Part shown: positions 1 to 64,000 of the stretch, in pieces
How the letters are laid out: the number at the start of each line of letters is the position of its first letter
Numbering within the stretch: position 1 is the stretch's first letter
Notes under the pieces: model-generated
What the model saw: only the letters and a program-made list of their open reading frames with translations
Told to the model about the DNA's origin: nothing
Databases searched by the model: none
Position numbers and translations under genes: made by a program
Source: Anaeromyxobacteraceae bacterium
GTDB taxonomy: Bacteria > Myxococcota > Myxococcia > Myxococcales > Anaeromyxobacteraceae
Assembly (NCBI GenBank): GCA_047602405.1
Contig: JASGHJ010000002.1
Coordinates: 1,120,001-1,184,000, forward strand
Direction of reading: 5' to 3'
Length of the DNA stretch: 64,000 nucleotides

Positions 1-645
1 AGGCTCCGCCTGCCTCAACCCCTCCCTCGCGACCCTCAGATCCGCCGCCAGGGCCTCGAATCCCGCCCGGCGCGCGGCGTCGTCCGGCGCGCGCAGCACG
101 GCCGAGGGGTGCACCGTCACGAGCGCGAGCGGCGCGAGGGGCGACGCCAGGGGCCGCCCGCGGTCCCGCGTCACCCGCACCGCGGCCCCGAACAGCGCCG
201 CCGCCGCCGTCGCCCCGAGCGCCACGATCACGCTGGGCCGCAGCGCTTCCAGCTCCGCCTCGAGCCACGGCCTGCAGGCGAGGATCTCGCCAGGGTCCGG
301 CTTCTGGTGGATGCGGCGCTTCCCGCGCGCCACCCACTTGAAGTGCTTCACGGCGTTCGTGACGTAGGCGGACGCGCGGGGGATGCCCGCGCGCTCGAGC
401 GCGCGGTCGAGGAGGCGCCCGGCCGGGCCGACGAACGGCAGGCCCGCGCGGTCCTCCTCGTCGCCCGGCTGCTCTCCGACGAGGACGATCGGGGCGTGCG
501 CGGGCCCGGACCCGAAGACCGTCTGCGTGCCACGCTCCCAGAGCGGGCAGCCCTGGCAGCCGCGCGCCGCCTCGGCGAGCGCGAGGAGCCCGCCCTCCGG
601 CGGGAGCCACGGCCTCGCGGTGGGGTAGGGGCTCGCCCGGGCCAC
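1..645 (-). CDS. udgX: UdgX-family uracil-DNA glycosylase / uracil-DNA binding protein (3' end runs off the window)
   Basis: Hand translation from GTG at 645 gives CQGCPLW...VFGSG...GEQPGDEED...PFVGPAG...TNAVKHFKWVARGKRRIHQKP...C.PWL...VHPS. This has family-4 UDG Fe-S cysteines plus the KRRIH loop diagnostic of UdgX. Not in the ORF track because there is no stop in the window. Confidence 0.9.
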   Translation of the reverse strand, partial: MARASPYPTARPWLPPEGGLLALAEAARGCQGCPLWERGTQTVFGSGPAHAPIVLVGEQPGDEEDRAGLPFVGPAGRLLDRALERAGIPRASAYVTNAVKHFKWVARGKRRIHQKPDPGEILACRPWLEAELEALRPSVIVALGATAAAALFGAAVRVTRDRGRPLASPLAPLALVTVHPSAVLRAPDDAARRAGFEALAADLRVAREGLRQAEP

Positions 646-706
646 GGGCGAACCCTGCGCATCGGGGCCGCGTCACGCCGCACGGGGGTGCGGCGCCGCC
701 CGGCGC

Positions 707-1147
707 TCAGGCCGCCGGCGCCGCGAGCGCCAGCCGCGCGAGCTCCCGCACGTTCGCGGGGCACTCGAGCGCGTCCAGGTCCGCCCCGGTCACCCAGCGC
801 GCGTCGTCGAACTCGTCGCACGCGGTGAGCTCGCGCGTGGCGACGTCCGCCACGAACGCGAAGTTCATGTGGAGCCCCTTCGAGCCGGCGGGGTGCTCCT
901 CGTAGCCGACGAGGCCGGGAGGGGAGCCGGTGACCCCCAGGCCCGCCGGGAACCGGCCCTCGAGGCCGGTCTCCTCGCGGAGCTCGCGGCGGGCGGCCTC
1001 GAGCGGCGTCTCGCCGGGCTCGACCTCGCCGCCGACGGGCAGCCAGGTGCCGAGCCGCCTGTGGCGGATGACGAGGAGCGCACCGCCGTGGCGGCAGAGG
1101 ATGGAGACCGAGAAGGCGCGGCGGGCCGGGGGCGTGGTGGCGGTCAC
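707..1147 (-). CDS. NUDIX hydrolase
   Basis: Nudix box GGEVEPGETPLEAARRELREETGL. The GTG start overlaps the RND stop (GTGA). Confidence 0.9.
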   Translation of the reverse strand: MTATTPPARRAFSVSILCRHGGALLVIRHRRLGTWLPVGGEVEPGETPLEAARRELREETGLEGRFPAGLGVTGSPPGLVGYEEHPAGSKGLHMNFAFVADVATRELTACDEFDDARWVTGADLDALECPANVRELARLALAAPAA

Positions 1148-4100
1148 GGCAGCGCCTCCCGGGCGGCGACGCCGTGGGGCGGGGTGGCGACCCCGGACCC
1201 CGGCCCGGCACCGGCGGCGCGCGGCGTGGCGCCACCGCCGCCCGTCCCCGTCGCGCCGCGGAGCCGTGCGCGCAGCTTCTCCACCCAGACGAAGACGACC
1301 GGCACGAGCCACAGGGTCAGCATGGTGGAGGTGAGCACGCCGCCGATGACCGCGATGGCCATCGGGGAGCGGAACTCCGAGCCCATCCCGGTGCCGAGCG
1401 CGGTGGGCAGCATGCCGAGGATCATCGCGGCGCTCGTCATGAGGATCGGGCGGAGCCGGCGCGGGCCGGCCTTGCGCATCGCCTCCTCCGCGCCGTCCCC
1501 GTCGTCGCGCATGTGCTGGAGCGCCCCGTCGACGAGGAGGATCGCGTTCTTCGTCACGAGGCCCATGAGCAGGATGAGCCCGATGAGCGAGCCGATGTTG
1601 ATGCTCTTCCCCGTGGCGCCGAGGCCCAGGAACGCGCCGACGAAGGCGAGGGGGAGGGCCATCATGATGGTGAACGGGTGCACGAGCGACTCGAACTGGC
1701 TCGCGAGCACGATGAAGATGAAGATCACCGCGATCCCGAGCGCGAGCCCCATGGCCGAGTTGGTCTCGCCCATGTCCTTCTGCATGCCGTCGAAGATGTA
1801 GAAGTAGCCCGCCGGCAGCCCCTTCCCGTCGAGCTTCTGCTTCAGCATCGCGGAGGCGCCGCCGAGGTCGGCGCCGGGCGCCATCTGCGCCCAGACCGAG
1901 ATCTGCCGCTCGCGCTGCTCGTGCTCGATGACCGCCGGGCCGGTCGAGGGCCGCAGGCTCGCGAGCTGCCCGAGCGAGACCTGTCCCTTCGCCGCCTGGA
2001 TCCGAATCCGCCCGAGGGCCTCCTGCGACTCGCGGTCCTCGCCGGCGAGCCGGACCCGGATGTCCGACTCGCGCCGGCCCTCGCGGAGCTTCCCGGCCAC
2101 CTCGCCCTGCGTGGCGAGGCGCACCTGCTGGGCGACGAGGCCCGCCGGCACGCCCGCCCGGGCCGCCTCCTCGCGGTCGACCGCGACCTGGAGCTCGGGC
2201 TTGCCGGGGCTGTCCTTCAGCTGGATGTCGGCGAGGCCCGGCACCGTCCGCATCACCTCGATCATCCGCGCGGCCTCCTTGCGGAGGACGTCGAAGTCGC
2301 GGCCGACCACCCGCATCAGCACCGGTGGCCAGTCGCCGAGCCCCTCCAGCGTGGGCGGGTCGGAGACGGCGGAGGTGAGGAGGAGCCGGTCCTTCGCGAG
2401 GATCGCGCGGATCTTCTCCTTGTAGCGCTCGTCCGACTCCGCGCGGGCGTTCTTGTCCACGAGGTTCACGCGCCAGCGCGCGAGCCGCACGTCCTCGGAG
2501 GGCCCGATGACCGCGTACACGGCGGCGACGCCGGGCAGCTCCCGCACCGCCTTCTCGAGGGCGCCGGAGCGGGCCGAGGAGGTGGGGAGGCTCGTGCCCG
2601 GCGGGTACTCGAGGTTCACGACGAGCTGGTTGCGGTCCTCGTTCGGGAGGAACTCGGAGCCGAGCGCGCCCGCCACGCCGAGGCTTCCGACGAACAGCAG
2701 CGTCGCGGCGGCGGCGGTGAGCACCTTGTGGCGGAGCACCCAGTCGAGCGTCCGTGCGTAGATCCGGTCGTTCGCGTCGAAGAACGCCCGGATGCGGGTC
2801 GCGACCGGCCCGCTCGCCTCGTGGGCCCCCCCGGGCCGGCGCGCCCTCGCGAGCCGCGCCGAGAGCATCGGGTCGAGCGTGAAGGCGATGAAGAGCGAGA
2901 TGAGCACCGCCACCGAGATGGTGAGGCCGAACTCGCGGAAGAACTGGCCGACGATGCCGGACATGAAGGCGACCGGCACGAACACGGCGACGAGCGTGAA
3001 GGTGGTCGCCATGACCGCGAGCGCGATCTCGCGGGTGCCCTCGCTGGCGGCCGTGGCCGGGTCCTGGCCGGCCTCGAGCCGGCGGGTGATCGACTCGCGC
3101 ACGACGACCGCGTCGTCGATGAGGAGGCCGATGGCGAGGGACAGCCCCAGCAGCGTGAGCTGGTTGAGCGAGAAGCCCATCGCGTACATCGCGAAGAGGG
3201 TGCCGATGACGGAGGTGGGCAGGGCGAGCGACGAGATGAACGTGCCGCGCCCGTCGAGGAGGAACACGAGGATGATGAGGATCGCCATCGCGCCGCCGAA
3301 GAAGATGGCGATCCAGACCTCGTGGGCGTTCGCCTCGATGGTGACGGCCTGGTCGATGAGGATCTGGGCCTGGAAGCGGTGCTGGGCCTCGAGCTCCGGG
3401 AGGAGCTTCTTGACCGCGTTCGCGACGACCGCGGTGTTCGCGCCGGCCTGCTTCACGACCTCGAGCGAGACCGACTCGACGCCGTTCGTGCGGACGATGG
3501 TGCGGACCTCCTTCGGGCCCGCGCGGACGAGCGCCACGTCGCCGAGCCGGACGAGCGAGCCGTCCGGGCCGGTGGCGACCGGCATGGCGCGGATCTCGTC
3601 GACCGACTGGAACTCGCCCTTCACGCGCACGCCCACCTCGAGCGCGCCGGAGGGGTAGCGGCCGCCGGGGAGGTCGAGGTGCTCGGCCTGGATCCGCTGG
3701 AACACCGCGCTCGGCGTGAGTCCCAGGGGGGAGAGCCGCTCCGGGAAGAGCTCGACCAGCACCTCGGGCTCGGCGCCGCCCTGGATCCGCACCGCGGCGA
3801 CGCCGTCGAGCTGCTCGATGCGCGGCCGGACCCGGTCGTTGAGGAGCTCCCGGAACGCGACCGGGTCGGCGCCGGACGCGGCCGAGAACACGAGCACCGG
3901 CTGGGCCGAGATGTCGTACTGGGCGATGACCGGCTGCTCGGACCCGAGCGGCAGCTGGCCCTGCGCGATGCCCACCTTGTCGCGGGCGTTCTGCACCGCC
4001 TGCCCGATCGGCACCGAGAGCTTGAACTGGATGAAGACGAGCGAGACGTTCTCGCGGGAGAGCGAGAAGACCCGGTCGACGCCGGCGATCGAGGAGACCG

Positions 4101-4308
4101 CGTCCTCGATCGGGCGGGTGATCGACTCCTCCACGTCCTCGGGGCTCGCGCCCGGGTAGACCGTGGAGACCGTGACGAAGGGGAAGGTGACGTCCGGGTA
4201 GAGGTCGGTGCCGAGGCGCCGGTACCCGAGGATCCCGAGCACGATCAGCGTCACCGACATCATGGCCGTGAAGACCGGCCGCCGGATGGCGACGTCGGAG
4301 ATCGTCAC
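1144..4308 (-). CDS. RND efflux permease (AcrB/AcrD/AcrF family)
   Basis: Starts VTISDVAIRRPVFT and contains GLLIDDAVVVRESI, GLVTKNAILLVD, RLRPILMTS. About 1050 aa, coupled to the MFP stop. Confidence 0.95.
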   Translation of the reverse strand: MTISDVAIRRPVFTAMMSVTLIVLGILGYRRLGTDLYPDVTFPFVTVSTVYPGASPEDVEESITRPIEDAVSSIAGVDRVFSLSRENVSLVFIQFKLSVPIGQAVQNARDKVGIAQGQLPLGSEQPVIAQYDISAQPVLVFSAASGADPVAFRELLNDRVRPRIEQLDGVAAVRIQGGAEPEVLVELFPERLSPLGLTPSAVFQRIQAEHLDLPGGRYPSGALEVGVRVKGEFQSVDEIRAMPVATGPDGSLVRLGDVALVRAGPKEVRTIVRTNGVESVSLEVVKQAGANTAVVANAVKKLLPELEAQHRFQAQILIDQAVTIEANAHEVWIAIFFGGAMAILIILVFLLDGRGTFISSLALPTSVIGTLFAMYAMGFSLNQLTLLGLSLAIGLLIDDAVVVRESITRRLEAGQDPATAASEGTREIALAVMATTFTLVAVFVPVAFMSGIVGQFFREFGLTISVAVLISLFIAFTLDPMLSARLARARRPGGAHEASGPVATRIRAFFDANDRIYARTLDWVLRHKVLTAAAATLLFVGSLGVAGALGSEFLPNEDRNQLVVNLEYPPGTSLPTSSARSGALEKAVRELPGVAAVYAVIGPSEDVRLARWRVNLVDKNARAESDERYKEKIRAILAKDRLLLTSAVSDPPTLEGLGDWPPVLMRVVGRDFDVLRKEAARMIEVMRTVPGLADIQLKDSPGKPELQVAVDREEAARAGVPAGLVAQQVRLATQGEVAGKLREGRRESDIRVRLAGEDRESQEALGRIRIQAAKGQVSLGQLASLRPSTGPAVIEHEQRERQISVWAQMAPGADLGGASAMLKQKLDGKGLPAGYFYIFDGMQKDMGETNSAMGLALGIAVIFIFIVLASQFESLVHPFTIMMALPLAFVGAFLGLGATGKSINIGSLIGLILLMGLVTKNAILLVDGALQHMRDDGDGAEEAMRKAGPRRLRPILMTSAAMILGMLPTALGTGMGSEFRSPMAIAVIGGVLTSTMLTLWLVPVVFVWVEKLRARLRGATGTGGGGATPRAAGAGPGSGVATPPHGVAAREALP

Positions 4309-5426
4309 GGCGCGGCCTCCGCCACGACCGTCCCCTCGGCGATGCCGACCGGGGGCCGGGCGACGACCTTCAGGCCCTTGGGCCAGCCACCGGGCGCGGA
4401 CACCACCGCCGCGTCGCCCTCCTCCGCGAGGAGCCGCACCGCGAGCGCGCGGGCCTTGCCGTCGCCCGCTGCCACCCAGACCGCGAACCCGCCGTCGCGC
4501 TGCACGAGCGCGGCCGCCGGCACGCGCCAGGCGTCGCGCTCCGCGCCCTTCCCGAGCTCGGCGCGGGCGTGGGCGTTCGGGAGGAAGGCGCCGTCGTCGT
4601 TCGGGACCTCGATCTCGACGGGGACGCGGTTCGTCCCGGCCTCGACCGCCGGGACGACCGCCGTCACGGTGGCCTTCTCGGTGCGCGCGCCGGTCGCCGG
4701 CACGTGGACCACCGCCCGGGCGCCGGCCCTCACCTCGGCGGCCTCCTCCTGCGTCAGCGAGGTCTCGAGGACGAGCGTGCGGGTCGCGAGCAGCGTGACG
4801 AGCGGCATCCCGGCGGCGACGGTCACGCCCGTGCCGTCGGGGATGCGCGTGACGACCCCGGCGAAGGGCGCGCGCAGGACGTGGTGGTCGAGGTTGACCT
4901 GCGCCTGGCGGAGCTGCGCGGCGGCGGCCTGGACCTGCGCCGCCGCGAGGTCGCGCTGGGCGCGGGCCTGCACGGCCTGGGACTCGCTCGCGCCGTCCTC
5001 GGCCTTGATGCGGGTGAGGCGGGCGAGGCCGTCCTCGGCCAGGGCGAGCTGGGCCTTCGCCGCGGCGAGGCCGGCCTCGGCCTGCGCGACCTGCGCGGAG
5101 GCGAGGTCGGCATCCAGCGCCGCGAGGAGGGTGCCCTGCTTCACCTCGGCGCCGCGCGCGACCGCGACCCTGGCGAGGATGCCGGAGGCCGCCATGGCGA
5201 GCGGCGAGGCCTGGCGCGCCTTGAGCGTCCCGCTCGCGAGGACCTTCGGCGCGTGCCGCACGGGCTCGGGATCGACGAGGCGCGCGCCCGCGGCGGCGGC
5301 CGGGGCGGCGGCGGCCGGCGGAGCGCCTCCGGCAGGCGCGGCCGGGGCGGCGGGGGCGTCCTTCCGGGCGCAGGCGGCCGCCAGGGCCAGGGCGGCGAGG
5401 GCGAGGCGGAGTGCGACGCGGCGCAT
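4305..5426 (-). CDS. RND efflux membrane fusion protein (periplasmic adaptor, lipoprotein)
   Basis: LAAAC lipobox, lipoyl/hairpin pattern, LRAPFAGVV; directly upstream of the RND gene. Confidence 0.92.
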   Translation of the reverse strand: MRRVALRLALAALALAAACARKDAPAAPAAPAGGAPPAAAAPAAAAGARLVDPEPVRHAPKVLASGTLKARQASPLAMAASGILARVAVARGAEVKQGTLLAALDADLASAQVAQAEAGLAAAKAQLALAEDGLARLTRIKAEDGASESQAVQARAQRDLAAAQVQAAAAQLRQAQVNLDHHVLRAPFAGVVTRIPDGTGVTVAAGMPLVTLLATRTLVLETSLTQEEAAEVRAGARAVVHVPATGARTEKATVTAVVPAVEAGTNRVPVEIEVPNDDGAFLPNAHARAELGKGAERDAWRVPAAALVQRDGGFAVWVAAGDGKARALAVRLLAEEGDAAVVSAPGGWPKGLKVVARPPVGIAEGTVVAEAAP

Positions 5427-5438
5427 GCGGGTCTCTCC

Positions 5439-6113
5439 TCAGCGTGAGATTCGTGACCGGCGGGTCATCCGGGGCGGGGCGGCGGCCGGGGTGGGGCCGA
5501 GCACGCCCTGGTAGAAGACGGCGAGGAACGAGCGGGCCCACGCCTCGAGATCGGGCCGGGCCGCGAGGTCGGACATCCGGCGCCCGAAGGCCTCGTAGGC
5601 GCCGACGATCATGTCGGAGAGCTGGTCGGGATCGACGTCCCGGCGCAGGGCGCCGGTGCCCTGCTGGTCGCGGAGCCGCCCGGCGACCAGCGTGCGGATG
5701 CGGCGGCGGAAGTCGGCCACGAGCCGCGCGTTGCCCGCGCCCGCGCTGTCGAAGGCGGCGAGGAGCTGGCGGTTGCGCCAGAGCGTCTCGAGCAGCTCCA
5801 CGTCGAGGCGCACGTCGAACGCCATGCGGCGGGCGAACGCCTCCGGGCCCTCCGGCGCCCAGGTCGCGCAGAAGCCCTCCTCCGCCTCGTGGCGGCGGCG
5901 GGCGTGCTCCTCGAGCGCGCCGAGCAGTCGCTGAAGGAGCTCGCCGAAGGCCTCCTCCTTGGTCGAGAAGTGCAGGTAGAAGGCGCCCTTCGAGATGCCG
6001 GCGCGCCGCGCGATGTCCTCGACGCGCGCGCCGTCGACGCCCTTCTTGCCGAACTCGGCGCGGGCGGCCTCGAGGAGGCTCTCGCGGGCGTCCGGACGAG
6101 GGGGGCGTGCCAT
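5439..6113 (-). CDS. TetR/AcrR family transcriptional regulator
   Basis: HTH LLEAARAEFGKKGVDGARVEDIARRAGISKGAFYLHFSTKEE; ATG at 6113. Confidence 0.92.
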   Translation of the reverse strand: MARPPRPDARESLLEAARAEFGKKGVDGARVEDIARRAGISKGAFYLHFSTKEEAFGELLQRLLGALEEHARRRHEAEEGFCATWAPEGPEAFARRMAFDVRLDVELLETLWRNRQLLAAFDSAGAGNARLVADFRRRIRTLVAGRLRDQQGTGALRRDVDPDQLSDMIVGAYEAFGRRMSDLAARPDLEAWARSFLAVFYQGVLGPTPAAAPPRMTRRSRISR

Positions 6114-6157
6114 GGCGCGGCTTGTACCGGGCCCGGCCGCCGGGCGCAAGGCATTCC

Positions 6158-6171
6158 TGACCGGCCGGTCA
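6158..6171. promoter_or_regulatory. Perfect 14-bp palindrome TGACCGGCCGGTCA, probable TetR operator
   Basis: Exact inverted repeat upstream of tetR, next to a possible TTGCGC-N17-TACAAG promoter on the minus strand. Confidence 0.65.
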
Positions 6172-6347
6172 TAAACACCCGCCGAGGGCGGGGCCCGCCC
6201 GGCCGGGGAGCCCGGGCCGTGCGCGCGCCGGCCGCGCGGCAGCCGGGCGCGTGCGGCACGCCGACGCGCGGCCCCATCTCGGTCGGCCGCGGGGTCCTTG
6301 CCTCGGATCCCCGCGGGGCGTCTGCTCGCATCACGGGGGAGCGAGAC

Positions 6348-6695
6348 GTGGACCTCCGGAGAGAAGTGGACGCGACCGCGGTGGACCCGCTCGAGCGGCT
6401 GCGGGGTGACGAGGCCACGCTCGCGGACGACGTCTCCCGGGCCCGCGCGTCCGCCGAGGCCGAGGTGGAGGCGGCCCGGCGCGAGGCCGAGCGGCTCGCC
6501 GCGGAGGCCCGGGCGGGCGCCGAGGCGGAGCGGGAGGTGGAGCGGGCGTCGGCGGAGGCCGCGCTCCGGCGCGAGGCGGAGGCGGCGGAGGCCGCGCGCG
6601 AGGTGGAGCGCGCCGCGCTGTGCGCGCGGGCCGCGGCGCGCCACGCCGAAGCCGTCGCGCGGGCCCTCGCGCTCGTGCTCGGGGAGGCGCCGTGA
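6348..6695 (+). CDS. A/V-type ATP synthase peripheral stalk subunit H/G-like
   Basis: Ala/Glu/Arg-rich coiled coil of about 115 aa. First gene of the operon; its stop overlaps the subunit I start. Confidence 0.7.
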   Translation: MDLRREVDATAVDPLERLRGDEATLADDVSRARASAEAEVEAARREAERLAAEARAGAEAEREVERASAEAALRREAEAAEAAREVERAALCARAAARHAEAVARALALVLGEAP

Positions 6696-8560
6696 TCCTC
6701 CCCATGGCCCAGGTCCGGCTGCTCGGGCCCCGCGACCTCCGGGAGCGCGCGCTCGCGTTCCTGCAGGAGCAGGGCGTCCTCGAGCTGCGCGCCCCCTCGG
6801 CCGCCGATCCCGGCGCGGTCCGGCCGCGGCCGGCCGATCCGCTCGGCGCCGGGCGCGAGGCCCGGCTCGAGGACCAGCGCGCGCGCGCGCTCGCGCTCGC
6901 GGAGCGCCTGCCGGCCGTGCCGCCGGGGCCACCCGCCGCGATGCCGCCGCCCGGCTCGCCCGAGCTCGCGGCGCGCCTCGCCGGGCTCGAGCTCGAGGTC
7001 GGGGCGCTCCTCGCCCGCCGCGCGGCGCTCGCGCAGGAGCGCGAGGAGGCGGAGCGGTTCGCGCGGCTCGTCGTCGCGCTCGCCCCCTTCCGCCACGCGC
7101 TCGACCCCGGGCTCGAGCCCGAGCTGCACGGCCTCGTGCTCCGCGCCGACCCGGAGGCGCTCGCGCTCCTCGAGCGCGAGGTGGCGCGGATCACCGGCGG
7201 GGCCTGCGAGGTGCGGTCGCGCACGCTCGATCCGGAGCACGTGGGCGTCCTCCTCGTGGTGCCCCGCGCGCACGGGCGGGCGGTCGGCGCGCTCCTCTTC
7301 GAGCGCGGGGTCGACGAGGTCCGGCTCCCGGCGCGCTGCGCGGGGGAGGGCATCTACGAGGTGCTCCTGAACCTCCACGCCCGCCTGCAGGAGCTCCCCG
7401 GCGAGCTCGCGGCGGCCGACGCCGAGCTCGCCCGGATGGCGGCGAGCTACGTCCCCGCGCTCGCGGCGGCCGCCGCCGAGGCCGCCTCGGCGCTCGCGCG
7501 GGAGCGCGCGGGGGCGCGCTGCGGGGAGACCCGCTTCGCGTTCGTGATCTCGGGCTACATGCCCGAGGAGCGGGTGGCGCCGCTGCGGGCGGCCGTCCAC
7601 GGGGCGCTCGGCGACCGGGTGGTCCTCCTCTCCGCGCCGCCGCCCCGCGCCGCCTGGGCGGACGTGCCGGTCGTGCTCCGGAACGGCCCCGCGGTGCGCC
7701 CCTTCGAGCGGCTGCTCGCGCTCGTCCCGCTGCCCCGCTACGGGTCGATCGACCCGACCCCGTGGCTCGCGGTGTTCTTCCCGCTCTTCTTCGGGCTCGT
7801 GCTCGGCGACGTCGCCTTCGGCGTGCTCGGCCTCGCGGTGGCGCTCGCGCTGCGGTGGCGGAGGGTGGGCGGCCCGCTCGGGCGGGATCTCGCCGCCGTC
7901 GCGGCGGCCTGCTCGGCGAGCGCGCTCGCCTTCGGCGTCCTCTTCGGCGAGGCGCTCGGGGCGCTCGGCGAGCACGTGGGCCTCCACCCGCTCCTCATGG
8001 ATCGCCGCGGCCGGGTGCTCGAGTTCCTCGCGCTCGCGCTCGGGGTCGGCGCCGTCCACGTCGCGGTCGGCATGGCGCTCGGCGTGGCCGGCGCGGTCCG
8101 GGCCGGTCACCGGCGCGAGGCGATCGCCCGGGCGGGCCGGCTCCTGCTCCTGCTCGCGGCGGCGGTGCTCGCCGCCGCGCTCGGCGGCGCCCTGCCGCGG
8201 CCGTTCGCGACCGGCGCGGCGGTGGTGGCCGGGGCGGGGCTCCTCGCGGCGGTCCTCGCCGAGGGGCCGATGGCCGCCCTCGACGTCGTGCTCGGCCTCG
8301 GGCACGTGCTCTCGTACGCCCGCCTCATGGCGCTCGGCCTCGCGTCGGTCCTCCTCGCCGAGGTGGCGAACCTGGTGGCCGGCGCGCTCAGGCCCGCGGC
8401 GGCGGGGCTCGCGGTCGCGGTGCTCCTGCACGCGGTCAACTTCACCCTGGGGCTCATCAGCCCGACCGTGGCGGCGCTCCGCCTCCACTACGTGGAGTTC
8501 TTCGAGAAGTTCTACGACGCGGGGGGCGAGCCCTACCGACCCTTCGCGCGCACCGGGTGA
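6692..8560 (+). CDS. ntpI: A/V-type ATP synthase subunit I (a)
   Basis: PRYGSIDPTP, FFGLVLGD, LSYARLMALGLA, LRLHYVEFFEKFY. Confidence 0.95.
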   Translation: MILPMAQVRLLGPRDLRERALAFLQEQGVLELRAPSAADPGAVRPRPADPLGAGREARLEDQRARALALAERLPAVPPGPPAAMPPPGSPELAARLAGLELEVGALLARRAALAQEREEAERFARLVVALAPFRHALDPGLEPELHGLVLRADPEALALLEREVARITGGACEVRSRTLDPEHVGVLLVVPRAHGRAVGALLFERGVDEVRLPARCAGEGIYEVLLNLHARLQELPGELAAADAELARMAASYVPALAAAAAEAASALARERAGARCGETRFAFVISGYMPEERVAPLRAAVHGALGDRVVLLSAPPPRAAWADVPVVLRNGPAVRPFERLLALVPLPRYGSIDPTPWLAVFFPLFFGLVLGDVAFGVLGLAVALALRWRRVGGPLGRDLAAVAAACSASALAFGVLFGEALGALGEHVGLHPLLMDRRGRVLEFLALALGVGAVHVAVGMALGVAGAVRAGHRREAIARAGRLLLLLAAAVLAAALGGALPRPFATGAAVVAGAGLLAAVLAEGPMAALDVVLGLGHVLSYARLMALGLASVLLAEVANLVAGALRPAAAGLAVAVLLHAVNFTLGLISPTVAALRLHYVEFFEKFYDAGGEPYRPFARTG

Positions 8561-8573
8561 GAGGAGGTCGACC

Positions 8574-8789
8574 GTGGAGAAGCTCTTCCTGGCAGCGAGC
8601 GCGGCGGCGGCGATCGGGGTCGCGGCGGTGGCGACGGCCTGGGTCCAGTCCCGGATCGGCGCGGCGGGCGCGGGCGCGCTCGCGGAGAAGCCGGAGGTGC
8701 GCGGCACCATCATCGTGATGCTCGCCATCCCCGAGACCATCGTCATCCTCGGGTTCGTGGTGGCCGTCCTCATCCTCACCGGAGGCTGA
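8574..8789 (+). CDS. ntpK: A/V-type ATP synthase subunit K (c), single hairpin
   Basis: 71 aa, two TM helices, [14 protein letters not shown] and ion-binding AIPET. Confidence 0.93.
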
Positions 8790-8790
8790 C

Positions 8791-9411
8791 GTGGCCTACG
8801 ACGCGCTGCTCCGCGTCGTGGCGGAGGAGGCCGCGCACGAGGTGGAGCGGATCCGGGAGGTCGCCCGCCGCGAGGCGGGGCGCATCGTCGACGAGGCGCG
8901 CGCGGCGGCGTCGACCGCGCGGGAGGCCGTCGTGGCCCGCGAGCGCGAGGCCGGCGCGGCGCGCCTGCGGGCCGCGCGGGAGCGGCTCGTCCTCACGCGG
9001 GAGCGGGCGCTCCTCGCCGAGCAGCGCCGGCTGCTCGCGGCCGTCGAGGCCGAGGTGCGCGGCCGGCTCGCGGCGGCCGGCGGCACCGCCCTCGACGCCC
9101 GCCTCCTCGCGGCGCTCGTGCCGGAGCTCCCCGCGGGGCCGCTCGAGGTCGAGGTGGACCCCGGCGCCGCCGCGGCCGCCCGCGAGGCGCTCGTGCGGCT
9201 CGCCCCCGCGGCTGCCGCGCGCGCGCGCTTCCGCGAGGTCGAGGCGCCGCGCGGCGGCGTCGCGGTGCGGGGCGGCCGCCTCGTGCTCGACGCGACCCTG
9301 CCGGCGCGGCTCGAGCGGGCCTGGCCCGCGCTGGAGCTCGAGCTCGCGCGGCTCCTGTTCGGGGAGCACCCGGCGCCGCCCGCCGGGGAGCCCGGGGCGG
9401 TGCCCGGGTGA
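8791..9411 (+). CDS. ntpE: A/V-type ATP synthase subunit E
   Basis: N-terminal coiled coil, C-terminal GGV...DATL..RL; operon position. Confidence 0.82.
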
Positions 9412-10355
9412 GGCTCGACCTCGCGAACGCGCGGCTCGGCGCGCGCCGGGCGCGGCTCCTCGGCCGGGAGGGGCTGCTCGAGCTCCTCGCGCGCGGCGCG
9501 GGCGAGCGGGCCCCGGCGGCCGTCGAGGCGGCGCTGCGGGCCGCGCTGCGCGCCGAGGCCGCCGAGGTCCTCCGCTGGATCGAGGGTCCCCGGGCGCGCC
9601 GGCTCCTCTCGGCCTGGCTCTCGCTCGAGGAGGCGGAGGCCGTGAAGGCCATCGTCCGCGGGCTCGTCCACGGCGAGCGCGCGGACGCGATCCTGGCGGC
9701 GGCGCCCGCGACGCCCGCCCTCGGCGCGGAGGCGCTCCGGGCGGCGGTGGCCGCGCCCTCGGCGGAGCAGGCCCTCGGGCTCCTCGCGGCCGGCGGCAGC
9801 GAGGTCGCCGCGGCGGCGCTCGTGGCGCTCCGCGAGGCACCCTCCGCGCACCGTTCGCTCGTGCCGGTCGAGGTCGCCGCGGATCGGGCCGCGCTCGCGC
9901 GCGCCCGCGCGGCGGCCCGCGCGCGCGGGGAGGACGCCGGGGTGCTCGCCGCCCACCTCGCCGACCGCGTCGACGCCCGGAACGGCGCGACGCTGCTCCT
10001 CCTCGGGGACGCCGCCGCCGGGGAGGGTGCGCTGCTCGAAGGCGGCCGGCGGCTCGGCGCGGAGCTCCTGGCCCGCCTCGCGCGTGCACCGCTCGCGGAG
10101 CGGCGCGCCGCGCTCGAGGCGTGCCTGGGCCTCCCGGCCGCCGCGCTCGCCTCGCCCGCCCTCGCCGACCTCGCGCTCGAGCGGGCGGCGCTCGCGCCAC
10201 TCGTCCGGGCCGCGCGGGCGAGGCCGCTGTCCCTCGCGGTGCCGCTCGCCTACCTCGCGCTCCGGCGCGCGGAGGTCCGCAGGCAGGCGCTCGCGCTCCG
10301 CGCCCGCGCGCTCGGGCTGCCGGGCGACGAGGTCCTGCCGCTCCTGGAGGCCTGA
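9408..10355 (+). CDS. ntpC: A/V-type ATP synthase subunit C (d)
   Basis: [12 protein letters not shown] at the N-terminus and PLAYL..RRAEV at the C-terminus; operon position. Confidence 0.8.
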
Positions 10356-10730
10356 ATGACCCCGCTCGCCACCGCCCCGCCGCGCCGCCCGCTCCACCTC
10401 GTCGTGGCCGTCCGGCCGGGCGACGCGCTCGGGTTCCGCCTCGCCGGCGCCGAGGTCGCGGCGCTCGCGGCGGGGGACGAGGCCGCCGACTGGAAGCGGG
10501 TGGCCGGGGACGCGGAGGTCGGCGTCCTCGCGATCGAGGAGGAGGTCCTCGCCGCGGTGCCGGAGCGGCTCGTCCGGCGGGCGCGGAGCCGGGGCCTGCC
10601 GGTGCTGCTCCCGTTCGCCCTGCCGCGCCGCTGGTCCGACGCGGGGAAGGGCCAGGCCTACGTCGCGGCCATCATCCGCCGCGCGGTCGGCTACGGCGTG
10701 AAGCTCGCGGGGCCGGGAGGGGAGCCATGA
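10356..10730 (+). CDS. ntpF: A/V-type ATP synthase subunit F
   Basis: GFRLAG and IRRAVG motifs. Confidence 0.88.
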
Positions 10731-12463
10731 GGGGCGAGCTCGTCCGGATCGCGGGGCCGACGGTGGTGGCGCGCGGGCTGCCCGCCGCGGCGCTCAACGA
10801 GGTGGTCTGGGTGGGCGAGGAGCGGCTGCTCGGCGAGGTGATCCGGGTGGAGGGCGAGCTCGCCACGCTGCAGGTCTACGAGGAGACCGCGGGGCTCGCG
10901 CTCGGCGAGCCCGCCGAGGCCACCGGCGAGCCGCTCGCCGTGGAGCTCGGCCCCGGGCTCCTGGGCGCGATCTTCGACGGCGTGCAGCGCCCGCTCGCCG
11001 CGCTCGCCGAGGAGCAGGGCGAGTGGCTCGGCCGCGGCGTGCGGCTCCCGGCGCTCGATCGCAGGCGGCGCTGGGACTTCGAGCCCGCGGTGAAGGAAGG
11101 CGACGCGCTGCGCGCCGGCCAGCGGCTCGGGACGGCCCGGTCCGCGGGCGCCGAGGAGCCGGTGCTCGCGCCGCCCGACGTCGCGGGCCGGGTGGCGGGC
11201 GTGCGGTCCGGCCCCGCGGCCGTCGAGGAGGGCGTGGTGGCGCTCGAGGACGGCCGCGTGCTGTCGCTCCTGCACCGCTGGCCCGTGCGCCGGCCGCGGC
11301 CCGTCGCCCGCCGCCTCGCGCCCGACGTGCCCTTCCTCACCGGACAGCGGGTCCTCGACTGCTTCTTCCCGGTCTCGGCGGGCGGCACGGCGATGGTCCC
11401 CGGCGGCTTCGGGACCGGGAAGACCGTCCTCGAGCAGAGCCTCGCGAAGTGGGCCGCCGCCGACGTGGTCGTGTACGTGGGCTGCGGCGAGCGCGGCAAC
11501 GAGATGGCCGAGGTCATCGACGAGTTCCCGCGGCTCGTCGACCCCAGGACCGGGGGCGCGCTCCTCGCCCGCACGGTGCTCGTCGTCAACACGTCCAACA
11601 TGCCGGTCGCGGCCCGCGAGGCCTCGATCTACACGGGCTGCACGATCGCCGAGTACTTCCGGGACACGGGGCGCTCGGTCGCGCTCATGATCGACTCCAC
11701 CTCGCGCTGGGCCGAGGCGCTGCGCGAGATCTCGGCGCGCCTCGAGGAGATGCCCGGCGAGGAGGGCTACCCGACCTACCTCGCCTCACGCCTCGCGCGC
11801 TTCTACGAGCGGGCGGGCCGGGCCGAGGTGCTCGGCGGCGGGGACGGCGCGGTCACGATCGTCGGCGCGGTCTCGCCCCCGGGCGGCGACCTCTCCGAGC
11901 CGGTGACGCAGTGCTCGCTCCGCGCCACCGGCGCGCTCTGGGCGCTCTCGGCCGACCTCGCGCACCGCCGCCACTACCCGGCGGTCGACTGGGGCGTCTC
12001 CTTCTCGCTCGAGGCGGAGCGGCTGCGCCCCTGGTTCGAGCGCGCGGGGGGCGAGGGCTTCGGGGCGCTGCGCGACCAGGCGATGGGCCTCCTCCAGCGG
12101 GAGCGCGAGCTCGCGGAGGTGGCGGAGCTCGTCGGCACGGAGTCGCTGCAGGACTCGGAGCGCCTCGTCCTCGAGTCGGCCCGGCTCCTCCGGGAGGGCT
12201 TCCTCCGGCAGAGCGCGCTCCACCCGGCCGACGCCTCGTGCTCGCCCGGCAAGGCGCGCCGGATGCTGGCGGCGTTCCTGGCCGTCCACGGGCGAGCGGA
12301 GGCCGCGGTCTCGGCGGGCGTGCCGCTCCGGTCGATCCTGGAGACCGGCCTGCCGGAGCGGCTGCTCCGGCTCGCCGAGACGGAGGAGGCGGCGGTGGAC
12401 GGCGAGGCGGCCCTGCTCGAGCGCTCGGCCGCGGCGGCGTTCGGGCGGCTGACGGCGGACTGA
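10727..12463 (+). CDS. ntpA: A/V-type ATP synthase subunit A
   Basis: P-loop [43 protein letters not shown]. Confidence 0.97.
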
Positions 12464-12464
12464 G

Positions 12465-13853
12465 GTGACCATGGACCTCGTGACGCGCAGGGTGATGGGG
12501 GCCGAGGCGATCGCGGGGCCGCTCCTGTTCCTCGAGGGCGTGCCGCGGGCCCGGCTCGGCGAGCTCGTGCGGATCCGCGCGGGGCGGGAGGAGCGCAGCG
12601 GCCAGATCATCGAGCTGTCGGGCGCGCGGGTGGCGGTGCAGGTGCTCGAGGACACCCGCGGCCTCGCCCCGGCGCGGGTGGAGGTGACGCTCACCGGCGA
12701 GATCGCGACGCTGGGGGTCTCGCGCGGCATGCTCGGCCGCGTGCTCGACGGGCTGGGTCGGCCGGCCGACGGGCTCCCGGCGCCGCTCGCCGAGGCGCGC
12801 GTCCCCATCCACGGCGCGGCCCTCAACGTCACCCGCCGCGCGAAGCCGTCCGACTTCATCGAGACCGGCGTCTCGGCCATCGACGGCCTGAACACCCTCG
12901 TGCGGGGCCAGAAGCTCCCGATCTTCTCGTGCGCGGGCCTGCCCGCCGGGCGGCTCGCGGCGCAGATCGTGTGCCAGGCGCGGGTCCGCGGCGGCGAGCC
13001 GTTCGCGGTGGTCTTCGCGGCGATGGGCGCGCCGTTCCGCGAGTACGAGGCCTACCTCGCGGCCTTCCGCGAGGCGGAGGTGCTCGACCGGACCGCGGTG
13101 TTCCTCAACCGCGCCGACGACCCGCCCATCGAGCGGCTCATGACGCCCCGCTGCGCGCTCACCTGCGCCGAGCACCTCGCGTTCGCGCACGGCCTCCAGG
13201 TGCTCGTGGTGCTCACCGACATGACCGCCTACTGCGAGGCGCTCCGCGAGGTGGCGCTCGCGCGCGAGGAGGTGCCCGGCCGGCGCGGCTACCCGGGCTA
13301 CATGTACACGGACCTCGCCACGATCTACGAGCGCGCCGGGCGCGTCACCGGCCGGCCCGGCTCGGTGACCCAGCTGCCCATCGTCACGATGCCGGACGAC
13401 GACCTCACGCACCCGATCCCCGACCTCTCCGGCTACATCACCGAGGGCCAGCTCGTCCTCTCCCGCGACCTCGATCGCAAGGGCGTCTACCCGCCCATCG
13501 ACGTGCTGCCCTCGCTCTCGCGCCTCATGGGGCTCGGCGCAGGGGAGGGGCGGACCCGCGCCGACCACCGCCCGGTCGCAGACCAGCTCTACGCGCTCTA
13601 CGCGCGGGGCCGCGACGTCCGGCGCATGTCGGCGATCGTCGGCGCCGCGAACCTCGGCGAGGACGAGCGGCGGCTCCTCGAGTTCGCCGACCGCTTCGAG
13701 CGGGAGCTCGTCGGGCAGGGCGGCGCGTTCCGGTCGATCGAGGAGACGCTCGAGGCCGGCTGGCGGCTCCTCGGGGCCTTCCCGGCCTCGGCGCTCACGC
13801 GCATCCCGGCGAGGGTGCTCGCCGCGCGCGAGCGGCGCGGGGAGGGCGCGTGA
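12465..13853 (+). CDS. ntpB: A/V-type ATP synthase subunit B
   Basis: TLVRGQKLPIFS, EEVPGRRGYPGYMYTDL, THPIPDLSGYITEGQ. Start may be the ATG at 12471. Confidence 0.97.
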   Translation: MTMDLVTRRVMGAEAIAGPLLFLEGVPRARLGELVRIRAGREERSGQIIELSGARVAVQVLEDTRGLAPARVEVTLTGEIATLGVSRGMLGRVLDGLGRPADGLPAPLAEARVPIHGAALNVTRRAKPSDFIETGVSAIDGLNTLVRGQKLPIFSCAGLPAGRLAAQIVCQARVRGGEPFAVVFAAMGAPFREYEAYLAAFREAEVLDRTAVFLNRADDPPIERLMTPRCALTCAEHLAFAHGLQVLVVLTDMTAYCEALREVALAREEVPGRRGYPGYMYTDLATIYERAGRVTGRPGSVTQLPIVTMPDDDLTHPIPDLSGYITEGQLVLSRDLDRKGVYPPIDVLPSLSRLMGLGAGEGRTRADHRPVADQLYALYARGRDVRRMSAIVGAANLGEDERRLLEFADRFERELVGQGGAFRSIEETLEAGWRLLGAFPASALTRIPARVLAARERRGEGA

Positions 13854-14485
13854 GCCGCTCGCCCACCACGCGCTCCGGGCTCCTGGAGCTCCGGTCCCGG
13901 CGCGGGATCGCCACGAAGGGCGCGCACCTCCTGCGCGCGAAGCGCGAGGTGCTCGCCGGCGAGACCTGGAAGCTCATGCGGGAGGTGCTCCGTGGCCGGG
14001 CGAGGCTCGACGAGGTGCTGCGGGAGGCGGTGAAGGCGCTCGCGCTCGCCGGTGGCCTCGACGGCGAACCCGCGCTCGGCTCCCTCGCCCTCCCGGCCGG
14101 GCGCGAGATCCCGGTCCAGGTCACGACCCGGCGGGTGTGGGGCGTGCCCACCCCGGCGATCGACGCGCCGGGGCTCGTGCGCGGCGCGGACGCGCGCGGC
14201 AGCTCACCGGCGGGCTGGAGCCCGCAGGCCGCCGAGGCCGCGCGCCGCCACGAGGAGGCGCTCGAGGTGCTCCTGCGGATCGCGTCCCGGGAGCTCCACC
14301 TCGCCCGGCTCGGGGAGGAGATCCGCGCGACCTCCCGCCGGATCAACGCGCTCGAGCAGCTCGTGCTCCCCGCGCTCGCAGCGGAGGCGGCGCGGGTGGA
14401 GGGCGCCCTCGACGAGCGCGACCGGGAGGACGCGGTCCGGCGCAAGCGCTTCCGGGCGAGACGGAGTCGCGACGGTTCGCCTTGA
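13850..14485 (+). CDS. ntpD: A/V-type ATP synthase subunit D
   Basis: GAHLLRAKREVL, T.RRINALEQ..LP, LDERDRED. The GTG overlaps the subunit B stop. Confidence 0.92.
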   Translation: MSRSPTTRSGLLELRSRRGIATKGAHLLRAKREVLAGETWKLMREVLRGRARLDEVLREAVKALALAGGLDGEPALGSLALPAGREIPVQVTTRRVWGVPTPAIDAPGLVRGADARGSSPAGWSPQAAEAARRHEEALEVLLRIASRELHLARLGEEIRATSRRINALEQLVLPALAAEAARVEGALDERDREDAVRRKRFRARRSRDGSP

Positions 14486-14518
14486 CGCCCACATGCACGC
14501 AGGGTGTATAGGGCATCC

Positions 14519-15157
14519 ATGCGCGCCCTCCTCGCCCTCGTCCTCGCCGCCGTGCCGCTCGCTGCCTCTGCCCAGGCCCACCCCGGCTCGCTGCGGCTCT
14601 CGGGCGGTACCGGCTTCGCCTCCTCGAGCACGAGCTACTCCGCCGAGGGACAGAGCGACGCCCTCACGCTCAAGACCCGGTCGGCCGCGGCCGAGGGGGT
14701 CTACCTCCTGACGCCCTTCGTCGGCGTGGGCGCGAGCCTGCAGTACACGAAGACCACCGCCTCGATCACGGGCCTCGAGGACTCGAGCGACGAGGCCTGG
14801 ACCGCGGGGCCGATGCTCGCCCTCGAGTACCCGCTGGAGCGGGCGGTGCTCCGCGCCGAGGCCGGGTGGATGTGGGGGCACACCTCGGCCGCGGGCTCGG
14901 AGGCGGTCAAGTCGTCGGGGTGGGCCATCGCGGGCGGGGTGGGGTTCCTGCTCGCGCCCTCGCTGTCCGTCGACCTGGGGGTGAAGTACGCGTCGATGGG
15001 GGCGAAGTTCTCCGGCGTCGACGTGACGATGGACACCTTCTCCGCGTCGGTGGGCTTCTCGGTCTACCTCGGCGGCGCGGTGGTGCACGCCGGCGGCGCC
15101 GGCGCGGACACCTCCGGCACCCGCACCACCGGCGCCGGCAACCCCTCGCCCTGGTAG
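14519..15157 (+). CDS. Outer-membrane beta-barrel protein (OmpA/OmpW-like, about 8 strands)
   Basis: Signal peptide (..ASAQA), amphipathic beta strands, ..SVGFSVYL followed by a short tail. Confidence 0.75.
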   Translation: MRALLALVLAAVPLAASAQAHPGSLRLSGGTGFASSSTSYSAEGQSDALTLKTRSAAAEGVYLLTPFVGVGASLQYTKTTASITGLEDSSDEAWTAGPMLALEYPLERAVLRAEAGWMWGHTSAAGSEAVKSSGWAIAGGVGFLLAPSLSVDLGVKYASMGAKFSGVDVTMDTFSASVGFSVYLGGAVVHAGGAGADTSGTRTTGAGNPSPW

Positions 15158-15185
15158 CCCGGCCGCCGCGGCGCGCGGCGCCGCG

Positions 15186-16664
15186 TCAGGCCCGGGCCTT
15201 CGGCACGAGCGAGAGCCCGCGCCGCTTCGCCTCGACCACGGTGCGCACCGCGGCCGTGGCCCGGTCGACCTCCGCCTCGGTGTTGTACAGGTAGAAGCTC
15301 AGCCGGCAGCTCGCCGCCGGCTCGAGCCCGAGCGCGTGGTGCGCGAGCGTCGCGCAGTGGCAGCCCGCGCGCGACTCGACGCCGAGCGCGTCGAGCCCCT
15401 CGGCGAGCTCGAACGGGCTCATGCCCGCGACGTTGAAGGCGACGAGCGCCGTGCGCCGCTCCGCCTGGCGCGGCCCGTAGACGGTGAGGCCGGGCACGCG
15501 GGCGAGCGCGTCGAGGGCCCGCGCGGTGAGCCGGCGGAGGTGCGCGCCGATCCGGTGCATGGCCCGCACGACGTCGCCGTGCTCGATGGGCTCCGGGGCG
15601 CCGAAGCGTGCGCCCGCGGCGCCGTCGAGGGCGAGGTCGAGCAGCAACCGCACCGCCTGGCCGGAGAGGATCGTCCCGAGCACGTTGGGCGTCCCGGCCG
15701 CGAACTTCCAGGGCAGGGCGTTGTAGCCCACGTGCTCCGGGGTCACCTGGCCGTCCGCGATCATGTCGCCGCCGTACAGGAACGGCCGCGCACCCTCGAG
15801 GATCCGCTCGCGCCCGTAGAGCACGCCCACGCCGAACGGGGCGAGGAGCTTGTGGAACGAGAACGAGAGGAAGTCGGCGTCGAGCGCCTGGACGTCGACC
15901 GCGGTGGACGGGACGAGCTGCGCGCCGTCGACGAGGAGGTACGAGCCCGGCGTGCCGTCCGGCTGCACGTACCCGCTCTCCGACGAGATGGCCCGCACGG
16001 TGTGGAGCGGGTTCTTCGTGCCGAAGAAGTTGGACGCGCCGGTGCAGCAGACGAGCTTCGTGCGGGCGTCGACGAGGGAGGCGAGGTGGTCGAGGTCGAG
16101 CTGGCCGGTGGCCGGATCGAAGCGGGCGAGCCGCACCTCCGCCTTGACGCCGAAGCGCGGGAGGAGCTCGCGGACGAGCCCGTACCAGGGCACGTAGTTC
16201 GAGTTGTGCTCCATGAGCGTCGTGACGACGTTGTCCCCGTCGCGCAGCTCGGTCATGAGCATGTACATGACCGCGTTGTGAGCCTCGGTGGTGTTCCGGC
16301 AGCCCACGATGCCGCGGCGGGAGGGCGCGTGGATGAACCGCGCGATGGTGTCGTACGCCTCCTCGAACCGCGCGGTGGTCACCCGCGAGGCCGTCGACTG
16401 CCCGCGGTGGACGTTCTCGTACTCCGGCGCGAGCGCGCCGAGGAGCCGGACGAGCGCGGTCGGCGGCTGGGTGCTCGCCGCGTTGTTCGTCACGATCCGG
16501 CCGTGCGCCGGGAACGCGAAGTGCGCGCGGATCGCGGCGACGTCGAGGCCGTCCGGCGCCGGCGCGCCCGGGAGGTGCACGTGGCGTACGGGCGGCGTCC
16601 GGCCGAGGGCGGGGAGGGCGGGGCGGGTCATCGCGCTCTGGAGGGCGGCGGCGTTCTTCACCAT
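15186..16664 (-). CDS. Class V PLP aminotransferase, SufS/CsdA-like cysteine desulfurase
   Basis: NNAASTQ, EHNSN, VDGAQ, SFHK (PLP lysine), AGTPN, RAGCHCA, R.SFYLYNT. Start may be at 16631. Confidence 0.88.
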   Translation of the reverse strand: MVKNAAALQSAMTRPALPALGRTPPVRHVHLPGAPAPDGLDVAAIRAHFAFPAHGRIVTNNAASTQPPTALVRLLGALAPEYENVHRGQSTASRVTTARFEEAYDTIARFIHAPSRRGIVGCRNTTEAHNAVMYMLMTELRDGDNVVTTLMEHNSNYVPWYGLVRELLPRFGVKAEVRLARFDPATGQLDLDHLASLVDARTKLVCCTGASNFFGTKNPLHTVRAISSESGYVQPDGTPGSYLLVDGAQLVPSTAVDVQALDADFLSFSFHKLLAPFGVGVLYGRERILEGARPFLYGGDMIADGQVTPEHVGYNALPWKFAAGTPNVLGTILSGQAVRLLLDLALDGAAGARFGAPEPIEHGDVVRAMHRIGAHLRRLTARALDALARVPGLTVYGPRQAERRTALVAFNVAGMSPFELAEGLDALGVESRAGCHCATLAHHALGLEPAASCRLSFYLYNTEAEVDRATAAVRTVVEAKRRGLSLVPKARA

Positions 16665-16814
16665 GGGCGCGAGGATGCCGGAGGCGGGGTGGGGAAGGCT
16701 GTGCGCGGGCTCACGCGGCGTGACTCCCGCACGGGTTCGACCACCTGCTCCCGACGGGCGCCGCCGTGATCACCGTCACGCAGCGGGGCCGCCGGACCGG
16801 ACACGGCGACCCAC

Positions 16815-17252
16815 TCAGGACGCGCGCCGCCAGTAGGGCTCGAGCTCGACGGGCAGGCGGTTCCCGAGCTCCTCCGCCTCGGGCTCGCCGAGCTGGGCGC
16901 GGATCGCCGAGAAGACGGCGCGGATGACGCCGGGGACGTCGCCGGGCTCGCCCCCGGGGCGGTCGAGGTCGTCGGCCACGAGGCCCTCGAACTCGTCGGC
17001 GGTCGCGGGCGTGAAGCGCGACGCCGCGTGGCGCTCGCAGGCGGCCAGGCGCTCCTTGAACGGGCTCGGCAACAGCTCGCGCAGCCGGTCCCACGCGGGG
17101 TCGCGCGTCCGGAGGGCGAGGGCGCAGACGACGGCCTGCACCGCGCGGGTCGCGTCCGACCGGCGGGTGAGCCCCGCGCGGGCGAGCGCCTCCACGAGCG
17201 GGCCGTGCGACGCGGAGGCTTCGAGGTCCACGGGGCGGAGGCGGGTGGGCAT
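16815..17252 (-). CDS. DUF2267 family protein
   Basis: A.RAVQAV..AL..R, IRAVFSAIR..L..EAEE...LP.EL..W pattern. Confidence 0.7.
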   Translation of the reverse strand: MPTRLRPVDLEASASHGPLVEALARAGLTRRSDATRAVQAVVCALALRTRDPAWDRLRELLPSPFKERLAACERHAASRFTPATADEFEGLVADDLDRPGGEPGDVPGVIRAVFSAIRAQLGEPEAEELGNRLPVELEPYWRRAS

Positions 17253-17314
17253 CGAGCGCAACCTGGGCACTCGCGCCAGCCCGGGCACCGGCGCCGCCGC
17301 CTCCCCGGCCGCGG

Positions 17315-17794
17315 TCAGCCGACCTCGATCTTTCTCGCGGTGGCCTTCGCGGGGTCCGCGCGCGGCGCTCGCACCTCGAGCACGCCGTCCCTGAACGTGG
17401 CGATCACCTTCTCCACGACGACCTCGGCCGGCAGCCTCACCGTCCGCGTGAACGCGCCCGAGGAGCGCTCGAGCCGGTGGTAGTCCTTCCGCTCGACCTT
17501 CTCCTCCTTCTCCTTCTTGCCGGAGAGGGTGAGGAGGTCGCCGGTGACGTCGACCGTGATCTCCTCGCGCCGCAGGCCGGGCAGTTCCGCCTTCACCACG
17601 ACGTCGCCGCCTTCCGCGAAGACGTCCACGGCCGGCACCCGCATGCCCATCTCGTCGGCCAGGCGAAACATCGGCGCGAACGGGATCCAGCGGTCGAGCA
17701 GCAGGTCGTCCATCCACCGCGGCACCAGCGAGGTAGGCCAGTGAAGGGCGTGCTCCCGGCGCTCCGCCTCCTCCTGCTTCATGAGCTTCGCCAT
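17315..17794 (-). CDS. Hsp20 / alpha-crystallin small heat shock protein
   Basis: PAVDV, AELPG, ERSSGAFTRTVRLP, A.FRDGVLEV. Confidence 0.95.
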   Translation of the reverse strand: MAKLMKQEEAERREHALHWPTSLVPRWMDDLLLDRWIPFAPMFRLADEMGMRVPAVDVFAEGGDVVVKAELPGLRREEITVDVTGDLLTLSGKKEKEEKVERKDYHRLERSSGAFTRTVRLPAEVVVEKVIATFRDGVLEVRAPRADPAKATARKIEVG

Positions 17795-17932
17795 CGTCGG
17801 TCCTTCCCTCGACCCTCCGGCCCGATCCTCGCGCCGCGCGAGGCGTGCCGGCGCGGGCCCGCTTGGGCTTGCGGGCGATTGCCACACGCGCCCGGGCGCT
17901 GCTAGATCGGAAGTACCTCCTCCGGAGTCCCC

Positions 17933-19538
17933 GTGCCCAGCGATCTCGACTACGACTACGCCATCATCGGCTCCGGGTTCGGTGGCTCGGTGTCCGCGCT
18001 CCGCCTCAGCGAGAAGGGCTACAGGGTCGCCGTCCTCGAGATGGGGCGCCGCTGGCGGAAGGAGGACTTCGCCGCCACCAACTGGAACATCCGGAAGTTC
18101 CTCTGGCTGCCGGCGCTCAGGCTCTGGGGCATCCAGCAGAATCACGCTCCTCAAGGGGCTCTTCATCCTCCACGGCGCCGGCGTCGGCGGCGGCAGCCTC
18201 GTGTACGCGAACACGCTGCCCCACCCGCCCGACGAGGCCTTCCAGGACCCGCACTGGCCCGCCGGCCACGACTGGAAGGCGGAGCTCGCCCCGCACTACG
18301 CCGAGGCGCGGCGGATGCTCGGCGCGGTGCCCGCCCCCCGCGTCTTCGCCGCCGATCACCTCCTCAAGGAGGCGGTCGAGGAGGAGACGGGGAGGGGGGC
18401 GACCTTCCGCACCCACGACGTCGCGGTCTTTACCGGCGACCCCGACGTCGAGGTGCCCGACCCCTACTTCGGCGGCGAGGGGCCGCCGCGCACCGGCTGC
18501 AACTACTGCGGCTCGTGCATGACCGGCTGCCGGGTCGGCGCGAAGAACACGCTCGACAAGAACTACCTCTGGCTCGCCGAGCGACGGGGCTGCCGGATCC
18601 TGCCCGAGACGAGGGTCGTCGACGTGCGCCCGGCCCCGGGCGGCGGCTACGAGGTCGTGACCGAGCGCGCCACGGCGTGGTTGCTGAAGCGGCGCCGCAC
18701 GCTGCGGGTCCGCGGGGTGGTGTTCTCGGCGGGCGCCATCGGCACGACGCGCCTCCTCCTCGAGTGCAAGGCGCGCGGGAGCCTGCCGGACCTCTCGCCC
18801 GCGCTGGGCGACTTCGTGCGCACGAACTCGGAGGCGCTCGTGGGCGCGCTCGCGCCGGAGGTGAAGACCGACTTCTCGAACGGCATGGCGATCACCTCGG
18901 GCGTGGACGCCGACGAGCACACGCACATGGAGATCGTCCGCTACGGCCGCGGCCAGGACTTCATGGGCACGATGGTGACCCGGCTCACCTCCGGGGAGCC
19001 CGGGGTGCCGCGCTGGCTGCGCTGGCTCGGCGGCGTGCTGCGCCATCCGCTCGCGACGCTCCGCGCGCACGACGTCCGGGACTGGGCGCGGCGCACGATC
19101 ATCATCCTCGTGATGCAGCCCATCGGCTCGTGGGTGCGGATGCGGCTCGCGTGGCGGCCCTGGGGCCGGACCCTGGTCTCCGACTTCGAGGGCGGGAAGG
19201 CGCCGCCCACGTACCTCCCCATCGCGAACGCGATCGCGAACCGCCTCGCGCGGAAGGTGGACGGGACGCCGGGGAACCTCCTCCTCGAGGTCCTCGGCAA
19301 CCGCTCCTCCACGGCGCACATCCTCGGCGGGGCGATCATGGCCGACGACCCGTCGAAGGGCGTGTGCGACGCGCGGGGCCGGGTGTTCGGCTACGAGGGG
19401 CTCCACGTCGCCGACGGCTCGCTCGTGCCGTCGAACCTCGGCGTGAACCCGTCCCTCACCATCACGGCCCTCTCGGAGCACGTGATGGCGGGGATCGAGG
19501 CGAAGGCGGCGAAGGGAAAGACGGTCGCGGTCGGCTGA
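17933..19538 (+). CDS. GMC oxidoreductase, cholesterol oxidase (ChoD)-like; +1 frameshift near 18140 as sequenced
   Basis: [14 protein letters not shown] (frame of the 17933 ORF) joins [13 protein letters not shown]...C..CG.CM.GC...AKNTL...AHILGG...NPSLTI (frame of the 17781 ORF). Removing one A from CAGAATC fuses them. Confidence 0.88.
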
Positions 19539-19542
19539 CCCG

Positions 19543-20046
19543 CTACTTCGCCGCCACGCTCGCCGTGACCGGCACCTTCTCGATGAGGCACCGGTCGGGG
19601 TTGCACACGCTGAACGCGACCACGCCCGCGAGCGTCGCCTCGCCGGCGGCCTTCGCCGTGAAGGGGAGGGGCGAGGCGACCGCGCAGCTCTCGCCGGGGT
19701 GATCCTTGCAGGCCGTGCGCTCGGCGCCCGCCTGGTTGAGCGGGACCTTCTCGCCGGCGAACGCGACCGTGGACGCCGTGGCGTCGGGGCGGAACGCCAT
19801 CGGGTAGTCCTTGTTCACGTGGTACGGGCCCTTCGCCTTCACGACGACCTTCGCCGTCGCGGGCGCGCCGGGCTTCGCCGCGGCGGGCGGCACGAGCGCG
19901 ACCTCGTAGGTGTCGCCGCTGGCCGACGCCGCCGCCGCAGGCTTCGGCGCCTGGGCGAGGGCCATGGAGGCGTATCCGAGGGCGAGCGCCACGGCGGCGC
20001 CGCAGAGCGCGACGGTCCTGCTCACACGGATCGGCTCAGTTCGCAT
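19543..20046 (-). CDS. Exported protein, DsbD N-terminal (Ig-like) domain-like
   Basis: Signal peptide, YHVNKDYP, C-terminal FSVCNPDRC; coupled to a thioredoxin-like gene. Confidence 0.55.
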
Positions 20047-20650
20047 ACTTCACCCCGCACCCGTAGGCCTTCGTCTCGGCCGTCCTCACCGGGCGGCCGG
20101 CCTGGACGTCGGCGAGCGCGGCCGTCACGTACTCGAGGAGCGCCCCGCCCTGGGGCGAGCCCCGCTCGCCGTCCGGCGAGTTGTCGATCGCGCCCCGGTA
20201 CGCGAGCTTCCCGTCCCTCGCGATGACGAACATGTGGGGCGTGTTGGTGGCGCCGTAGGCCCTGCCGACCTTCCCGTCCTCGTCGAGCAGGATCGGGTGC
20301 GCGAGCGACCACCTCCGCGCGGCCTCGCGGTTCAGCTCCACGCCGTGGCCCTGCTTGCCGGGGGCGGCCGAGTTGACGGCGAGCCAAATCACGTCGCCCT
20401 TCCCGTGCCTCGCGGCGGCGTCGACGAGCGAGCCCTTCGTGTGGGAGGCGACGACGTACGGGCACCCGGGGTTGAACCACTCGAGGACGACGACCTTGCC
20501 CTTCAGGTCGCCGAGCTTGACGGTCTTCCCGTCGAGGTCCTGGAGGGCGAAGTCGGGGGCGGGCTGGCCAATCGCCGCACCGGGGCCGGGGGCCGCAGCG
20601 CGGGCCGGCGCCGACAGGGCGAGGAGGGAGAGGACGGCGAGGTTTCGCAT
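20036..20650 (-). CDS. Exported thioredoxin-fold protein (AhpC/TSA/redoxin family)
   Basis: APDFAL.D, VVLEWFNPGCPYV, YGATNTPHMF, Y.GAID, YGCGVKY. Confidence 0.9.
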   Translation of the reverse strand: MRNLAVLSLLALSAPARAAAPGPGAAIGQPAPDFALQDLDGKTVKLGDLKGKVVVLEWFNPGCPYVVASHTKGSLVDAAARHGKGDVIWLAVNSAAPGKQGHGVELNREAARRWSLAHPILLDEDGKVGRAYGATNTPHMFVIARDGKLAYRGAIDNSPDGERGSPQGGALLEYVTAALADVQAGRPVRTAETKAYGCGVKYAN

Positions 20651-20713
20651 GCCGCCTTCATAACGCGGCGACGCCCCATCCGCGACACCCCGGGATGGGT
20701 TAAGAACCTCCGC

Positions 20714-21208
20714 ATGCTTCCACTCCATCCGCGCCTCGTGCACCTGCCGATCGCCCTCGCCGTCCTCATGCCCCTCGTCACGTCCGGGCTGCTGCTCGCC
20801 TGGTGGCGCGGCTGGCTGCCGCGCCGCGCGTGGGTGGTCGCGGTGGTGCTGCAGGGTGCGCTGGTGGTGGGCGGCATCGCGGCGATCCGCAGCGGCGAGG
20901 GGGACGAGAAGCGGGCCCAGACCGTCGTCACCGAGGCCCAGCTCGAGGAGCACGAGGACGCAGGGAAGGCGCTCACCGGCGCCGGCCTGGTGGTGCTCGC
21001 CCTCGCGGCGGCGGGGCTGCTCGTGAAGGCCGAGGGCGCCGGGAGGGCCGCGGCCGCGGCGGCGGTCGCCGGCTCGCTCGTGGTCCTGCTCCTCGCGTGG
21101 CGCGCGGGCGAGCTCGGCGGCCGGCTCGTCTACGTCCACGGCGGCGCGAGCGCGTGGCGGCCGGTGCCCGGGGCGGCGATGCCCGCCCCGGCGAGGCAAG
21201 GGGAGTGA
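20714..21208 (+). CDS. DUF2231-like membrane protein
   Basis: LHP.LVHLPIAL...HE..G...GG.LVY.HG, 4 TM segments. Confidence 0.75.
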   Translation: MLPLHPRLVHLPIALAVLMPLVTSGLLLAWWRGWLPRRAWVVAVVLQGALVVGGIAAIRSGEGDEKRAQTVVTEAQLEEHEDAGKALTGAGLVVLALAAAGLLVKAEGAGRAAAAAAVAGSLVVLLLAWRAGELGGRLVYVHGGASAWRPVPGAAMPAPARQGE

Positions 21209-21585
21209 GCGTGGCCGACCCGGTCCAGACCGCCGACCTGCCCGCGAAGTTCGCCGCGGTCGGCGAGCACTGGCGCCCGAAGATCGTCGCGGCCCTGAAC
21301 GGCCAGGAGCTCAAGGTCGTGAAGGTGCAGGGCGTCTTCCCGTGGCACCGCCACGCGGACTGCGAGGAGCTGTTCCTCGTCTGGCGCGGGCGGTTCAGGG
21401 TCGAGTTCCGGGACCGCGTCGTCGACATGGGGCCGGGCGAGCTGTGCGTCGTCCCGCGCGGCGTCGAGCACCGGACGGCGGCCGACGCCGAGGCCGAGGT
21501 GGTCATCCTCGAGCCCGCGGGCGTCGTGAACACCGGCGACGCGCCGGCCTCCGGGTTCACGGCGCCGACCGGGGTGAAGCTCTAG
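21205..21585 (+). CDS. Cupin domain protein
   Basis: HWRPKIVA, F.WH.H...ELF, VVPRGVEH. Confidence 0.9.
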   Translation: MSVADPVQTADLPAKFAAVGEHWRPKIVAALNGQELKVVKVQGVFPWHRHADCEELFLVWRGRFRVEFRDRVVDMGPGELCVVPRGVEHRTAADAEAEVVILEPAGVVNTGDAPASGFTAPTGVKL

Positions 21586-23706
21586 GGCGCCCCGGCCGCG
21601 GCGCTCACCTCGACCGGCACGCCGGAGAGCGCCGCGGTGCCGCTGAGCGGGTCCACGAGCACCTCGTCCGTCACGTCGTTCACGCTCGCGCCGCCCGCCG
21701 CGGCCGCCACCCGCAGCGCGACCCCGGGGCGGTCGTGGCCGAAGCCGTGCGGGAGCGACACCACGCCGGGCGCGATCTCGTCCGAGACCCGGAGCGGCAC
21801 CTCGATCGCGCCGGCCCGAGAGGAGAGGCGCACCGTGGCGCCGTCCGCGAGGCCGCGCCGGGCGGCGTCGTCGGGGTGCATGAGGAGCGTGCACGCGGGC
21901 GGCCCCTTCACGAGGCGGGGGCTGTTCCCGAGCCAGGAGTTGTTCGAGCGGAGCGTCCTCCGGCCGACGAGCACGAGGCCGTCGGGCGGCGCGCCGAGGT
22001 CCGCCTCCACGGCGGCGAGCCCCGCCGCGAGGCGCGGGGGCGCGAGGGCGACCCTCCGGTCCGGCGTCCCGAGCGCCCGGGCGAGCGCGCCCGGGCGGAG
22101 CGGGCCGAGGTCGAGGCCGTGCGGCGCGGCCCGGAGCCTCGCGAGGGAGAGCCGGTGAGGGCCGGTCCTGAGCAGGAGGTCGAGCACCCGCCGGGGCCCG
22201 AACGCCCGCAGCGCGCGCAGCGCGAGCGCGGGGCCGAGCTTCCGGCGCCCACCGCCGCGGGCGTGGAGGCGCAGCCCGAGCTCGGACAGGACCTGCCAGT
22301 CGTGCCGCACGCCCGGCGGGGGCTCGACCACCGCCTCCACCCACCGCGCCGCGTTGTGGCCCGCGAGCGCGTAGAAGGCGAGGTCGTGGTGGTCGCGCTC
22401 GGGCCCGAAGCTCGTCGGCAGGACGAGGTGCGCGTGCCGGGTCGTCGCGTTCACGTAGAGGTCGATGGAGACCATGAAGTCGAGCTTCGGGAGGGCGCGC
22501 TCGAGGCGGCGCCCGTTCGGCGCGGAGTGGACCGGGTTGCCCGCGTACGTGACGAGCCCGCGCACCTGGCCTTCGCCGGGCGTCTCAATCTCCTCGGCGA
22601 GCGTCGCCGCGGGGAGCTCCCCGCCGAACTCCGGGAGCCCGCGCACCCGGCTCCGCCACCGCCCGAAGCTCCCGCGCTCGCCCAGCCGCGAGGCGAGGCC
22701 GACGAGGTCGGCGGCGGGCGTCGCGATCATCGCGCCGCCCTCGACGTCGAGGTTGCCGGTGACGGCGTTGAGCGCGAGGAGCAGCCAGGCCGCGACGCCG
22801 CCGTGCACCTGCGTGCAGAGCCCCACGCGGCCGTAGGCGACCGCGGGCCGGGCCGCGGCGAACGCCCGCGCGAGCGCGCGGATGCGCCCGGGCGCGAGGC
22901 CGGTGCGCGCGGCCACCCGCTCGGGCGTGAACGGCGCCACCGCGGCGCGGAGCGCCTCCAGGCCCGAGAGCGGGAGCGCGGAAGGGCGGGGCGGCCCGTC
23001 CGCGAGGATCACCTGGACGAGCGCGGCGAGGAGCGCCGCGTCGCCGCCCGGGCGGAATCGCGAGGTGCTCGTCCGCGAGGGCGGCGGTCTCGGTCCGGCG
23101 GGGGTCGACGACCACCACCCGTCCGCCCCGGGCGCGCAGCGCCTTCAGCCGGTCGGCGACGCCGGGGAGGGTGAGCAGGCTCCCGTTCGACACCGCTGGG
23201 TTCGCGCCGAGGACGAGCAGGAACCGGGTGCGCTCGACGTCGGGGACCGTCATGAGGAGCTGGTGTCCGAGGACCTCGAGCGCCGCCAGCATCTGGGGCT
23301 GCTGATCGAGCGAGGTCGCGGAGAAGCGCGCCCGGCTGCCGAGCAGCTTCGAGAGGAGCGGGACGGTGAGGAGCGCCGAGTAGCTGTGGACCGACGGGTT
23401 GCCGAGGTAGAGCCCGACGGCGGAACGCCCGTGCGCGCGCTGGAGGGCGGCGAGCCGGGTGGCGGCCTCGTCGAGCGCCTCGTCCCAGCCAATCTCCACG
23501 AACCGGTCGCCGACGCGCCGGAGCGGCGCGCGCACGCGATCGGGGTCGGCGACGACGTCGGGGATCGCCGCCGCCTTCGGGCAGAGGTGGCCGCGGCTGA
23601 AGGGGTCGTCGCGGTCGCCGCGCACGGAGCGGATGGTGCCGTCCTCGACCTCGAGCGAGAGGCCGCAGACGGCCTCGCAGAGCACGCAGGTGTGGAGCCG
23701 GGTCAC
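21582..23706 (-). CDS. Molybdopterin oxidoreductase (DMSO reductase family, single subunit); frameshift near 23057 as sequenced
   Basis: HTCVLCEAVCG...GHLCPK Fe-S motif, GANPAVSNGS, VVVDPRRTETA, GNP..SAPN, SNNSW, VVSLPHG.G. Removing one base restores LAIRPGGDAALL. Confidence 0.88.
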
Positions 23707-24749
23707 GACTCGCCCGCTCCGGCGGGAGCCTGCTCCATCCGGCCGTCGACGTGCCGCGCGAAGCGGCCCTGGTCGCGGGGGAACACCGGCTCCTCGCTCG
23801 ACCAGGGCCAGCCGCCGAAGCGGGTCCGCTGGTAGTCGCGGAACGCCTGCTGCAGCTCCTGCTCGGTGTTCATGACGAACGGGCCGTAGTGCGCGACCTC
23901 CTCGCCGATGGGGCGGCCCTGGAGGACGAGCAGCTCGGCCTCGTCCGGCCCGGCCTCGAGCGAGAAGGGCACCTCCCCGCGCACCTCGAGCCCGGCGTGG
24001 CCGGGGACCTCGTGGCCGGCGGCCTTCAGCCCCGTGCCGCGGAAGAAGTAGAGGGTGCGGTTCACCCCCGCGGGCGCGGCCGGCAGGGTGAAGCGCGCCC
24101 CGGGCGCGAGCCGCAGCGTCCAGACCGCGACGTGCGCGTCGGCGCGGGCCGCCCAGGAGCGCGGCGGCGGGGCAGGCGGGCGGGCGCCCTCGAGCCGGCC
24201 GGCGACGACGGTCACCTCCACCTCGCGGCCGGCCTCGTCGCGCTCCACGTGGCGGGGCACCGAGGGCGCCCAGAACATCGCGAAGTGCGGCGGCGCCATC
24301 TTGTCGGCCGCCGGGAGGTTGAGCCAGATCTGGAAGAGCTCGAGCGTGTTCGGAGCGCCCGGGTCGAGGAGCGGGAACATCTCGGAGTGCTGGATGCCCG
24401 CGCCCGCCGTGAGCCACTGCACGTCGCCGTGGCCGTACCGCGCCATCGCGCCGAGCGAGTCGGAGTGGTCGACGAGCCCGCGGCGCACGACGGTGATGGT
24501 CTCGAAGCCGCGGTGCGGGTGGCCGGGGAAGCCCGGCACCCGCGCCCCGTGGTACATGCGCCAGCCGTCCTTGCCCGCGAAGTCCTGGCCGAGGTCCCGG
24601 CCCTCGAGCGACGCGGCCGGCCCGAGCACCTCGTTGCCCGCGGGGTAGAGGTCGAGGTGGTGGACGCAGAAGAGGAACGGATCCTGCGTCTCCCACGGGA
24701 AGCCGAGGCGGAGGGCGCGGAGGATCTCGCCCGTCGGAGGAGGGGCCAT
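23703..24749 (-). CDS. Pirin family protein
   Basis: DPFLF, GFPGHPHRGFETIT, QWLTAGAGIQHSE, YGPFVMN. Confidence 0.95.
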   Translation of the reverse strand: MAPPPTGEILRALRLGFPWETQDPFLFCVHHLDLYPAGNEVLGPAASLEGRDLGQDFAGKDGWRMYHGARVPGFPGHPHRGFETITVVRRGLVDHSDSLGAMARYGHGDVQWLTAGAGIQHSEMFPLLDPGAPNTLELFQIWLNLPAADKMAPPHFAMFWAPSVPRHVERDEAGREVEVTVVAGRLEGARPPAPPPRSWAARADAHVAVWTLRLAPGARFTLPAAPAGVNRTLYFFRGTGLKAAGHEVPGHAGLEVRGEVPFSLEAGPDEAELLVLQGRPIGEEVAHYGPFVMNTEQELQQAFRDYQRTRFGGWPWSSEEPVFPRDQGRFARHVDGRMEQAPAGAGES

Positions 24750-24832
24750 GCCGGTGTCCTGCCCCGATACCCTTCCGGGCGCAACGCCATCCTTGGGCTG
24801 CCCGCCTGGCCCCCTTATGCCTCTCTGACGCC

Positions 24833-25423
24833 ATGACCCGAGGCCGGCTCGAAGCGTTCAGCGATGGCGTCATCGCCATCATCATCACGATCATGGTCCT
24901 CGAGCTGAGGCCGCCCCACGGCCACGCGCTCGAGGATCTCGCCCCGCTGCTCCCGAAGTTCCTGAGCTACCTGCTGTCGTTCGTCTTCGTGGCGATCTAC
25001 TGGAACAACCACCACCACCTGCTCCACACCGTCGAGCGGGTGAACGGCCGGATCCTGTGGGCCAACATGCACCTGCTCTTCTGGCTCTCGACGGTGCCCT
25101 TCGTCACGGCCTGGATGGACGAGGCGGGCGGGACGCCGGTGCCGGTCGCGCTCTACGGCGGCGTGCTCCTCCTCTGCGCCGTCGCGTACTCGGTGCTCGT
25201 CGTGGTGCTGGTCGCCGCGCACGGCCCGGAGTCGCGCCTCGCGCGGGCGCTCGGCTCGGACCTGAAGAGCAAGCTCTCGCTCGCCGCCTACGTGATGGCG
25301 ATCCCGCTCGCGTTCGTCTCGACGTGGCTCTCCTACGGCCTCTTCGTCGCGGTGGCGCTGGCGTGGTTCGTGCCGGACCTGCGGCTCGAGCGCACGGTGG
25401 AGCGCGGCCCCGCCGCAGGCTGA
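24833..25423 (+). CDS. TMEM175 family K+ channel
   Basis: RLEAFSDGVIAIIITIMVLE and YWNNHH signatures. Confidence 0.95.
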   Translation: MTRGRLEAFSDGVIAIIITIMVLELRPPHGHALEDLAPLLPKFLSYLLSFVFVAIYWNNHHHLLHTVERVNGRILWANMHLLFWLSTVPFVTAWMDEAGGTPVPVALYGGVLLLCAVAYSVLVVVLVAAHGPESRLARALGSDLKSKLSLAAYVMAIPLAFVSTWLSYGLFVAVALAWFVPDLRLERTVERGPAAG

Positions 25424-25437
25424 AGGCCCGCCGTCGC

Positions 25438-26370
25438 TCAGGCGCGCGCGGCGGCCTCGATCCTCGCGTACCGCTCCTTCAGCACCTCGCCCACCGCCTT
25501 CAGCGCGGGCTCGACCGCGGCGCCGCGCCGCCAGACGAGCGCGAGCGTGCGGGAGGGCGCGCGGCCCGGCGAGAAGGGCCGGACCTCGAGCGCGTGGCGG
25601 CGGTTCTCGACCGGGAGCGCGAGGGAGGGGAGGAGGGTGACGCCCGCGCCGCCCGCGGCCATCTGCACGAGCGTCGCCAGGCTCGTGGCGCGGTAGCCGG
25701 CCTCGCCGGCGCCGGCGCGGGAGCAGAACGCGAGGGCCTGGTCGCGGAAGCAGTGCCCGTCGTCGAGGAAGAGCACCTGCTCGCCGTCGAGCTCGCGCGG
25801 ATCGAGCGAGCGGCGGGCGCTCGCCAGCCGGTGGCCGGCCGGGGCGGCGAAGACGAAGGGGTCCTTGCCGAGCACCACCCGGGGCAGGTCGCCGAGCTCC
25901 GCCTCGAGCGCCACGAGCGCGCCGTCGAGCTCGGCCCGGCCGAGCTGCTCGACGAGGGTGGCGGTCTTGTCCTCGGTCCACAGGAAGACGAGCCGCGGGA
26001 AGCGGGCGCGCAGCGCGGGGGCGACCTCGGGGAGGAGGTAGGGGCCGACCGTCGGGATCACGCCGAGCCGCAGGGGCCCCGCGAGCGGATCGCCGAGCGT
26101 GCGCGCGGCGTCGACGAGGGCATCGGCCTCGAGGAGGATGGCGCGGGCGCGCGCCACGAACGCGAGCCCCGCCGCGGTGGTCACCACCCGCCGGCGATCG
26201 CGCTCGAAGAGCCGCACCCCGAGCACGTCCTCGACCTGGGCGAGCTGGGCCGACAGCGAGGGCTGGGCGACCCGGCAGGCCTCGGCGGCCTGGCGGAAGC
26301 TGCGCCGGTCCGCGACGGCGACCACGTACTGCAGCTGGCGCAGCGTGAACGGGTGCGGGGCGAGGTTCAT
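25438..26370 (-). CDS. oxyR: LysR regulator, OxyR-type
   Basis: LysR HTH, GVIPTVGPYLLP, redox cysteine pair DDGHCFRDQALAFC, ATSLATLVQM. Confidence 0.85.
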   Translation of the reverse strand: MNLAPHPFTLRQLQYVVAVADRRSFRQAAEACRVAQPSLSAQLAQVEDVLGVRLFERDRRRVVTTAAGLAFVARARAILLEADALVDAARTLGDPLAGPLRLGVIPTVGPYLLPEVAPALRARFPRLVFLWTEDKTATLVEQLGRAELDGALVALEAELGDLPRVVLGKDPFVFAAPAGHRLASARRSLDPRELDGEQVLFLDDGHCFRDQALAFCSRAGAGEAGYRATSLATLVQMAAGGAGVTLLPSLALPVENRRHALEVRPFSPGRAPSRTLALVWRRGAAVEPALKAVGEVLKERYARIEAAARA

Positions 26371-26371
26371 G

Positions 26372-26417
26372 ACAGCATGAACCTATCACAGTGGTAAGAA
26401 CGATGTCATGGAGCTAT
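26372..26417. promoter_or_regulatory. Putative OxyR binding site in the divergent promoter
   Basis: ACAG-N7-CTAT-N7-GTAA...CTAT in an AT-richer patch, resembling ATAG-N7-CTAT repeats. Confidence 0.5.
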
Positions 26418-26459
26418 CAGGGCGACGGGGGCATGCTCCCTGGACGAAAGGAGAACACC

Positions 26460-27038
26460 ATGGCCACCGCCCTCCTCCTCGGCGCGGGCTCCGGCGCGCT
26501 GCACGCGGTCACCGGGCCGGACCACGTCCTCTCGCTCGGGCCGGTCGCGCTCCGCCGCGCCCGCGGATCGTGGCGGGTGGGGATGGCGTGGGGCCTCGGC
26601 CACGCGCTCGGCACGCTCGTCCTCGCCGTGCCCGCGCTCGTCCTCGCCGGGCTCGTCCAGGTGCCCGCGCTCGCCGCCTGGGGTGACCGCCTCGCGGGCG
26701 TCGCGCTCATCGGCACCGCGGCCTGGTCCTGGCGCTCCATGCGCCGCCGCGCGGACGGCGAGCCGGACGGCCGGAACCCGGGGCTCGTGGGCTTCGTCCA
26801 CGGCGCGACCGGCGCGGGGAGCCTCGTCCTCGTGCTGCCGGTGCTCCTCACCGGCTCGACGGGCCGGTCGCTCGCGTTCCTCGTCGCGTTTTCACTCGGG
26901 AGCACGCTCGCGATGTCCGGCCTCACCGCCGCGATCGCCCGGGTGGGCGCGCGGCTCGAGGGCCGCGTCGTGGCCCGGCTGCAGCGCGCGATGGTCGCCG
27001 CGTCGCTCGCGCTCGGGGCGGCGTGGGTGGTGATCTAG
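26460..27038 (+). CDS. UreH/HupE/NiCoT-like membrane protein (putative Ni/Co transporter)
   Basis: GALHAVTGPDHV, WGLGH, GFVHGATGAGSL; about 6 TM segments. Confidence 0.75.
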   Translation: MATALLLGAGSGALHAVTGPDHVLSLGPVALRRARGSWRVGMAWGLGHALGTLVLAVPALVLAGLVQVPALAAWGDRLAGVALIGTAAWSWRSMRRRADGEPDGRNPGLVGFVHGATGAGSLVLVLPVLLTGSTGRSLAFLVAFSLGSTLAMSGLTAAIARVGARLEGRVVARLQRAMVAASLALGAAWVVI

Positions 27039-27051
27039 GCCCTCACCCGGC

Positions 27052-28026
27052 TCATCCGAAGTGGTACGCCGACAGCTCGAGGTCCGCGATGGTGCCGCGC
27101 CACGCGACCCGGCCGCGGTCGGCGCCCGCGGCGCCGGCGACGACCATGAGCGGGAGCAGGTGCTCCTCCCGCGGGTGGCAGAGGCGCGCCGCGGGGGCCT
27201 CCTCCCAGCGCACGAGCGCGGCGTCGCGCGCCGCGGGCTCGGCGGTGCCCGCCTCGCGGAGCCAGGCGTCGAAGGCCGCCGCCACCGGGGCCGCGCCGGG
27301 CTGGAAGAAGCCGCGCAGGTTGTGGAAGGTCATGCCCGAGCCCACGATGAGCACGCCCTCGTCGCGCAGCGGCGCGAGCGCCTTGCCGATCGCGAGGTGC
27401 TCGGCCGGATCGAGCCCCGCGCGCAGCGAGAGCTGCACGGTGGGCAGCTCGGCGCCCGGAAAGGCGACCTTGAGCGGCACGAACGCGCCGTGGTCGAAGC
27501 CGCGGGCCCGGTCCTCGCCCGACTTCAGGCCCGCCGCGCCGAGGAGCGCGCGCACGCGGGCCGCGAGCGCGGGGCTGCCGGGCGCCGGCCAGGTGATCCG
27601 GTACGACTCGGGCGGGAAGCCGGAGTAGTCGTAGAGCATCGGCGGCCGCGGCGAGGTCATCACCGTGGGCTCCGGCTCCTCCCAGTGCGCGGACACGCAG
27701 AGGATCGCCGCCGGGCGGCGGCCGGCCACCTCCGCGATCGAGCGCAGGTAGCCCGCCATCGCGTCCTGCTCGGCCTGCGTGCCGATGCCGGTCTCGACGA
27801 ACGGCCACGGTCCACCGCCGTGGGGCAGGAAGACGACGGGCATCCGGCGGAGCGCGTCCTTGCCGCCCTGGCCGTGCGAGCCCGGGGTCGCGGCGGGGGA
27901 GGGCGCGGCGGAGCTCCCGCCGGCCACGGCGTTGCCTGCCGCGGCGAGGACCGCGGCGCCCGCGCCGGCGATGCCGGCGACCAGGGCCTCCCGGCGGGTG
28001 AGCCCATCCTGACGTTCGTTCTTCAT
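27052..28026 (-). CDS. Class III extradiol dioxygenase (LigB/DODA/YgiD-like) with putative Tat signal
   Basis: FLPHGGGP, SAHWE, YDYSGFP, RGFDHG, GSGMTFHN, HPREEHLLPL; N-terminal TRREAL. Confidence 0.9.
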   Translation of the reverse strand: MKNERQDGLTRREALVAGIAGAGAAVLAAAGNAVAGGSSAAPSPAATPGSHGQGGKDALRRMPVVFLPHGGGPWPFVETGIGTQAEQDAMAGYLRSIAEVAGRRPAAILCVSAHWEEPEPTVMTSPRPPMLYDYSGFPPESYRITWPAPGSPALAARVRALLGAAGLKSGEDRARGFDHGAFVPLKVAFPGAELPTVQLSLRAGLDPAEHLAIGKALAPLRDEGVLIVGSGMTFHNLRGFFQPGAAPVAAAFDAWLREAGTAEPAARDAALVRWEEAPAARLCHPREEHLLPLMVVAGAAGADRGRVAWRGTIADLELSAYHFG

Positions 28027-28164
28027 GCCCGCAGTCCTAACGCCCGGGCCGGCCGCGCACCAGCCGCCCGGGGCGGGAATGATCGTTCCGGTGGCGGAAC
28101 GATCTCCCGGGGCCCGGGACCGCGCTCCCCGGCGTCGAGGGCCGCCGGCCCCGCGGCCCCGAGC

Positions 28165-30540
28165 CTACAGCCGGGCGCGGCCCAGCCGGAGCGCGTTCCC
28201 GATGACCGAGACCGACGAGAACGCCATGGCCGCGGAGGCGAGCATCGGGCCCACGAGCACGCCCGTGAACGGGAACGCGAGCCCGGCCGCGAGCGGCACG
28301 CCGAGCGCGTTGTAGCCGAACGCGAACGCGAGGTTCTGCCGGACGTTGCGCAGGACCGCCGCCGACAGCCGCCGCGCCCGGACGATCCCCTCGAGGTCGC
28401 CCTTCACGAGCGTCACCGCGGCCGTGTGCAGCGCCACGTCGGTGCCGGTGCCCATCGCGACGCCCACGTCCGCGAGCGCCAGGGCGGGGGCGTCGTTGGC
28501 GCCGTCGCCGGCCATGGCGACGCGCCGGCCCTCGGCCTTCAGGCGCGCCACGAGCGCGCCCTTCTCGTGCGGGAGGACGCCCGCGTGGACCTCGTCGATC
28601 CCGAGGCGGCGCGCGACCGCCTCGGCCGTCGCCCGGGCGTCGCCCGTGGCCATCACGATCCGCAGCCCGGCCTCGCGGAGCGCCCGGAGCGCCGAGGCGG
28701 CCGACGGCTTCACGGGATCCGCCACCGCGAGGAGCCCGGCCGCCTCGCCGTCGATCGCGACGAGGACCACCGTCTGCCCCTCCGCCCGCAGCGCTGCGGC
28801 CCGGGCCGCGAGGGGCCCGGCGTCGACGCCGAGCCGCGCGAGGAGCGCCTCGTTCCCGAGCGCGACCCGGTGCCCGTCCACCGCGCCCACCACGCCCTCG
28901 CCGGTGAAGGACTCGAACCCCTCCGCGCGCGCCACGACCACGCCCCGTGCCCCGGCGCCGGCGACGATCGCGGCGGCGAGGGGGTGCTCGCTCGCGCGCT
29001 CGAGCCCGGCCGCGAGCGCGAGGAGCCGCGCCTCGCCCCACCGCCCGGCCGTCTCGACCGCGGACAGCACCGGCCGGCCCTCGGTGAGCGTGCCGGTCTT
29101 GTCGAGGACGAGCGTGTCGACCTTCGCGAGGAGCTCGAGCGCCTGCGCGTCGCGGAACAGCACGCCCGCCTGCGCGCCGCGCCCGGTGCCGACCATGACC
29201 GACATCGGGGTCGCGAGCCCGAGCGCGCAGGGGCAGGCGATGATGAGCACGGCGACCGCGTTCACGAGCGCGTAGGCGAGCCGGGGCTCGGGGCCGAAGA
29301 GGCTCCACACGATCGCGGTGAGGGCGGCGGCCGCCACCACGGCGGGGACGAAGACCGACGAGACCCGGTCGGCGAGCCGCTGCACCGGCGCGCGGCTGCG
29401 CTGGGCCTCCGACACGAGCTGGACGATCCGGGCGAGCAGCGTCTCCCGGCCGACCTTGCGCGCCTCCATGACGAGGGCACCGGTGCCGTTGAGCGTGCCG
29501 CCGGTGAGCGGCGCGCCGGCCACCTTCTCGGCCGGGAGGGGCTCGCCGGTGACCGACGACTCGTCCACCGCGCTGCGGCCCTCGAGCACGACGCCGTCCA
29601 CCGGCACGCGCTCGTGAGGGCGGACCCGCAGCCGGTCGCCCGGGACCACCGCGTCGAGCGGCACGTCCTCCTCGCCGCCGTCCGGGCGGAGGCGCCGCGC
29701 CGTCTTCGGCGCGAGGCCGAGCAGGGCCCGGATGGCCGAGGACGTCGCGTGCCGCGCCCTGAGCTCGAGCACCTGGCCGACGAGCACGAGCGTGACGATC
29801 ACCGCCGCCGCCTCGAAGTAGACGTGCGGGGCTCCGCCCCGGTGCAGGCCGTGGGGGAGGATCCCCGGCGCGAGCGTCGCGACCACGCTGAACCCGAACG
29901 CCGCCGCCGTCCCGAGGGCGATGAGCGTGAACATGTTCAGGTGCCGCGACACCACCGAGGCCCAGCCCCGCTCGAAGAACGGCCAGCCGCCCCACAGCAC
30001 GACCGGGGCCGAGAGCGCGAGCTGGAGGAGGTTCCCCGTGGCCGGCGGGATCACCGCCTGGACCGGCTGGCCCGGGAGGAGGTCGCTCATGGCGAGGGCG
30101 AAGGTCGGGAGGGTGAGCGCCGCCGAGAGCCACAGGCGCCGCGACATGTCGCGCAGCTCCGGGTTCTCGGCCTCGTCCGCGGTGACCTCGCGCGGCTCGA
30201 GCGCCATGCCGCAGATCGGGCAGGCGCCGGGGCCGACCTGCACGATCTCCGGGTGCATGGGGCAGGTGTACTCGCGGAGGTCGGCCTGGCCCGTGGGGGC
30301 CGGGGGCGCGGCCGAGCTCGCGGCGGGGACGCTCGCCCGGGCGAGGTACCTCGCGGGCTCCGCGACGAACTTCGCGCGGCAGCGCGCGCTGCAGAAGTGG
30401 AAGGTCTCACCGCCGTGGACGGCCGAGCCGCCCTTCGGTGCGGACGGATCCACGGTCATGCCGCAGACGGGGTCGATCGCGCGGGGCGTGGTCAAGGGCG
30501 GACGGTGGGCATGGGCGTGGGCGTGGGCGTGATGCTTCAT
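28165..30540 (-). CDS. copA: Cu(I)/Ag P1B-type ATPase with His-rich, YHS and heavy-metal-binding domains
   Basis: DPVCGM (YHS), YTCPMHP..CPICGM, TGE, CPC, DKTGT, HP, GDG.ND, YN..P, MAFSS. Confidence 0.95.
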
Positions 30541-30572
30541 GGTGGGGGTCCTCCGGTCGGTTCGCCCCTGCT

Positions 30573-30598
30573 GACGCACGGCCCCCGGCGGCCTTACA
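30573..30598 (-). promoter_or_regulatory. Putative ECF-sigma promoter for copA: TGTAAG-N16-CGTC
   Basis: Read on the minus strand about 30 nt upstream of the copA ATG; typical ECF -35/-10 layout. Confidence 0.5.
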
Positions 30599-30641
30599 CC
30601 CGGGTGCTGCGCCCGGGCGGGGCCCCGGCTACACGAGCGGG

Positions 30642-31202
30642 GTGCAGCCCGCGCTCCGCTCCTCCGCACCCGCACCCGAGGTGGTCGCCCGCCTCGTCGG
30701 GAGCCACCGCGCCTTCCTCGGCTTCCTCGAGAAGCGCCTGCCGAGCCGCGCCGCCGCGGAGGAGGTCCTGCAGGACGCGTTCGTCCGGACGATGGAGCGC
30801 GGCGGGGAGCTCCGGGACGGGGAGGGCGCCGTCGCCTGGTTCTACCGGCTCCTGCGGAACGCCATCGCCGACTGGTACCGCCGGGGCGGCGCCGAGGCGC
30901 GGGCGCTCGAGCGCGAGGCCCGCGAGGCGACCGAGGCGGACGAGCCGGAGCTCCGGCGGGTCATCTGCGCGTGCATGGGCGACCTCATCACCGACCTGAA
31001 GCCGGAGTACGCGGACCTGCTGCGGCGCGTGGACCTCGAGGAGGTCCCGGTCGCGGACGCGGCGGCGGCGCTCGACATCACGGTGAACAACGCGCACGTG
31101 CGGCTCCACCGCGCCCGCCGGGCGCTGAAGGGCCGGCTCGAGGCCTCCTGCGGGACCTGCGCCACGCACGGCTGCCTCGACTGCACCTGCGGCCGGGGCT
31201 GA
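30642..31202 (+). CDS. CorE-like metal-responsive ECF sigma factor with C-terminal Cys-rich domain
   Basis: sigma2 ([17 protein letters not shown]), CAC between sigma2 and sigma4, C-terminal [14 protein letters not shown]. No anti-sigma gene; divergent from copA. Confidence 0.85.
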
Positions 31203-31212
31203 TGTACGCACG

Positions 31213-31941
31213 GTGAACCCCGCGGAAGGAGAGGGCGTGATGGGCAGGTTCGACGGCAGGAACATCCTCGTCGCCGGGGGCGCGGGCGCGCTCGGCGCGA
31301 GCGTCTCCCTCGCGTTCCTCGCCGAGGGCGCGGCGGTGACGGTGACCGGGCGGAGCCGCGAGCCCTTCGAGCGGCTGCGCGCGTCCGCGGGCGCCGCGGG
31401 CGCGCGGCTCGCGTTCCACGCCGCCGACGCCGGCGACCCCGCGCAGGCGGCCGCGGCGGTGGCGGCTGCGGCCCGCGGCGGCCGGCTCCACGCGGTGGTG
31501 AGCACCGTCGGCGGCTGGGCGGGCGGCGCGCCGTTGGCGGACGATCCGCCGGAGCGCCTCGCCGCCATGGTGGCCGCGAACCTCGTCCCCACCCACGCGC
31601 TCCTCAGGGCCGCCGCGCCCGCGCTCGCGGGCGGCGGCGCGTTCGTCGAGATCGCCTCGCTCGCCGCGGTGGGACCGCAGCCCGGCCAGGCGGCCTACGC
31701 CGCCACGAAGGCGGCCGCCCTGTCGCTCGTCCTCTCCGCCGCCGAGGAGCTGCGCGCCCGCGGCGTGCGGGTCAACGCGGTCCTGCCCGGGACCATGGAC
31801 ACCGAGGCGAACCGCCGGGCCATGCCGGGGGCGGATCGTCAGGGCTGGGTGAGCACCCAAGCCGTCGCCAGCACGGTGCTTTTCCTCTGCTCGGAGGAGG
31901 CGTCCGCGGTGTCCGGGGCGGCCATCCCCGTCCGGCGTTGA
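31213..31941 (+). CDS. Short-chain dehydrogenase/reductase
   Basis: GGAGALG, YAATK, VRVNAVLPG.MDT. Start may be the ATG at 31240. Confidence 0.9.
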   Translation: MNPAEGEGVMGRFDGRNILVAGGAGALGASVSLAFLAEGAAVTVTGRSREPFERLRASAGAAGARLAFHAADAGDPAQAAAAVAAAARGGRLHAVVSTVGGWAGGAPLADDPPERLAAMVAANLVPTHALLRAAAPALAGGGAFVEIASLAAVGPQPGQAAYAATKAAALSLVLSAAEELRARGVRVNAVLPGTMDTEANRRAMPGADRQGWVSTQAVASTVLFLCSEEASAVSGAAIPVRR

Positions 31942-32047
31942 CCCAAGAATCGGTTCGGCCTCCCGGCGCGGCGCTGGCCATGGTAAGAGGCTGACGCGAC
32001 GCGCCGCCGCAGCTCCTGTCGACCCGGCGCGACCTCCGGAGGACGCC

Positions 32048-33844
32048 ATGAAGGAGTACGCCGCCCCGCTTCGCGACATGCGCTTCGTGCTGCGGGACCT
32101 CGCCCCGCTCGACGAGGTGACCCAGCTCCCCGGCTACGCGGACACCTCGCACGAGCTCGTCGACGAGATCCTCAAGGAGGCAGGCAAGTTCGCGGCCGGC
32201 GTGCTCTCGCCGCTGAACCGGCAGGGCGACAAGGTCGGCGCGAAGTGGAAGGACGGCGAGGTCACCACCGCGCCGGGCTGGAAGGACGCCTACCGGCAGT
32301 TCGTCGACGGCGGCTGGAACGCGCTCTCCTTCTCGCCGGACCACGGCGGCCAGGGGCTCCCCCGCCTCGTCGCGACGCTCGTCGAGGAGATGTGGAACGG
32401 CGCGAACATGGCCTTCGCGCTCTGCCCGATGCTCACGAAGGGCTCCATCGAGGCCCTCGAGCTGTGCGGCTCCGACGAGCTCAAGGAGCGGTACCTCGGC
32501 AAGCTCGTCTCCGGCGAGTGGGCGGGCACCATGCTCCTCACCGAGCCGAACGCGGGCTCGGACCTCGCGGCGGTGCGCACGAAGGCGGTCCCGCAGGGCG
32601 ACGGCACCTTCAAGCTCACCGGCCAGAAGATCTTCATCACCTACGGCGAGCAGGACCTCACCGAGAACATCGTCCACCTCTGCCTCGCCCGCACCCCGAC
32701 CGCGCCCGAGGGCGTGAAGGGCATCTCGCTCTTCGTCGTGCCGAAGTTCCTCCCGGCGGAGGGCGGCGGCCTCGGCAAGCGCAACGACGTCCGCTGCGTC
32801 TCGATCGAGCACAAGCTCGGCATCCACGGCAGCCCGACCGCCGTGCTCGCGCTCGGCGACGGCGAGGGCGCGGTGGGCTGGCTCGTGGGCGAGGAGAACC
32901 GCGGCCTCGAGTACATGTTCATCATGATGAACGCCGCCCGGTTCCAGGTCGGCATCGAGGGCGTCGGCCTCTCGCAGCGCGCCTACCAGGCCGCGGTCGA
33001 CTACGCGCGGGAGCGGCTCCAGGGCACCGAGCTCGGCTCGAAGAGCCGCGACCGCGTCGCCATCGTCCGCCACCCCGACGTGCGCCGGATGCTGATGGAG
33101 ATGCGGGCCCGCACCGAGGCGATGCGGGCGCTCGCGTGCGTGGTGGCGTCGGCCACCGACGCGGCCCGGCTCCACCCCGACGCCGCCCGCCGGAAGGCGG
33201 CCGGGGCCTTCGTCGACCTCATGATCCCGGTCGTGAAGGGCTGGAGCACCGAGAACGCGAACCTCGTCACCTCGCTCGGCGTCCAGGTCCACGGCGGCAT
33301 GGGCTACGTCGAGGAGACCGGCGCGGCGCAGCTGTACCGCGACGCGCGCATCACCACGATCTACGAGGGCACGACCGGCATCCAGGCGGCGGACCTCATC
33401 GGCCGCAAGGTGGCGCGGGACGGCGGCGCGGCGCTCCTCGCGGTGCTCGGCGAGATGCGCGCGACCGAGGCCGCGCTCAGGAAGGAGGACGGCTCCGCGC
33501 AGCAGGCGATCGCGGCCCGGCTCGGGGAGGGCATCGCCGCCCTCGAGAAGGCCGGGCGGTGGGTCGCGGCCACCTTCGCGTCCGACGTCCGCCGCGCCGC
33601 GGTCGGTGCGGTCCCGTTCCTCGAGCTCGCCGGCGTCGTCGCGGGCGGCTGGCAGATGGGCCGGGCGGCGCTCGCCGCCGCGAAGCACCTGCGCGCCGGC
33701 GGAGGCGACGCCGCGTTCTACAAGGCGAAGCTCGTCACCGCGCGCTTCTACGCCGAGCAGGTCCTCGTGAAGGCCGCCGGCCTCGCCGCCGCCGTCACCG
33801 ACGGCGCCGAGGGCGCGCTCGCGATCGAGGACGAGCAGCTCTAG
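32048..33844 (+). CDS. Acyl-CoA dehydrogenase (long, DmdC/FadE-like)
   Basis: MLLTEPNAGSD, GQKIFIT, EHKLGIHGSPT, QVHGGMGY, IYEGT. Confidence 0.95.
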   Translation: MKEYAAPLRDMRFVLRDLAPLDEVTQLPGYADTSHELVDEILKEAGKFAAGVLSPLNRQGDKVGAKWKDGEVTTAPGWKDAYRQFVDGGWNALSFSPDHGGQGLPRLVATLVEEMWNGANMAFALCPMLTKGSIEALELCGSDELKERYLGKLVSGEWAGTMLLTEPNAGSDLAAVRTKAVPQGDGTFKLTGQKIFITYGEQDLTENIVHLCLARTPTAPEGVKGISLFVVPKFLPAEGGGLGKRNDVRCVSIEHKLGIHGSPTAVLALGDGEGAVGWLVGEENRGLEYMFIMMNAARFQVGIEGVGLSQRAYQAAVDYARERLQGTELGSKSRDRVAIVRHPDVRRMLMEMRARTEAMRALACVVASATDAARLHPDAARRKAAGAFVDLMIPVVKGWSTENANLVTSLGVQVHGGMGYVEETGAAQLYRDARITTIYEGTTGIQAADLIGRKVARDGGAALLAVLGEMRATEAALRKEDGSAQQAIAARLGEGIAALEKAGRWVAATFASDVRRAAVGAVPFLELAGVVAGGWQMGRAALAAAKHLRAGGGDAAFYKAKLVTARFYAEQVLVKAAGLAAAVTDGAEGALAIEDEQL

Positions 33845-34257
33845 GCCGGATCGCCGGCGCCGGCCCCGGCCGGCGCCGCCCCGCGCGCGCGGAGCCAGGC
33901 GCCGAGGAGCACGCAGGGGGCCGCGGTCACGACGAGCGCGACGGGGTACCAGCGCGGCCCCAGGTCGGGGTTCGCGACGGCGACCGCGAGGCCCGCGAGC
34001 CCGAGGAGCGTGCCGATCGCGGCGAGCCAGGCGGCGTGGCGCATCGGGCGCGCCGGCGCCAGCCGCGCGGTGATCCAGCCGCCGAGCACGGTGAAGGCGA
34101 CCCGGTAGGCCGTGGCGAGCCCGAAGAGGCCGTCGCTCATGCGCGCGCCCCAGGGCGGGTAGACGCCGGCGGAGTGCAGCGCCTGGTCCGCGGCGATCGA
34201 GAGGGCCGCCGTCGCGACGAGGCCCGCGACCACCGCGAGCACGCTCCGGCCCTTCAC
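33841..34257 (-). CDS. Hypothetical 4-TM membrane protein
   Basis: VKGRSVLAVVAG...GPRWYP; its GTG overlaps the SRPBCC stop. Confidence 0.75.
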   Translation of the reverse strand: MKGRSVLAVVAGLVATAALSIAADQALHSAGVYPPWGARMSDGLFGLATAYRVAFTVLGGWITARLAPARPMRHAAWLAAIGTLLGLAGLAVAVANPDLGPRWYPVALVVTAAPCVLLGAWLRARGAAPAGAGAGDPA

Positions 34258-34757
34258 GGCTTCACCCGGCCGGCGAGCAGCCGCTCGAGCTTCCCGAGCT
34301 CGCCGTCCCAGCCCATGACCGCGCGCTTCGTCCAGGTCTCGTCGTGCATCCGGTCGGTGGTGAGGAGGAGCTTCACGCCGCCGTCGGCGGGGTAGAGGTC
34401 CACCGTGACCTCCACGTCGTAGGGCGCGACCCCCGGGATGAAGTCGGCCGCGTGCTGGTAGACGAGCCGCCGGTGGGGCTCGACCACCGTGTAGCGGAGG
34501 CGGGCGGCGGTCGTGGTGGGCGCGTTCTGGGTCTTCATGAACGCGATCATCTCGGGCGCGACCGCGATCATGTCGTACTCGCACACGCCCCCGGGCCTCA
34601 CGTCGAGCGACCGGACCTCGACGCGGAAGCCGTCGGGTCCCCACCACGACTCGAGGCCCTCCTTCGTCGTCCAGAGCTCCCACACCTCCGCGAGCGTGCC
34701 GCGGAGCTGCCGGGTGAGGGTGATGCGGTCCTTCTTCTGCGCGGGGGACGTGGTCAT
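34254..34757 (-). CDS. SRPBCC / AHSA1-like domain protein
   Basis: VWELWTT..L..WWGP.GF...DVRPGG...GW...L.KL. Confidence 0.9.
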   Translation of the reverse strand: MTTSPAQKKDRITLTRQLRGTLAEVWELWTTKEGLESWWGPDGFRVEVRSLDVRPGGVCEYDMIAVAPEMIAFMKTQNAPTTTAARLRYTVVEPHRRLVYQHAADFIPGVAPYDVEVTVDLYPADGGVKLLLTTDRMHDETWTKRAVMGWDGELGKLERLLAGRVKP

Positions 34758-35095
34758 GGCGCTCCGGGCGTGCGGGTACGGCGGTGGCGCTGGCGCTCCT
34801 CGAGGGCGCGCTCGAACCGGTCGAGGCGGCCCTCCCAGAGCCGGCGGTAGCCGTCGATCCACGCCTCGAGCCGCTGGAACGGCTCGGGGCGCAGCGAGTA
34901 CATGCGGCGCGGACCCTCCGGCCGGACCTGGACGAAGCCGGCCTCGTGCAGGATCCGCAGGTGGCGCGAGACGCCGGACTGGTGGATGTCGACCCGGGCG
35001 ACGAGGTCGTTCACCGACTGCTCGCCGGCGCGGAGCGCCTCCACGATGCGGAGGCGGTTCGGATCGGCGAGGGTCTCGAAGAAGGTGGTCTGCAT
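34754..35095 (-). CDS. ArsR/SmtB family regulator
   Basis: F..LADPNRLRIV..L, QSGVSRHLRIL..AG.V. Confidence 0.92.
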   Translation of the reverse strand: MQTTFFETLADPNRLRIVEALRAGEQSVNDLVARVDIHQSGVSRHLRILHEAGFVQVRPEGPRRMYSLRPEPFQRLEAWIDGYRRLWEGRLDRFERALEERQRHRRTRTPGAP

Positions 35096-35133
35096 GGCGA
35101 CGGCGGGGCGCTGGGTGGGCGAAGCACTGCGGT

Positions 35134-35157
35134 ACATATGCATCGTAGTGCATATGT
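35134..35157. promoter_or_regulatory. Inverted repeat ACATATGCA-N6-TGCATATGT, probable ArsR operator
   Basis: Perfect 9-bp arms, AT-rich, about 40 nt upstream of the ArsR start. Confidence 0.75.
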
Positions 35158-35506
35158 GGACGCGATCGAGCGCCCGGGTGGGGCGCGGCTGCCCGGGGAG
35201 GGTGCAGCCGCCTGCCCGGTTCGCGCGCTGCGGCGGCTCGCCGCGGCGGTGAACTCGCCGGGATCGCTGCGATCGTGCGGGGGAGCGGCCGGCCCGAAGC
35301 TTGCTCTCCGGGTGGCCGGCTCGCGCCGGCTCCGCCCACTCAGCCGCGTCGGCGCGCGCCGCAGTGACTCACGGTCGGCGCGGGGAGGCTCCGGTCCAGG
35401 GAACCGGACCTCCTCGCGCCGGTCGGCCCGCACGCCGGCGCGTTCGACGCTGGGTCGACGCGATTGGGCTTGAACGTCCACCGCGCGGGGCGCATGGTCC
35501 CGCGCC

Positions 35507-36283
35507 GTGACCGAGCTGGACCCGCTGATCGCCGAGGCCCGCCTCGAGCACAACCTGAGGCGCGCGCTGCCGACGCTGGCGGTCGCGGCCGCGGTGGTCT
35601 TCTGCCACGTGCTCTACTTCGCGACGCCGGGCGGCGATCCGGGGTCGGTGCAGGCGCGGTGGGAGGGCCTGCTCGAGGTCGCGCACGAGGGGCTGTTCGT
35701 GGCGCTCGTCGCGCTGACGCTGCTCGTCTGGCACGCCGGGCGCGCGCGGCCGGCCCCCTGGCGCGCCGTGGTCCCGCCGGCCATCGCGCTGGTGGCCACC
35801 GCGGGGGGTGCCGTCCTCGCGGGGATCGACCAGCTCGTGACCGCGGCGATCACCCCCTACCTCATCGCGTCGTTCGGGGTGCCGCTCCTCGTCCGGCTCC
35901 CGATCTGGCAGGCCGCGGCGATCCAGCTCGCCGGGATGGCGCTGCTCGCGCAGGGGATCCTCGCGCACCAGGTCGCCGCGGCGGGGCGCATCTCCGCGCT
36001 CGTGAACGGCCTCTCGGTCTCCGCGCTCGGCGTGGCCCTCGGCGCGACGCTCACCCGGGCGTTCGAACGCGCGGAGGGGGCCCGCCTCGTCATCGCGCGG
36101 CAGGGGAAGGAGCTCGCGGAGCTGCGCGGCCTGCTCCGGATCTGCGCCTACTGCGGCCGCATCCACGAGGAGGGGAAGTGGGAGCGGCTCGACCACTACG
36201 TCGCGCGGCACACCGCCGCGGAGCTGTCGCACGGCATGTGCGAGGACTGCTTCGCGAAGGAGCTGGCGAAGCTGAAGCCCTGA
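35507..36283 (+). CDS. Multi-TM protein with C-terminal Cys4 (Zn-ribbon-like) domain
   Basis: About 6 TM segments, a coiled coil, then LRGLLRICAYCGRI...W...Y......LSHGMCEDC. Confidence 0.8.
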   Translation: MTELDPLIAEARLEHNLRRALPTLAVAAAVVFCHVLYFATPGGDPGSVQARWEGLLEVAHEGLFVALVALTLLVWHAGRARPAPWRAVVPPAIALVATAGGAVLAGIDQLVTAAITPYLIASFGVPLLVRLPIWQAAAIQLAGMALLAQGILAHQVAAAGRISALVNGLSVSALGVALGATLTRAFERAEGARLVIARQGKELAELRGLLRICAYCGRIHEEGKWERLDHYVARHTAAELSHGMCEDCFAKELAKLKP

Positions 36284-36287
36284 GCCG

Positions 36288-36740
36288 TCAGGGCAGGGTG
36301 CCGTCGAAGGTGTAGAAGTGCTTCCCGTCCGGGTCGATGCGGATGGTGAGCGTCCCCTCCAGCCCCGCGAGCGCGCCGGAGCCCGAGCCGGGCACCACCG
36401 CGATGGTCAGGGCCTGGCCGCCCGGGGTCATCGTGCCGACGTGGGTGAGCATGAACGCGCCCTCGCGCCCCGCGAGCTTCCCCTGCACACGGTCGAGGGC
36501 GACGTAGGCGGCGAAGGCCTCCTTCACCGTCGACGAGGCCATCATCTCCCCCGCGGCGATCGCGTCGAGCTCGCCGTGGAAGGTCTTCTCGATCGAGAGG
36601 CGAGGGAACGCGCCGGGGCGGGGGTCGGCGATGGGCGCGACCTTCACGTCGAAGGCGCCGGAGGCGTGGAGCTTCATGCGGGTAGACTCCTTGGGCGCGG
36701 CGGCCGCGAGGGCCACGAGGGCGGCGGTGGCGAGGGTCAT
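36288..36740 (-). CDS. DUF3224 family protein
   Basis: ASGAFDVK, K.FHGEL, YVA..RV.G.LAGREG.F...H, VVPGSGSG.LAGL.G. Confidence 0.85.
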   Translation of the reverse strand: MTLATAALVALAAAAPKESTRMKLHASGAFDVKVAPIADPRPGAFPRLSIEKTFHGELDAIAAGEMMASSTVKEAFAAYVALDRVQGKLAGREGAFMLTHVGTMTPGGQALTIAVVPGSGSGALAGLEGTLTIRIDPDGKHFYTFDGTLP

Positions 36741-36800
36741 GGCCGGAGTGTGACCGTACCCCGGGTTCGCGGCTTGAAGAAACGCGTCCTCGCCCGGTGC

Positions 36801-37349
36801 TCACCCGTCGTCGCGAGGGAGCACGACGAGCGTGACCCGCCCCGCGCGCCGCCACTCCTTCTCGAAGTCGGCGAGCTTGCGCTCCCGGGGCCCGCGCGCC
36901 GGATCCATGGTGCGCACCCGCCCCCGCACCGCGTCGAGCCCGGTCACCACCTCGTAGTGCGGGTACTGCTTGAAGAGGTGCCGCTGCACGACGCCCACGA
37001 GCACCGGCCGCCCGCGCGCGAGCTCCCGCTCGAGGTCGGCGCGCTCGCCCTCGAGCAGGAAGGCCTGGAGCCCCTGGCTGCGCGCGTAGTCGCGGAGCGC
37101 CACCGCGCGCAGGGGCTCGCCGGCGCCCCCGGCGGCCACCGCGATGGTGCGCTGGGGCACCGGCCGATCCCAGCGCGCCAGCACCGCCGCGAGCGCCGCG
37201 GCGCCACAGCCCTCGCGGCTCGTCTGCCGGACCGTGCGGACGCCGTCCGCGACGAGCCAGCCCGACCCCGCGGGCGCCGAGGCGGAGCGGGCGCCCGCGC
37301 AGGCGCTCGCGGCGAGCGCCAGGGCGGCCGCGAGCGCGAGGCGCCTCAT
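36801..37349 (-). CDS. Stand-alone C39-like cysteine peptidase, lipoprotein
   Basis: LAASAC lipobox; RQTSREGCGAAAL (Q/C), HYEVV.G (H), DP (D). Confidence 0.85.
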   Translation of the reverse strand: MRRLALAAALALAASACAGARSASAPAGSGWLVADGVRTVRQTSREGCGAAALAAVLARWDRPVPQRTIAVAAGGAGEPLRAVALRDYARSQGLQAFLLEGERADLERELARGRPVLVGVVQRHLFKQYPHYEVVTGLDAVRGRVRTMDPARGPRERKLADFEKEWRRAGRVTLVVLPRDDG

Positions 37350-37639
37350 CGCACGGTGAGCAGCAGGACCACGAGGAGGGCCACGATGATGGCGCCGCTC
37401 GTGATGTACACGCCGCTGTCGCCGCCCGCGTAACCGCCCACCTTCGGCGCCGCCGCGCGGTCGCGCTCGGCGTACCCCTGGACCTCGCCGGCCGCGGGCG
37501 CCGGGGTCGCGGCCGGCGCGGTCTCCGCCGGCACCGCCTTCGCGTGGGTACCCCGGGCGGGGCGAGGCTCCGCGGCGCGCGCGAGCGCGGGCGCGGAGAA
37601 GAGGAGGGCGAGCACGGCCCCCAGCACGAGCTTCCGCAT
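37346..37639 (-). CDS. Small exported precursor with Gly-Gly motif and C-terminal hydrophobic helix
   Basis: MRKLVLGAVLALLFSAPALA signal, Ala/Pro linker, YAER....KVGGYAGG|DSGVYITSGAIIVALLVVLLLTVR; ATGA overlap with the C39 gene. Confidence 0.75.
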   Translation of the reverse strand: MRKLVLGAVLALLFSAPALARAAEPRPARGTHAKAVPAETAPAATPAPAAGEVQGYAERDRAAAPKVGGYAGGDSGVYITSGAIIVALLVVLLLTVR

Positions 37640-37772
37640 GATGGTTCCCCCTGGGAGGGCCCGCGCTCCGGCCGGGCGGCCGGGCGTGTCGATCCCTCCC
37701 GCTCGAAACCTCGGGAGGCACGGGCCAGGGCGCAACCTCCGCCGCCCGCGCCCGCCCGCCCGCGTCCCGGGC

Positions 37773-39117
37773 TCAGCCCGCCCGCGCCCCGAGCCGCCGA
37801 CGCACGAAGCCGATGTGCTCGCGCAGGACGTAGAACTGGTCGGCGAACGCCACCGGGAGCCTGAGCGCGTCGGCCCGGGCCTCCAGCGCGTCGAGCCGCC
37901 CCGCGAGCGCCGCCCCGTCCTCGCCGCCGCTCGCGCGCAGGTCGCGCTCGAGCTCGAGGAGCGCGCCGTAGATGCGCAAGAGCCGGAGCCGGATTCCGCC
38001 AGCGGTAGATCGTGGGCAGGAGCCGGAAGGCCGGGACGAGGAGGAGCACGAGCGGGACGAGGGCCCACAGGAACCGGTCGGCGAGGCTCGCGGCCCAGAA
38101 CGGGAGCACCTTGTAGAGCCAGCGCTTGCCCGACTGGTAGTAGCGCCGGGCGTCGTCGCTGAGGGGCAGGTCGTGCTCCCGTGCGGCGGGGAACTCCCCG
38201 GCCTTCGCGAGCAGGCCGGCGCGGCCGTGGACCTCGCGCAGCGTCTCGAGGAGGAGGTCGGAGATCGCGGGGTGCAGGTCGGCGCGCGCGACGAGCTCGA
38301 CGCTGGAGGCGGCGAGGGCGAGGTCCGCGGCGGGGAGGTTGGTCGAGAGCTCGAGGGCGCCCATGGGGATGACGAGGCGGTCGAGGTACGGGAACCTGCG
38401 GACGATGGCGTCGAGCTGCGAGAGCTGGATCGCGTGCAGCGCGGGGTGGCCGACCAGGCCCCGGATGACCTTCGGCGAGGCCGAGTCGCCCATGAGGAAC
38501 GCGGCGTCGACCTGGCCCTTCTGCAGCGCCTCGCCGAGGGCGTCGTCGTCGAGGTCGACGAACTCGGTGCCGTTGCCCGCCTCGACCCCGCTCGCCTTGA
38601 GGAGCGTGGTCGCGAGCACGCGCGTGCCGCTGCCCTCGGGGCCGACCACGAGCCGCTTGCCGTTGAGGTCGAAGAGCCGGTCGGGCGGATCGCCGCGCAC
38701 GATGATCCAGAGGGGCTGGCGCCCGATGGTGCCGAGCGAGGCGAGCTCCCGGCGGGCCTCGCCCGGCGCGGGGTCGGGCAGCTTCACGCCCACCTGCACG
38801 AAGCCCACGTCGACGTCGGCGGCCGGGTCGGAGAGCCGGCGCAGGTTCTCGAGCGAGCCGTGCGAGGGCACGAGTCGGACCGTGACCCCGCTGCGCTCCA
38901 TGGCGGCCCGGTAGCGCTCGGCGGAGCGCTGGAACGAGGAGCCGTCGGGCCCCGACGCGATCGTGATGGTCTTCGGCGGCGCGGGGCGGATCCAGTGCAG
39001 CACCGCCCAGACGCCCAGCGCGAGGACGAGGGCGAGCGGGATGGCGGAGAGGACGAGCTCGCGCCGGGAGGCGGTGGCGAGGAGCCGCCCGAGGCGGCCG
39101 GGGCTTGCCGGTTCCAT
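37773..39117 (-). CDS. TAXI-family TRAP solute-binding protein with TM anchors; frameshift near 37994 as sequenced
   Basis: PAPPKTITIASGP.GS, GSLENL, G.EGSGTR, LHPA, A.RYY.SG...L...LPFW.A. Removing one base restores YRWRIRLRLLRIYG, joining ORF 37773..37979. Confidence 0.82.
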
Positions 39118-39181
39118 GGCTGGCCCCGGTCTTACCACGGAGACCGCCCCGGGCCGGCCCGGAGCGGTCGCCCGACCCCGG

Positions 39182-42100
39182 TCAGTTCGGGATCGGGTTG
39201 TGGCAGAGCGTGCAGTACGCCGGCTTGGGGTTCTCCGGCGGGTGCTTGAACGCCCAGCGCGTCGTGTAGGTCGTGCCCGTGGAGGTGGTCACGAGCCCGG
39301 CCGGCGCGTCGTGGCAGTTGCCGCAGTCGACCGCGAGCTTCGCGCCCGCGCGGTCCACGAGGAAGTGGCGGTCCACGGTGTACGTCTTCGTGTTGCCCTT
39401 GTACGACGCGGTCACCGACGTGAGCGTGTACGGGCGCGAGTCGCCGGCGCCGCTCGCCTTCGTGGTGGCCTTGTTCCAGGCGGTGCTGACGAGGTCGCTG
39501 CCGTACTCGTGGCAGGTGTTGCACTGCAGGGTGATGAGCGTGCCCACGCCCGCGGGCGAGTTGTGGTCGTAGCCGATCGCCGCCTTCCCGCCGATGCCGC
39601 CGGTGTGGCAGGCCGAGCAGGGGTTCGCCGCGGTGTCGGGGTGGGCCAGGTTCGCGAGGCCGGCCTGGACGTAGGTCGTGGGCGCCGGCGGGGCCGGGAC
39701 GTTGAAGCCGCCCACCGTCAGGAGCGCGGGGGCGCCGGCGCCGAGCCAGTTGGGCGCCGAGGCCGAGCCGGTGCCGGGCCAGTCGTGGCACTCGCTGCAG
39801 TCCTTCGTGGTGGAGGCGTTCGTGAACGTGGAGTGATCCTGGGCCGCGAAGGTCGCCCCGGGCTTCTCGCCCAGGTGGCACGCCGAGCAGCGCCCGGTCG
39901 TCGCGTTCCTCACGTACGGCGCGGTGGACGTGAAGCTCGCGTGGAACCGCGCCTGCGCCCACTCCTTGCCCGCGATGCCCGCGGCGGTCGAGGTGCCCGC
40001 CTGCGCGTGGCAGAAGTTGCACTCGTGCGTCGTGACGTTCGAGTTCGCGTGGTCGATGCGGGCGAGCGTCGTCGAGACCACGCCCGAGGCCGCGCTCGCG
40101 GTGGTCTTCGTGGTGGAGTCGGTCACCCCGGCCGGGAGGTTGTTGCCGGTGCCCTGGACCGTGCCGTTGCCGTTCGCGGTGCCGTGGCAGGTGGAGCAGG
40201 CCGCGTTCGTGCGGCCGGCCACGTGGTAGACCGACGCCTTCGACCACGCCGACCCCGAGGCCTTCGCGTCGGCCTGGTGGCAGGGGGCGCACTCGGCGCC
40301 CTTCACGCCGGTCGCCTGGTGGCTCATCCACTGCAGCGTGTTGGACGTGCCGTTCGCGCCCTGCGGGAACGCATACGCGACGGTGCCCTGGGTCGTGCCC
40401 GCGGGGGCCGAGCCCGTGTGGCAGGCGAGGCAGGCGGTGGGCTGGGCGGTGACCTTCGGGTGGAGCGCGCCGGTCTTCCACTGCGCCGCGGTCGAGGCGA
40501 CGGTGCTCTGCGCGAGCGCGGTCGTGTGGCAGACCTCGCAGGCCTGCTGCGTGAGGACGGCCGCACGGTGGGCCATCGCGTAGGTGGTCCCCGACGTCAC
40601 GTCGGCGGCCGTGCTCGCCATGAGCGGGTAGTGGCACAGGACGCAGTCGGCCGGGACGGCGGCGCCGATGTTCTTGTGGAACGCGCCGTCGTTCCAGGCG
40701 CCGCCCACCGCCGCGGGGCCGGGCTTGTGGTGGCAGGTCGAGCAGTCGAGGTCGTCGACGCTGTTCGCGGTGACCCCGTCGATCACCGTCGCGGCCTTGA
40801 AGGTCGCCGAGTGATCCATGGAGACGAGGTGGTTCGTCCCGGCCGCCTCCACGATGCCGCCCGGCCACATCGGCGCGTGGCAGTCCGAGCAGTGCGCGGT
40901 CGGCTGCGGCAGCGGCGACACCGCGCCGTTGAGGGTCGGCTTGTAGCCCGCGAGCGCGGTGTGGAAGGTGCCGGTGGTGAAGTCGAGCACGTTGCCGCTC
41001 GCGTCGTAGGGCGCGTGGCAGTGCCAGCACTTCGTGTTGTCGGGGGCGCTCTCCGGGCCCGGGCTCACGGCCGCCGGGATGCCGGCCGAGACGTGGGACA
41101 TGCCGCCGTAGAGCGTGAGCGAGGTCGAGGTGTAGCCGGTCACGAACGTGCCGGTCCGGGTGAGCAGGAGCTCGGTGATCGTGACCTTGGAGTTCGGGTC
41201 GGAGACGATGGTGGCGCCCGGGTAGCCGCTCGCGTCGCGCCAGTCGCCGCCGGGCAGCTGGTAGCTCACGTAGGCGCCGCGGGTCACCGTCTTCGAGTGG
41301 CAGCCGATGCAGTCGCCCTTGCCCGAGGTCGCGTGGTCGAAGTTCGGGGTCACGAGCGCCGCCCACTCCGCGGGCGTGTGGCCCGGCTGGAGGTCGAGCC
41401 GCTGGCTCATGTGGCAGGCCATGCAGGTGGAGGGCTTCCGCGCGGCGTGGTCGAAGCCCCCCTTCGCCCAGTTGTGGTTCGTGCCCCACTGGCCGGTGCC
41501 CGGGTTCGCGTGGCAGACCGCGCAGTCCATGCCGTTGCCGTGCTTCACGCCGGCCGGGTTCGTGCCGTAGTCGAACGGGCTCGTCTGGAAGGTCGTGGAG
41601 AGCCAGCCGGTGGTCGAGGTCGGGCGCTGCCCCTCGTGGCAGGGCAGGCAGGTGCTCGGCGTCCCCGCGGCGGCGGTGTGGAACTTGCCGCCCTTCCAGG
41701 ACGTGACGCCCGCGCCGGTGCCCGCGTGACAGGTCGAGCACTCGCCGGTCGCGCCGTTCGCGTGATCGAACGTGCGCTGCCCGGGCGGCGCCGTCACGGC
41801 GGTCGTGATCGCGGCCGTCGGGCGCGAGTTCGCGTGGCAGTCGAGGCAGGAGGCCGGCTGGGCGCCGAGCGAGGCGTGGTAGAGCGCCGCCGGGCCGTTG
41901 CCGGTCCTGGGCGTCGCCCACGAGGCCGCCGTGGCCCCGGGGGCCACGTGGCAGGCGCCGCAGTCGGACGTGAGGAGCGGCGTCGTGCCGGGCTTGCCGT
42001 TCACCCACGCGACGGCGTCGTGCTTCATCTCGCCGGAGGCCGGGCTGCGGGCCGGGCTCGTGGCGGTCGGGCCGACGAAGCCGACCGGCATCGCGTCGGC

Positions 42101-42847
42101 GTGGCAGCTCGAGCAGGTGGTGGGCTGCGCCGTGCCCGACGCGGTGAGCGAGGCGTGCAGGACGCCGGGGAAGGCGTTGCCGTTCGCGAGCTGCGCGTGG
42201 CAGGTGTTGCAGCCCGCCAGCACCGTCGCGGTCAGGGCCGGCGACTGGTGGTCCATCGACATCGGGAGCTTCTGCGGCTGGGCGGAGAGCGAGGCGAGGG
42301 TCGTGCCGACGTAGGCGGGCACGAGCCCCGTCACCGTGACCGCGCGCGCGGGGTCCCCGACGAGCACGCCGGGGGCGCCGGCGTGCGCCCACTCGGTGGT
42401 GTTGTGGCAGGTCGCGCAGTCCTCGCCGCGGGTCGGGATGTGGGTGAAGCCGGCCTTCGGGAGGCGGGCGAACGCGGCCGCGACGTCGTGGCAAGCCGCG
42501 CAGCCGGAGGTGACGCCGGTGTGCGAGAAGCCGAGCTTGACCGGCGGGTTGTGGCACGCGAGGCAGGAGGCCGTCTCGAACCGGTACTCGGCCCGGATGA
42601 GGTGGAGCCGGTCGGTCACGTCCTTCGCGTGCGTGTGGCAGTCGGTGCACGTGACGACGGCGAACGTGCTCGGATCCGAGTGGCAGGTCGCGCACTCGAA
42701 GGCGTGGTCGCCCGTGTCGACCGGGAAGTACCGGTGGGTCGACGCGGTGATGCCCTTCGAGTCGGCGCCGCCGCCCAGGTCGCAGGCGCACAGCGCCGCG
42801 AGCGAGAGCGCAGCGAGCGCGGTCGGGCGGGAGGTCGTCTTGGTCAT
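39182..42847 (-). CDS. Very large multiheme c-type cytochrome lipoprotein (29 CxxCH)
   Basis: 29 CxxCH motifs counted by hand in 1221 aa; N-terminal LAALCAC lipobox-like signal; Thr/Ala/Gly-rich. Confidence 0.93.
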   Translation of the reverse strand: MTKTTSRPTALAALSLAALCACDLGGGADSKGITASTHRYFPVDTGDHAFECATCHSDPSTFAVVTCTDCHTHAKDVTDRLHLIRAEYRFETASCLACHNPPVKLGFSHTGVTSGCAACHDVAAAFARLPKAGFTHIPTRGEDCATCHNTTEWAHAGAPGVLVGDPARAVTVTGLVPAYVGTTLASLSAQPQKLPMSMDHQSPALTATVLAGCNTCHAQLANGNAFPGVLHASLTASGTAQPTTCSSCHADAMPVGFVGPTATSPARSPASGEMKHDAVAWVNGKPGTTPLLTSDCGACHVAPGATAASWATPRTGNGPAALYHASLGAQPASCLDCHANSRPTAAITTAVTAPPGQRTFDHANGATGECSTCHAGTGAGVTSWKGGKFHTAAAGTPSTCLPCHEGQRPTSTTGWLSTTFQTSPFDYGTNPAGVKHGNGMDCAVCHANPGTGQWGTNHNWAKGGFDHAARKPSTCMACHMSQRLDLQPGHTPAEWAALVTPNFDHATSGKGDCIGCHSKTVTRGAYVSYQLPGGDWRDASGYPGATIVSDPNSKVTITELLLTRTGTFVTGYTSTSLTLYGGMSHVSAGIPAAVSPGPESAPDNTKCWHCHAPYDASGNVLDFTTGTFHTALAGYKPTLNGAVSPLPQPTAHCSDCHAPMWPGGIVEAAGTNHLVSMDHSATFKAATVIDGVTANSVDDLDCSTCHHKPGPAAVGGAWNDGAFHKNIGAAVPADCVLCHYPLMASTAADVTSGTTYAMAHRAAVLTQQACEVCHTTALAQSTVASTAAQWKTGALHPKVTAQPTACLACHTGSAPAGTTQGTVAYAFPQGANGTSNTLQWMSHQATGVKGAECAPCHQADAKASGSAWSKASVYHVAGRTNAACSTCHGTANGNGTVQGTGNNLPAGVTDSTTKTTASAASGVVSTTLARIDHANSNVTTHECNFCHAQAGTSTAAGIAGKEWAQARFHASFTSTAPYVRNATTGRCSACHLGEKPGATFAAQDHSTFTNASTTKDCSECHDWPGTGSASAPNWLGAGAPALLTVGGFNVPAPPAPTTYVQAGLANLAHPDTAANPCSACHTGGIGGKAAIGYDHNSPAGVGTLITLQCNTCHEYGSDLVSTAWNKATTKASGAGDSRPYTLTSVTASYKGNTKTYTVDRHFLVDRAGAKLAVDCGNCHDAPAGLVTTSTGTTYTTRWAFKHPPENPKPAYCTLCHNPIPN

Positions 42848-43044
42848 GTCGTCACGCCCCAGCGTGAGGGCCGGCGGGGCTACCATTCATCGCCGGGTAA
42901 AACACTCTCCATGCTGCGGCATCCTGCCGCAAGATGGGGAAGTCAGTGGGGCTGTGGTGGAAGGTCCCACCCGGAGCGGGGAAGCGTTGAAATTCCTGGC
43001 GACACCGAGAGTGGAGTGTCGCCCGGGTGGGGAGGCCCACCCCA

Positions 43045-43401
43045 TCAAGGCCGCACCCCCGGCACGCGGCCCAGGTTCGCCTCGATCCAGGTCCCCAGCG
43101 CCTCGACGTGCGCCGCGATCTCCCGCCCGAGCGGCGTGAGCGCGTACTCCACCCGTGGTGGAACCTCGGCGTAGGCCTTCCTCGCGACGAAGCCGTCCTC
43201 CTCGAGCTGCCGGAGGGTCTGCGCGAGCATCTTCTCCGACACGCCGCCGATGCCGCGCCGGAGCTCGCCGAAGCGCCGCGTGCCCTCCAGGAGCACGAGC
43301 AGCACGAGGGCGCCCCACCGGCTCGTCACGTGGTCGAGCACGCGCCGGGAGGGGCACCGCGGGTTCGTGAGGTCGCCCTGGAGGAGGCCCTTCTTCGTCA
43401 T
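43045..43401 (-). CDS. HxlR / winged-helix regulator (YtfH/QorR-like)
   Basis: CPSR.VL..V.SRWG, RFGEL, VSEKMLAQTL, PPRVEY.LT.LG. Confidence 0.93.
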   Translation of the reverse strand: MTKKGLLQGDLTNPRCPSRRVLDHVTSRWGALVLLVLLEGTRRFGELRRGIGGVSEKMLAQTLRQLEEDGFVARKAYAEVPPRVEYALTPLGREIAAHVEALGTWIEANLGRVPGVRP

Positions 43402-43425
43402 GCCCCCATCCTAGCCGGATTCTGA

Positions 43426-43445
43426 TACTTACCGGAAGGTAGGTA
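43426..43445. promoter_or_regulatory. Near-palindrome TACTTACC-GGAA-GGTAGGTA, probable HxlR operator
   Basis: Lies between the divergent hxlR and oxidoreductase genes; one mismatch in 8-bp arms. Confidence 0.65.
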
Positions 43446-43558
43446 CTTGCCAGTGGGAAGCAGCGGCGTTACGGAACGCATGTCGGCGCGGGGAGCCTCC
43501 GCAGTCCCGGTGAACCCACCCCGCGCCAGCACCCATTTCCGAACGGAGCCCGCACCCC

Positions 43559-44413
43559 ATGATCCTCGTCACCGGCGCCACCGGCCACCTCGGCCGCCTC
43601 GTCGTCGAAGGCCTCACGAAGAAGGTCCCCGCCGCGCAGATCGTCGCCGGCGCCCGCACCCCCGCGAAGGCGAGCGACCTCGCCGCGCGGGGCGTCCAGG
43701 TCCGCCACCTCGACTACGATCGCCCGGAGACCATCGAGGCCGCGCTCCGCGGCGTCGAGAAGGTCCTCCTCGTCTCGGGCAGCGAGATGGGCCGGCGCCT
43801 CCCGCAGCACACGAACGTCGTGAACGCGGTGGCGAGGGCCCGCCCGAAGCTGCTCGTCTACACGAGCATCCTGAAGGCCGACCGCTCGCGCATCGGCCTC
43901 GCCGACGAGCACCTCGCCACCGAGAAGCTCGTCACCGCGTCGGGCGTGCCGTACGTGCTCCTCCGGGACGGCTGGTACATCGAGAACTACACGGCGAACC
44001 TGGCCGGCGCGCTCGCCTCGGGCGTGCTCCTCGGGGCGGCCGGGTCGGGCAAGGTCTCGCCGGCCGCGCGGGCCGACTACGCCGAGGCGGCCGTCGCGGT
44101 CCTCACGCAGGACGGCCACGCCGGGAAGACGTACGAGCTCGCCGGCGACCGGGCCTACACGCTCGCCGACCTCGCCGCGGACATCGCGAAGGGGAGCGGC
44201 AAGCCGGTCCGGTACCAGGACCTCCCGGAGCGGGAGTACAGCGGGATGCTGCAGAAGTTCGGCCTGCCCGCGCCGGTGGCCGACATGCTCGCGAACGCGG
44301 ACGTCGGCCTCTCGCTCGGCGACCTCGAGGACTCGAGCGGCACGCTCCAGAAGCTCATCGGCCGGCCCACGACGACCTTCGCCGAGGGCGTGGCGGCGGC
44401 GCTGCAGGGCTGA
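43559..44413 (+). CDS. qorB: NmrA-like NAD(P)H:quinone oxidoreductase (QorB/YtfG-like)
   Basis: ILVTGATGHLG, H.ATE, LRDGWY.EN, R.DYAEAA, YELAGD; divergent from HxlR. Confidence 0.88.
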   Translation: MILVTGATGHLGRLVVEGLTKKVPAAQIVAGARTPAKASDLAARGVQVRHLDYDRPETIEAALRGVEKVLLVSGSEMGRRLPQHTNVVNAVARARPKLLVYTSILKADRSRIGLADEHLATEKLVTASGVPYVLLRDGWYIENYTANLAGALASGVLLGAAGSGKVSPAARADYAEAAVAVLTQDGHAGKTYELAGDRAYTLADLAADIAKGSGKPVRYQDLPEREYSGMLQKFGLPAPVADMLANADVGLSLGDLEDSSGTLQKLIGRPTTTFAEGVAAALQG

Positions 44414-44665
44414 CCCGCCGCCGACCCGGTCGACGCCGCCCGGCGGCCGCGCCGGCGTACGCGACGGTACGCACGCGCCGCGGCACGGGCACCGCAAACG
44501 TCCGCTCCGGTACACCTGCGGTACCTCGCGCGGGCGCGTTGCTCCACACCCGACGTCCCCGCGCACCACCCCAAGCGGCCCGGGAACGGTCGCACCCCGG
44601 CGGCGCTAGTGTGCCGATCACTCACAGTCATCTATGGGGGTGGCTGTGCTCGCATCGAGGCAACC

Positions 44666-45571
44666 ATGAAGATCGGATGGCTCGCGGCACGAGGGCTGCT
44701 CGTGGCGGTGGCGTTGCTCGTCGGCATGGGGGACGCGCAGGCCTGGCACGTGGAGGGGCGGGTGACGTGCTCGGGGAACGGCCTGCCGCTCGGGAACGTG
44801 GTGGTCAACGTCGTGAACGTCGCGGACGGGAGCCTCCTGTCGGCGACGACCGACGACGACGGCAACTACTGGCTCGCGCTGCCGGATGCGTCGGCGTCGT
44901 TCCAGGCCACCCTCGACCTCACCTGGGTGGGCGGCGGCACCGTCCTCGCCCCGGGCCAGCCCGCGGGCTTCAGCACGACCGACGCGGACTGGGCGATCAC
45001 CCTCGACTGGGTGGTGGAGTCGGCGGGCTGCGGGCGCCTCGGGTGCTGGCTGACCGCCGGCGGGGCCAAGTTCAGCGGTACGCCGCAGGGCTACGCCGAG
45101 AAGGGCCCGCAGGTGAACTTCGGCGGCAACGTCTACCCGAGCTGCGACGTGAACGGCGGGCAGGGCGGCCAGTGGAACCACCTCGACAAGGCCCAGAAGC
45201 TCCACTTCCAGGGCAACATCATCCAGGTCGACCGCTGCGGGAACGTGGACGGCATCCCGCCCGGCTCGACCTCGCCGGTGACCCCGTACAACTTCATCGA
45301 GTTCAGCGGCACGGGCCGCGTGAAGTCCACCGCGGGCAACGGGGTGGATCTCCCGTTCGTGTGCTTCCAGGCCCGGGCGGAGGACCGCAACGAGCCCGGC
45401 TCGAGCGGGACCCGCGACGGCGCGAAGAAGGACCGCTACTTCATCCGCGTGTTCGACTGCACCACCGGCGCCACGATCATCATGCTCGAGGATCCGGCGC
45501 AGCCGGGCCCGACCGACCCCGCCGCCATCACCGACGGCAACCTGCAGCTCCACGTGTCGAGCTGCTTCTGA
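44666..45571 (+). CDS. Secreted protein: beta-sandwich (carboxypeptidase-regulatory-like) plus C-terminal post-COAP-1-like domain
   Basis: Signal peptide, G.V....P..V.V...TTDDDGNY, then WLTAGG...NFGGN...DRNEPG...D.YFI...GNLQLH. Confidence 0.6.
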   Translation: MKIGWLAARGLLVAVALLVGMGDAQAWHVEGRVTCSGNGLPLGNVVVNVVNVADGSLLSATTDDDGNYWLALPDASASFQATLDLTWVGGGTVLAPGQPAGFSTTDADWAITLDWVVESAGCGRLGCWLTAGGAKFSGTPQGYAEKGPQVNFGGNVYPSCDVNGGQGGQWNHLDKAQKLHFQGNIIQVDRCGNVDGIPPGSTSPVTPYNFIEFSGTGRVKSTAGNGVDLPFVCFQARAEDRNEPGSSGTRDGAKKDRYFIRVFDCTTGATIIMLEDPAQPGPTDPAAITDGNLQLHVSSCF

Positions 45572-45635
45572 CCGGCGCGGGCCCCGCCGCTCGTCCCCGG
45601 GCGGGCGGCGGGGCATCCGTCGTAAGCTCCGCGGG

Positions 45636-46571
45636 GTGAAGGCCCTCCAGTTCGACGCCTACGGCCCCATCGAGCGGCTCGTCTTGCGGGACGTCCCGCC
45701 GCCGCGGCCGCGCGGCGGGCCGCTCGTCCGGGTCCGGGCCGCGGCGCTCAACCCGAAGGACGCGCTCTTCAGGAAGGGCCGGTTCCGGCTCCTCTCCGGC
45801 CGCCGCTTCCCGAAGTTCACCGGCGTCGACTTCGCGGGCACCGTGGAGGTTGCGCACGGCGAGCTCCGCGCCGGCGACGCCGTATTCGGCGCGCTCCACG
45901 AGTGGACCTTCGCGCGGGGCACGCTCGCGGAGCTCGTCGCGCCCAGGGCCGCCGAGGTGGCCCGGCTGCCGCCGGGCGTGGAGCCGGCCCACGCCGCCGC
46001 GACCGCGCTCGTGGGGCTCACCGCGCTGCAGGCGCTCCGCGACCTCGCGCGGGTGGGGCCCGGGGCGGAGGTCCTCGTGAACGGCGCCTCGGGCGGCGTC
46101 GGCACGGTCGCCATCCAGCTCGCGCGGCTCCTCGGCGCGCGGGTCACGACCGTCTCGAGCGACGCCACCGCCGCGCTGTGCCGCGCGCTCGGCGCGGCCG
46201 AGGCGGCCGGCTATGGCGCGCTCGACGACCTCCTGCGCTCCGGCCGCTTCGACGCGGTCTTCGACGTCTTCGGCAACCTGCGCTTCGCGCGGGCCCGCGG
46301 CGCGCTGCGCCGCCGCGGCGTCTTCGTCTCCACGGTGCCGAGCCCGCACCGCCTCCTGCGGGAGGTCCTGAGCCGGCGCTCGGCGCAGGAGGAGCGGCTC
46401 GTCATCGTGCGGCCGAACCGGGCGGACCTCGACGCGCTCGGCGCGTGGCTCCAGGCGGGCGCGCTGCGGGCCGTCGTCGACGGGCGGTTCCCGCTCGCCG
46501 GCCACGCCGAGGCCTTCCGGCGCCTCGAGTCGAGGCACGCGCACGGGAAGCTCGTGATCGACGTCGGGTGA
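45636..46571 (+). CDS. MDR-family NAD(P)-dependent oxidoreductase (quinone oxidoreductase-like)
   Basis: VRVRAAALNPKD, GVDFAG, TALQAL, VLVNGASGGVG, GKLVI. Confidence 0.92.
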   Translation: MKALQFDAYGPIERLVLRDVPPPRPRGGPLVRVRAAALNPKDALFRKGRFRLLSGRRFPKFTGVDFAGTVEVAHGELRAGDAVFGALHEWTFARGTLAELVAPRAAEVARLPPGVEPAHAAATALVGLTALQALRDLARVGPGAEVLVNGASGGVGTVAIQLARLLGARVTTVSSDATAALCRALGAAEAAGYGALDDLLRSGRFDAVFDVFGNLRFARARGALRRRGVFVSTVPSPHRLLREVLSRRSAQEERLVIVRPNRADLDALGAWLQAGALRAVVDGRFPLAGHAEAFRRLESRHAHGKLVIDVG

Positions 46572-46687
46572 TTGGCGGGGGGAGGGCGCGAGCGGGCGAG
46601 ACCCCTCCTGTACCGTCCGGTGCATTGCATCCTGCAAACAAATCACCCCGGGTGAATTCCCCGTTGGGGCGGGCTCCCGGCCCGAAC

Positions 46688-46701
46688 TTGACCTGGATCA
46701 A
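46688..46701. promoter_or_regulatory. FNR/CRP-family box TTGAC-CTGG-ATCAA
   Basis: 9 of 10 positions match TTGAT-N4-ATCAA; about 75 nt upstream of the ATG at 46776. Confidence 0.65.
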
Positions 46702-46775
46702 GCGGCTCTGGAATCGTGACGGAGCGTGCAAGGAAGCACGCTGCTCGCTCAAACCCCGTCTCTCCCGGAGTCCAA

Positions 46776-47732
46776 ATGACCAGGTCGTCAACGTTCGGGT
46801 TGGCGTCGTCCCTCGTGTTCGCCGCCGCCCAGCTCGCCGGCTGCGGACAGGAGCCCGCAGATCTCACCGGCACCGCCGAGGAGGCCCTCGCGCCGGTCGA
46901 GACCGGGGCGCCGCAGCTCGTCCCGCACCGGCTCAGGGGCGCCGCCGAGGGCGCCGTCACGGTGGGCAGCACCGGCGTCGTCACGCCGGCGATCACCCAC
47001 CACGGCGGCCCGGTCATCGGCACGCCGACCGCCTACGTCATCTGGCACGGCAACTGGAACCAGGCGAACGGCTCCGACAACGCCGCGGGCCAGCAGATCG
47101 TGCGGGACTTCCTCGCGAACGTGGGCGGCTCGCCTTACTTCAAGATCAACCAGACCTACTCGATCGCCTCCACCGCGGTGACCGGCAACGTCGGGTACGG
47201 CGGCGAGGCGACGAGCACGAGCACGAGCACCCGCCTGCGCGACGCCGACATCCTGAAGATCGTCAACGGCACCCTGGACAGCGGGGCGCTCCCCTACGAC
47301 CCGAACGGCGTCTACTTCGTGCTGACGTCCTCGAACGTGGCCGAGAGCTCCGGCTTCTGCACGAAGTACTGCGGCTGGCACACCGCCGGCACGGCGACGA
47401 AGGGCCACGTGCGCTACTCGTTCGTGGGCAACGCCAACCGCTGCCTCTCCGGCTGCGCCGCGCAGAGCGTCTCGCCCAACGGCAACGCCGGCGTCGACGG
47501 CATGGTCTCCGTCATCGCGCACGAGCTCGAGGAGGCGACGAGCGACCCGGACCTCAACGCCTGGTACGACAGCGGCGGCGCGGAGAACGCGGACAAGTGC
47601 GCCTGGACGTTCGGCAACTACTCCACGCTCCCGAGCGGCGCGGCCTACAACATGACGCTCGGCGCCCGGAACTACCTCATCCAGCGCAACCTGAAGCACG
47701 CGGCGAGCGGCGACACCTGCACCCTGCAGTAG
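46776..47732 (+). CDS. PHI-1/EXORDIUM-like (phosphate-induced protein 1) lipoprotein
   Basis: LAGC lipobox; HGGPV, YVIWHG.W, IVRDFL, VYFVLTS, GFC..YCG.H, Y.FVGNA..C..GC, SPNG.AGVDGM.SV.AHEL.E..SDP..NAWY, ENADKC, NYLIQ.N. Confidence 0.82.
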   Translation: MTRSSTFGLASSLVFAAAQLAGCGQEPADLTGTAEEALAPVETGAPQLVPHRLRGAAEGAVTVGSTGVVTPAITHHGGPVIGTPTAYVIWHGNWNQANGSDNAAGQQIVRDFLANVGGSPYFKINQTYSIASTAVTGNVGYGGEATSTSTSTRLRDADILKIVNGTLDSGALPYDPNGVYFVLTSSNVAESSGFCTKYCGWHTAGTATKGHVRYSFVGNANRCLSGCAAQSVSPNGNAGVDGMVSVIAHELEEATSDPDLNAWYDSGGAENADKCAWTFGNYSTLPSGAAYNMTLGARNYLIQRNLKHAASGDTCTLQ

Positions 47733-47808
47733 CGCGGCGGCGCGCCCCGGGGGGCCAGGCCCCGGGGCGTTGCGCGGCGGGCGCGCCCGTGGAACCCTGC
47801 GCGGCTCC

Positions 47809-48681
47809 ATGGGCGCGCTCGTCCTCACCATCCAGTCGCACGTCGCGTTCGGCCACGTCGGCAACGACGCGGCCGTGTTCCCGCTCCAGCGGCTCGGCCT
47901 CTCGCCGGTCGCCGTCCACACGGTCCAGTTCTCGAACCACACCGGCTACGGCGCGTTCCGGGGCCAGGTGTTCGCCGCGGACCACGTCCGCGAGGTCGTC
48001 GCCGGGCTGCGCGACCGGGGCGTGCTCCCGCGCGTCGAGGCGGTGCTCTCGGGCTACCTCGGGGACGCGTCGATCGGCGAGGTGATCCTCGAGGTCGTCG
48101 CGGAGCTCCGGGCGCTGCGGGCCGCCGCCGGGCTCCCGCCGCCGCTCTACTGCTGCGATCCGGTCATGGGCGACGTCGGGCGCGGGATCTTCGTGCGCCC
48201 GGGCATCCCCGAGTTCCTGCGCGACCGCGCGCTCGCCGTCGCCGACGTGCTCACGCCCAACCAGTTCGAGTTCGAGGCGCTCACCGGGGGCCCGCTCGGC
48301 TCGCGCGCGGAGGCGGTCGCGCGGGCGCGGGCGCTGCTCGGCGCCGGCAGGCGCGCGGTGGTCGTGACGAGCCTTCGCACGCCCGACGTCCCGGCCGGAC
48401 AGCTCGAGACGCTCGCCGTGGCGCCGGGCGGGGCGGTCACGGTCGAGACCCCGTTCCTCCCGCTCGAGCCGCCCCCCAACGGCATGGGCGACGTGTTCAG
48501 CGCGATCTTCCTCGGCGCGCTCCTCCGCGGCGCGGACGTTCCCGAGGCCGCCGCCCACGCGACCTCCTCGCTCTTCGGGCTCGTGGCGCGCGTCGCACCC
48601 GGCTCCCGGGACCTCCCGCTCGTCGACGCGCAGGAGGAGCTCGTGACGCCCTCGCGCCGCTTCGAGGCGCGGGCGGTCTGA
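47809..48681 (+). CDS. pdxY: Pyridoxal kinase
   Basis: IQSHV.FGHVGN.AAVFPLQR, VQFSNHTGY, LSGYLG, CDPVMGD, TPNQFE, NG.GD. Confidence 0.93.
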   Translation: MGALVLTIQSHVAFGHVGNDAAVFPLQRLGLSPVAVHTVQFSNHTGYGAFRGQVFAADHVREVVAGLRDRGVLPRVEAVLSGYLGDASIGEVILEVVAELRALRAAAGLPPPLYCCDPVMGDVGRGIFVRPGIPEFLRDRALAVADVLTPNQFEFEALTGGPLGSRAEAVARARALLGAGRRAVVVTSLRTPDVPAGQLETLAVAPGGAVTVETPFLPLEPPPNGMGDVFSAIFLGALLRGADVPEAAAHATSSLFGLVARVAPGSRDLPLVDAQEELVTPSRRFEARAV

Positions 48682-48706
48682 GTCCGCCGGCCCGCCGGGC
48701 GGGCGG

Positions 48707-49201
48707 TCAGGCCATCCAGCCCGGGATCGCGGCGGCCTGCTTCACCCAGGCGGACAGCTGGGCCTCGTCGCGGGCATCGTGCTCGCGAAGGTCGAGGTAG
48801 CGCACGTCGCGCTGCTTCGACGCGCCGGGCGGCAGCGGCTGGAGCGCGGCGCCCTTGAAGAAGGTCACCTTCAGGTAACGGTCGAAGCAGTGGAACGAGA
48901 GGAACCAGCCCTGGCCCTCGACGCCGTAGAAGGGCGAGTTCCACTTCACGGCCTTCTTCACGCCCGGCACGCTCCGGGTGACGACGCCGTCGACCCACGC
49001 GCCGAGCTCGCGCTTCCAGCCGGGGACGGCGCGGAGGTAGGCCTGCACCGGCGCGTCGCCGTCGGCCTTCGCGATTTGCGGGTTGCCGCCGGAGAGGAGC
49101 CTCGGGGGGCTCGCGTTCGTCCTCGCACGCGCCATCGCCTTCGGCCTGGGCTTCGGGGTGGACTTCGCCTTCGCAGGGCGGGGCTTCGCGCGGGTGGCCA
49201 T
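48707..49201 (-). CDS. DUF1801 (YdhG-like) protein
   Basis: LLSGGNPQIAK.DGDAPVQAY, KAVKWNSPFYG, W.KQA...PGW. Confidence 0.85.
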   Translation of the reverse strand: MATRAKPRPAKAKSTPKPRPKAMARARTNASPPRLLSGGNPQIAKADGDAPVQAYLRAVPGWKRELGAWVDGVVTRSVPGVKKAVKWNSPFYGVEGQGWFLSFHCFDRYLKVTFFKGAALQPLPPGASKQRDVRYLDLREHDARDEAQLSAWVKQAAAIPGWMA

Positions 49202-49365
49202 GCGCCGGATGCTCGCAGATCCGGGGCCCTCACCGGAAGTGGCGGCGAGCCGGAGAACGATCGGGTCGCGCCCCTCGAACCGGTCGGCCTCGCGCGCCCG
49301 CTCGACTCGCCCGCGTCCCGCCCGGGACCGATGAGAACGTCCGGCCCGCGCAGTAGAAGGGGATC

Positions 49366-50025
49366 ATGAGCAAGCTCCGGGTCGAATCCTTCACGATCTC
49401 CCTCGACGGCTACGGCGCGGGCCCCGCGCAGTCGCTCGAGCACCCCCTCGGCGTCGGCGGCGAGCGGCTGCACGGCTGGGCCATGGCGACCCGCACGTTC
49501 CAGCAGAAGGTCTTCGGGAATCCGGACGGCGGCGAGGCCACCGGCGTCGACGAGGCGTTCGCGCGGCGCGGCTTCGAGAACGTCGGCGCGTGGATCCTCG
49601 GCCGGAACATGTACGCGCCGACGCGCGGCCCCTGGCAGGAGGACGGCTGGAAGGGGTGGTGGGGCCCGAACCCGACGTACCACTGCCCGATCTTCGTGCT
49701 CACGCACCACGCGCACGCGCCGATCGAGATGGAGGGCGGGACGACCTTCCACTTCGTGACCGACGGCATCCACCGCGCCCTCGAGCGGGCCCGCGAGGCC
49801 GCGGGCGGCAAGGACGTGCGGGTCGGCGGCGGCGCCGCGACCATCCGGGCGTACCTGACGGCGGTGCTCGTGGACTCGATGCACCTCGCGATCTCGCCGG
49901 TGCTCCTCGGCCGCGGCGAGCCGCTCCTCGCAGGCCTGGACCTGCCGAAGCTCGGCTACGCGGTCGCGGAGACCTCGCGCAGCGAGCGCGCCACGCACGT
50001 CGTGATCGCGAGGGCGGGGAGGTAG
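49366..50025 (+). CDS. Dihydrofolate reductase / RibD C-terminal family protein
   Basis: ISLDGYGAGP, ILGRNM, FVLTHH, GGG, PVLLG.GE. Confidence 0.92.
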   Translation: MSKLRVESFTISLDGYGAGPAQSLEHPLGVGGERLHGWAMATRTFQQKVFGNPDGGEATGVDEAFARRGFENVGAWILGRNMYAPTRGPWQEDGWKGWWGPNPTYHCPIFVLTHHAHAPIEMEGGTTFHFVTDGIHRALERAREAAGGKDVRVGGGAATIRAYLTAVLVDSMHLAISPVLLGRGEPLLAGLDLPKLGYAVAETSRSERATHVVIARAGR

Positions 50026-50044
50026 GCGGCCGGGAGGCGCGCGC

Positions 50045-50506
50045 TCAGTACTCGCCCTTGATCACGAAGAACGAGCCGCGGATCGTCCCCGCGAGCTTCG
50101 ACTTCTGCCGGGCGAACTTGAACTTCGAGAGCTCCGCCGGCACGTCCATGCCGTCGGAGAGCTTGAAGCCGACGGCGCGCTTCTTCTTGTCCTTCAGGGT
50201 GTACAGCACGTTGATCGAGAGGCCGCTCTCGTAGAACACGTACGCCCACTTGATCCCCTCGACCTCGAACAGCGTCGCCTCGAGCGGCGGCGACGCGATC
50301 GCGAGGTCGCGCTCCTTCAGGATCTTGTGCACCCATCCGACCGTGCGCTTCGCCTCGTCCGCCGGCTTCGTCGCGAACTCGTGGTCGTACTTGTTCCTGA
50401 AGTAGCGGGCCTCGTTGGCGCGCAGGCCGGCGAGGGCCTTCGCCACCGGCGAGGACTCGAGGCCCTCGGTGGAGACGTTCTCGAAGTCGACGATCCCGGG
50501 CATCAT
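50045..50506 (-). CDS. Conserved hypothetical protein
   Basis: Clean ORF with genome-typical codons: LAGLRANEARYF.NKY...FYESGLSINVLYT...RAVGFKLSDG...FKFARQKSKLAG.IRGS.F.IKG.Y. Function not recognised. Confidence 0.75.
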   Translation of the reverse strand: MMPGIVDFENVSTEGLESSPVAKALAGLRANEARYFRNKYDHEFATKPADEAKRTVGWVHKILKERDLAIASPPLEATLFEVEGIKWAYVFYESGLSINVLYTLKDKKKRAVGFKLSDGMDVPAELSKFKFARQKSKLAGTIRGSFFVIKGEY

Positions 50507-50571
50507 GTCCTCCGCGATGAGCTCATCCGCGTGGTTCCACGGTACCAAGGCCGACCTCGCGCCGGGCGGTC

Positions 50572-50997
50572 TCATCGAGGTCGGTCGGGCAGGATCGCGG
50601 TCGCCTCGATCTCGACGAGGACGTCCGGTGACATCCCCATGCCCGCCACGCGCAGCACGGTGATGGTGGGCGGGTTCTCTCGCGGTCCCCAGCGGCGCAT
50701 CCAGGCCTCGAGGCCGGGGCGCAGGTCGAGGTCGCCCTTCACGTAGATGCCGAGGCGGACGAGGTCCTCGATGCGTCCCCCCGCGGCCTCGAGCACCCCG
50801 AGCACGTTGTCGACCGCCCTGGCCGTCTGCTCGGCGAGGTCGGTGCCGACCACCTTCCCGTGCTCGTCGACACCGTCCTGTCCCCCGATGAGGAGGGTGC
50901 GGGCGCCTGCCGGCAAGACGATCCCCTGCGAGAAGGCTGGACTCCTGAGCATCCCGTCCGGGTTGAGGTACCGGGGCTTCGCGTCGCGATCGGTCAT
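50572..50997 (-). CDS. RidA/YjgF family protein
   Basis: FSQG, GGQ, AGG...D.V....Y, PP.IT...V, LVEIEA.A. Confidence 0.9.
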   Translation of the reverse strand: MTDRDAKPRYLNPDGMLRSPAFSQGIVLPAGARTLLIGGQDGVDEHGKVVGTDLAEQTARAVDNVLGVLEAAGGRIEDLVRLGIYVKGDLDLRPGLEAWMRRWGPRENPPTITVLRVAGMGMSPDVLVEIEATAILPDRPR

Positions 50998-51045
50998 CCG
51001 GGAAGGATGCGTCGTGCGAGCGCCGGGCGCCCCTGCCGGTGGGGA

Positions 51046-51405
51046 CTATGCGCGCAGGACGCTCTCGAGCTTCTTCCCCTTCGCGAGCTCGTCCACGAGC
51101 TTGTCGAGCCAGCGGATCTTCTGCATCAGCGGGTCCTCGACGTCCTCCACCCGCACCCCGCACACCACGCCCGTGATGAGCTTCGCCTTCGGGTTCAGCC
51201 TCGGCGCCTTCGCGAAAAAGGTCTCGAGGTCGGCGCCCGACGCGACGACCCGCTGGAGCGCCTTGCCCTCGTAGCCGGTGAGCCAGGCGATGACCGCGTC
51301 GAGCTCGGCCTTCGTGCGGCCCTTCTTCTCGACCTTCGCGACGTAGAGCGGGTAGACGCTGCCGAAGGACATCGCGAAGACGCGGGGTCTCGTGGGCGTG
51401 GGCAT
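51046..51405 (-). CDS. DUF2200 family protein
   Basis: MSF.SVYPLY..KVEKKGRTK.E.D.VI.WLTGY...ITGVVCG.RVE..EDPLM.KIR.LDKLVDELAKGK. Confidence 0.9.
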   Translation of the reverse strand: MPTPTRPRVFAMSFGSVYPLYVAKVEKKGRTKAELDAVIAWLTGYEGKALQRVVASGADLETFFAKAPRLNPKAKLITGVVCGVRVEDVEDPLMQKIRWLDKLVDELAKGKKLESVLRA

Positions 51406-51504
51406 TCGAGGCGTGAGGATGACATGCCGGCGGCCGGGTTCGCACGCCGCTTTAGGGGATCGCCGGACTACCTCCCCCCGACCCCTGGACCGATACTCGC
51501 GGCC

Positions 51505-52359
51505 GTGCTGCTGACCCGGTTCCAGAGCCGCTTCCTCGACCCCGCGGTGGAGCGGCGGTTCCGGGAGGAGGCGCACGCGGAGGAGACCCGCCTCCTCGCC
51601 GCCGTCCAGGGGACCTGGTTCCTCGTGCTCGTGCTGTACGCACGGAACGACTTCCTGCTCTTCGAGGGGGCGCAGCTCCACGCGCTCCTCGCGGTCCGCG
51701 CCGTGATGCTCGCGGCGCTCGTCGCGCCGGTCGTCGTCGGGCGCCTGGACCGAGGGCCCGTCCGCCGGGACGCGAGCGCGTTCCTCTCCGTGGTGGTGGT
51801 CGTGCTGGGCGGGCTCTACGTGACCTCGACCCGCCCCGGCACGATCTCGCCCGCCTTCGCGACGAACGTGGTGGGGATCCTCTCGTCCTGGGTGCTCCTC
51901 CCGCTGCCCTGGCGCCTGCAGGCCCTCTCCGGGCTCGTCGTGACCGCCGGCGCGCTCGCCACGGTGCTCCTCCGCCCGCACGCCTGGACCGCCGTGGAGG
52001 TCTCGCGCCTCGTCATCGAGTTCATCCTCGCGAACGCGATGGGCGCGTGGACCTCGCTCCTCTTCCACCGCACCCGCCGCCAGCGCTGGGACGAGCTCCT
52101 GCAGCGCCGCGAGGCGGAGCTCGCCCTGCGCGAGGTGAACGGCGCGAACGAGAAGCTCGTCGGTGAGCTCCGCGGGGCCCTCGAGCAGGTGAAGACGCTC
52201 AAGGGCCTCCTGCCGATCTGCATGCACTGCCACAAGATCCGGAACGACACGGGCTACTGGAGCCGGCTCGAGCAGTACATCGAGGAGCGGACGGACGCGG
52301 CCTTCAGCCACGCGCTGTGCCCGGACTGCTACCGGCAGCACTACGACGCGGGGCGGTGA
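51505..52359 (+). CDS. Multi-TM protein with C-terminal Cys4 (Zn-ribbon-like) domain
   Basis: About 6 TM segments, a coiled coil, LKGLLPICMHCHKIRND.GYW..LE.YI......FSHALCPDC. Confidence 0.82.
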   Translation: MLLTRFQSRFLDPAVERRFREEAHAEETRLLAAVQGTWFLVLVLYARNDFLLFEGAQLHALLAVRAVMLAALVAPVVVGRLDRGPVRRDASAFLSVVVVVLGGLYVTSTRPGTISPAFATNVVGILSSWVLLPLPWRLQALSGLVVTAGALATVLLRPHAWTAVEVSRLVIEFILANAMGAWTSLLFHRTRRQRWDELLQRREAELALREVNGANEKLVGELRGALEQVKTLKGLLPICMHCHKIRNDTGYWSRLEQYIEERTDAAFSHALCPDCYRQHYDAGR

Positions 52360-52383
52360 GCCGGCGGCGGAGCGGGCCCTTCG

Positions 52384-52890
52384 TCAGGCCACCCCGTCCG
52401 CCCGCAGGGCGGCGAGGAGCGCGTCGAGCTGCGCGTGGACCTCCTTCGCAGCCTCGTGGGCCCCGTCGGCCTCGAGCGCCTCCTTCGAAGGATAGAGCTC
52501 GCTCACGACCACCGTCGTCATCCCGTCCTTCTCCTCGAAGGTGACCGTGGTGGTCGACGCGTCCGCGCCCGACTCCTCGTTGGTCCAGACGAGGCGCCGG
52601 TTCGGGACCACCTCGACGTACCGGCCGAAGAAGTCCATCGGCGGGTGCGGCTCCATCTTGAACGTGAGCTTGTAGGTGCCCCCCGTGCGGACGTCCATCT
52701 CGCAGGACACGAGCGACATGGGGATCGACCTCGGCACCCACCAGCGCTTCATCAGCTCGGGCTTCGTCCATGCGTCGAACACGAGGCGCGCGGGTGCGTC
52801 GAACGTGCGCGTCACGACGCGCTCGCGTTCGGACTTCCGCTCCACCGTGGTCTGGTGCTTCGGCGATTCACTTGCCCTTGTCGCGCCCAT
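52384..52890 (-). CDS. SRPBCC / AHSA1-like domain protein
   Basis: TRTFDAPARLVFDAWTKPEL..RWW, DVRTGG.Y, RRLVWT. Confidence 0.92.
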   Translation of the reverse strand: MGATRASESPKHQTTVERKSERERVVTRTFDAPARLVFDAWTKPELMKRWWVPRSIPMSLVSCEMDVRTGGTYKLTFKMEPHPPMDFFGRYVEVVPNRRLVWTNEESGADASTTTVTFEEKDGMTTVVVSELYPSKEALEADGAHEAAKEVHAQLDALLAALRADGVA

Positions 52891-53230
52891 GGCTCTTTTC
52901 CTTTCGCTTGAGTTCCTCGACGACGTCTTCCAGCCGATCGAAACGTGCGGCCCACAGGCGGCGGTAGTTCTCGAGCCACCTTGCTTCCTCTTCGAAGGTG
53001 CGTGCGCCGAGCCGGCAGGTGCGCACGCGCCCGACCTTCTCCGTCGTGACGAGCCCGACCTCCTCCAGGATGCTCACGTGCTTCTTCATGCCCGTGAGCG
53101 TCATGCGGAACTTCTCGGCGAAATCCGTGATCGACGCGTCGGCCCGCGTGAGCTCCTCGAGGACGCCGCGCCGGGTCGCGTCCGAGAGCGCGCCGAACGA
53201 CGCGTCGAGGGTGGAGTGATACTGAACCAT
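52868..53230 (-). CDS. ArsR/SmtB family regulator
   Basis: F.ALSDATRR..L, MTLTGMKKHV..LE..GLV...K.GRVR.C.L. Confidence 0.92.
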   Translation of the reverse strand: MVQYHSTLDASFGALSDATRRGVLEELTRADASITDFAEKFRMTLTGMKKHVSILEEVGLVTTEKVGRVRTCRLGARTFEEEARWLENYRRLWAARFDRLEDVVEELKRKEKSHGRDKGK

Positions 53231-53238
53231 GTGGTTCA
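53223..53238. promoter_or_regulatory. Palindrome TGAACCA-TG-TGGTTCA overlapping the ArsR start codon (probable autoregulatory operator)
   Basis: Perfect 7-bp arms across ATG 53230. Confidence 0.7.
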
Positions 53239-53522
53239 CTATAGAGCGAGCGCCGGGGTGATGCAAGGGGAGGGGCCTCCCGGTTGGAGGGGGGAGACGG
53301 CGGCAGGGCGGGCGATCGTGCTCCTGCGCGCGGACCCGCTCGTGAAGCGGGCGCGGTGGCCGGGCCAGGTGATCCAGAGGAAGAGGTACCAGCTGCCACC
53401 GGCGGGTCTGTATCAGTCGCCGCGCTCACGGGCTGCACAACCCCGTAAACTCCACACCCGTGGTGTCCACGAGACCGGAGCAAGCCCAGGGTTCCACCCC
53501 GCCTTCCCGTACGGAGTGACGG

Positions 53523-53942
53523 ATGACCACCATGGAGCCCTCATCCCGGTTCGCCTCGATCGTCGGCGGGTTGCTCCTCGGAGGCTTCGGCGGGCTCTTC
53601 ACCCTGTTCGGGCTCGCCTTGCTGTTCGCCGGGTGGTCCGACAAGTTCCAGCCGGTCGTCGCGATCGTGCTCGGACTCGGGCCCGGACTCGTCATGCTGG
53701 AGACGGGCGTTCGAGTCCTCCTCGGCCGCCCACGCGCTGATGGCGCCTACGTGCATCCGGCCGTCCGCGTGACGATCGGGCTCCTGTTCCTCTTGATCGC
53801 GATCTTCGGAGCCGTGGATGGATTCACGCGGGGAGCGCTGACGTTCAGGACCGCGTTGCGGATCGTCGGCTACGTCGCGACGGGCGTGATGATCGTTCGC
53901 GGCCGCCTCTTCGGGCGTGAACCGTCCGCTCGCAACTCGTAG
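53523..53942 (+). CDS. Hypothetical 4-TM membrane protein
   Basis: Four hydrophobic segments; more A/T-ending codons than the flanking genes. Confidence 0.6.
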   Translation: MTTMEPSSRFASIVGGLLLGGFGGLFTLFGLALLFAGWSDKFQPVVAIVLGLGPGLVMLETGVRVLLGRPRADGAYVHPAVRVTIGLLFLLIAIFGAVDGFTRGALTFRTALRIVGYVATGVMIVRGRLFGREPSARNS

Positions 53943-54051
53943 AAGTGCGGGCTCTCCGGGAGGGAGGAGCACGCCGACGGAGGGCTTCTGGCCCCGTCCC
54001 TCTACTCGGGCCGGCGAATGGCTGGGGAACGGGGAGGGGCGGACCGAGGGC

Positions 54052-54090
54052 AAAAAGAGAGGGGTTCCGCTAGGTCACGGAACCCCTCTC
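54052..54090 (-). terminator. Rho-independent terminator downstream of tRNA-Asn
   Basis: Minus strand GAGAGGGGTTCCG-N8-CGGAACCCCTCTC-TTTTT (13-bp stem plus U-tract). Confidence 0.9.
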
Positions 54091-54096
54091 AGGAAC

Positions 54097-54172
54097 TGGC
54101 TCCCCAGGCATGACTCGAACATGCGACCCGGTGATTAACAGTCACCTGCTCTGCCAACTGAGCTACTGGGGA
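54097..54172 (-). tRNA. tRNA-Asn (GTT)
   Basis: Minus strand TCCCCAGTAGCTCAGTTGGCAGAGCAGGTGACTGTTAATCACCGGGTCGCATGTTCGAGTCATGCCTGGGGAGCCA: cloverleaf, anticodon GTT, CCA end. Confidence 0.97.
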
Positions 54173-54186
54173 ATGGCAGGGCGGCG

Positions 54187-54215
54187 AATCTAGAGGAGGG
54201 TCCCTGTACCGTCAA
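54187..54215 (-). promoter_or_regulatory. Sigma70 promoter of tRNA-Asn: TTGACG-N17-TAGATT
   Basis: Near-consensus -35/-10 with a 17-nt spacer, just upstream of the tRNA. Confidence 0.8.
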
Positions 54216-54271
54216 GGGGGTTCCCGCGAAGGCGGGCGGTGCGGCGGTGCCGCCGTATACTCCGGGTACCG

Positions 54272-55096
54272 ATGGCAGAAGACTCCAACGCCCGCGCCCG
54301 TTTCGCGGCGCTCCTCGACCGCGACCCCGTCCCGCTGGACGAGGCGGCGCTCGCCATCGCGGCGGAGGACGACCCGGCGCTCGAGCCGGAGGTCTACCTC
54401 ACCCGGCTCGACAGCCTCGCCGAGCGCGTGCGCGAGCGCGCACCCTCCGGCGCGGCCTCGACCCTGCGCGTCCTCCGGGAGGTGCTGCACGCGGAGGAGG
54501 GCTTCCGCGGGAACGACGTCGACTACTACGACCCCCGGAACTCCTTCCTGAACCAGGTGCTCGACCGCCGCCTCGGCATCCCCATCTCGCTCTCGGTCGT
54601 CTGGATCGAGGTCGCCCGGCGGGCGGGGCTGCGCCTGCAGGGGGTCGGTTTCCCCGGTCACTTCCTCGTGAAGTACGCGTCGAAGGGCGGCCCGGAGGTC
54701 TTCGTCGATGCCTACCACGGCGGCGAGATGCTCTCGGCCGACGAGTGCGCGGCCCGGCACCACGCCCGCTCGGGCCAGGATCTCGACCGGCGGCACCTCG
54801 AGGGCGTCACGCCCCGGCAGATCCTCTCCCGGATGCTGCACAACCTCAGGCGCATCTACACCGAGCGGAAGGAGCCCGTGGGCGTCTGGTGGGTGGCCGA
54901 CCGGCTCCTCATGCTCGCGCCGGGGCAGCTCGAGGCGCTCCGGGACCGCGGGCTCGCCGCGGCGAAGCTCGGCGGCGTCGAGGCGGCCACCGCCGACCTC
55001 GAGGAGTACCTCGGGAAGGCGCCGCGGTCGCCGGAGGCCGCCGAGGTGCGGGCGATGCTGCTGCGCCTGCGGTCGAACCGGCCGCTCGCGAACTGA
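54272..55096 (+). CDS. SirB1/YchA-like protein (transglutaminase-like core plus TPR)
   Basis: F.GN..DYYDPRNSFLN.VL.RR.GIPISL, GV.FPGHFL, IL.RML.NL, RDRGL. Confidence 0.92.
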   Translation: MAEDSNARARFAALLDRDPVPLDEAALAIAAEDDPALEPEVYLTRLDSLAERVRERAPSGAASTLRVLREVLHAEEGFRGNDVDYYDPRNSFLNQVLDRRLGIPISLSVVWIEVARRAGLRLQGVGFPGHFLVKYASKGGPEVFVDAYHGGEMLSADECAARHHARSGQDLDRRHLEGVTPRQILSRMLHNLRRIYTERKEPVGVWWVADRLLMLAPGQLEALRDRGLAAAKLGGVEAATADLEEYLGKAPRSPEAAEVRAMLLRLRSNRPLAN

Positions 55097-55098
55097 GC

Positions 55099-55262
55099 TT
55101 CACGGGGTGCTCGGCGCACCCCGCCCCACGGAGCGGAGCTCCGCGGGGCCCCACCCCGGCAGCGGGTTCACGGGGTGCTCGGCGCACCCCGCCCCACGGA
55201 GCGGAGCTCCGCGGGGCCCCACCCCGGCAGCGGGTTCACGGGGTGTTCGGCGCCCCCGCCCC
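55099..55262. repeat. 68-bp tandem repeat (2 exact copies plus a partial one), REP/BIME-like
   Basis: Units start at 55099, 55167 and 55235. Each full unit has hairpins GGGGTGC-tcggc-GCACCCC and CCCCaCGGAGC...GCTCCGcGGGG. Located between convergent genes. Confidence 0.9.
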
Positions 55263-55270
55263 CAGCGTCC

Positions 55271-55552
55271 TCATCCGCCGCGCGCGAGCCGGTCGCGGAG
55301 CGCCCGGGCCCGACGGCGCCAGCCCTCGTCGAGCTCCCGCCAGTCGATGCCCTCGACGGCGGCGATCACCCCGTAGAAGGCGTTCACGTTCAGCCGGAGC
55401 GGGTAGGCCTCCGCCCAGCGGATGCACGCCTCCTCCCAGCCGAGCTCCCGCAGGTCCTCGACCGTCTCGAGCCCGATCGAGGCGAGCTCGGGCGCACAGG
55501 TCGGGCCAAGGAGCGGGCGGGCCTTCCCGGGCGGGCGGGCAGGAGGGGGCAT
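55271..55552 (-). CDS. TfoX/Sxy C-terminal domain protein
   Basis: LGP.....L..IG..TVEDLRELG..EA...N..Y...AA.EG..W..L. Confidence 0.75.
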   Translation of the reverse strand: MPPPARPPGKARPLLGPTCAPELASIGLETVEDLRELGWEEACIRWAEAYPLRLNVNAFYGVIAAVEGIDWRELDEGWRRRARALRDRLARGG

Positions 55553-55603
55553 GGGGCAGTCGTAGTGCGCGGTGAGCGCTGGCGCCACGGGGTGAGCTGC
55601 CCA

Positions 55604-55677
55604 GCGCAGACGTCTGCGCGGCGGGGCGTTCTACGGTCGGGGGCTGCCGTCAGGGCCTCCGGCGCAGACGTCTGCGC
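55604..55677. promoter_or_regulatory. Two copies of the perfect 16-bp palindrome GCGCAGACGTCTGCGC (55604-55619 and 55662-55677)
   Basis: Seen directly in the sequence; a third near-copy GCGCAGATGTCTGCGC lies at 57301-57316 inside the HNH gene. Confidence 0.8.
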
Positions 55678-55893
55678 ACGTCGCCACGGGGTTCGACGAG
55701 CTTTGAGCACCGCGGAGCCCCGGCCACCATTTCGAGGCCGGCCGTCGGGCCCTGGGGTCGGCTCTCGGGCCCCGGAGGTCCGCCGTTCGTCCGGTAGGTC
55801 CGCGGATCGGACGGGGCCGACCATCGGATCAGCCCTGAGCCCCAGCTGGATCGTGCGATCTCACTGTCAGACCGGGGTGGCAGGATCGCGGGC

Positions 55894-57870
55894 ATGGACG
55901 CGTGCACGGCCAGCGAGCTCGTCGCGGCGGCGCTCCCGGAATTCACTCCGGGTGCCGAGCCGACGGATGCGGCCGCGAGCGGCAGGGCCGCGGACGAGGT
56001 CCCCAGGAGCGAGGCCGCCGGGAACGAACCCGCCGCGAACGACGCCGCCGCGAACGAGGCCGCCCGCGGGGATCCGCTCCGCGAGCGCTGGGACCTGCAC
56101 GCGCCGCGCTGGGAGTACCCGTCTTTCACGATGCTCGAGCTTCGAGAGCTGGTCCTCCGCGGCGAGGGCGGCCCGGAGAAGTTCGAGCGCGCGCTCGCGC
56201 AGGCCGCCTGCATGCGCAGCGCGCTCGAGCTCAGCCTCGGCGCGATCTTCGCCACATTCACGGAGGGTGACCGCCTCGCCCGGCAGGGGTTCTCCAACCT
56301 CGGTGACCTCACCGAGAACCTCTTCGGCGTCCGCCGGCGTGCGGCGCAGGTGGCGGCGCAGCTCGCGAAGGCGCTTCGGGAGCGGCCTCTGCTGAGGGCC
56401 GCGGCGTACGAGGGGCTCGTGACCCCGTCGGCGGCGCTCGCGGTCCTGCCGGTCGCGGTCGGCGACGACGAGGAGCGCTGGGTGGAGGAGGCGAAGGTCC
56501 AGCCGGTCCGGAAGCTGAAGCAGCTCGTGAAGGAGGCCCTGAAGGAGCGGAAGGCGCTGCCGGGGCCGGATGCGGCCGCAGAGCAGGCGGAGGCGGACGA
56601 GGAGCCGTGGGTCCGGCTGCGCGTGCCGATCTCCGACGAGGACCACGCGGATCTCCGCAGCGCCATGGCCCTCGCCGGCGAGCTCGTCGAGAGCTCGCAC
56701 CGGCACGTGCAGCTCGAGGCGCTCGCGCAGGAGTACCTGTCGGAGCACCCGGGAGACGAGTCGGTCGCCGCCGAGGCGGAGCGGGCGGTGGAGCGGCGGC
56801 TCCACCCGCTCGACGTCCAGACGAAGCGCGACGCCGCGGAGGCGAAGCTCGAGGACGAGACCTCCCACTGGGAGGTCCTCGACCCGGTCCACGCCGTCGC
56901 GGCCCTCGACGTGGATCCGAACGCCCTCGCCACGGACGACGAGCTCATGGCGACGGGCCTCGGCATCGCCTCCGAGCTCAAGGCCTGGGACGACTTCATG
57001 GGCTGGTGCTCGGCCGTCGTGAAGGGCACGCACACCCACCGCGAGGCGGGGTTCGTGGACTTCCGGCACTACGCGACCGAGCGCCTCGGCGTCCCGGCCC
57101 GCACCATCGAGACCCGCGCCGCGCTCGAGAAGCACCTCTGGGAGAAGCCGGAGCTCCGGGTGGCGAAGGAGATGGGGCTCACCTACTCGAAGCTCCTCCT
57201 CCTGAAGGAGGTCCCTCAGGTCGACCTCCTCAAGATGGCCCAGCGGGCGGAGAAGCTCACGGTCATCGAGCTCCGGGAGGCGATCCAGGCGAAGGCCGAC
57301 GCGCAGATGTCTGCGCTGAAGTTCTTCGAGGCCCGGGTGCCGCGGAGCGTCGCGGTGCTGCTCGAGCAGGCGTTCCAGGTGTCGCTGATGAGGCGGGTGC
57401 CGGAGGAGCGCCCCACAGAGGAATCAGCCCCCTGCGTGGATGGGTGCGAGCACGACGGAAAGCACGGGAAGGACAAGGGAACGCCGAAGCCGCCCGCCGA
57501 GCCGCCCGCCGAGCCGCGCCTCGACGGACCCTTCCTCGGCGAGCTCGCCCGCCACTTCATCCAGGCCTGGTGCAACGAGCGCACGAAGCCGAAGACCGTC
57601 TCCCAGAAGCAGCGGGCGAAGTACCGGCGCTGCCAGTTCCCGGGCTGCAGCCGCCGGAGCTGCCAGGGCCACCACATCGAGTTTCGCAGCCGCGGCGGCT
57701 CCGAGGACGACTGGAACCGGATGCCGCTCTGCGCCTACCACCACCTCGTCGTGGTCCACGAGGGCTTCGCCACCATCACGGGCATCTTCCCAGACGCCGT
57801 CGAGTTCCGCGTGAACGGCGTCGTCTGGAAGGACGGCCAGTTCGGGAGGAGGCGCAGCGAGCGGGTCTGA
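55894..57870 (+). CDS. DUF222-like repeat protein with C-terminal HNH endonuclease
   Basis: Two GF.....Y/L.E..LG helical modules, then CQFPGC...HHIEFRSRGG...N...LCAYHH...H. Confidence 0.85.
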   Translation: MDACTASELVAAALPEFTPGAEPTDAAASGRAADEVPRSEAAGNEPAANDAAANEAARGDPLRERWDLHAPRWEYPSFTMLELRELVLRGEGGPEKFERALAQAACMRSALELSLGAIFATFTEGDRLARQGFSNLGDLTENLFGVRRRAAQVAAQLAKALRERPLLRAAAYEGLVTPSAALAVLPVAVGDDEERWVEEAKVQPVRKLKQLVKEALKERKALPGPDAAAEQAEADEEPWVRLRVPISDEDHADLRSAMALAGELVESSHRHVQLEALAQEYLSEHPGDESVAAEAERAVERRLHPLDVQTKRDAAEAKLEDETSHWEVLDPVHAVAALDVDPNALATDDELMATGLGIASELKAWDDFMGWCSAVVKGTHTHREAGFVDFRHYATERLGVPARTIETRAALEKHLWEKPELRVAKEMGLTYSKLLLLKEVPQVDLLKMAQRAEKLTVIELREAIQAKADAQMSALKFFEARVPRSVAVLLEQAFQVSLMRRVPEERPTEESAPCVDGCEHDGKHGKDKGTPKPPAEPPAEPRLDGPFLGELARHFIQAWCNERTKPKTVSQKQRAKYRRCQFPGCSRRSCQGHHIEFRSRGGSEDDWNRMPLCAYHHLVVVHEGFATITGIFPDAVEFRVNGVVWKDGQFGRRRSERV

Positions 57871-57949
57871 ACGTGGAGGCGATGGGGGGGCGAGCGAGGC
57901 CCGGCGGGCCCGTCGAGCCCGCACGGCGGGCGTCGGGCGTCGCGCGCGC

Positions 57950-58309
57950 CTACCCCTTCAAATCCTTCTCCCGCGCCGCCACCGCGGCCTGAGGCTCCTC
58001 GAGCTTCCTCATCCGGAGCCGCTCGACGGGCACGCCGTTCAGGAGGTGGCTCTCGACGATCTCCGGGACGTCCTCGAGCTTCACGCCGCCGTACCAGACG
58101 CCCTCGGGGTAGACGACGATCGAGGGGCCGAACGAGCACGCGTCGAGGCAGCCCGAGTTGTTGGCGCGCACGGCCTTCCGGAGGCCGCGCTTCGCGACCT
58201 CGGCCTTGAGCGCCTTCTGGATGTCCTGGCCGGCCTGGCCGCAGCAGCCCTTCGGGTCGTCGGGCGCGCGGACGTTGCCGCAGACGAAGACGTGGTGCTT
58301 GAAGCGCAT
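57950..58309 (-). CDS. Thioredoxin-like [2Fe-2S] ferredoxin
   Basis: HVFVC.N.R......CC...GCLDACSFGP..VVYPEGVWY. Confidence 0.93.
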   Translation of the reverse strand: MRFKHHVFVCGNVRAPDDPKGCCGQAGQDIQKALKAEVAKRGLRKAVRANNSGCLDACSFGPSIVVYPEGVWYGGVKLEDVPEIVESHLLNGVPVERLRMRKLEEPQAAVAAREKDLKG

Positions 58310-58319
58310 GGGGTCGGTC

Positions 58320-59118
58320 CTAGTGCCCGGGGTTCGGCTTCGCCACGATCTGTCCCCGCGGCACGACGAGCAGCGCGCCGCCGGAGACGCCGAGGTCCTC
58401 TCCCACGAGGTGCCCGGAGGCCTCGCTGGCGAGGTACAGCACCGCGTGCACCACGTCGTCCACCTCGGCGACGCGCTGGTTCGGGAGCGCGCCGGCGATG
58501 TCGGCGCCGATCTCCTTCAGCTCCGCCTCGGCCATCGGTGTGCGCACCCATCCCGGCGAGACCATGTTCACGCGCGTCCTCGGCGCGAGCTCCACGGCGA
58601 GGCTCATCGCGAGCGACTGCAGCGCGCCCTTCGTCGCCGCGTAGTGCCCGTGGGCGGCCTCGCCGCGCTGGCCGGCGGTCGAGCCGATGAAGATCACGCT
58701 GCCGCGCCGCTGCTGGCCCAGGAACGGGAAGAGCTCCCGCACCAGGTAGAACGCGCTGAACGTGTTGACCCTGAAGATCTCCTCGAGCTGCGCGGCCTGG
58801 ATCCTGTCCGCCGCGCCGGGGTTCCGAGATCGCCGCCGAGTGGACGAGGCCGTCGACGCCGCCCATCCGGCGCGCGGCCTCGCGGACGAGCGCCACGCAG
58901 CCCGACTCCTCGCCGAGCTCCGCGCCGATGGCGAACGCGCGCCCGGGGTACCGCCCGGCGAGCGCCTCGGCGGCGGCCCGGTTGGAGCGGTAGTGCACCG
59001 CCACCTGGCCGCCCTGCTCGAGGAGCGCCTCCGCCGTCGCGAGCCCGATGCCCGACGACGCGCCGGTCACGATCGTGCGCCGCCCCTCCAGATCCTCGTA
59101 CCGCGCGAGCACCTTCAC
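58320..59118 (-). CDS. SDR family oxidoreductase; frameshift near 58826 as sequenced
   Basis: VTGASSGIG in one frame and STAGQRGE..H.HYAATK, VSPGWV.T in another. Removing one base restores HSAAIWNPGAADRI. Confidence 0.87.
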
Positions 59119-60062
59119 CGCTGCTTCCTCCCTGGACCGTGCGTGGCGCGGGGGCTGCGCTGGCCCCGAGCGCTCCGCGGGGCCGCGCCGACCGCACCCA
59201 CGAGCTCCAGCACCTGCACGAACGACGAGATCGCGACCGGCCAGCGCGCGGGCGTCTCCTCGGCCACGTGGCGCTTCGTCACCGACGCGGCCGAGATGAT
59301 GGCGAGCCGGTCGCGGTACTCCCACGAGACGTAGGTCCCGTACTCGGCCCAGATCCCGGCGACGCCGCACGCCTTCGCGGCGGGCATGTCCTTCTTCACG
59401 TTGTCGCCGACGTAGACCACGTCGCGCGGCGCGAAGGAGAAGTCCTCGAGGATGCGCCGGAGCCCCGCGGGGTTCGGCTTCTCGGCCTCGTGGGGCAGCT
59501 CGACGACCGGCGTCTTCGACCGGTAGTGCCCCGCCTCCTGCCGCCGGCGGATCTCCGGGTCGACGTTCTCGGGCAGGGGGTAGCCGGGCAGCGTGTAGAG
59601 CGCGTCGAAGTGGCCGTCGAGCTTCAGGTGCTTGAGGCGCAGCTCCGCGGCGTTCCGCGGCGCGTCGCTGAGGCCGATGACGGCGACGCCTCGCCGGCGG
59701 AGCTCGTCGAGCGTCTCGCGGACGCCGGGGTAGGGGCGCAGGTAGCGCTCCCGGGCGGCGGCGAACGCCTTCCGGGCCGGGTCGAGCACGAGCGCGCGGA
59801 AGGAGTCGAAGTCGGCCTCGTACGGCTTGAAGAGCTCCGACTCCTGGATGGCGAACGGGTACTCGTTCGACTCGTAGCGGGCGTACACCGCCTTCAGCGA
59901 CTGGACGATGCGGACGCGCGGGAGCCCGGTCGTCGCCTCGAGCGAGGCGACCATGGCCTCGAGGCAGGGGACGATGTAGTCGACCCACGGGTACAGCGTG
60001 TTGTCGAGGTCCGTGACGACGGCCCGGATGCGCGGCGCTCTGGTCGGCACGGGGCGCACCAT
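59115..60062 (-). CDS. HAD-superfamily hydrolase
   Basis: DLDNTL, PYPGV, KPNP, YVGDN..KD. Confidence 0.9.
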   Translation of the reverse strand: MVRPVPTRAPRIRAVVTDLDNTLYPWVDYIVPCLEAMVASLEATTGLPRVRIVQSLKAVYARYESNEYPFAIQESELFKPYEADFDSFRALVLDPARKAFAAARERYLRPYPGVRETLDELRRRGVAVIGLSDAPRNAAELRLKHLKLDGHFDALYTLPGYPLPENVDPEIRRRQEAGHYRSKTPVVELPHEAEKPNPAGLRRILEDFSFAPRDVVYVGDNVKKDMPAAKACGVAGIWAEYGTYVSWEYRDRLAIISAASVTKRHVAEETPARWPVAISSFVQVLELVGAVGAAPRSARGQRSPRATHGPGRKQR

Positions 60063-60119
60063 ACCGCGAATCCTCCCGTCCCGGACCGGACTCCAAGGCC
60101 CAGGGAAGCGGAAGGGACG

Positions 60120-60161
60120 GGGACGAGGCAGGGACGAGGCAGGGACGAAGCAGGGACGAAG
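60120..60161. repeat. 11-bp tandem direct repeat GGGACGA(G/A)GCA, about 3.8 copies
   Basis: Units at 60120, 60131, 60142 and 60153, in the divergent HAD/ECF intergenic region. Confidence 0.85.
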
Positions 60162-60236
60162 AGAGGTCTGGGGATGCTGCTCGAGGTTGCCCTCCCGGGG
60201 TCGTCCCGGTTACTGCTCGACGGAGGAGGCCTCCTG

Positions 60237-60818
60237 GTGCCAGAGCCGACCCCCGACGCAGCCCTGCTCGCGCGCTCCGCCGAGGGCGACCGCGCCGCGT
60301 TCGAGACGCTCGTGGACCGCCACGGCGACGCCATGTACCGCCTCGCCGTCCGGACCTGCGGGGCGGGGCGCGAGGCCGACGACGCCGTGCAGGACGCGCT
60401 CCTCGCCGCGTGGCGGGCGGCCGGCACCTTCCGGGGGCAGAGCGCGGTCCGCACCTGGCTCCTGCAGGTCGTCGTGAACGCCTGCCACCGCCGGCACCGC
60501 CTGCGCGCCGGCCAGCCCAGCCACCCGGCCTCCGTCGAGGAGGCCGCGCTCGTGCCCGCGCCGGAGACCGGCCCGGAGGAGCGCACGGCGGCGCGCGAGG
60601 TCGGGCGGGCCATCGACGCCGCGCTCGCCGCGATGGCGCCCGAGGCGCGGGAGGTGCTCGTGCTGCGCGACGTCGAGGGGCTCTCGGGCGAGGAGACCGC
60701 GGAGGCGCTCGGCCTCGAGCTCGCCGCCATGAAGAGCCGGCTGCACCGCGCCCGGCTCGAGCTGAAGCAGAGGGTGGAGGCCGTGCTGGGCCACCCGGTC
60801 GAGGAGGTGGTCCCGTGA
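60237..60818 (+). CDS. ECF sigma factor (sigma70 group 4)
   Basis: GDRAAFE.LV.RH, DAVQD..L.AWR....FRG.S..RTWL, LRDVEGLS..E.A, KSRLHRAR. Confidence 0.93.
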   Translation: MPEPTPDAALLARSAEGDRAAFETLVDRHGDAMYRLAVRTCGAGREADDAVQDALLAAWRAAGTFRGQSAVRTWLLQVVVNACHRRHRLRAGQPSHPASVEEAALVPAPETGPEERTAAREVGRAIDAALAAMAPEAREVLVLRDVEGLSGEETAEALGLELAAMKSRLHRARLELKQRVEAVLGHPVEEVVP

Positions 60819-61087
60819 GCGCCACGAACGCCGGCCTGACCTGCGAGGAGGTCCTCGCGCTCCTCTCCGACTACCTCGACGGCGAACTGTCCCCGGTCGA
60901 CCTCGGCAAGGTCGAGGCCCACCTCTCGGCGTGCGACGGCTGCACGAAGTTCGGCGGCCAGTTCCGGGCCACGGTGGGCGCCCTGAGGAGCCACCTCCGC
61001 TCCGCCGCGGGCCCGCGCCTCCCGGACCGCATCCGAGCCCGGCTGGACGCCCTGCTGGCCGAGAAGCCGAAGGCCCCGAAAGAGTAG
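60815..61087 (+). CDS. Zinc-binding anti-sigma factor (zf-HC2/ZAS)
   Basis: C......LSDYLDGEL...HLSACDGC; coupled to the ECF gene. Confidence 0.92.
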   Translation: MSATNAGLTCEEVLALLSDYLDGELSPVDLGKVEAHLSACDGCTKFGGQFRATVGALRSHLRSAAGPRLPDRIRARLDALLAEKPKAPKE

Positions 61088-61138
61088 GGGAAACGGCGGG
61101 GGTGCGTTCGGACGCCCCACCCGTGTACCATCCGGCCC

Positions 61139-62743
61139 GTGACCACGGCGGATCGGTACGCACTCCTCGCGAAGCTCCCCGACGCTGGCCCCTACACCCG
61201 CTACCTCGCCATCGAGCGCGGCGCGGTCCCGCGCGCGGTCGTCGTCTCGCAGGCCCCGGCGTCGGTGTCCGACGACCCCGCGAAGCTCGACGCGCTCGTG
61301 CGCGACGCCGAGGCCGCGGCCCGCCTGCGCCACGCCCACGTGCTGCCCTCGCTCGGGCTCGAGACGGTCGGCGACGGCACCGCGCTCGTCGAGGCCTACC
61401 GCGCCGGCGTCACGCTCCGCGAGCTCCTCGCGGCGGGCGGCCGGTTGCCCGCTCCGGTCGCCGGGCGCATCGCCGCCGACGTGTGCGCGGCGCTCGGGAA
61501 GATCCACGCGTTCCAGACCGGCGACGGCCGGCCGCTCGTGCACGGACACGTGGGCGCGGAGCACGTCTGGATCGCCGACGGGGGCGAGGCGCTCCTCTGC
61601 GGCCTCGGGACGGGCGGCGGGGGCAGCGCCGTCGAGGACGTCCGGGGCGCGGCGGCGGTGCTCGGCGAGTGCCTCTCCGGCGAGCCCGTCGGCGAGCGCT
61701 TCGACGCGCCCGGCGTGCCGCCCGGGGTCGCCTCGGTGGTGAGCCGCTACCGCAGCGCCGCGTCCGCGGTGCTCGGGCCGGCCGCGCTCGGCGAGGCCGT
61801 CGCCGCCGCCATGAAGCCCGGCCTCGCCGGACGTGACGCGGTCGCCGCGTGGGTCGACCAGGTCCTCCCGCACGCGCAGGGCATCCGCGCCGAGCGCGCG
61901 CAGCTCCTCGAGGACGCGCTCGGGCCGGAGGCGCGCTTCGGCGGCGCCGCGGCCGGCTCGCGCGGCAAGCAGAAGGAGGCGGACCGGCCGACGCCCGCGC
62001 CGATCCCGCACGACGACCACGAGCAGGACGACGAGCTGCCCGCGGAGGAGATCGCGGTCGACCAGATCATCGACACGGCGTCGCTCCGGGCGAAGACCGT
62101 CCCCATGCTCCGCGCCGTCACCGACGAGGACATCCTCGCGATGGCCGTGGAGCCGACGCCGGTCGCGGTGCCGGCCCCGTCGCCCGCCGCCACCCCGCCC
62201 GACGCCGCGCGCGCGTTCCCCGCGCCGGCCGCCCCCGCCGCGAGCCGGGGGCGCTTCCTCGCGCTCGTGGCGGCCGCCTTCGCGCTCGTGGGGTTCCTGG
62301 GTGGCTTCGCGTTCTCGCGCGCGGGGTCCCCGCCGCCTCCGCCCCGGTCCGCGTCGGTCTCGGCCGCTGCCCCCGCGGCGCCGTCCACCCCCGCGCGCCC
62401 CGCGCCTGCGCCCGAGCCGCCCCCGGCGCCGAAGGCGGTGCCCGCGGCCGCGAAGCGCCCGGCCTCCCCGCCCGCCCGCCGTGCGGCGGCGCCTGCGCCG
62501 GCCCCCGCCCCGTCTCCGGGAAGCTCCGACCGCGAGCACGTCCTCGGCGGGCTGCTCACCGTCACCGCGCCGGACGGCGCGAGCGTGCTCCTCGACGGCA
62601 AGCCCCTCGGCACCGGGTCCTTGAAGAAGACCATCCCGGCCGGCAACCACCGCGTGGAGGTGCAGTTCCGCGGGGCGCAGGTGGGGGAGGACTTCGAGAT
62701 GCTGTCGGGCGGGACCTACGAGTACCAGGTCCGGGCGAAGTGA
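61139..62743 (+). CDS. Degenerate Ser/Thr kinase-like (pseudokinase) membrane protein with C-terminal PEGA-like domain
   Basis: A.AAARLRH.HV; LVHGHVGAEHV in place of HRD.P.N; CGLG in place of DFG; then TM, Pro/Ala linker and GLLTV..P.GASV.LDG..LG. Confidence 0.75.
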   Translation: MTTADRYALLAKLPDAGPYTRYLAIERGAVPRAVVVSQAPASVSDDPAKLDALVRDAEAAARLRHAHVLPSLGLETVGDGTALVEAYRAGVTLRELLAAGGRLPAPVAGRIAADVCAALGKIHAFQTGDGRPLVHGHVGAEHVWIADGGEALLCGLGTGGGGSAVEDVRGAAAVLGECLSGEPVGERFDAPGVPPGVASVVSRYRSAASAVLGPAALGEAVAAAMKPGLAGRDAVAAWVDQVLPHAQGIRAERAQLLEDALGPEARFGGAAAGSRGKQKEADRPTPAPIPHDDHEQDDELPAEEIAVDQIIDTASLRAKTVPMLRAVTDEDILAMAVEPTPVAVPAPSPAATPPDAARAFPAPAAPAASRGRFLALVAAAFALVGFLGGFAFSRAGSPPPPPRSASVSAAAPAAPSTPARPAPAPEPPPAPKAVPAAAKRPASPPARRAAAPAPAPAPSPGSSDREHVLGGLLTVTAPDGASVLLDGKPLGTGSLKKTIPAGNHRVEVQFRGAQVGEDFEMLSGGTYEYQVRAK

Positions 62744-62801
62744 CCGCCCCGCGGCGTCAGCGGCCGGGCCAGCAGCTCAGACAGCAAGCTCGGCCAGCGA
62801 C

Positions 62802-64000
62802 TCAGCCGCGCGCCGCCGCGTCCAGGATCGCCCGCACGCGCTCGAGCAGCGCGCGCGCGGTGAACGGCTTCGCGAGGAACTCGACGCCGGGCGCGAGCAC
62901 CCCGCGCGTCGCGATCGCGTCGGCGGTGTAGCCCGACACGTACAGCACCGGCAGCCCGGGGCGCGCCGAGCGCAGCGCCTGGGCGACGTCGCGGCCGCCG
63001 ACCCCGGGCAGCACCACGTCGGTGACGACGAGGTCGAGCCGGCCGCCCCGCGCGAGCTCGATGGCCTCCTGGCCCTGGCTCGCGACGAGCACCTGGTAAC
63101 CGGCCCCGCGGAGCACGCGGACGGTGAGGCTCCGGACGAGCGCGTCGTCCTCGACCACGAGCACGGTCTCGGTGCCGCGGCGCGGGTTCGCGAGGGGGTT
63201 CTCGGCCACCGGCGCCGGCGTGGGGCTGCCGGTCCGCGGGAACCGAATCTCGAAGGTGGTGCCGCGGCCGGGCGTGGAGTCGACGGAGATGTGGCCGCCC
63301 GCCTGGTCGACGATGCCGTACACGGTGGCGAGCCCGAGGCCGGTGCCGGCGCCCGGGCCCTTCGTCGTGAAGAACGGCTCGAAGAGGTGCTCCTTCACCT
63401 CCGGCGCCATGCCGGTGCCGGTGTCGCGCACCGCGAGCGCCACCCAGGCGCCGTGGCGCTGCCGCGCGTCGGCCTCGTGGGCCTCCACGTTGCGCACCGC
63501 GATGGCGAGCCGGCCGCCGCCGGGCATCGCGTCGCGCGCGTTCACGGCGAGGTTCATCAGCACCTGCTCGAGCTGGCCGGGGTCGGCGTGCACGGGCCAC
63601 ACGCCGGGCACGGTCGAGACCGAGAGCTCCACGTCCTCGCCGAGGACGCGGCGGAGGAGCTTCTCGGCCTTCTTCACCACCTCGCCGAGGTCGAGCGCCA
63701 CGGGCGCGATGACCTGCTTGCGGGCGAAGGCGAGGAGCTGGCGGGTGAGGTCGCGGGCGCGCTCGCCGGCCGCGTGGATCGCCTCGACGTCCTCGACGTT
63801 CGGGGCCAGGCCGCGCGCGGCGGCCGCCTTGAGCTCGGAGGAGCAGGTGAGGATGACGGTGAGGAGGTTGTTGAAGTCGTGCGCGACGCCGCCGGCGAGC
63901 CGCCCGATGGCCTCCATCTTCTGGGCCTGGCGCAGCTGCGCCGCGAGGCGGTCGCGCTCCGCCTGCGCCTGCTTGATGGCGCCGATGTCGCGGGTGATGG
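62802..64000 (-). CDS. Hybrid sensor histidine kinase / response regulator (5' part outside the window)
   Basis: QAQKMEAIGRLAGGVAHDFNNLL, NLAVNARDAM, DTGTGM, FEPFFTTK, GTGLGL, receiver VEDD..DVVLP..KPF. Confidence 0.95.
   Translation of the reverse strand, partial: ITRDIGAIKQAQAERDRLAAQLRQAQKMEAIGRLAGGVAHDFNNLLTVILTCSSELKAAAARGLAPNVEDVEAIHAAGERARDLTRQLLAFARKQVIAPVALDLGEVVKKAEKLLRRVLGEDVELSVSTVPGVWPVHADPGQLEQVLMNLAVNARDAMPGGGRLAIAVRNVEAHEADARQRHGAWVALAVRDTGTGMAPEVKEHLFEPFFTTKGPGAGTGLGLATVYGIVDQAGGHISVDSTPGRGTTFEIRFPRTGSPTPAPVAENPLANPRRGTETVLVVEDDALVRSLTVRVLRGAGYQVLVASQGQEAIELARGGRLDLVVTDVVLPGVGGRDVAQALRSARPGLPVLYVSGYTADAIATRGVLAPGVEFLAKPFTARALLERVRAILDAAARG

Follow-up and report, generated by a model that had tools for sequence, protein, structure and literature searches.

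Two overlapping genes in the window, the 64,000-nucleotide stretch of an Anaeromyxobacteraceae contig analysed here, encode a small precursor with a predicted Sec signal peptide and a stand-alone C39 cysteine peptidase with a predicted lipoprotein signal peptide. Both ORFs, of 97 and 182 amino acids, are genuine genes, and their arrangement recurs among relatives far beyond chance. The genes, their linkage, the natural fusions between them and the conservation pattern of the precursor are matters of direct observation. It is very likely that the predicted lipoprotein C39 cuts its partner, itself predicted to be exported, outside the cytoplasm. The full reading, that the cut falls after a conserved Gly-Gly pair outside the cytoplasm and that the hydrophobic tail of the precursor is a self-associating envelope peptide, is on balance favoured, with modest confidence.

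The gene pair and its occurrence

The precursor gene (P0001; ORF and homologs) lies at 37346..37639 and the peptidase gene (P0002; ORF, Pfam and homologs) at 36801..37349, both on the minus strand, as are all features of the pair given below. The stop codon of the precursor and the start codon of the peptidase share the ATGA at 37346-37349, GC3 is 0.95 in the precursor and 0.97 in the peptidase, and a G-rich run stands immediately 5' of the precursor ATG; no match to a sigma-70 promoter or a terminator was found at the window locus. The downstream neighbour in the window is a DUF3224 gene (Pfam) and the upstream neighbour an NMT1-like solute-binding gene (PF16868), and no ABC exporter or modifying enzyme adjoins the pair. 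This agrees with the sequence-only reading, which had also described the ATGA overlap with a stand-alone C39 gene bearing a lipobox and Q, C, H and D residues, all of which can be located (Cys17; Q42, C48, H131 and D149). PF03412 has one match in the whole genome, the window peptidase, and the precursor is likewise single-copy in a profile search. The NMT1-like gene (37776-39138, minus strand) has an apparent frame change near 38000, and a 68-amino-acid ORF at 37773-37979 resembles its natural C-terminus, which indicates a frameshift or a sequencing error. At 39182-42886 on the minus strand, the window also encodes a 1,234-amino-acid multiheme cytochrome c with a lipoprotein-like N-terminus, many CxxCH motifs and matches to cytochrome c7 and MtrC/MtrF.

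A search with the peptidase over 301 genomes of the host phylum, Myxococcota to judge from the labels of origin of the relatives, matched 45 at E ≤0.001, 11 of them strongly (E <1e-17). Excluding the window, all nine strong loci with upstream DNA carry a small ORF of precursor build upstream, and none of 17 weak C39 loci from the same search has a precursor. A single-protein query against genome contigs found nothing; an alignment query did find matches, and the resulting scans were followed up for the best 80 of 115 genome loci and the best 80 of 264 metagenome loci. Among these best 80 genome loci, a precursor accompanies every peptidase scoring at least 140 bits (63/63), lying upstream in 47 cases, downstream in 13 and fused in 3, compared with 9 of 16 loci at 70-140 bits and none at the single locus below 70 bits. 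Since the first precursor profile was seeded solely from upstream ORFs chosen for their hydrophobic end, the downstream and fused precursors are held-out finds. The best 80 metagenome loci include a precursor in 58 of the 63 at or above 140 bits and in 4 of the remaining 17; four of the five misses are on short contigs, and one (L111) is a real miss, with full context and no precursor nearby.

The reciprocal search, with the precursor profile against 401 genomes, matched 21 at E ≤0.01. It yielded 15 strong places in 14 of the 401 genomes, every one with a peptidase nearby and three of them new relative to the peptidase-led search. One exception to adjacency was found (L192 and L213, on G387:C53), where the two genes are about 2.2 kb apart on the same contig and face away from each other. 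The coupling of a small Gly-Gly and hydrophobic-tail ORF to C39 homologues, anticipated from the window alone, is therefore not sporadic among close relatives. Seven weak precursor matches (E >0.001) were dropped, as neither part of the module was present, and a Vicinamibacteria C39 group beside recA (70-140 bits), with no precursor in the fetched flanks, was treated as a separate clade.

The named carriers of the module belong to the Myxococcota, Planctomycetota and Acidobacteriota. Within the genus the module is patchy, with a strong match in none of 13 other genus genomes in the 301-genome search and in one of 23 in the 401-genome search, and it is therefore not essential. On a quick tree of the peptidases, gene order must have changed twice or more. 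The window peptidase (L001) clusters there with L031 and with a clade rich in Polyangia, and most Anaeromyxobacteraceae copies fall elsewhere, a hint that the window copy may have been acquired by horizontal transfer.

Natural fusions of the two proteins occur at eight loci, representing six distinct sequences with 71-81% identity to the first, and read in one frame through the lipobox, the C39 domain, a variable linker, the leader and the tail. They form one clade within a peptidase-first Polyangiaceae group (SH-aLRT 94, quick tree) and therefore reflect one event, kept since. The fusions give the clearest sign that the small protein partners this peptidase. Furthermore, the piece of a fusion before the predicted cut would stay tied to the lipoprotein, so that nothing soluble could be released from it.

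No third gene is common to the family, by clustering of flanks and among 126 immediate neighbours, and none of these 126 encodes a peptide exporter or a peptide-modifying enzyme. Two of them are ABC-F-type ATPases on the opposite strand. Roughly a dozen others come from families that are often linked to general stress, including OsmC, ferritin-like, DUF5670, BrkB and OmpA. At 13 Polyangiaceae loci (L076:5909-6595 and 12 others), a conserved unnamed protein with features of an outer-membrane barrel is encoded directly after the precursor or fusion gene; its tie to the module is a lead only. Acidobacterial C39s have TPR proteins beside or fused to them, some with POTRA and weak Omp85 matches. 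Three acidobacterial arrangements, at L099:4938-7085, L103:4941-6983 and L096:2061-3677, have a C39 fused to, or placed before, TPR, POTRA and an Omp85-like barrel beside recA, and no precursor was found in their fetched flanks. The window locus has neither of these two types of outer-membrane gene.

Leader, tail and peptidase

The precursor begins with a predicted Sec signal peptide of about residues 1-22 (37574..37639), followed by an Ala/Pro-rich linker (37487..37573) and a conserved leader (37421..37486), which comprises a Y-A-x-R-E helix, a hydrophobic residue at -7 and an aromatic residue at -4 and ends in Gly72-Gly73 (codons at 37421-37426), as drawn from alignments and the predicted fold of a fused relative. 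The predicted cut falls after Gly73 and would leave the hydrophobic C-terminal core of 24 residues (37349..37420) as the mature product, judging by the conservation pattern. This anatomy bears out the first description of a 97-amino-acid ORF with a signal-like N-terminus, an Ala/Pro linker, VGGYAGG and a hydrophobic end of 24 residues; the stop codon follows exactly 24 residues after the motif, and an A-x-A site closes the hydrophobic N-terminus. The first Gly-Gly of the window precursor was rejected as the cut site, as it is not conserved and only the second pair (G72-G73) is.

Motifs were counted in 200 precursors of less than 75% identity, drawn from 271 with tails of 20-28 residues; precursors with longer tails or of acidobacterial type were set aside, as were two mis-anchored rows. 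Gly-Gly occurs in 195 of the 200 and Ala-Gly in the other 5, so the conservation of the pair expected from the window was borne out, with an invariant glycine at -1 and alanine tolerated at -2. Upstream of it, Tyr is found at -17 in 182, Arg at -14 in 179 and Glu at -13 in 178 precursors, Leu, Ala or Val at -7 in 196 of 200, and Ala at -12 in 106 of 149; the aromatic residue at -4 served as the counting anchor, so its count is not independent. The window precursor carries a one-residue insertion in its leader. Pairwise identity in the linker is 0.14 against 0.12 expected from composition, and the leader stands above background.

The leader starts 26-86 residues into the homologs, behind a signal-like segment. 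Of 134 independently called precursor homologs, 118 begin with a hydrophobic segment, and a signal-like N-terminus is found in 73 of 75 locus-derived precursors, whose starts were chosen to favour it. In addition, four of the best 150 profile matches (P0040, P0076, P0130 and P0139), judged by eye from eight pattern matches, appear to have a lipoprotein-type signal on the precursor. The leader-tail module is thus carried by three export signals, namely a cleavable signal peptide, a signal of lipoprotein type and, in the fusions, the lipoprotein peptidase itself, and this diversity counts in favour of a location outside the cytoplasm.

The tail is 22-26 residues long in 132 of 146 unfiltered rows (duplicates included). 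It opens with a short run of Val/Ile, continues with three or four small residues and closes with about 14 hydrophobic ones. Counted from the end, Leu occupies -10, -6 and -2 in 76-84% of the 200 precursors and Val or Ile occupies -8 and -7 in 82-91%. Leu thus recurs at every fourth residue with Val/Ile between. The periodicity is strongest at 90 degrees, and a position-shuffle test gives p 0.003 when the rows are aligned on their C-termini and 0.0004 when they are aligned on Gly-Gly, values for relatives that are not independent; this Leu stripe could stem in part from shared ancestry. Tail identity is 0.33 against 0.19 expected from composition, mean GRAVY is 2.67 and charge is nearly absent: Lys or Arg falls within the last four residues of 11 of 200 precursors, and the window protein has one Arg. 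A small number of Planctomycetota and metagenome relatives have longer, different tails, which exceed 28 residues in 8 of the 146 rows, one of them mis-anchored. At L063, L066, L050, L129, L133, L137 and L163, the same leader precedes tails that are amphipathic or of greater length, and some of these have extensions with Cys or rich in His or Gly; L163 and L124 have two precursors each. These relatives could be a more diversified, secreted-peptide form.

The window precursor has no meaningful family match in Pfam or NCBIfam, and its profile has no match among solved structures beyond one at E 0.15; Atlas searches led to unnamed clusters only by features and to nothing convincing by structure. 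The profile matches 1,325 clusters (50% identity) at E ≤0.001 and 719 at 1e-10. The best 150 matches are all of 50-193 amino acids, with the motif at the C-terminus and no cargo domain.

The peptidase has a predicted lipoprotein signal peptide ending at Cys17 (37299..37349, from the lipobox pattern) and passes the Pfam Peptidase_C39 cut-off (PF03412; 45.3 bits, cut-off 22). Its catalytic residues span 36903..37226, with Q42 at 37224-37226, C48 at 37206-37208, H131 at 36957-36959 and D149 at 36903-36905, and all four are invariant in 83 of 83 aligned sequences. The lipobox pattern is found in 65 of 75 homologs, and the other ten have a Cys at the same place by eye. None of the lipobox-matched homologs has Asp at +2; under the E. 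coli rule this would allow sorting to the outer membrane, and the rule may not hold in Myxococcota. The closest solved sequences are the PCAT peptidase domains of ComA, LahT and PCAT1 (E ~1e-10), and in structural comparison the domain is about as near to PCAT peptidases as to a stand-alone C39-like protein and to phytochelatin synthase (Z 16.2-16.6, rmsd 2.0-2.9).

The interplay of leader and peptidase was modelled with AlphaFold2 on the Polyangiaceae fusion L081 (60 rows), used rather than the window pair. The fold has a mean pLDDT of 87.8 and a pTM of 0.84, with pLDDT of 51-60 in the linker and of 90 and 94 in the leader, and places a short strand right after the Gly-Gly, followed by the final helix. 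When the last 75 residues were folded alone with the same six fusion rows, pLDDT was 62, 56 and 65 over the corresponding blocks and pTM 0.25, and the strand was absent. The comparison suggests that the leader and the first tail residues dock on the peptidase, as read from the confidence scores, and the docking signal may copy solved peptidase-leader complexes.

Relation to known systems

The module is best placed as a probable divergent branch of the PA2779/PA2778 kind (NF033919/NF033920; Pfam DUF6627), outside it by cut-off. The architecture of PA2779 members, a small exported protein with a signal peptide, a Gly-ending motif and a hydrophobic tail beside an exported C39, is found in the window pair. 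The best NCBIfam match of the peptidase is NF033920, at 44.8 bits against a cut-off of 150 and over model positions 13-148 of 255, and the fused relatives reach 60-65 bits. The window precursor has no match to NF033919 (cut-off 40 bits) at E ≤1, and NF033919 has none in the 301 genomes of the phylum, module carriers included. Three of seven tested acidobacterial neighbours from the same search pass NF033919, and acidobacterial leaders align in register with those of this family (hhalign probability 47%, E 2e-4, 24 columns), with L004, L007 and L104 as bridging forms. The likeness to PA2779/PA2778 noted from sequence alone holds as an analogy and probably as distant homology, although neither protein reaches the family cut-offs. 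There are also differences: PA2779 members have a helical pro-region where the present family has a disordered linker, and in the present family the tail ends at the C-terminus and both reversed gene order and peptidase-precursor fusions occur. Literature searches, with most subscription papers outside their reach, turned up passing mentions, for example as a neighbour of bswR in the accessible text of one paper (PMC3985676), and no work on the function of either PA2778/PA2779 or the present branch, in line with the earlier description of the pair as uncharacterised.

With the double-glycine and PCAT systems (ComA, LahT, PCAT1), the module shares the C39 fold, the catalytic residues and a leader that ends in Gly-Gly, is hydrophobic at -4 and -7 and has a small hydrophobic residue at -12; the available text of PMC10885120 gives hydrophobicity at these three positions as the rule for C39 leaders. 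In contrast to those systems, no ABC transporter is present, the peptidase is a stand-alone predicted lipoprotein of 182 residues, and the leader is internal, behind a Sec-type signal. The motif also differs: it is [GA]-G here, whereas the GG/GA/GS rule given for double-glycine leaders in that text (PMC10885120) amounts to G-[GAS], with the variable position on the opposite side. By analogy, the module may work like a double-glycine system moved behind Sec.

Other stand-alone, Sec-exported C39 peptidases are FapD, of the Pseudomonas Fap amyloid system, and NCBIfam FilB. FapD is the tested precedent for a C39 that works in the periplasm and needs its cysteine, and its target is left open in the part of the paper available (PMC5557850). 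Here, by contrast, the predicted substrate is a single small partner protein whose Gly-Gly site is clear, the window peptidase scores 10.6 bits against the FapD cut-off of 330, and no Fap-like operon is present; neither Fap or Fil family scores nor their operon partners were found for the window pair or in the neighbourhoods of its relatives. GlyGly-CTERM proteins, as described in the accessible part of PMC3237569, share a signal peptide, Gly-Gly, a hydrophobic C-terminal segment and, when there is a single target, an adjacent gene for the protease, rhombosortase. The module differs from them in lacking a basic cluster, cargo domains and paralogues and in having a papain-fold C39 partner instead of an intramembrane protease; the best rhombosortase match (TIGR03902) in the genome is 53.8 bits against a cut-off of 84. 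With their rare terminal Lys/Arg, the tails are also unlike tripartite sorting signals as defined in the available text of 10.1101/2023.06.07.544157.

Proposed processing and its alternatives

In the proposed mechanism, Sec would export both proteins: the precursor would bear a cleavable signal, and the peptidase would become a lipoprotein. The leader helix would then dock on the peptidase, as the predicted fold suggests, in the -4/-7 register of double-glycine leaders seen in the alignments, and Cys48 and His131 would cut after Gly73, as expected from C39 chemistry. In the last and weakest step, the freed uncharged tail would stay in a membrane and pack against itself through its Leu stripe; until then, the leader would hold this very hydrophobic segment from assembling before it is correctly placed. 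The exact bond cut is uncertain, given that the glycine at -1 is invariant with Ala allowed at -2 and that one C39 toxin is cut between the glycines, as reported in the accessible text of 10.64898/2026.05.07.723447. A PA2779-family gene of Pseudomonas stutzeri is in the top 3% of transcripts under four conditions, according to the part of PMC10155442 available, and such high transcription fits an abundant product, though from a distant relative.

One alternative, which appears unlikely, makes the small protein a propeptide or inhibitor tethered to the membrane. It would keep the peptidase inactive or confine it to the inner membrane, and the real targets would be other envelope proteins. A leader docked in the site, as modelled, would fit an inhibitor as well as a substrate, and strict one-to-one pairing and fusion are also compatible with it; in addition, a transposon screen picked out PA2778 as a potential type VI toxin whose immunity gene would lie downstream (10.1101/733030, in the text available). 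However, this explanation leaves the fixed length and position-specific pattern of the tail unaccounted for, the Gly-Gly register matches that of cleavable leaders, and no recurrent target gene lies nearby. The tail might instead be a mere membrane anchor or sorting signal, with the linker and leader helix shed as the product in a sortase-like manner, since signal peptide, Gly-Gly and hydrophobic end follow the general plan of C-terminal sorting signals (PMC3237569, accessible text) and in acidobacterial PA2779-type relatives the stretch ahead of the motif is larger and better conserved. That too is improbable: the unconserved linker and the fusions, whose N-terminal part remains on the lipoprotein, argue against a shed N-terminal product, tail ends with basic residues are rare (11/200), there is one copy per genome, and the short profile matches (50-193 amino acids among the best 150) leave no cargo domain. 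The fixed tail length and pattern indicate that the tail is more than a tether.

A released tail acting on other cells as a membrane-active toxin or signal peptide, the Sec-exported counterpart of class II microcins or pheromones, had been among the roles offered by the sequence-only reading. Double-glycine leaders usually head bacteriocins and pheromones (PMC10885120, available text), the distribution is patchy, the window copy stands apart from most Anaeromyxobacteraceae copies in the quick tree, and the L133 and L137 tails are amphipathic and more variable. The typical tail, on the other hand, is nearly uncharged, extremely hydrophobic and conserved rather than diversified, with one per genome, and neither the 126 immediate neighbours nor flank clustering revealed a recurrent immunity, exporter or receptor gene, nor is a recurrent pilus gene nearby. 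These roles thus found no support and are decidedly improbable; a structural, self-associating membrane peptide would fit better. Least probable is a peptidase that acts as a transpeptidase or cuts between the glycines, yielding a modified, linked or Gly-extended product instead of a free Asp74 N-terminus. Phytochelatin synthase ties with C39 domains in structure (Z 16.6 vs 16.4), the reported cleavage between glycines for one C39 toxin provides a precedent (10.64898/2026.05.07.723447), and -1 is an invariant glycine, but the sequence is closest to the hydrolytic PCAT domains (E ~1e-10) and a cut behind the second glycine is what the -4/-7 register suggests.

The preferred reading, a cut after Gly-Gly that frees a self-associating tail, can be extended to a minimal, transporter-free pathway in which a lipoprotein C39 in the periplasm would strip the internal double-glycine leader from a Sec-exported precursor and so yield an uncharged helix of 23-25 residues, which would build a ring, sheet or filament of the envelope by self-assembly. 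A single lineage would have compressed this pathway into a single self-cleaving lipoprotein, and others would have paired it with outer-membrane barrels that deliver the peptide outward; this broader picture is tentative and rather doubtful as a whole. The precursor family is large and has been missed by Pfam and NCBIfam. The fusions name the substrate and offer a one-gene assay for modules of the PA2779/PA2778 kind, and leader removal, a task for which the available text of PMC10885120 expresses the need of a tool, could be a use for a stand-alone C39 whose leader is short and defined. If the preferred reading is true, double-glycine processing operates after Sec export with no transporter involved, and there is a bacterial class of very small envelope peptides, most of which, to judge from their scarcity of Lys and Arg, trypsin-based proteomics would overlook.

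Follow-up and report, generated by a model that had tools for sequence, protein, structure and literature searches.

Why does a nuclease gene carry one 16-bp palindrome twice upstream and once more inside its own coding sequence? The question is raised by a locus in a 64,000-nucleotide stretch of an Anaeromyxobacteraceae genome (the window; Table 1). The initial annotation had taken the palindrome for a cognate, parS-like binding or loading site of the encoded protein, with autoregulation, selfish spread or DNA defence as possible roles.

Table 1. Features of the nuclease locus, in window coordinates
Feature	Position	Strand	Basis
TfoX C-terminal-domain gene	55271..55552	-	Pfam
CGCCACGGGGT direct repeat	55583..55593 and 55682..55692	+	word count
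First upstream copy of the perfect 16-bp palindrome; likely left cassette border	55604..55619	.	sequence scan
Perfect 16-bp palindrome, upstream copy 2	55662..55677	.	sequence scan
Leader common to paralogous copies; core 55824-55893 in close copies	55775..55893	+	copy alignment
TGTCAG-N10-CAGGAT, predicted PafBC-type DNA-damage promoter, 7 nt 5' of ATG	55865..55886	+	motif
658-aa ORF: two ParB/Noc-type modules (predicted), two strand-helix-helix segments, C-terminal HNH	55894..57870	+	translation
Module 1, aa 92-226: long helix and HTH bundle, predicted ParB/Noc DNA-binding fold	56167..56571	+	structure model
Ser179, in the alignment column of ParB G201 / Noc Arg	56428..56430	+	alignment
Module 2, aa 346-476, a homologue of module 1	56929..57321	+	hhalign
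Ser432 in module 2, position equivalent to Ser179; Glu in most homologues	57187..57189	+	alignment
In-gene site GCGCAGATGTCTGCGC, one mismatch from the palindrome, encodes A-Q-M-S-A	57301..57316	+	scan, codon alignment
HNH nuclease core, zinc ligands C580-H617, catalytic residues intact	57631..57744	+	alignment

A scan confirmed the two exact upstream palindromes (GCGCAGACGTCTGCGC) with their 58-bp period, the 42-bp spacer of which varies in length among loci, as well as the in-gene copy. The claim that the window holds no other copy was borne out at up to two mismatches; the sole further match, at 61473, has three mismatches and lies at chance level. The CGCCACGGGGT elements noted on both sides of the pair form a real direct repeat, but the genome contains 25 copies of this word against 27 expected by chance, and the repeat is probably incidental. 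GCGCAGACGTCTGCGC is the most frequent perfect 16-mer palindrome of the 6.16-Mb genome, with 21 exact copies against an expectation of 0.007–0.015 (0.014 quoted) from Markov models of orders 3–7; at order 9, where the palindrome's own words dominate, the expectation is 3.9. Copies occur on both replichores, terminus side included, and many intergenic ones are located 6–64 bp past stop codons. The palindrome turned out to be spread over the whole genome and at the same time strongly linked to the nuclease gene. With genes called by a custom codon-score caller, GCGCAGACGTCTGCGC lies within 500 bp upstream of 6 of 11 close gene copies (the other five have no upstream site at this distance) versus 16 of 5122 other predicted genes, but only 8 of the 21 exact copies are at HNH gene copies, the other 13 being orphans away from the gene. 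Two other identities were rejected: a chromosomal parS, with five canonical parS sites flanking parAB elsewhere, and a LexA box, the lexA promoter having another motif that matches the Myxococcus box.

GCGCAGACGTCTGCGC was found in 2 of 37 genomes of the genus, namely both carriers of the window protein's clade. The nearest gene copies in the sister genome G010 carry CGGCAGATGTCTGCGC, and paralogue clades within one genome carry different sites. A degenerate symmetric consensus, sought in 41 genomes, exceeded its control in the window genome (G000), G010 and G013 only. These data bear on the idea that the palindrome is recognised by a separate host protein (a regulator or nucleoid protein) and was captured by the gene for its own control. 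Such a binder would fit the orphans kept in host genes and their spread around the chromosome. It is nevertheless very improbable: the site follows the gene's clade and differs between paralogue clades of one genome, the canonical parS sites already adjoin parAB, the lexA promoter has its own box, and the genome contains a single ParB_N gene, that of the host ParB.

The in-gene site is in frame (A470-Q-M-S473-A), and Ser473 is encoded by TCT, which makes up 531 of the 50,329 Ser codons in the caller's training genes. The codon alignment (249 ORF hits, 195 covering the site, 115 under 80% identity) placed the column of codon 473 at the top of 526 columns as a rare-codon outlier, with z = 15.7 as compared with 9.0 for the next column. 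The commonest codons among 103 rows were Arg CGT (36), Cys TGC (23), Cys TGT (19), Ser TCT (6) and Trp TGG (6). Symmetry of the site amounted to 3.85 of 8 pairs versus 2.91 ± 0.07 after synonymous recoding (n = 112). Judged from these alignments, the in-gene site is selected as DNA, as had been suggested from the rare codon.

The in-gene site is a family-wide feature and usually asymmetric, whereas the upstream pair is a feature of the lineage, upstream hits being found in 6 of 96 homologues with the CA core. In 21 of these 96, additional copies were detected in either orientation, within the gene or upstream of it (29 hits versus 5 in a reversed control), and 75 have a single site. Second copies differ from their own gene's site by 2.0 mismatches versus 3.65 in shuffled pairings (0 of 10,000), a comparison that ignores kinship. 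In three complete genomes, most gene copies contain an inverted pair 672 bp apart in a genome-specific variant, and the G013 genes have 3–5 tandem copies. Five gene copies carry an in-gene site with three mismatches. Distant paralogues have the parS half-site GTGGAACA in the position of the in-gene site. A symmetrised version of each homologue's own site was rarely found upstream.

We weighed these patterns against a structural repeat, a REP-like hairpin or template-switch product carried by the gene and unread by its protein. The many intergenic copies shortly past stop codons and the REP-like repeats in the same leaders are reminiscent of such elements; the paired copies could base-pair, and the inverted in-gene pair found elsewhere could form a stem. 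Most in-gene sites are asymmetric, however, second in-gene copies are direct about as often as inverted (12 versus 7), and the upstream region shows no folding beyond that of shuffled sequences (z = –0.94). With the ParB fold and the Ser179 covariation described below also left unexplained, a structural repeat is improbable.

The protein itself points to a reader of DNA. The tandem helical modules described ahead of the HNH domain were recovered by hhalign (probability 99.6, E = 2.5e-24). For module 1 (model pLDDT 95.9), the ten best Foldseek rows were all ParB or Noc with probabilities of 0.98–1.00 and E-values of 0.2–0.6, including the Noc DNA-binding domain 6y93 (TM 0.79, rmsd 2.4). VIA ranked ParB–parS first (Z 9.0, a range that by its own warning can be generic among helical domains; rmsd 3.0, 105 aligned), followed by Spo0J (8.2) and KorB (7.8 and 7.2). 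The module 1 profile matched the host ParB weakly (probability 10, E = 0.003), module 2 did not match it, and a whole-protein Foldseek search of PDB and BFVD gave nothing at E ≤ 0.001. With moderate scores, both modules are predicted to adopt a ParB/Noc-type DNA-binding fold. The Pfam search revealed no ParB CTPase domain.

At the C-terminus, the HNH and zinc residues C580, C585, H593, H594, N608, C613, H616 and H617 are all present. The Pfam HNH model scored the window protein under its cut-off (E = 0.0066), and HNH was matched in 21 of 27 aligned family members. As to the description as DUF222-like, PF02720 missed the window protein and had no match above cut-off in the genome, but weak matches were obtained for 27 of 86 module-2 and 7 of 81 module-1 homologue segments (best E = 2.9e-6). 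The family comprises 992 cluster representatives at E ≤ 1e-30 with the window protein's profile, and homologues occur in all 24 same-genus genomes searched. The dN/dS values of the gene copies (0.3–0.5) are compatible with selfish and host-useful readings alike.

Residue 179 aligns to a known ParB/Noc specificity position (ParB G201 / Noc Arg; PMC7383237). It is Arg in most homologues and Ser in the window protein, and it varies with base 11 of the in-gene site. In the residue table (80 rows, ignoring kinship), all 7 rows with C at base 11, from three separate lineages, have Ser179, and 71 of the 73 rows with G have Arg or Lys, one G row having Ser. Column 179 was the best of 482 by this criterion; three others passed a looser version of the control. 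A mutual-information scan was dominated by kinship and served as a lead only. On the tree (77 rows, or 74 without three distant ones), Arg changed to Ser three times, accompanied on each occasion by an identical G-to-C substitution in the site; the independent pairs thus number three (sign test p = 0.25). The Noc Arg reads a base adjacent to, not identical with, base 11 (PMC7383237). A single chain may act as a predicted pseudo-dimer, with module 1 on one half-site and module 2 on the other. The site would be asymmetric in most homologues because module 1 has Arg and module 2 Glu, and palindromic in the window clade because both modules have Ser.

Going by sequence and structure models, it is quite likely that the protein recognises the palindrome as its DNA site through its two ParB/Noc-type modules. 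The proposal of a cognate parS-like site gains indirect support from the predicted fold, the DNA conservation and the covariation within genes and between residue and base; its "loading" part, in the ParB sense, is not supported, the CTPase domain being absent. As described in PMC7383237, ParB–parS, Noc–NBS and KorB–OB pair ParB-family HTH domains with 13–16-bp palindromes. The window protein resembles them in its predicted fold, in a 16-bp site with a central ACGT, in the true parS half-site of its distant paralogues, and in the position of the varying residue. It differs in having two fused modules with a C-terminal HNH, no CTPase and no parA among the neighbours scanned. Its site lies inside the gene and is usually asymmetric across the family, the gene is multi-copy and mobile, and the palindromes are spread round the chromosome instead of clustering at the origin. 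ParB–CTPase–HNH fusions described in PMC12704722 keep the CTPase fold, unlike the window protein.

Gene copies differ between the sister genomes. Three copies in its own genome match the window copy at 97% identity and the G010 copy at the same site does so at 83%, whereas the flanking genes are 92–94% identical between the two genomes. Two further shared loci hold different subfamilies (75% and 79%), and one divergent copy was inherited vertically (89%). G010 lacks five of the G000 copies at the corresponding positions, and G000 lacks one of those in G010; other cargo occupies every missing site, leaving no clean empty allele between these two, and the window insertion site is empty in G007 and G023. 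Homology among copies stops at the stop codon, and the flanks are unrelated. At the G010 equivalent of the first upstream palindrome there is a one-mismatch copy, where the flank alignment stops. As these alignments read, the sister genomes differ by copies that were gained, lost or overwritten, though homogenised paralogues can also arise passively. An insertion sequence was rejected: no transposase was found, and inspection of 11 copies showed neither terminal inverted repeats nor target duplication.

Of the 13 exact orphans, G010 retains 8 at the corresponding place, and around several of them the flanking sequence is poorly conserved (an ascertained set). Orphans lie inside recJ and near recA, lexA and dnaK. 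In recJ, the palindrome is in frame through the rare synonymous codons AGA CGT; its peptide, LRRRLR, is encoded by common codons in two of four other genomes and differs by one residue in the other two. A break between G000 and G010 falls at 11 of 12 intergenic orphan junctions versus 53 of 111 others, in a crude test with a 48% background, loci picked around sites and three junctions from one locus. Orphans are few elsewhere (2 of 10 matches in G007, 3 of 9 in G015 and 2 of 7 in G023).

The leader suggests when the gene is expressed. The PafBC-type motif was found upstream of 47 of 70 homologues versus 0 of 70 in a scrambled control, and at ssb, radA-like and uvrD genes and one exonuclease gene. 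The consensus tGTC(G/A)G-N10-nAnnnT and the presence of pafBC with such promoters in Myxococcus are given in PMC8635444, PMC8151990 and PMC9705874. The likeness to that regulon consists of the -26/-10 motif and a pafBC-like gene pair in the genome; regulation is predicted here from sequence.

A damage-type promoter shared with repair genes could also serve a domesticated host DNA-damage nuclease that binds the site. The upstream and in-gene sites would then be operators for autorepression or looping, the orphans host-selected docking points, and the similarity of copies a product of passive gene conversion. The presence of homologues in every same-genus genome searched, the vertically inherited copy, the orphans kept in G010 despite poorly conserved flanks and those in recJ and near recA, lexA and dnaK are in line with this. 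Domestication is nonetheless unlikely, given that insertion sites vary by species, subfamilies swap at the same site, orphans are lineage-specific, and host function does not require 11 near-identical dispersed copies. The upstream palindromes, moreover, are about 190–260 bp from the predicted promoter and absent in most homologues.

We favor, at slightly better than even odds, a selfish cassette, likely damage-induced and self-targeting, whose protein binds the cassette's own site and which is propagated through recombination set off by nicks; among the roles first offered, selfish spread is the best supported. PafBC would turn the gene on following DNA damage, binding would deliver the HNH domain to site-bearing DNA, and this domain would nick at or near the sites. 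Repair of the nick from a donor copy may overwrite resident copies and seed new ones beside sites. This nick-and-copy step by host recombination is about an even call. Short repair tracts could leave a bare palindrome as an orphan, which in a gene would survive only where the peptide is kept. With sites in and upstream of the gene, the protein would also be able to occupy that gene and so limit itself.

Free-standing HNH homing endonucleases are site-specific, have separate DNA-binding domains and spread by nick- or break-triggered gene conversion. A conversion pattern is seen here, which may depend on the HNH domain. Homing alleles destroy their own target at one cognate locus, whereas the window gene retains intact sites in and before the gene at many unrelated loci. 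REP/RAYT systems have dispersed, species-specific palindromes beside a nuclease gene, the enzyme being an HUH/Y1 transposase. Palindromes beside the gene and after stop codons are shared with them, but the nuclease matches are HNH-type only, with no HUH/Y1 transposase, and the 16-mer has no loop, can be found in frame within genes and lacks symmetry in most homologues. With regard to RNA-guided HNH proteins of the IscB or HEARO type, the Rfam search gave no match, the upstream region lacks unusual folding, and the similarity to IscB is limited to the HNH core.

An intact HNH domain, and sites on both replichores (terminus side included) that are kept between sister genomes, might instead indicate self/non-self defence or addiction, in which site-less DNA is cut and chromosomal copies mark self. 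This role, also among those first offered, found no support here and is more improbable still than a separate host binder. There is about one site per 180 kb with no CTPase clamp to spread protection, and other genomes have few orphans. PADLOC has no family for the window protein (an HNH fragment matched in 2 of 6 proteins searched), and no defence genes were found among the neighbours scanned. Phage and plasmid collections contained no match at 1e-5.

DUF222-like HNH genes occur widely but lack an assigned function, and the palindrome offers a testable mechanism for them, with a predicted site, specificity residue and inducing signal. The mycobacterial REP13E12 genes (PF02720 plus HNH) resemble the present ones in being dispersed and multi-copy and in the weak DUF222 matches of the homologues' modules; the window protein falls under the DUF222 cut-off, has its module twice and is myxobacterial. 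According to PMC13061034, REP13E12 loci are gene-conversion hotspots (87 events) that "lack defined biological function". The literature searched, with subscription journals largely absent, contained neither a site or ParB link for these genes nor a description of a palindrome paired with an HNH gene. The parts are known (ParB-type domain, HNH, 13E12-like family), and these searches did not find the combination in print. With somewhat less than even confidence, we suggest a class of transposase-less selfish elements that join a twin-ParB reader to an HNH nickase, keep the recognition code inside their own gene and are damage-induced. Such an element would overwrite rival copies and insert its 16-bp site in host sequences, in recJ even by way of synonymous codons. 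If true, a mobile nuclease has taken over ParB's DNA-reading domain for targeting, and the gene-conversion hotspots of the 13E12 repeats would be accounted for. Every gene would then state its own target, yielding many natural 16-bp-specific nucleases and a natural library of protein–site pairs with a readable residue-to-base code, that is, a natural experiment in the co-evolution of HTH specificity and site.

The TfoX gene upstream and the nuclease gene are both absent from the window locus in G007 and G023, and the TfoX gene may therefore be co-inserted or co-variable with the nuclease.

The two perfect palindromes reported upstream of the nuclease gene in the initial annotation were both confirmed, and so was the in-frame copy with one mismatch, read as A470-Q-M-S-A with TCT. 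The 11-mer flanking the upstream pair, also listed there, occurs at chance level. In the genome holding the window (G000; 6.16 Mb, 74% GC), the 16-bp word has 21 exact and 14 one-mismatch copies (Markov expectation ~0.01 at orders 3–7); no other perfect 16-mer palindrome is as frequent. Two of 41 relatives and, within the genus, 2 of 37 genomes show the pattern, namely G000 and its sister G010, the only genomes with protein matches above 60% identity among the matches listed. Identification as parS or as a LexA box was ruled out, as the site differs from both.

A tblastn search of G000 yielded 11 close copies of the nuclease gene, the window copy included (45–100% identity), and five distant loci. 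Homologues were present in all 24 same-genus genomes searched; those named belong to Anaeromyxobacter and its relatives. The close copies have a leader of ~70 bp in common and their shared sequence ends at the stop codon, several being alike back to the palindrome and no further upstream. The suspected linkage of the word to HNH paralogues held in part: a site lies ≤500 bp upstream of 6/11 close copies vs. 16/5122 other predicted genes in G000, and of the 35 exact or one-mismatch sites 15 are located at nuclease gene copies, but 20 are orphans lying away from them.

Coordinates of the nuclease locus and of associated features
Feature	Sequence	Position (strand)	Remark
Palindrome, exact	window	55604–55619	
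Palindrome, exact	window	55662–55677	
Nuclease gene	window	55894–57870 (+)	658 aa
In-gene site	window	57301–57316	one mismatch
REP-like tandem repeat	window	55099–55262	68-bp unit, 2.4 copies
TfoX C-terminal-domain gene	window	55271–55552 (-)	divergent from nuclease gene
Close copy broken into two frames	G000 C2	657768–659575	L093:4293–6079
Second hairpin repeat and C-rich tandem units	G000 C2	2829969–2830469	example of a paralogue leader
ssb with promoter motif	G000 C1	5296–5778	near contig start
ssb with promoter motif	G000 C1	20535–21017	identical to the preceding over the part compared
TnpB-like genes (two; also L304)	G000 C1	643904–645772	behind the same promoter motif
Presumed Y1/RAYT-type transposase look-alike	L042 (G010)	4543–5427 (-)	it and a lipoprotein-like gene directly follow the palindrome, in place of the G000 nuclease

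The REP-like repeat has many matches in five other genomes (G007, G010, G013, G022, G023) and is missing at the matching G010 position. The TfoX and nuclease genes are both present in G010 and both absent in G007 and G023. In most close paralogues the leader is taken up by the second hairpin repeat (10 copies in G000) and the C-rich units; this is not so in the window copy. Another close copy (L278, P0005) has an internal stretch unalignable at the protein level.

In homologues of 30–40% identity, the in-gene position reads (A/R)-Q-(M/L/T)-(R/C/S)-A. Selection on the DNA had been proposed here, and the synonymous-site check bore this out: among 115 homologues below 80% identity, the strongest of 526 columns for rare codons is codon 473 (z 15.7, next 9.0), where the amino acid shifts between Arg, Cys and Ser but the rare T at the third position is kept. 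The symmetry is higher than after synonymous recoding (3.85 vs. 2.91 of 8 pairs) but partial, and asymmetric sites are the majority among homologues. Further copies, direct or inverted, occur in 21/96 homologue genes and are closer in sequence to their own gene's site than to those of others (2.0 vs. 3.65 mismatches; 0/10,000 shuffles, kinship uncorrected). Most copies of G007, G015 and G023 carry an inverted pair 672 bp apart, in one variant common to G007 and G015 and another in G023; one word, read on its two strands, gives the peptides RTHLP and RQMRA. Genes of G013 have 3–5 tandem copies, mostly at 51 bp spacing. With position and orientation free and sequence fixed, this looks like a protein-binding site. 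Immediately upstream of one G013 homologue (L062) is a repeat-spacer array that is CRISPR-like by appearance.

Six exact orphans fall inside predicted genes, where the site encodes A-Q-T-S-A in four cases and R-R-R-L-R in two. The recJ site is written with AGA and CGT (0.5% and 2.9% of Arg codons); this position has common codons in four other genomes, with the same peptide in two. Eight of 13 exact orphans are retained at the matching G010 position, and 11/12 junctions with intergenic orphans coincide with synteny breaks vs. 53/111 other junctions (Fisher p 0.005; a crude comparison of non-independent cases). Orphans were observed within recJ, at 1.1 kb from lexA, and 16 bp downstream of dnaK (L096, L094, L088). 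At 371 bp past recA there is a one-mismatch site, beside a DDE transposase gene in G000, and G010 has four near-sites within a 6.5-kb recA stretch (L092, L289).

The full-length predicted model (pLDDT 86.8, pTM 0.82) consists of two homologous modules, each with a long helix, an HTH bundle and a strand-helix-helix segment, and a final HNH core in which every catalytic and zinc residue is present. Of the VIA rows for the whole chain, the ParB-parS complex ranked first (Z 6.6). With module 1 on its own, the top ten Foldseek rows were ParB or Noc, with weak E-values, and the four best VIA rows were ParB, Spo0J and KorB DNA-binding domains (Z 9.0–7.2; Z-scores for helical domains carry the tool's own caution). 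Weak Pfam matches in homologue segments were to HTH_ParB (module 1, 10/81; module 2, 9/86) and DUF222 (7/81 and 27/86). A CTPase domain was not found in the nuclease protein. Half of parS, as GTGGAACA, is present in distant paralogues. The parS half-site CAGATGTGGAACA was observed at the conserved in-gene position in distant paralogues at L273, L275, L281 and L070–L072, and palindromes closer to parS, GTCCCACGTGGGAC or CGTCCACGTGGACG, in more distant HNH genes of other families (L026, L027, L028).

Ser179 of module 1 aligns, weakly, with the Gly of the host ParB MGHARA motif, which we take to be Caulobacter G201. In Noc, according to PMC7383237, the G201 position is an Arg that reads a guanine; base 11 of our site adjoins, and does not equal, the base so read. 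Where base 11 is G, position 179 is Arg/Lys (71/73 genes); where base 11 is C, it is Ser (7/7), a state that arose in three separate lineages. By the base-11 test, column 179 ranks first of 482, with three other columns passing a looser form, and it is one of only 2 among 111 conserved columns that each of the three lineages has lost; the sign test over three lineage pairs gives p 0.25, n = 3 being too few for significance. The equivalent module-2 position is Glu in 78 of the 86 genes whose base 6 is G and in 0/8 with another base, in few lineages. We read this sequence pattern as each module taking one predicted half-site. The window protein's clade has Ser at both module positions and a symmetric site. 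The palindrome, first put forward as the protein's own cognate site, is most probably just that, as a predicted target. No description of such a pairing was found in the literature searched.

In G007 and G023 the window's nuclease site is vacant, and in G022 other genes occupy it. Five copies in G000 lack a counterpart in G010, and one in G010 lacks one in G000; the gap is taken by other cargo. The copies residing at three shared sites are 83%, 75% and 79% identical, lower than the flanking genes (92–94% at the window site) and far lower than in-genome paralogues (95–99%); the copies were therefore overwritten in place. Different subfamilies reside in G000 and G010 at two of these sites, and one divergent copy is vertical (89%). 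The mycobacterial REP13E12 loci are likewise gene conversion hotspots without known function (PMC13061034).

A TGTCAG-N10-CAGGAT motif ends 7 nt 5' of the nuclease ATG and is found upstream of 47/70 homologues (control 0); in G000 it also precedes ssb, a radA-like gene, uvrD and an exonuclease gene. It agrees with the PafBC consensus (PMC8635444), a TGTCAG variant appears in PMC8151990, and pafBC is present in Myxococcus (PMC9705874). G000 has a pafBC-like gene pair, and induction through a PafBC-type promoter is predicted. The role that we favor, with moderate confidence, is a damage-induced cassette: damage would induce it, and nicking with host recombination would spread it and overwrite other copies. 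Its main rival, autoregulation of a domesticated nuclease, appears rather improbable. The proposed working would resemble that of a homing nuclease, but aimed by a ParB reader; by membership tests, the cassette falls outside ParB systems, homing endonucleases, REP/RAYT and insertion sequences.

Loci L306 and L307 hold two tandem WYL gene pairs, one with a PafC HTH domain, and two more WYL genes. The doubled ssb on C1 reflects a duplication or an assembly overlap. Of the two TnpB-like genes, the one scanned has a Cas12f1-like TNB domain.
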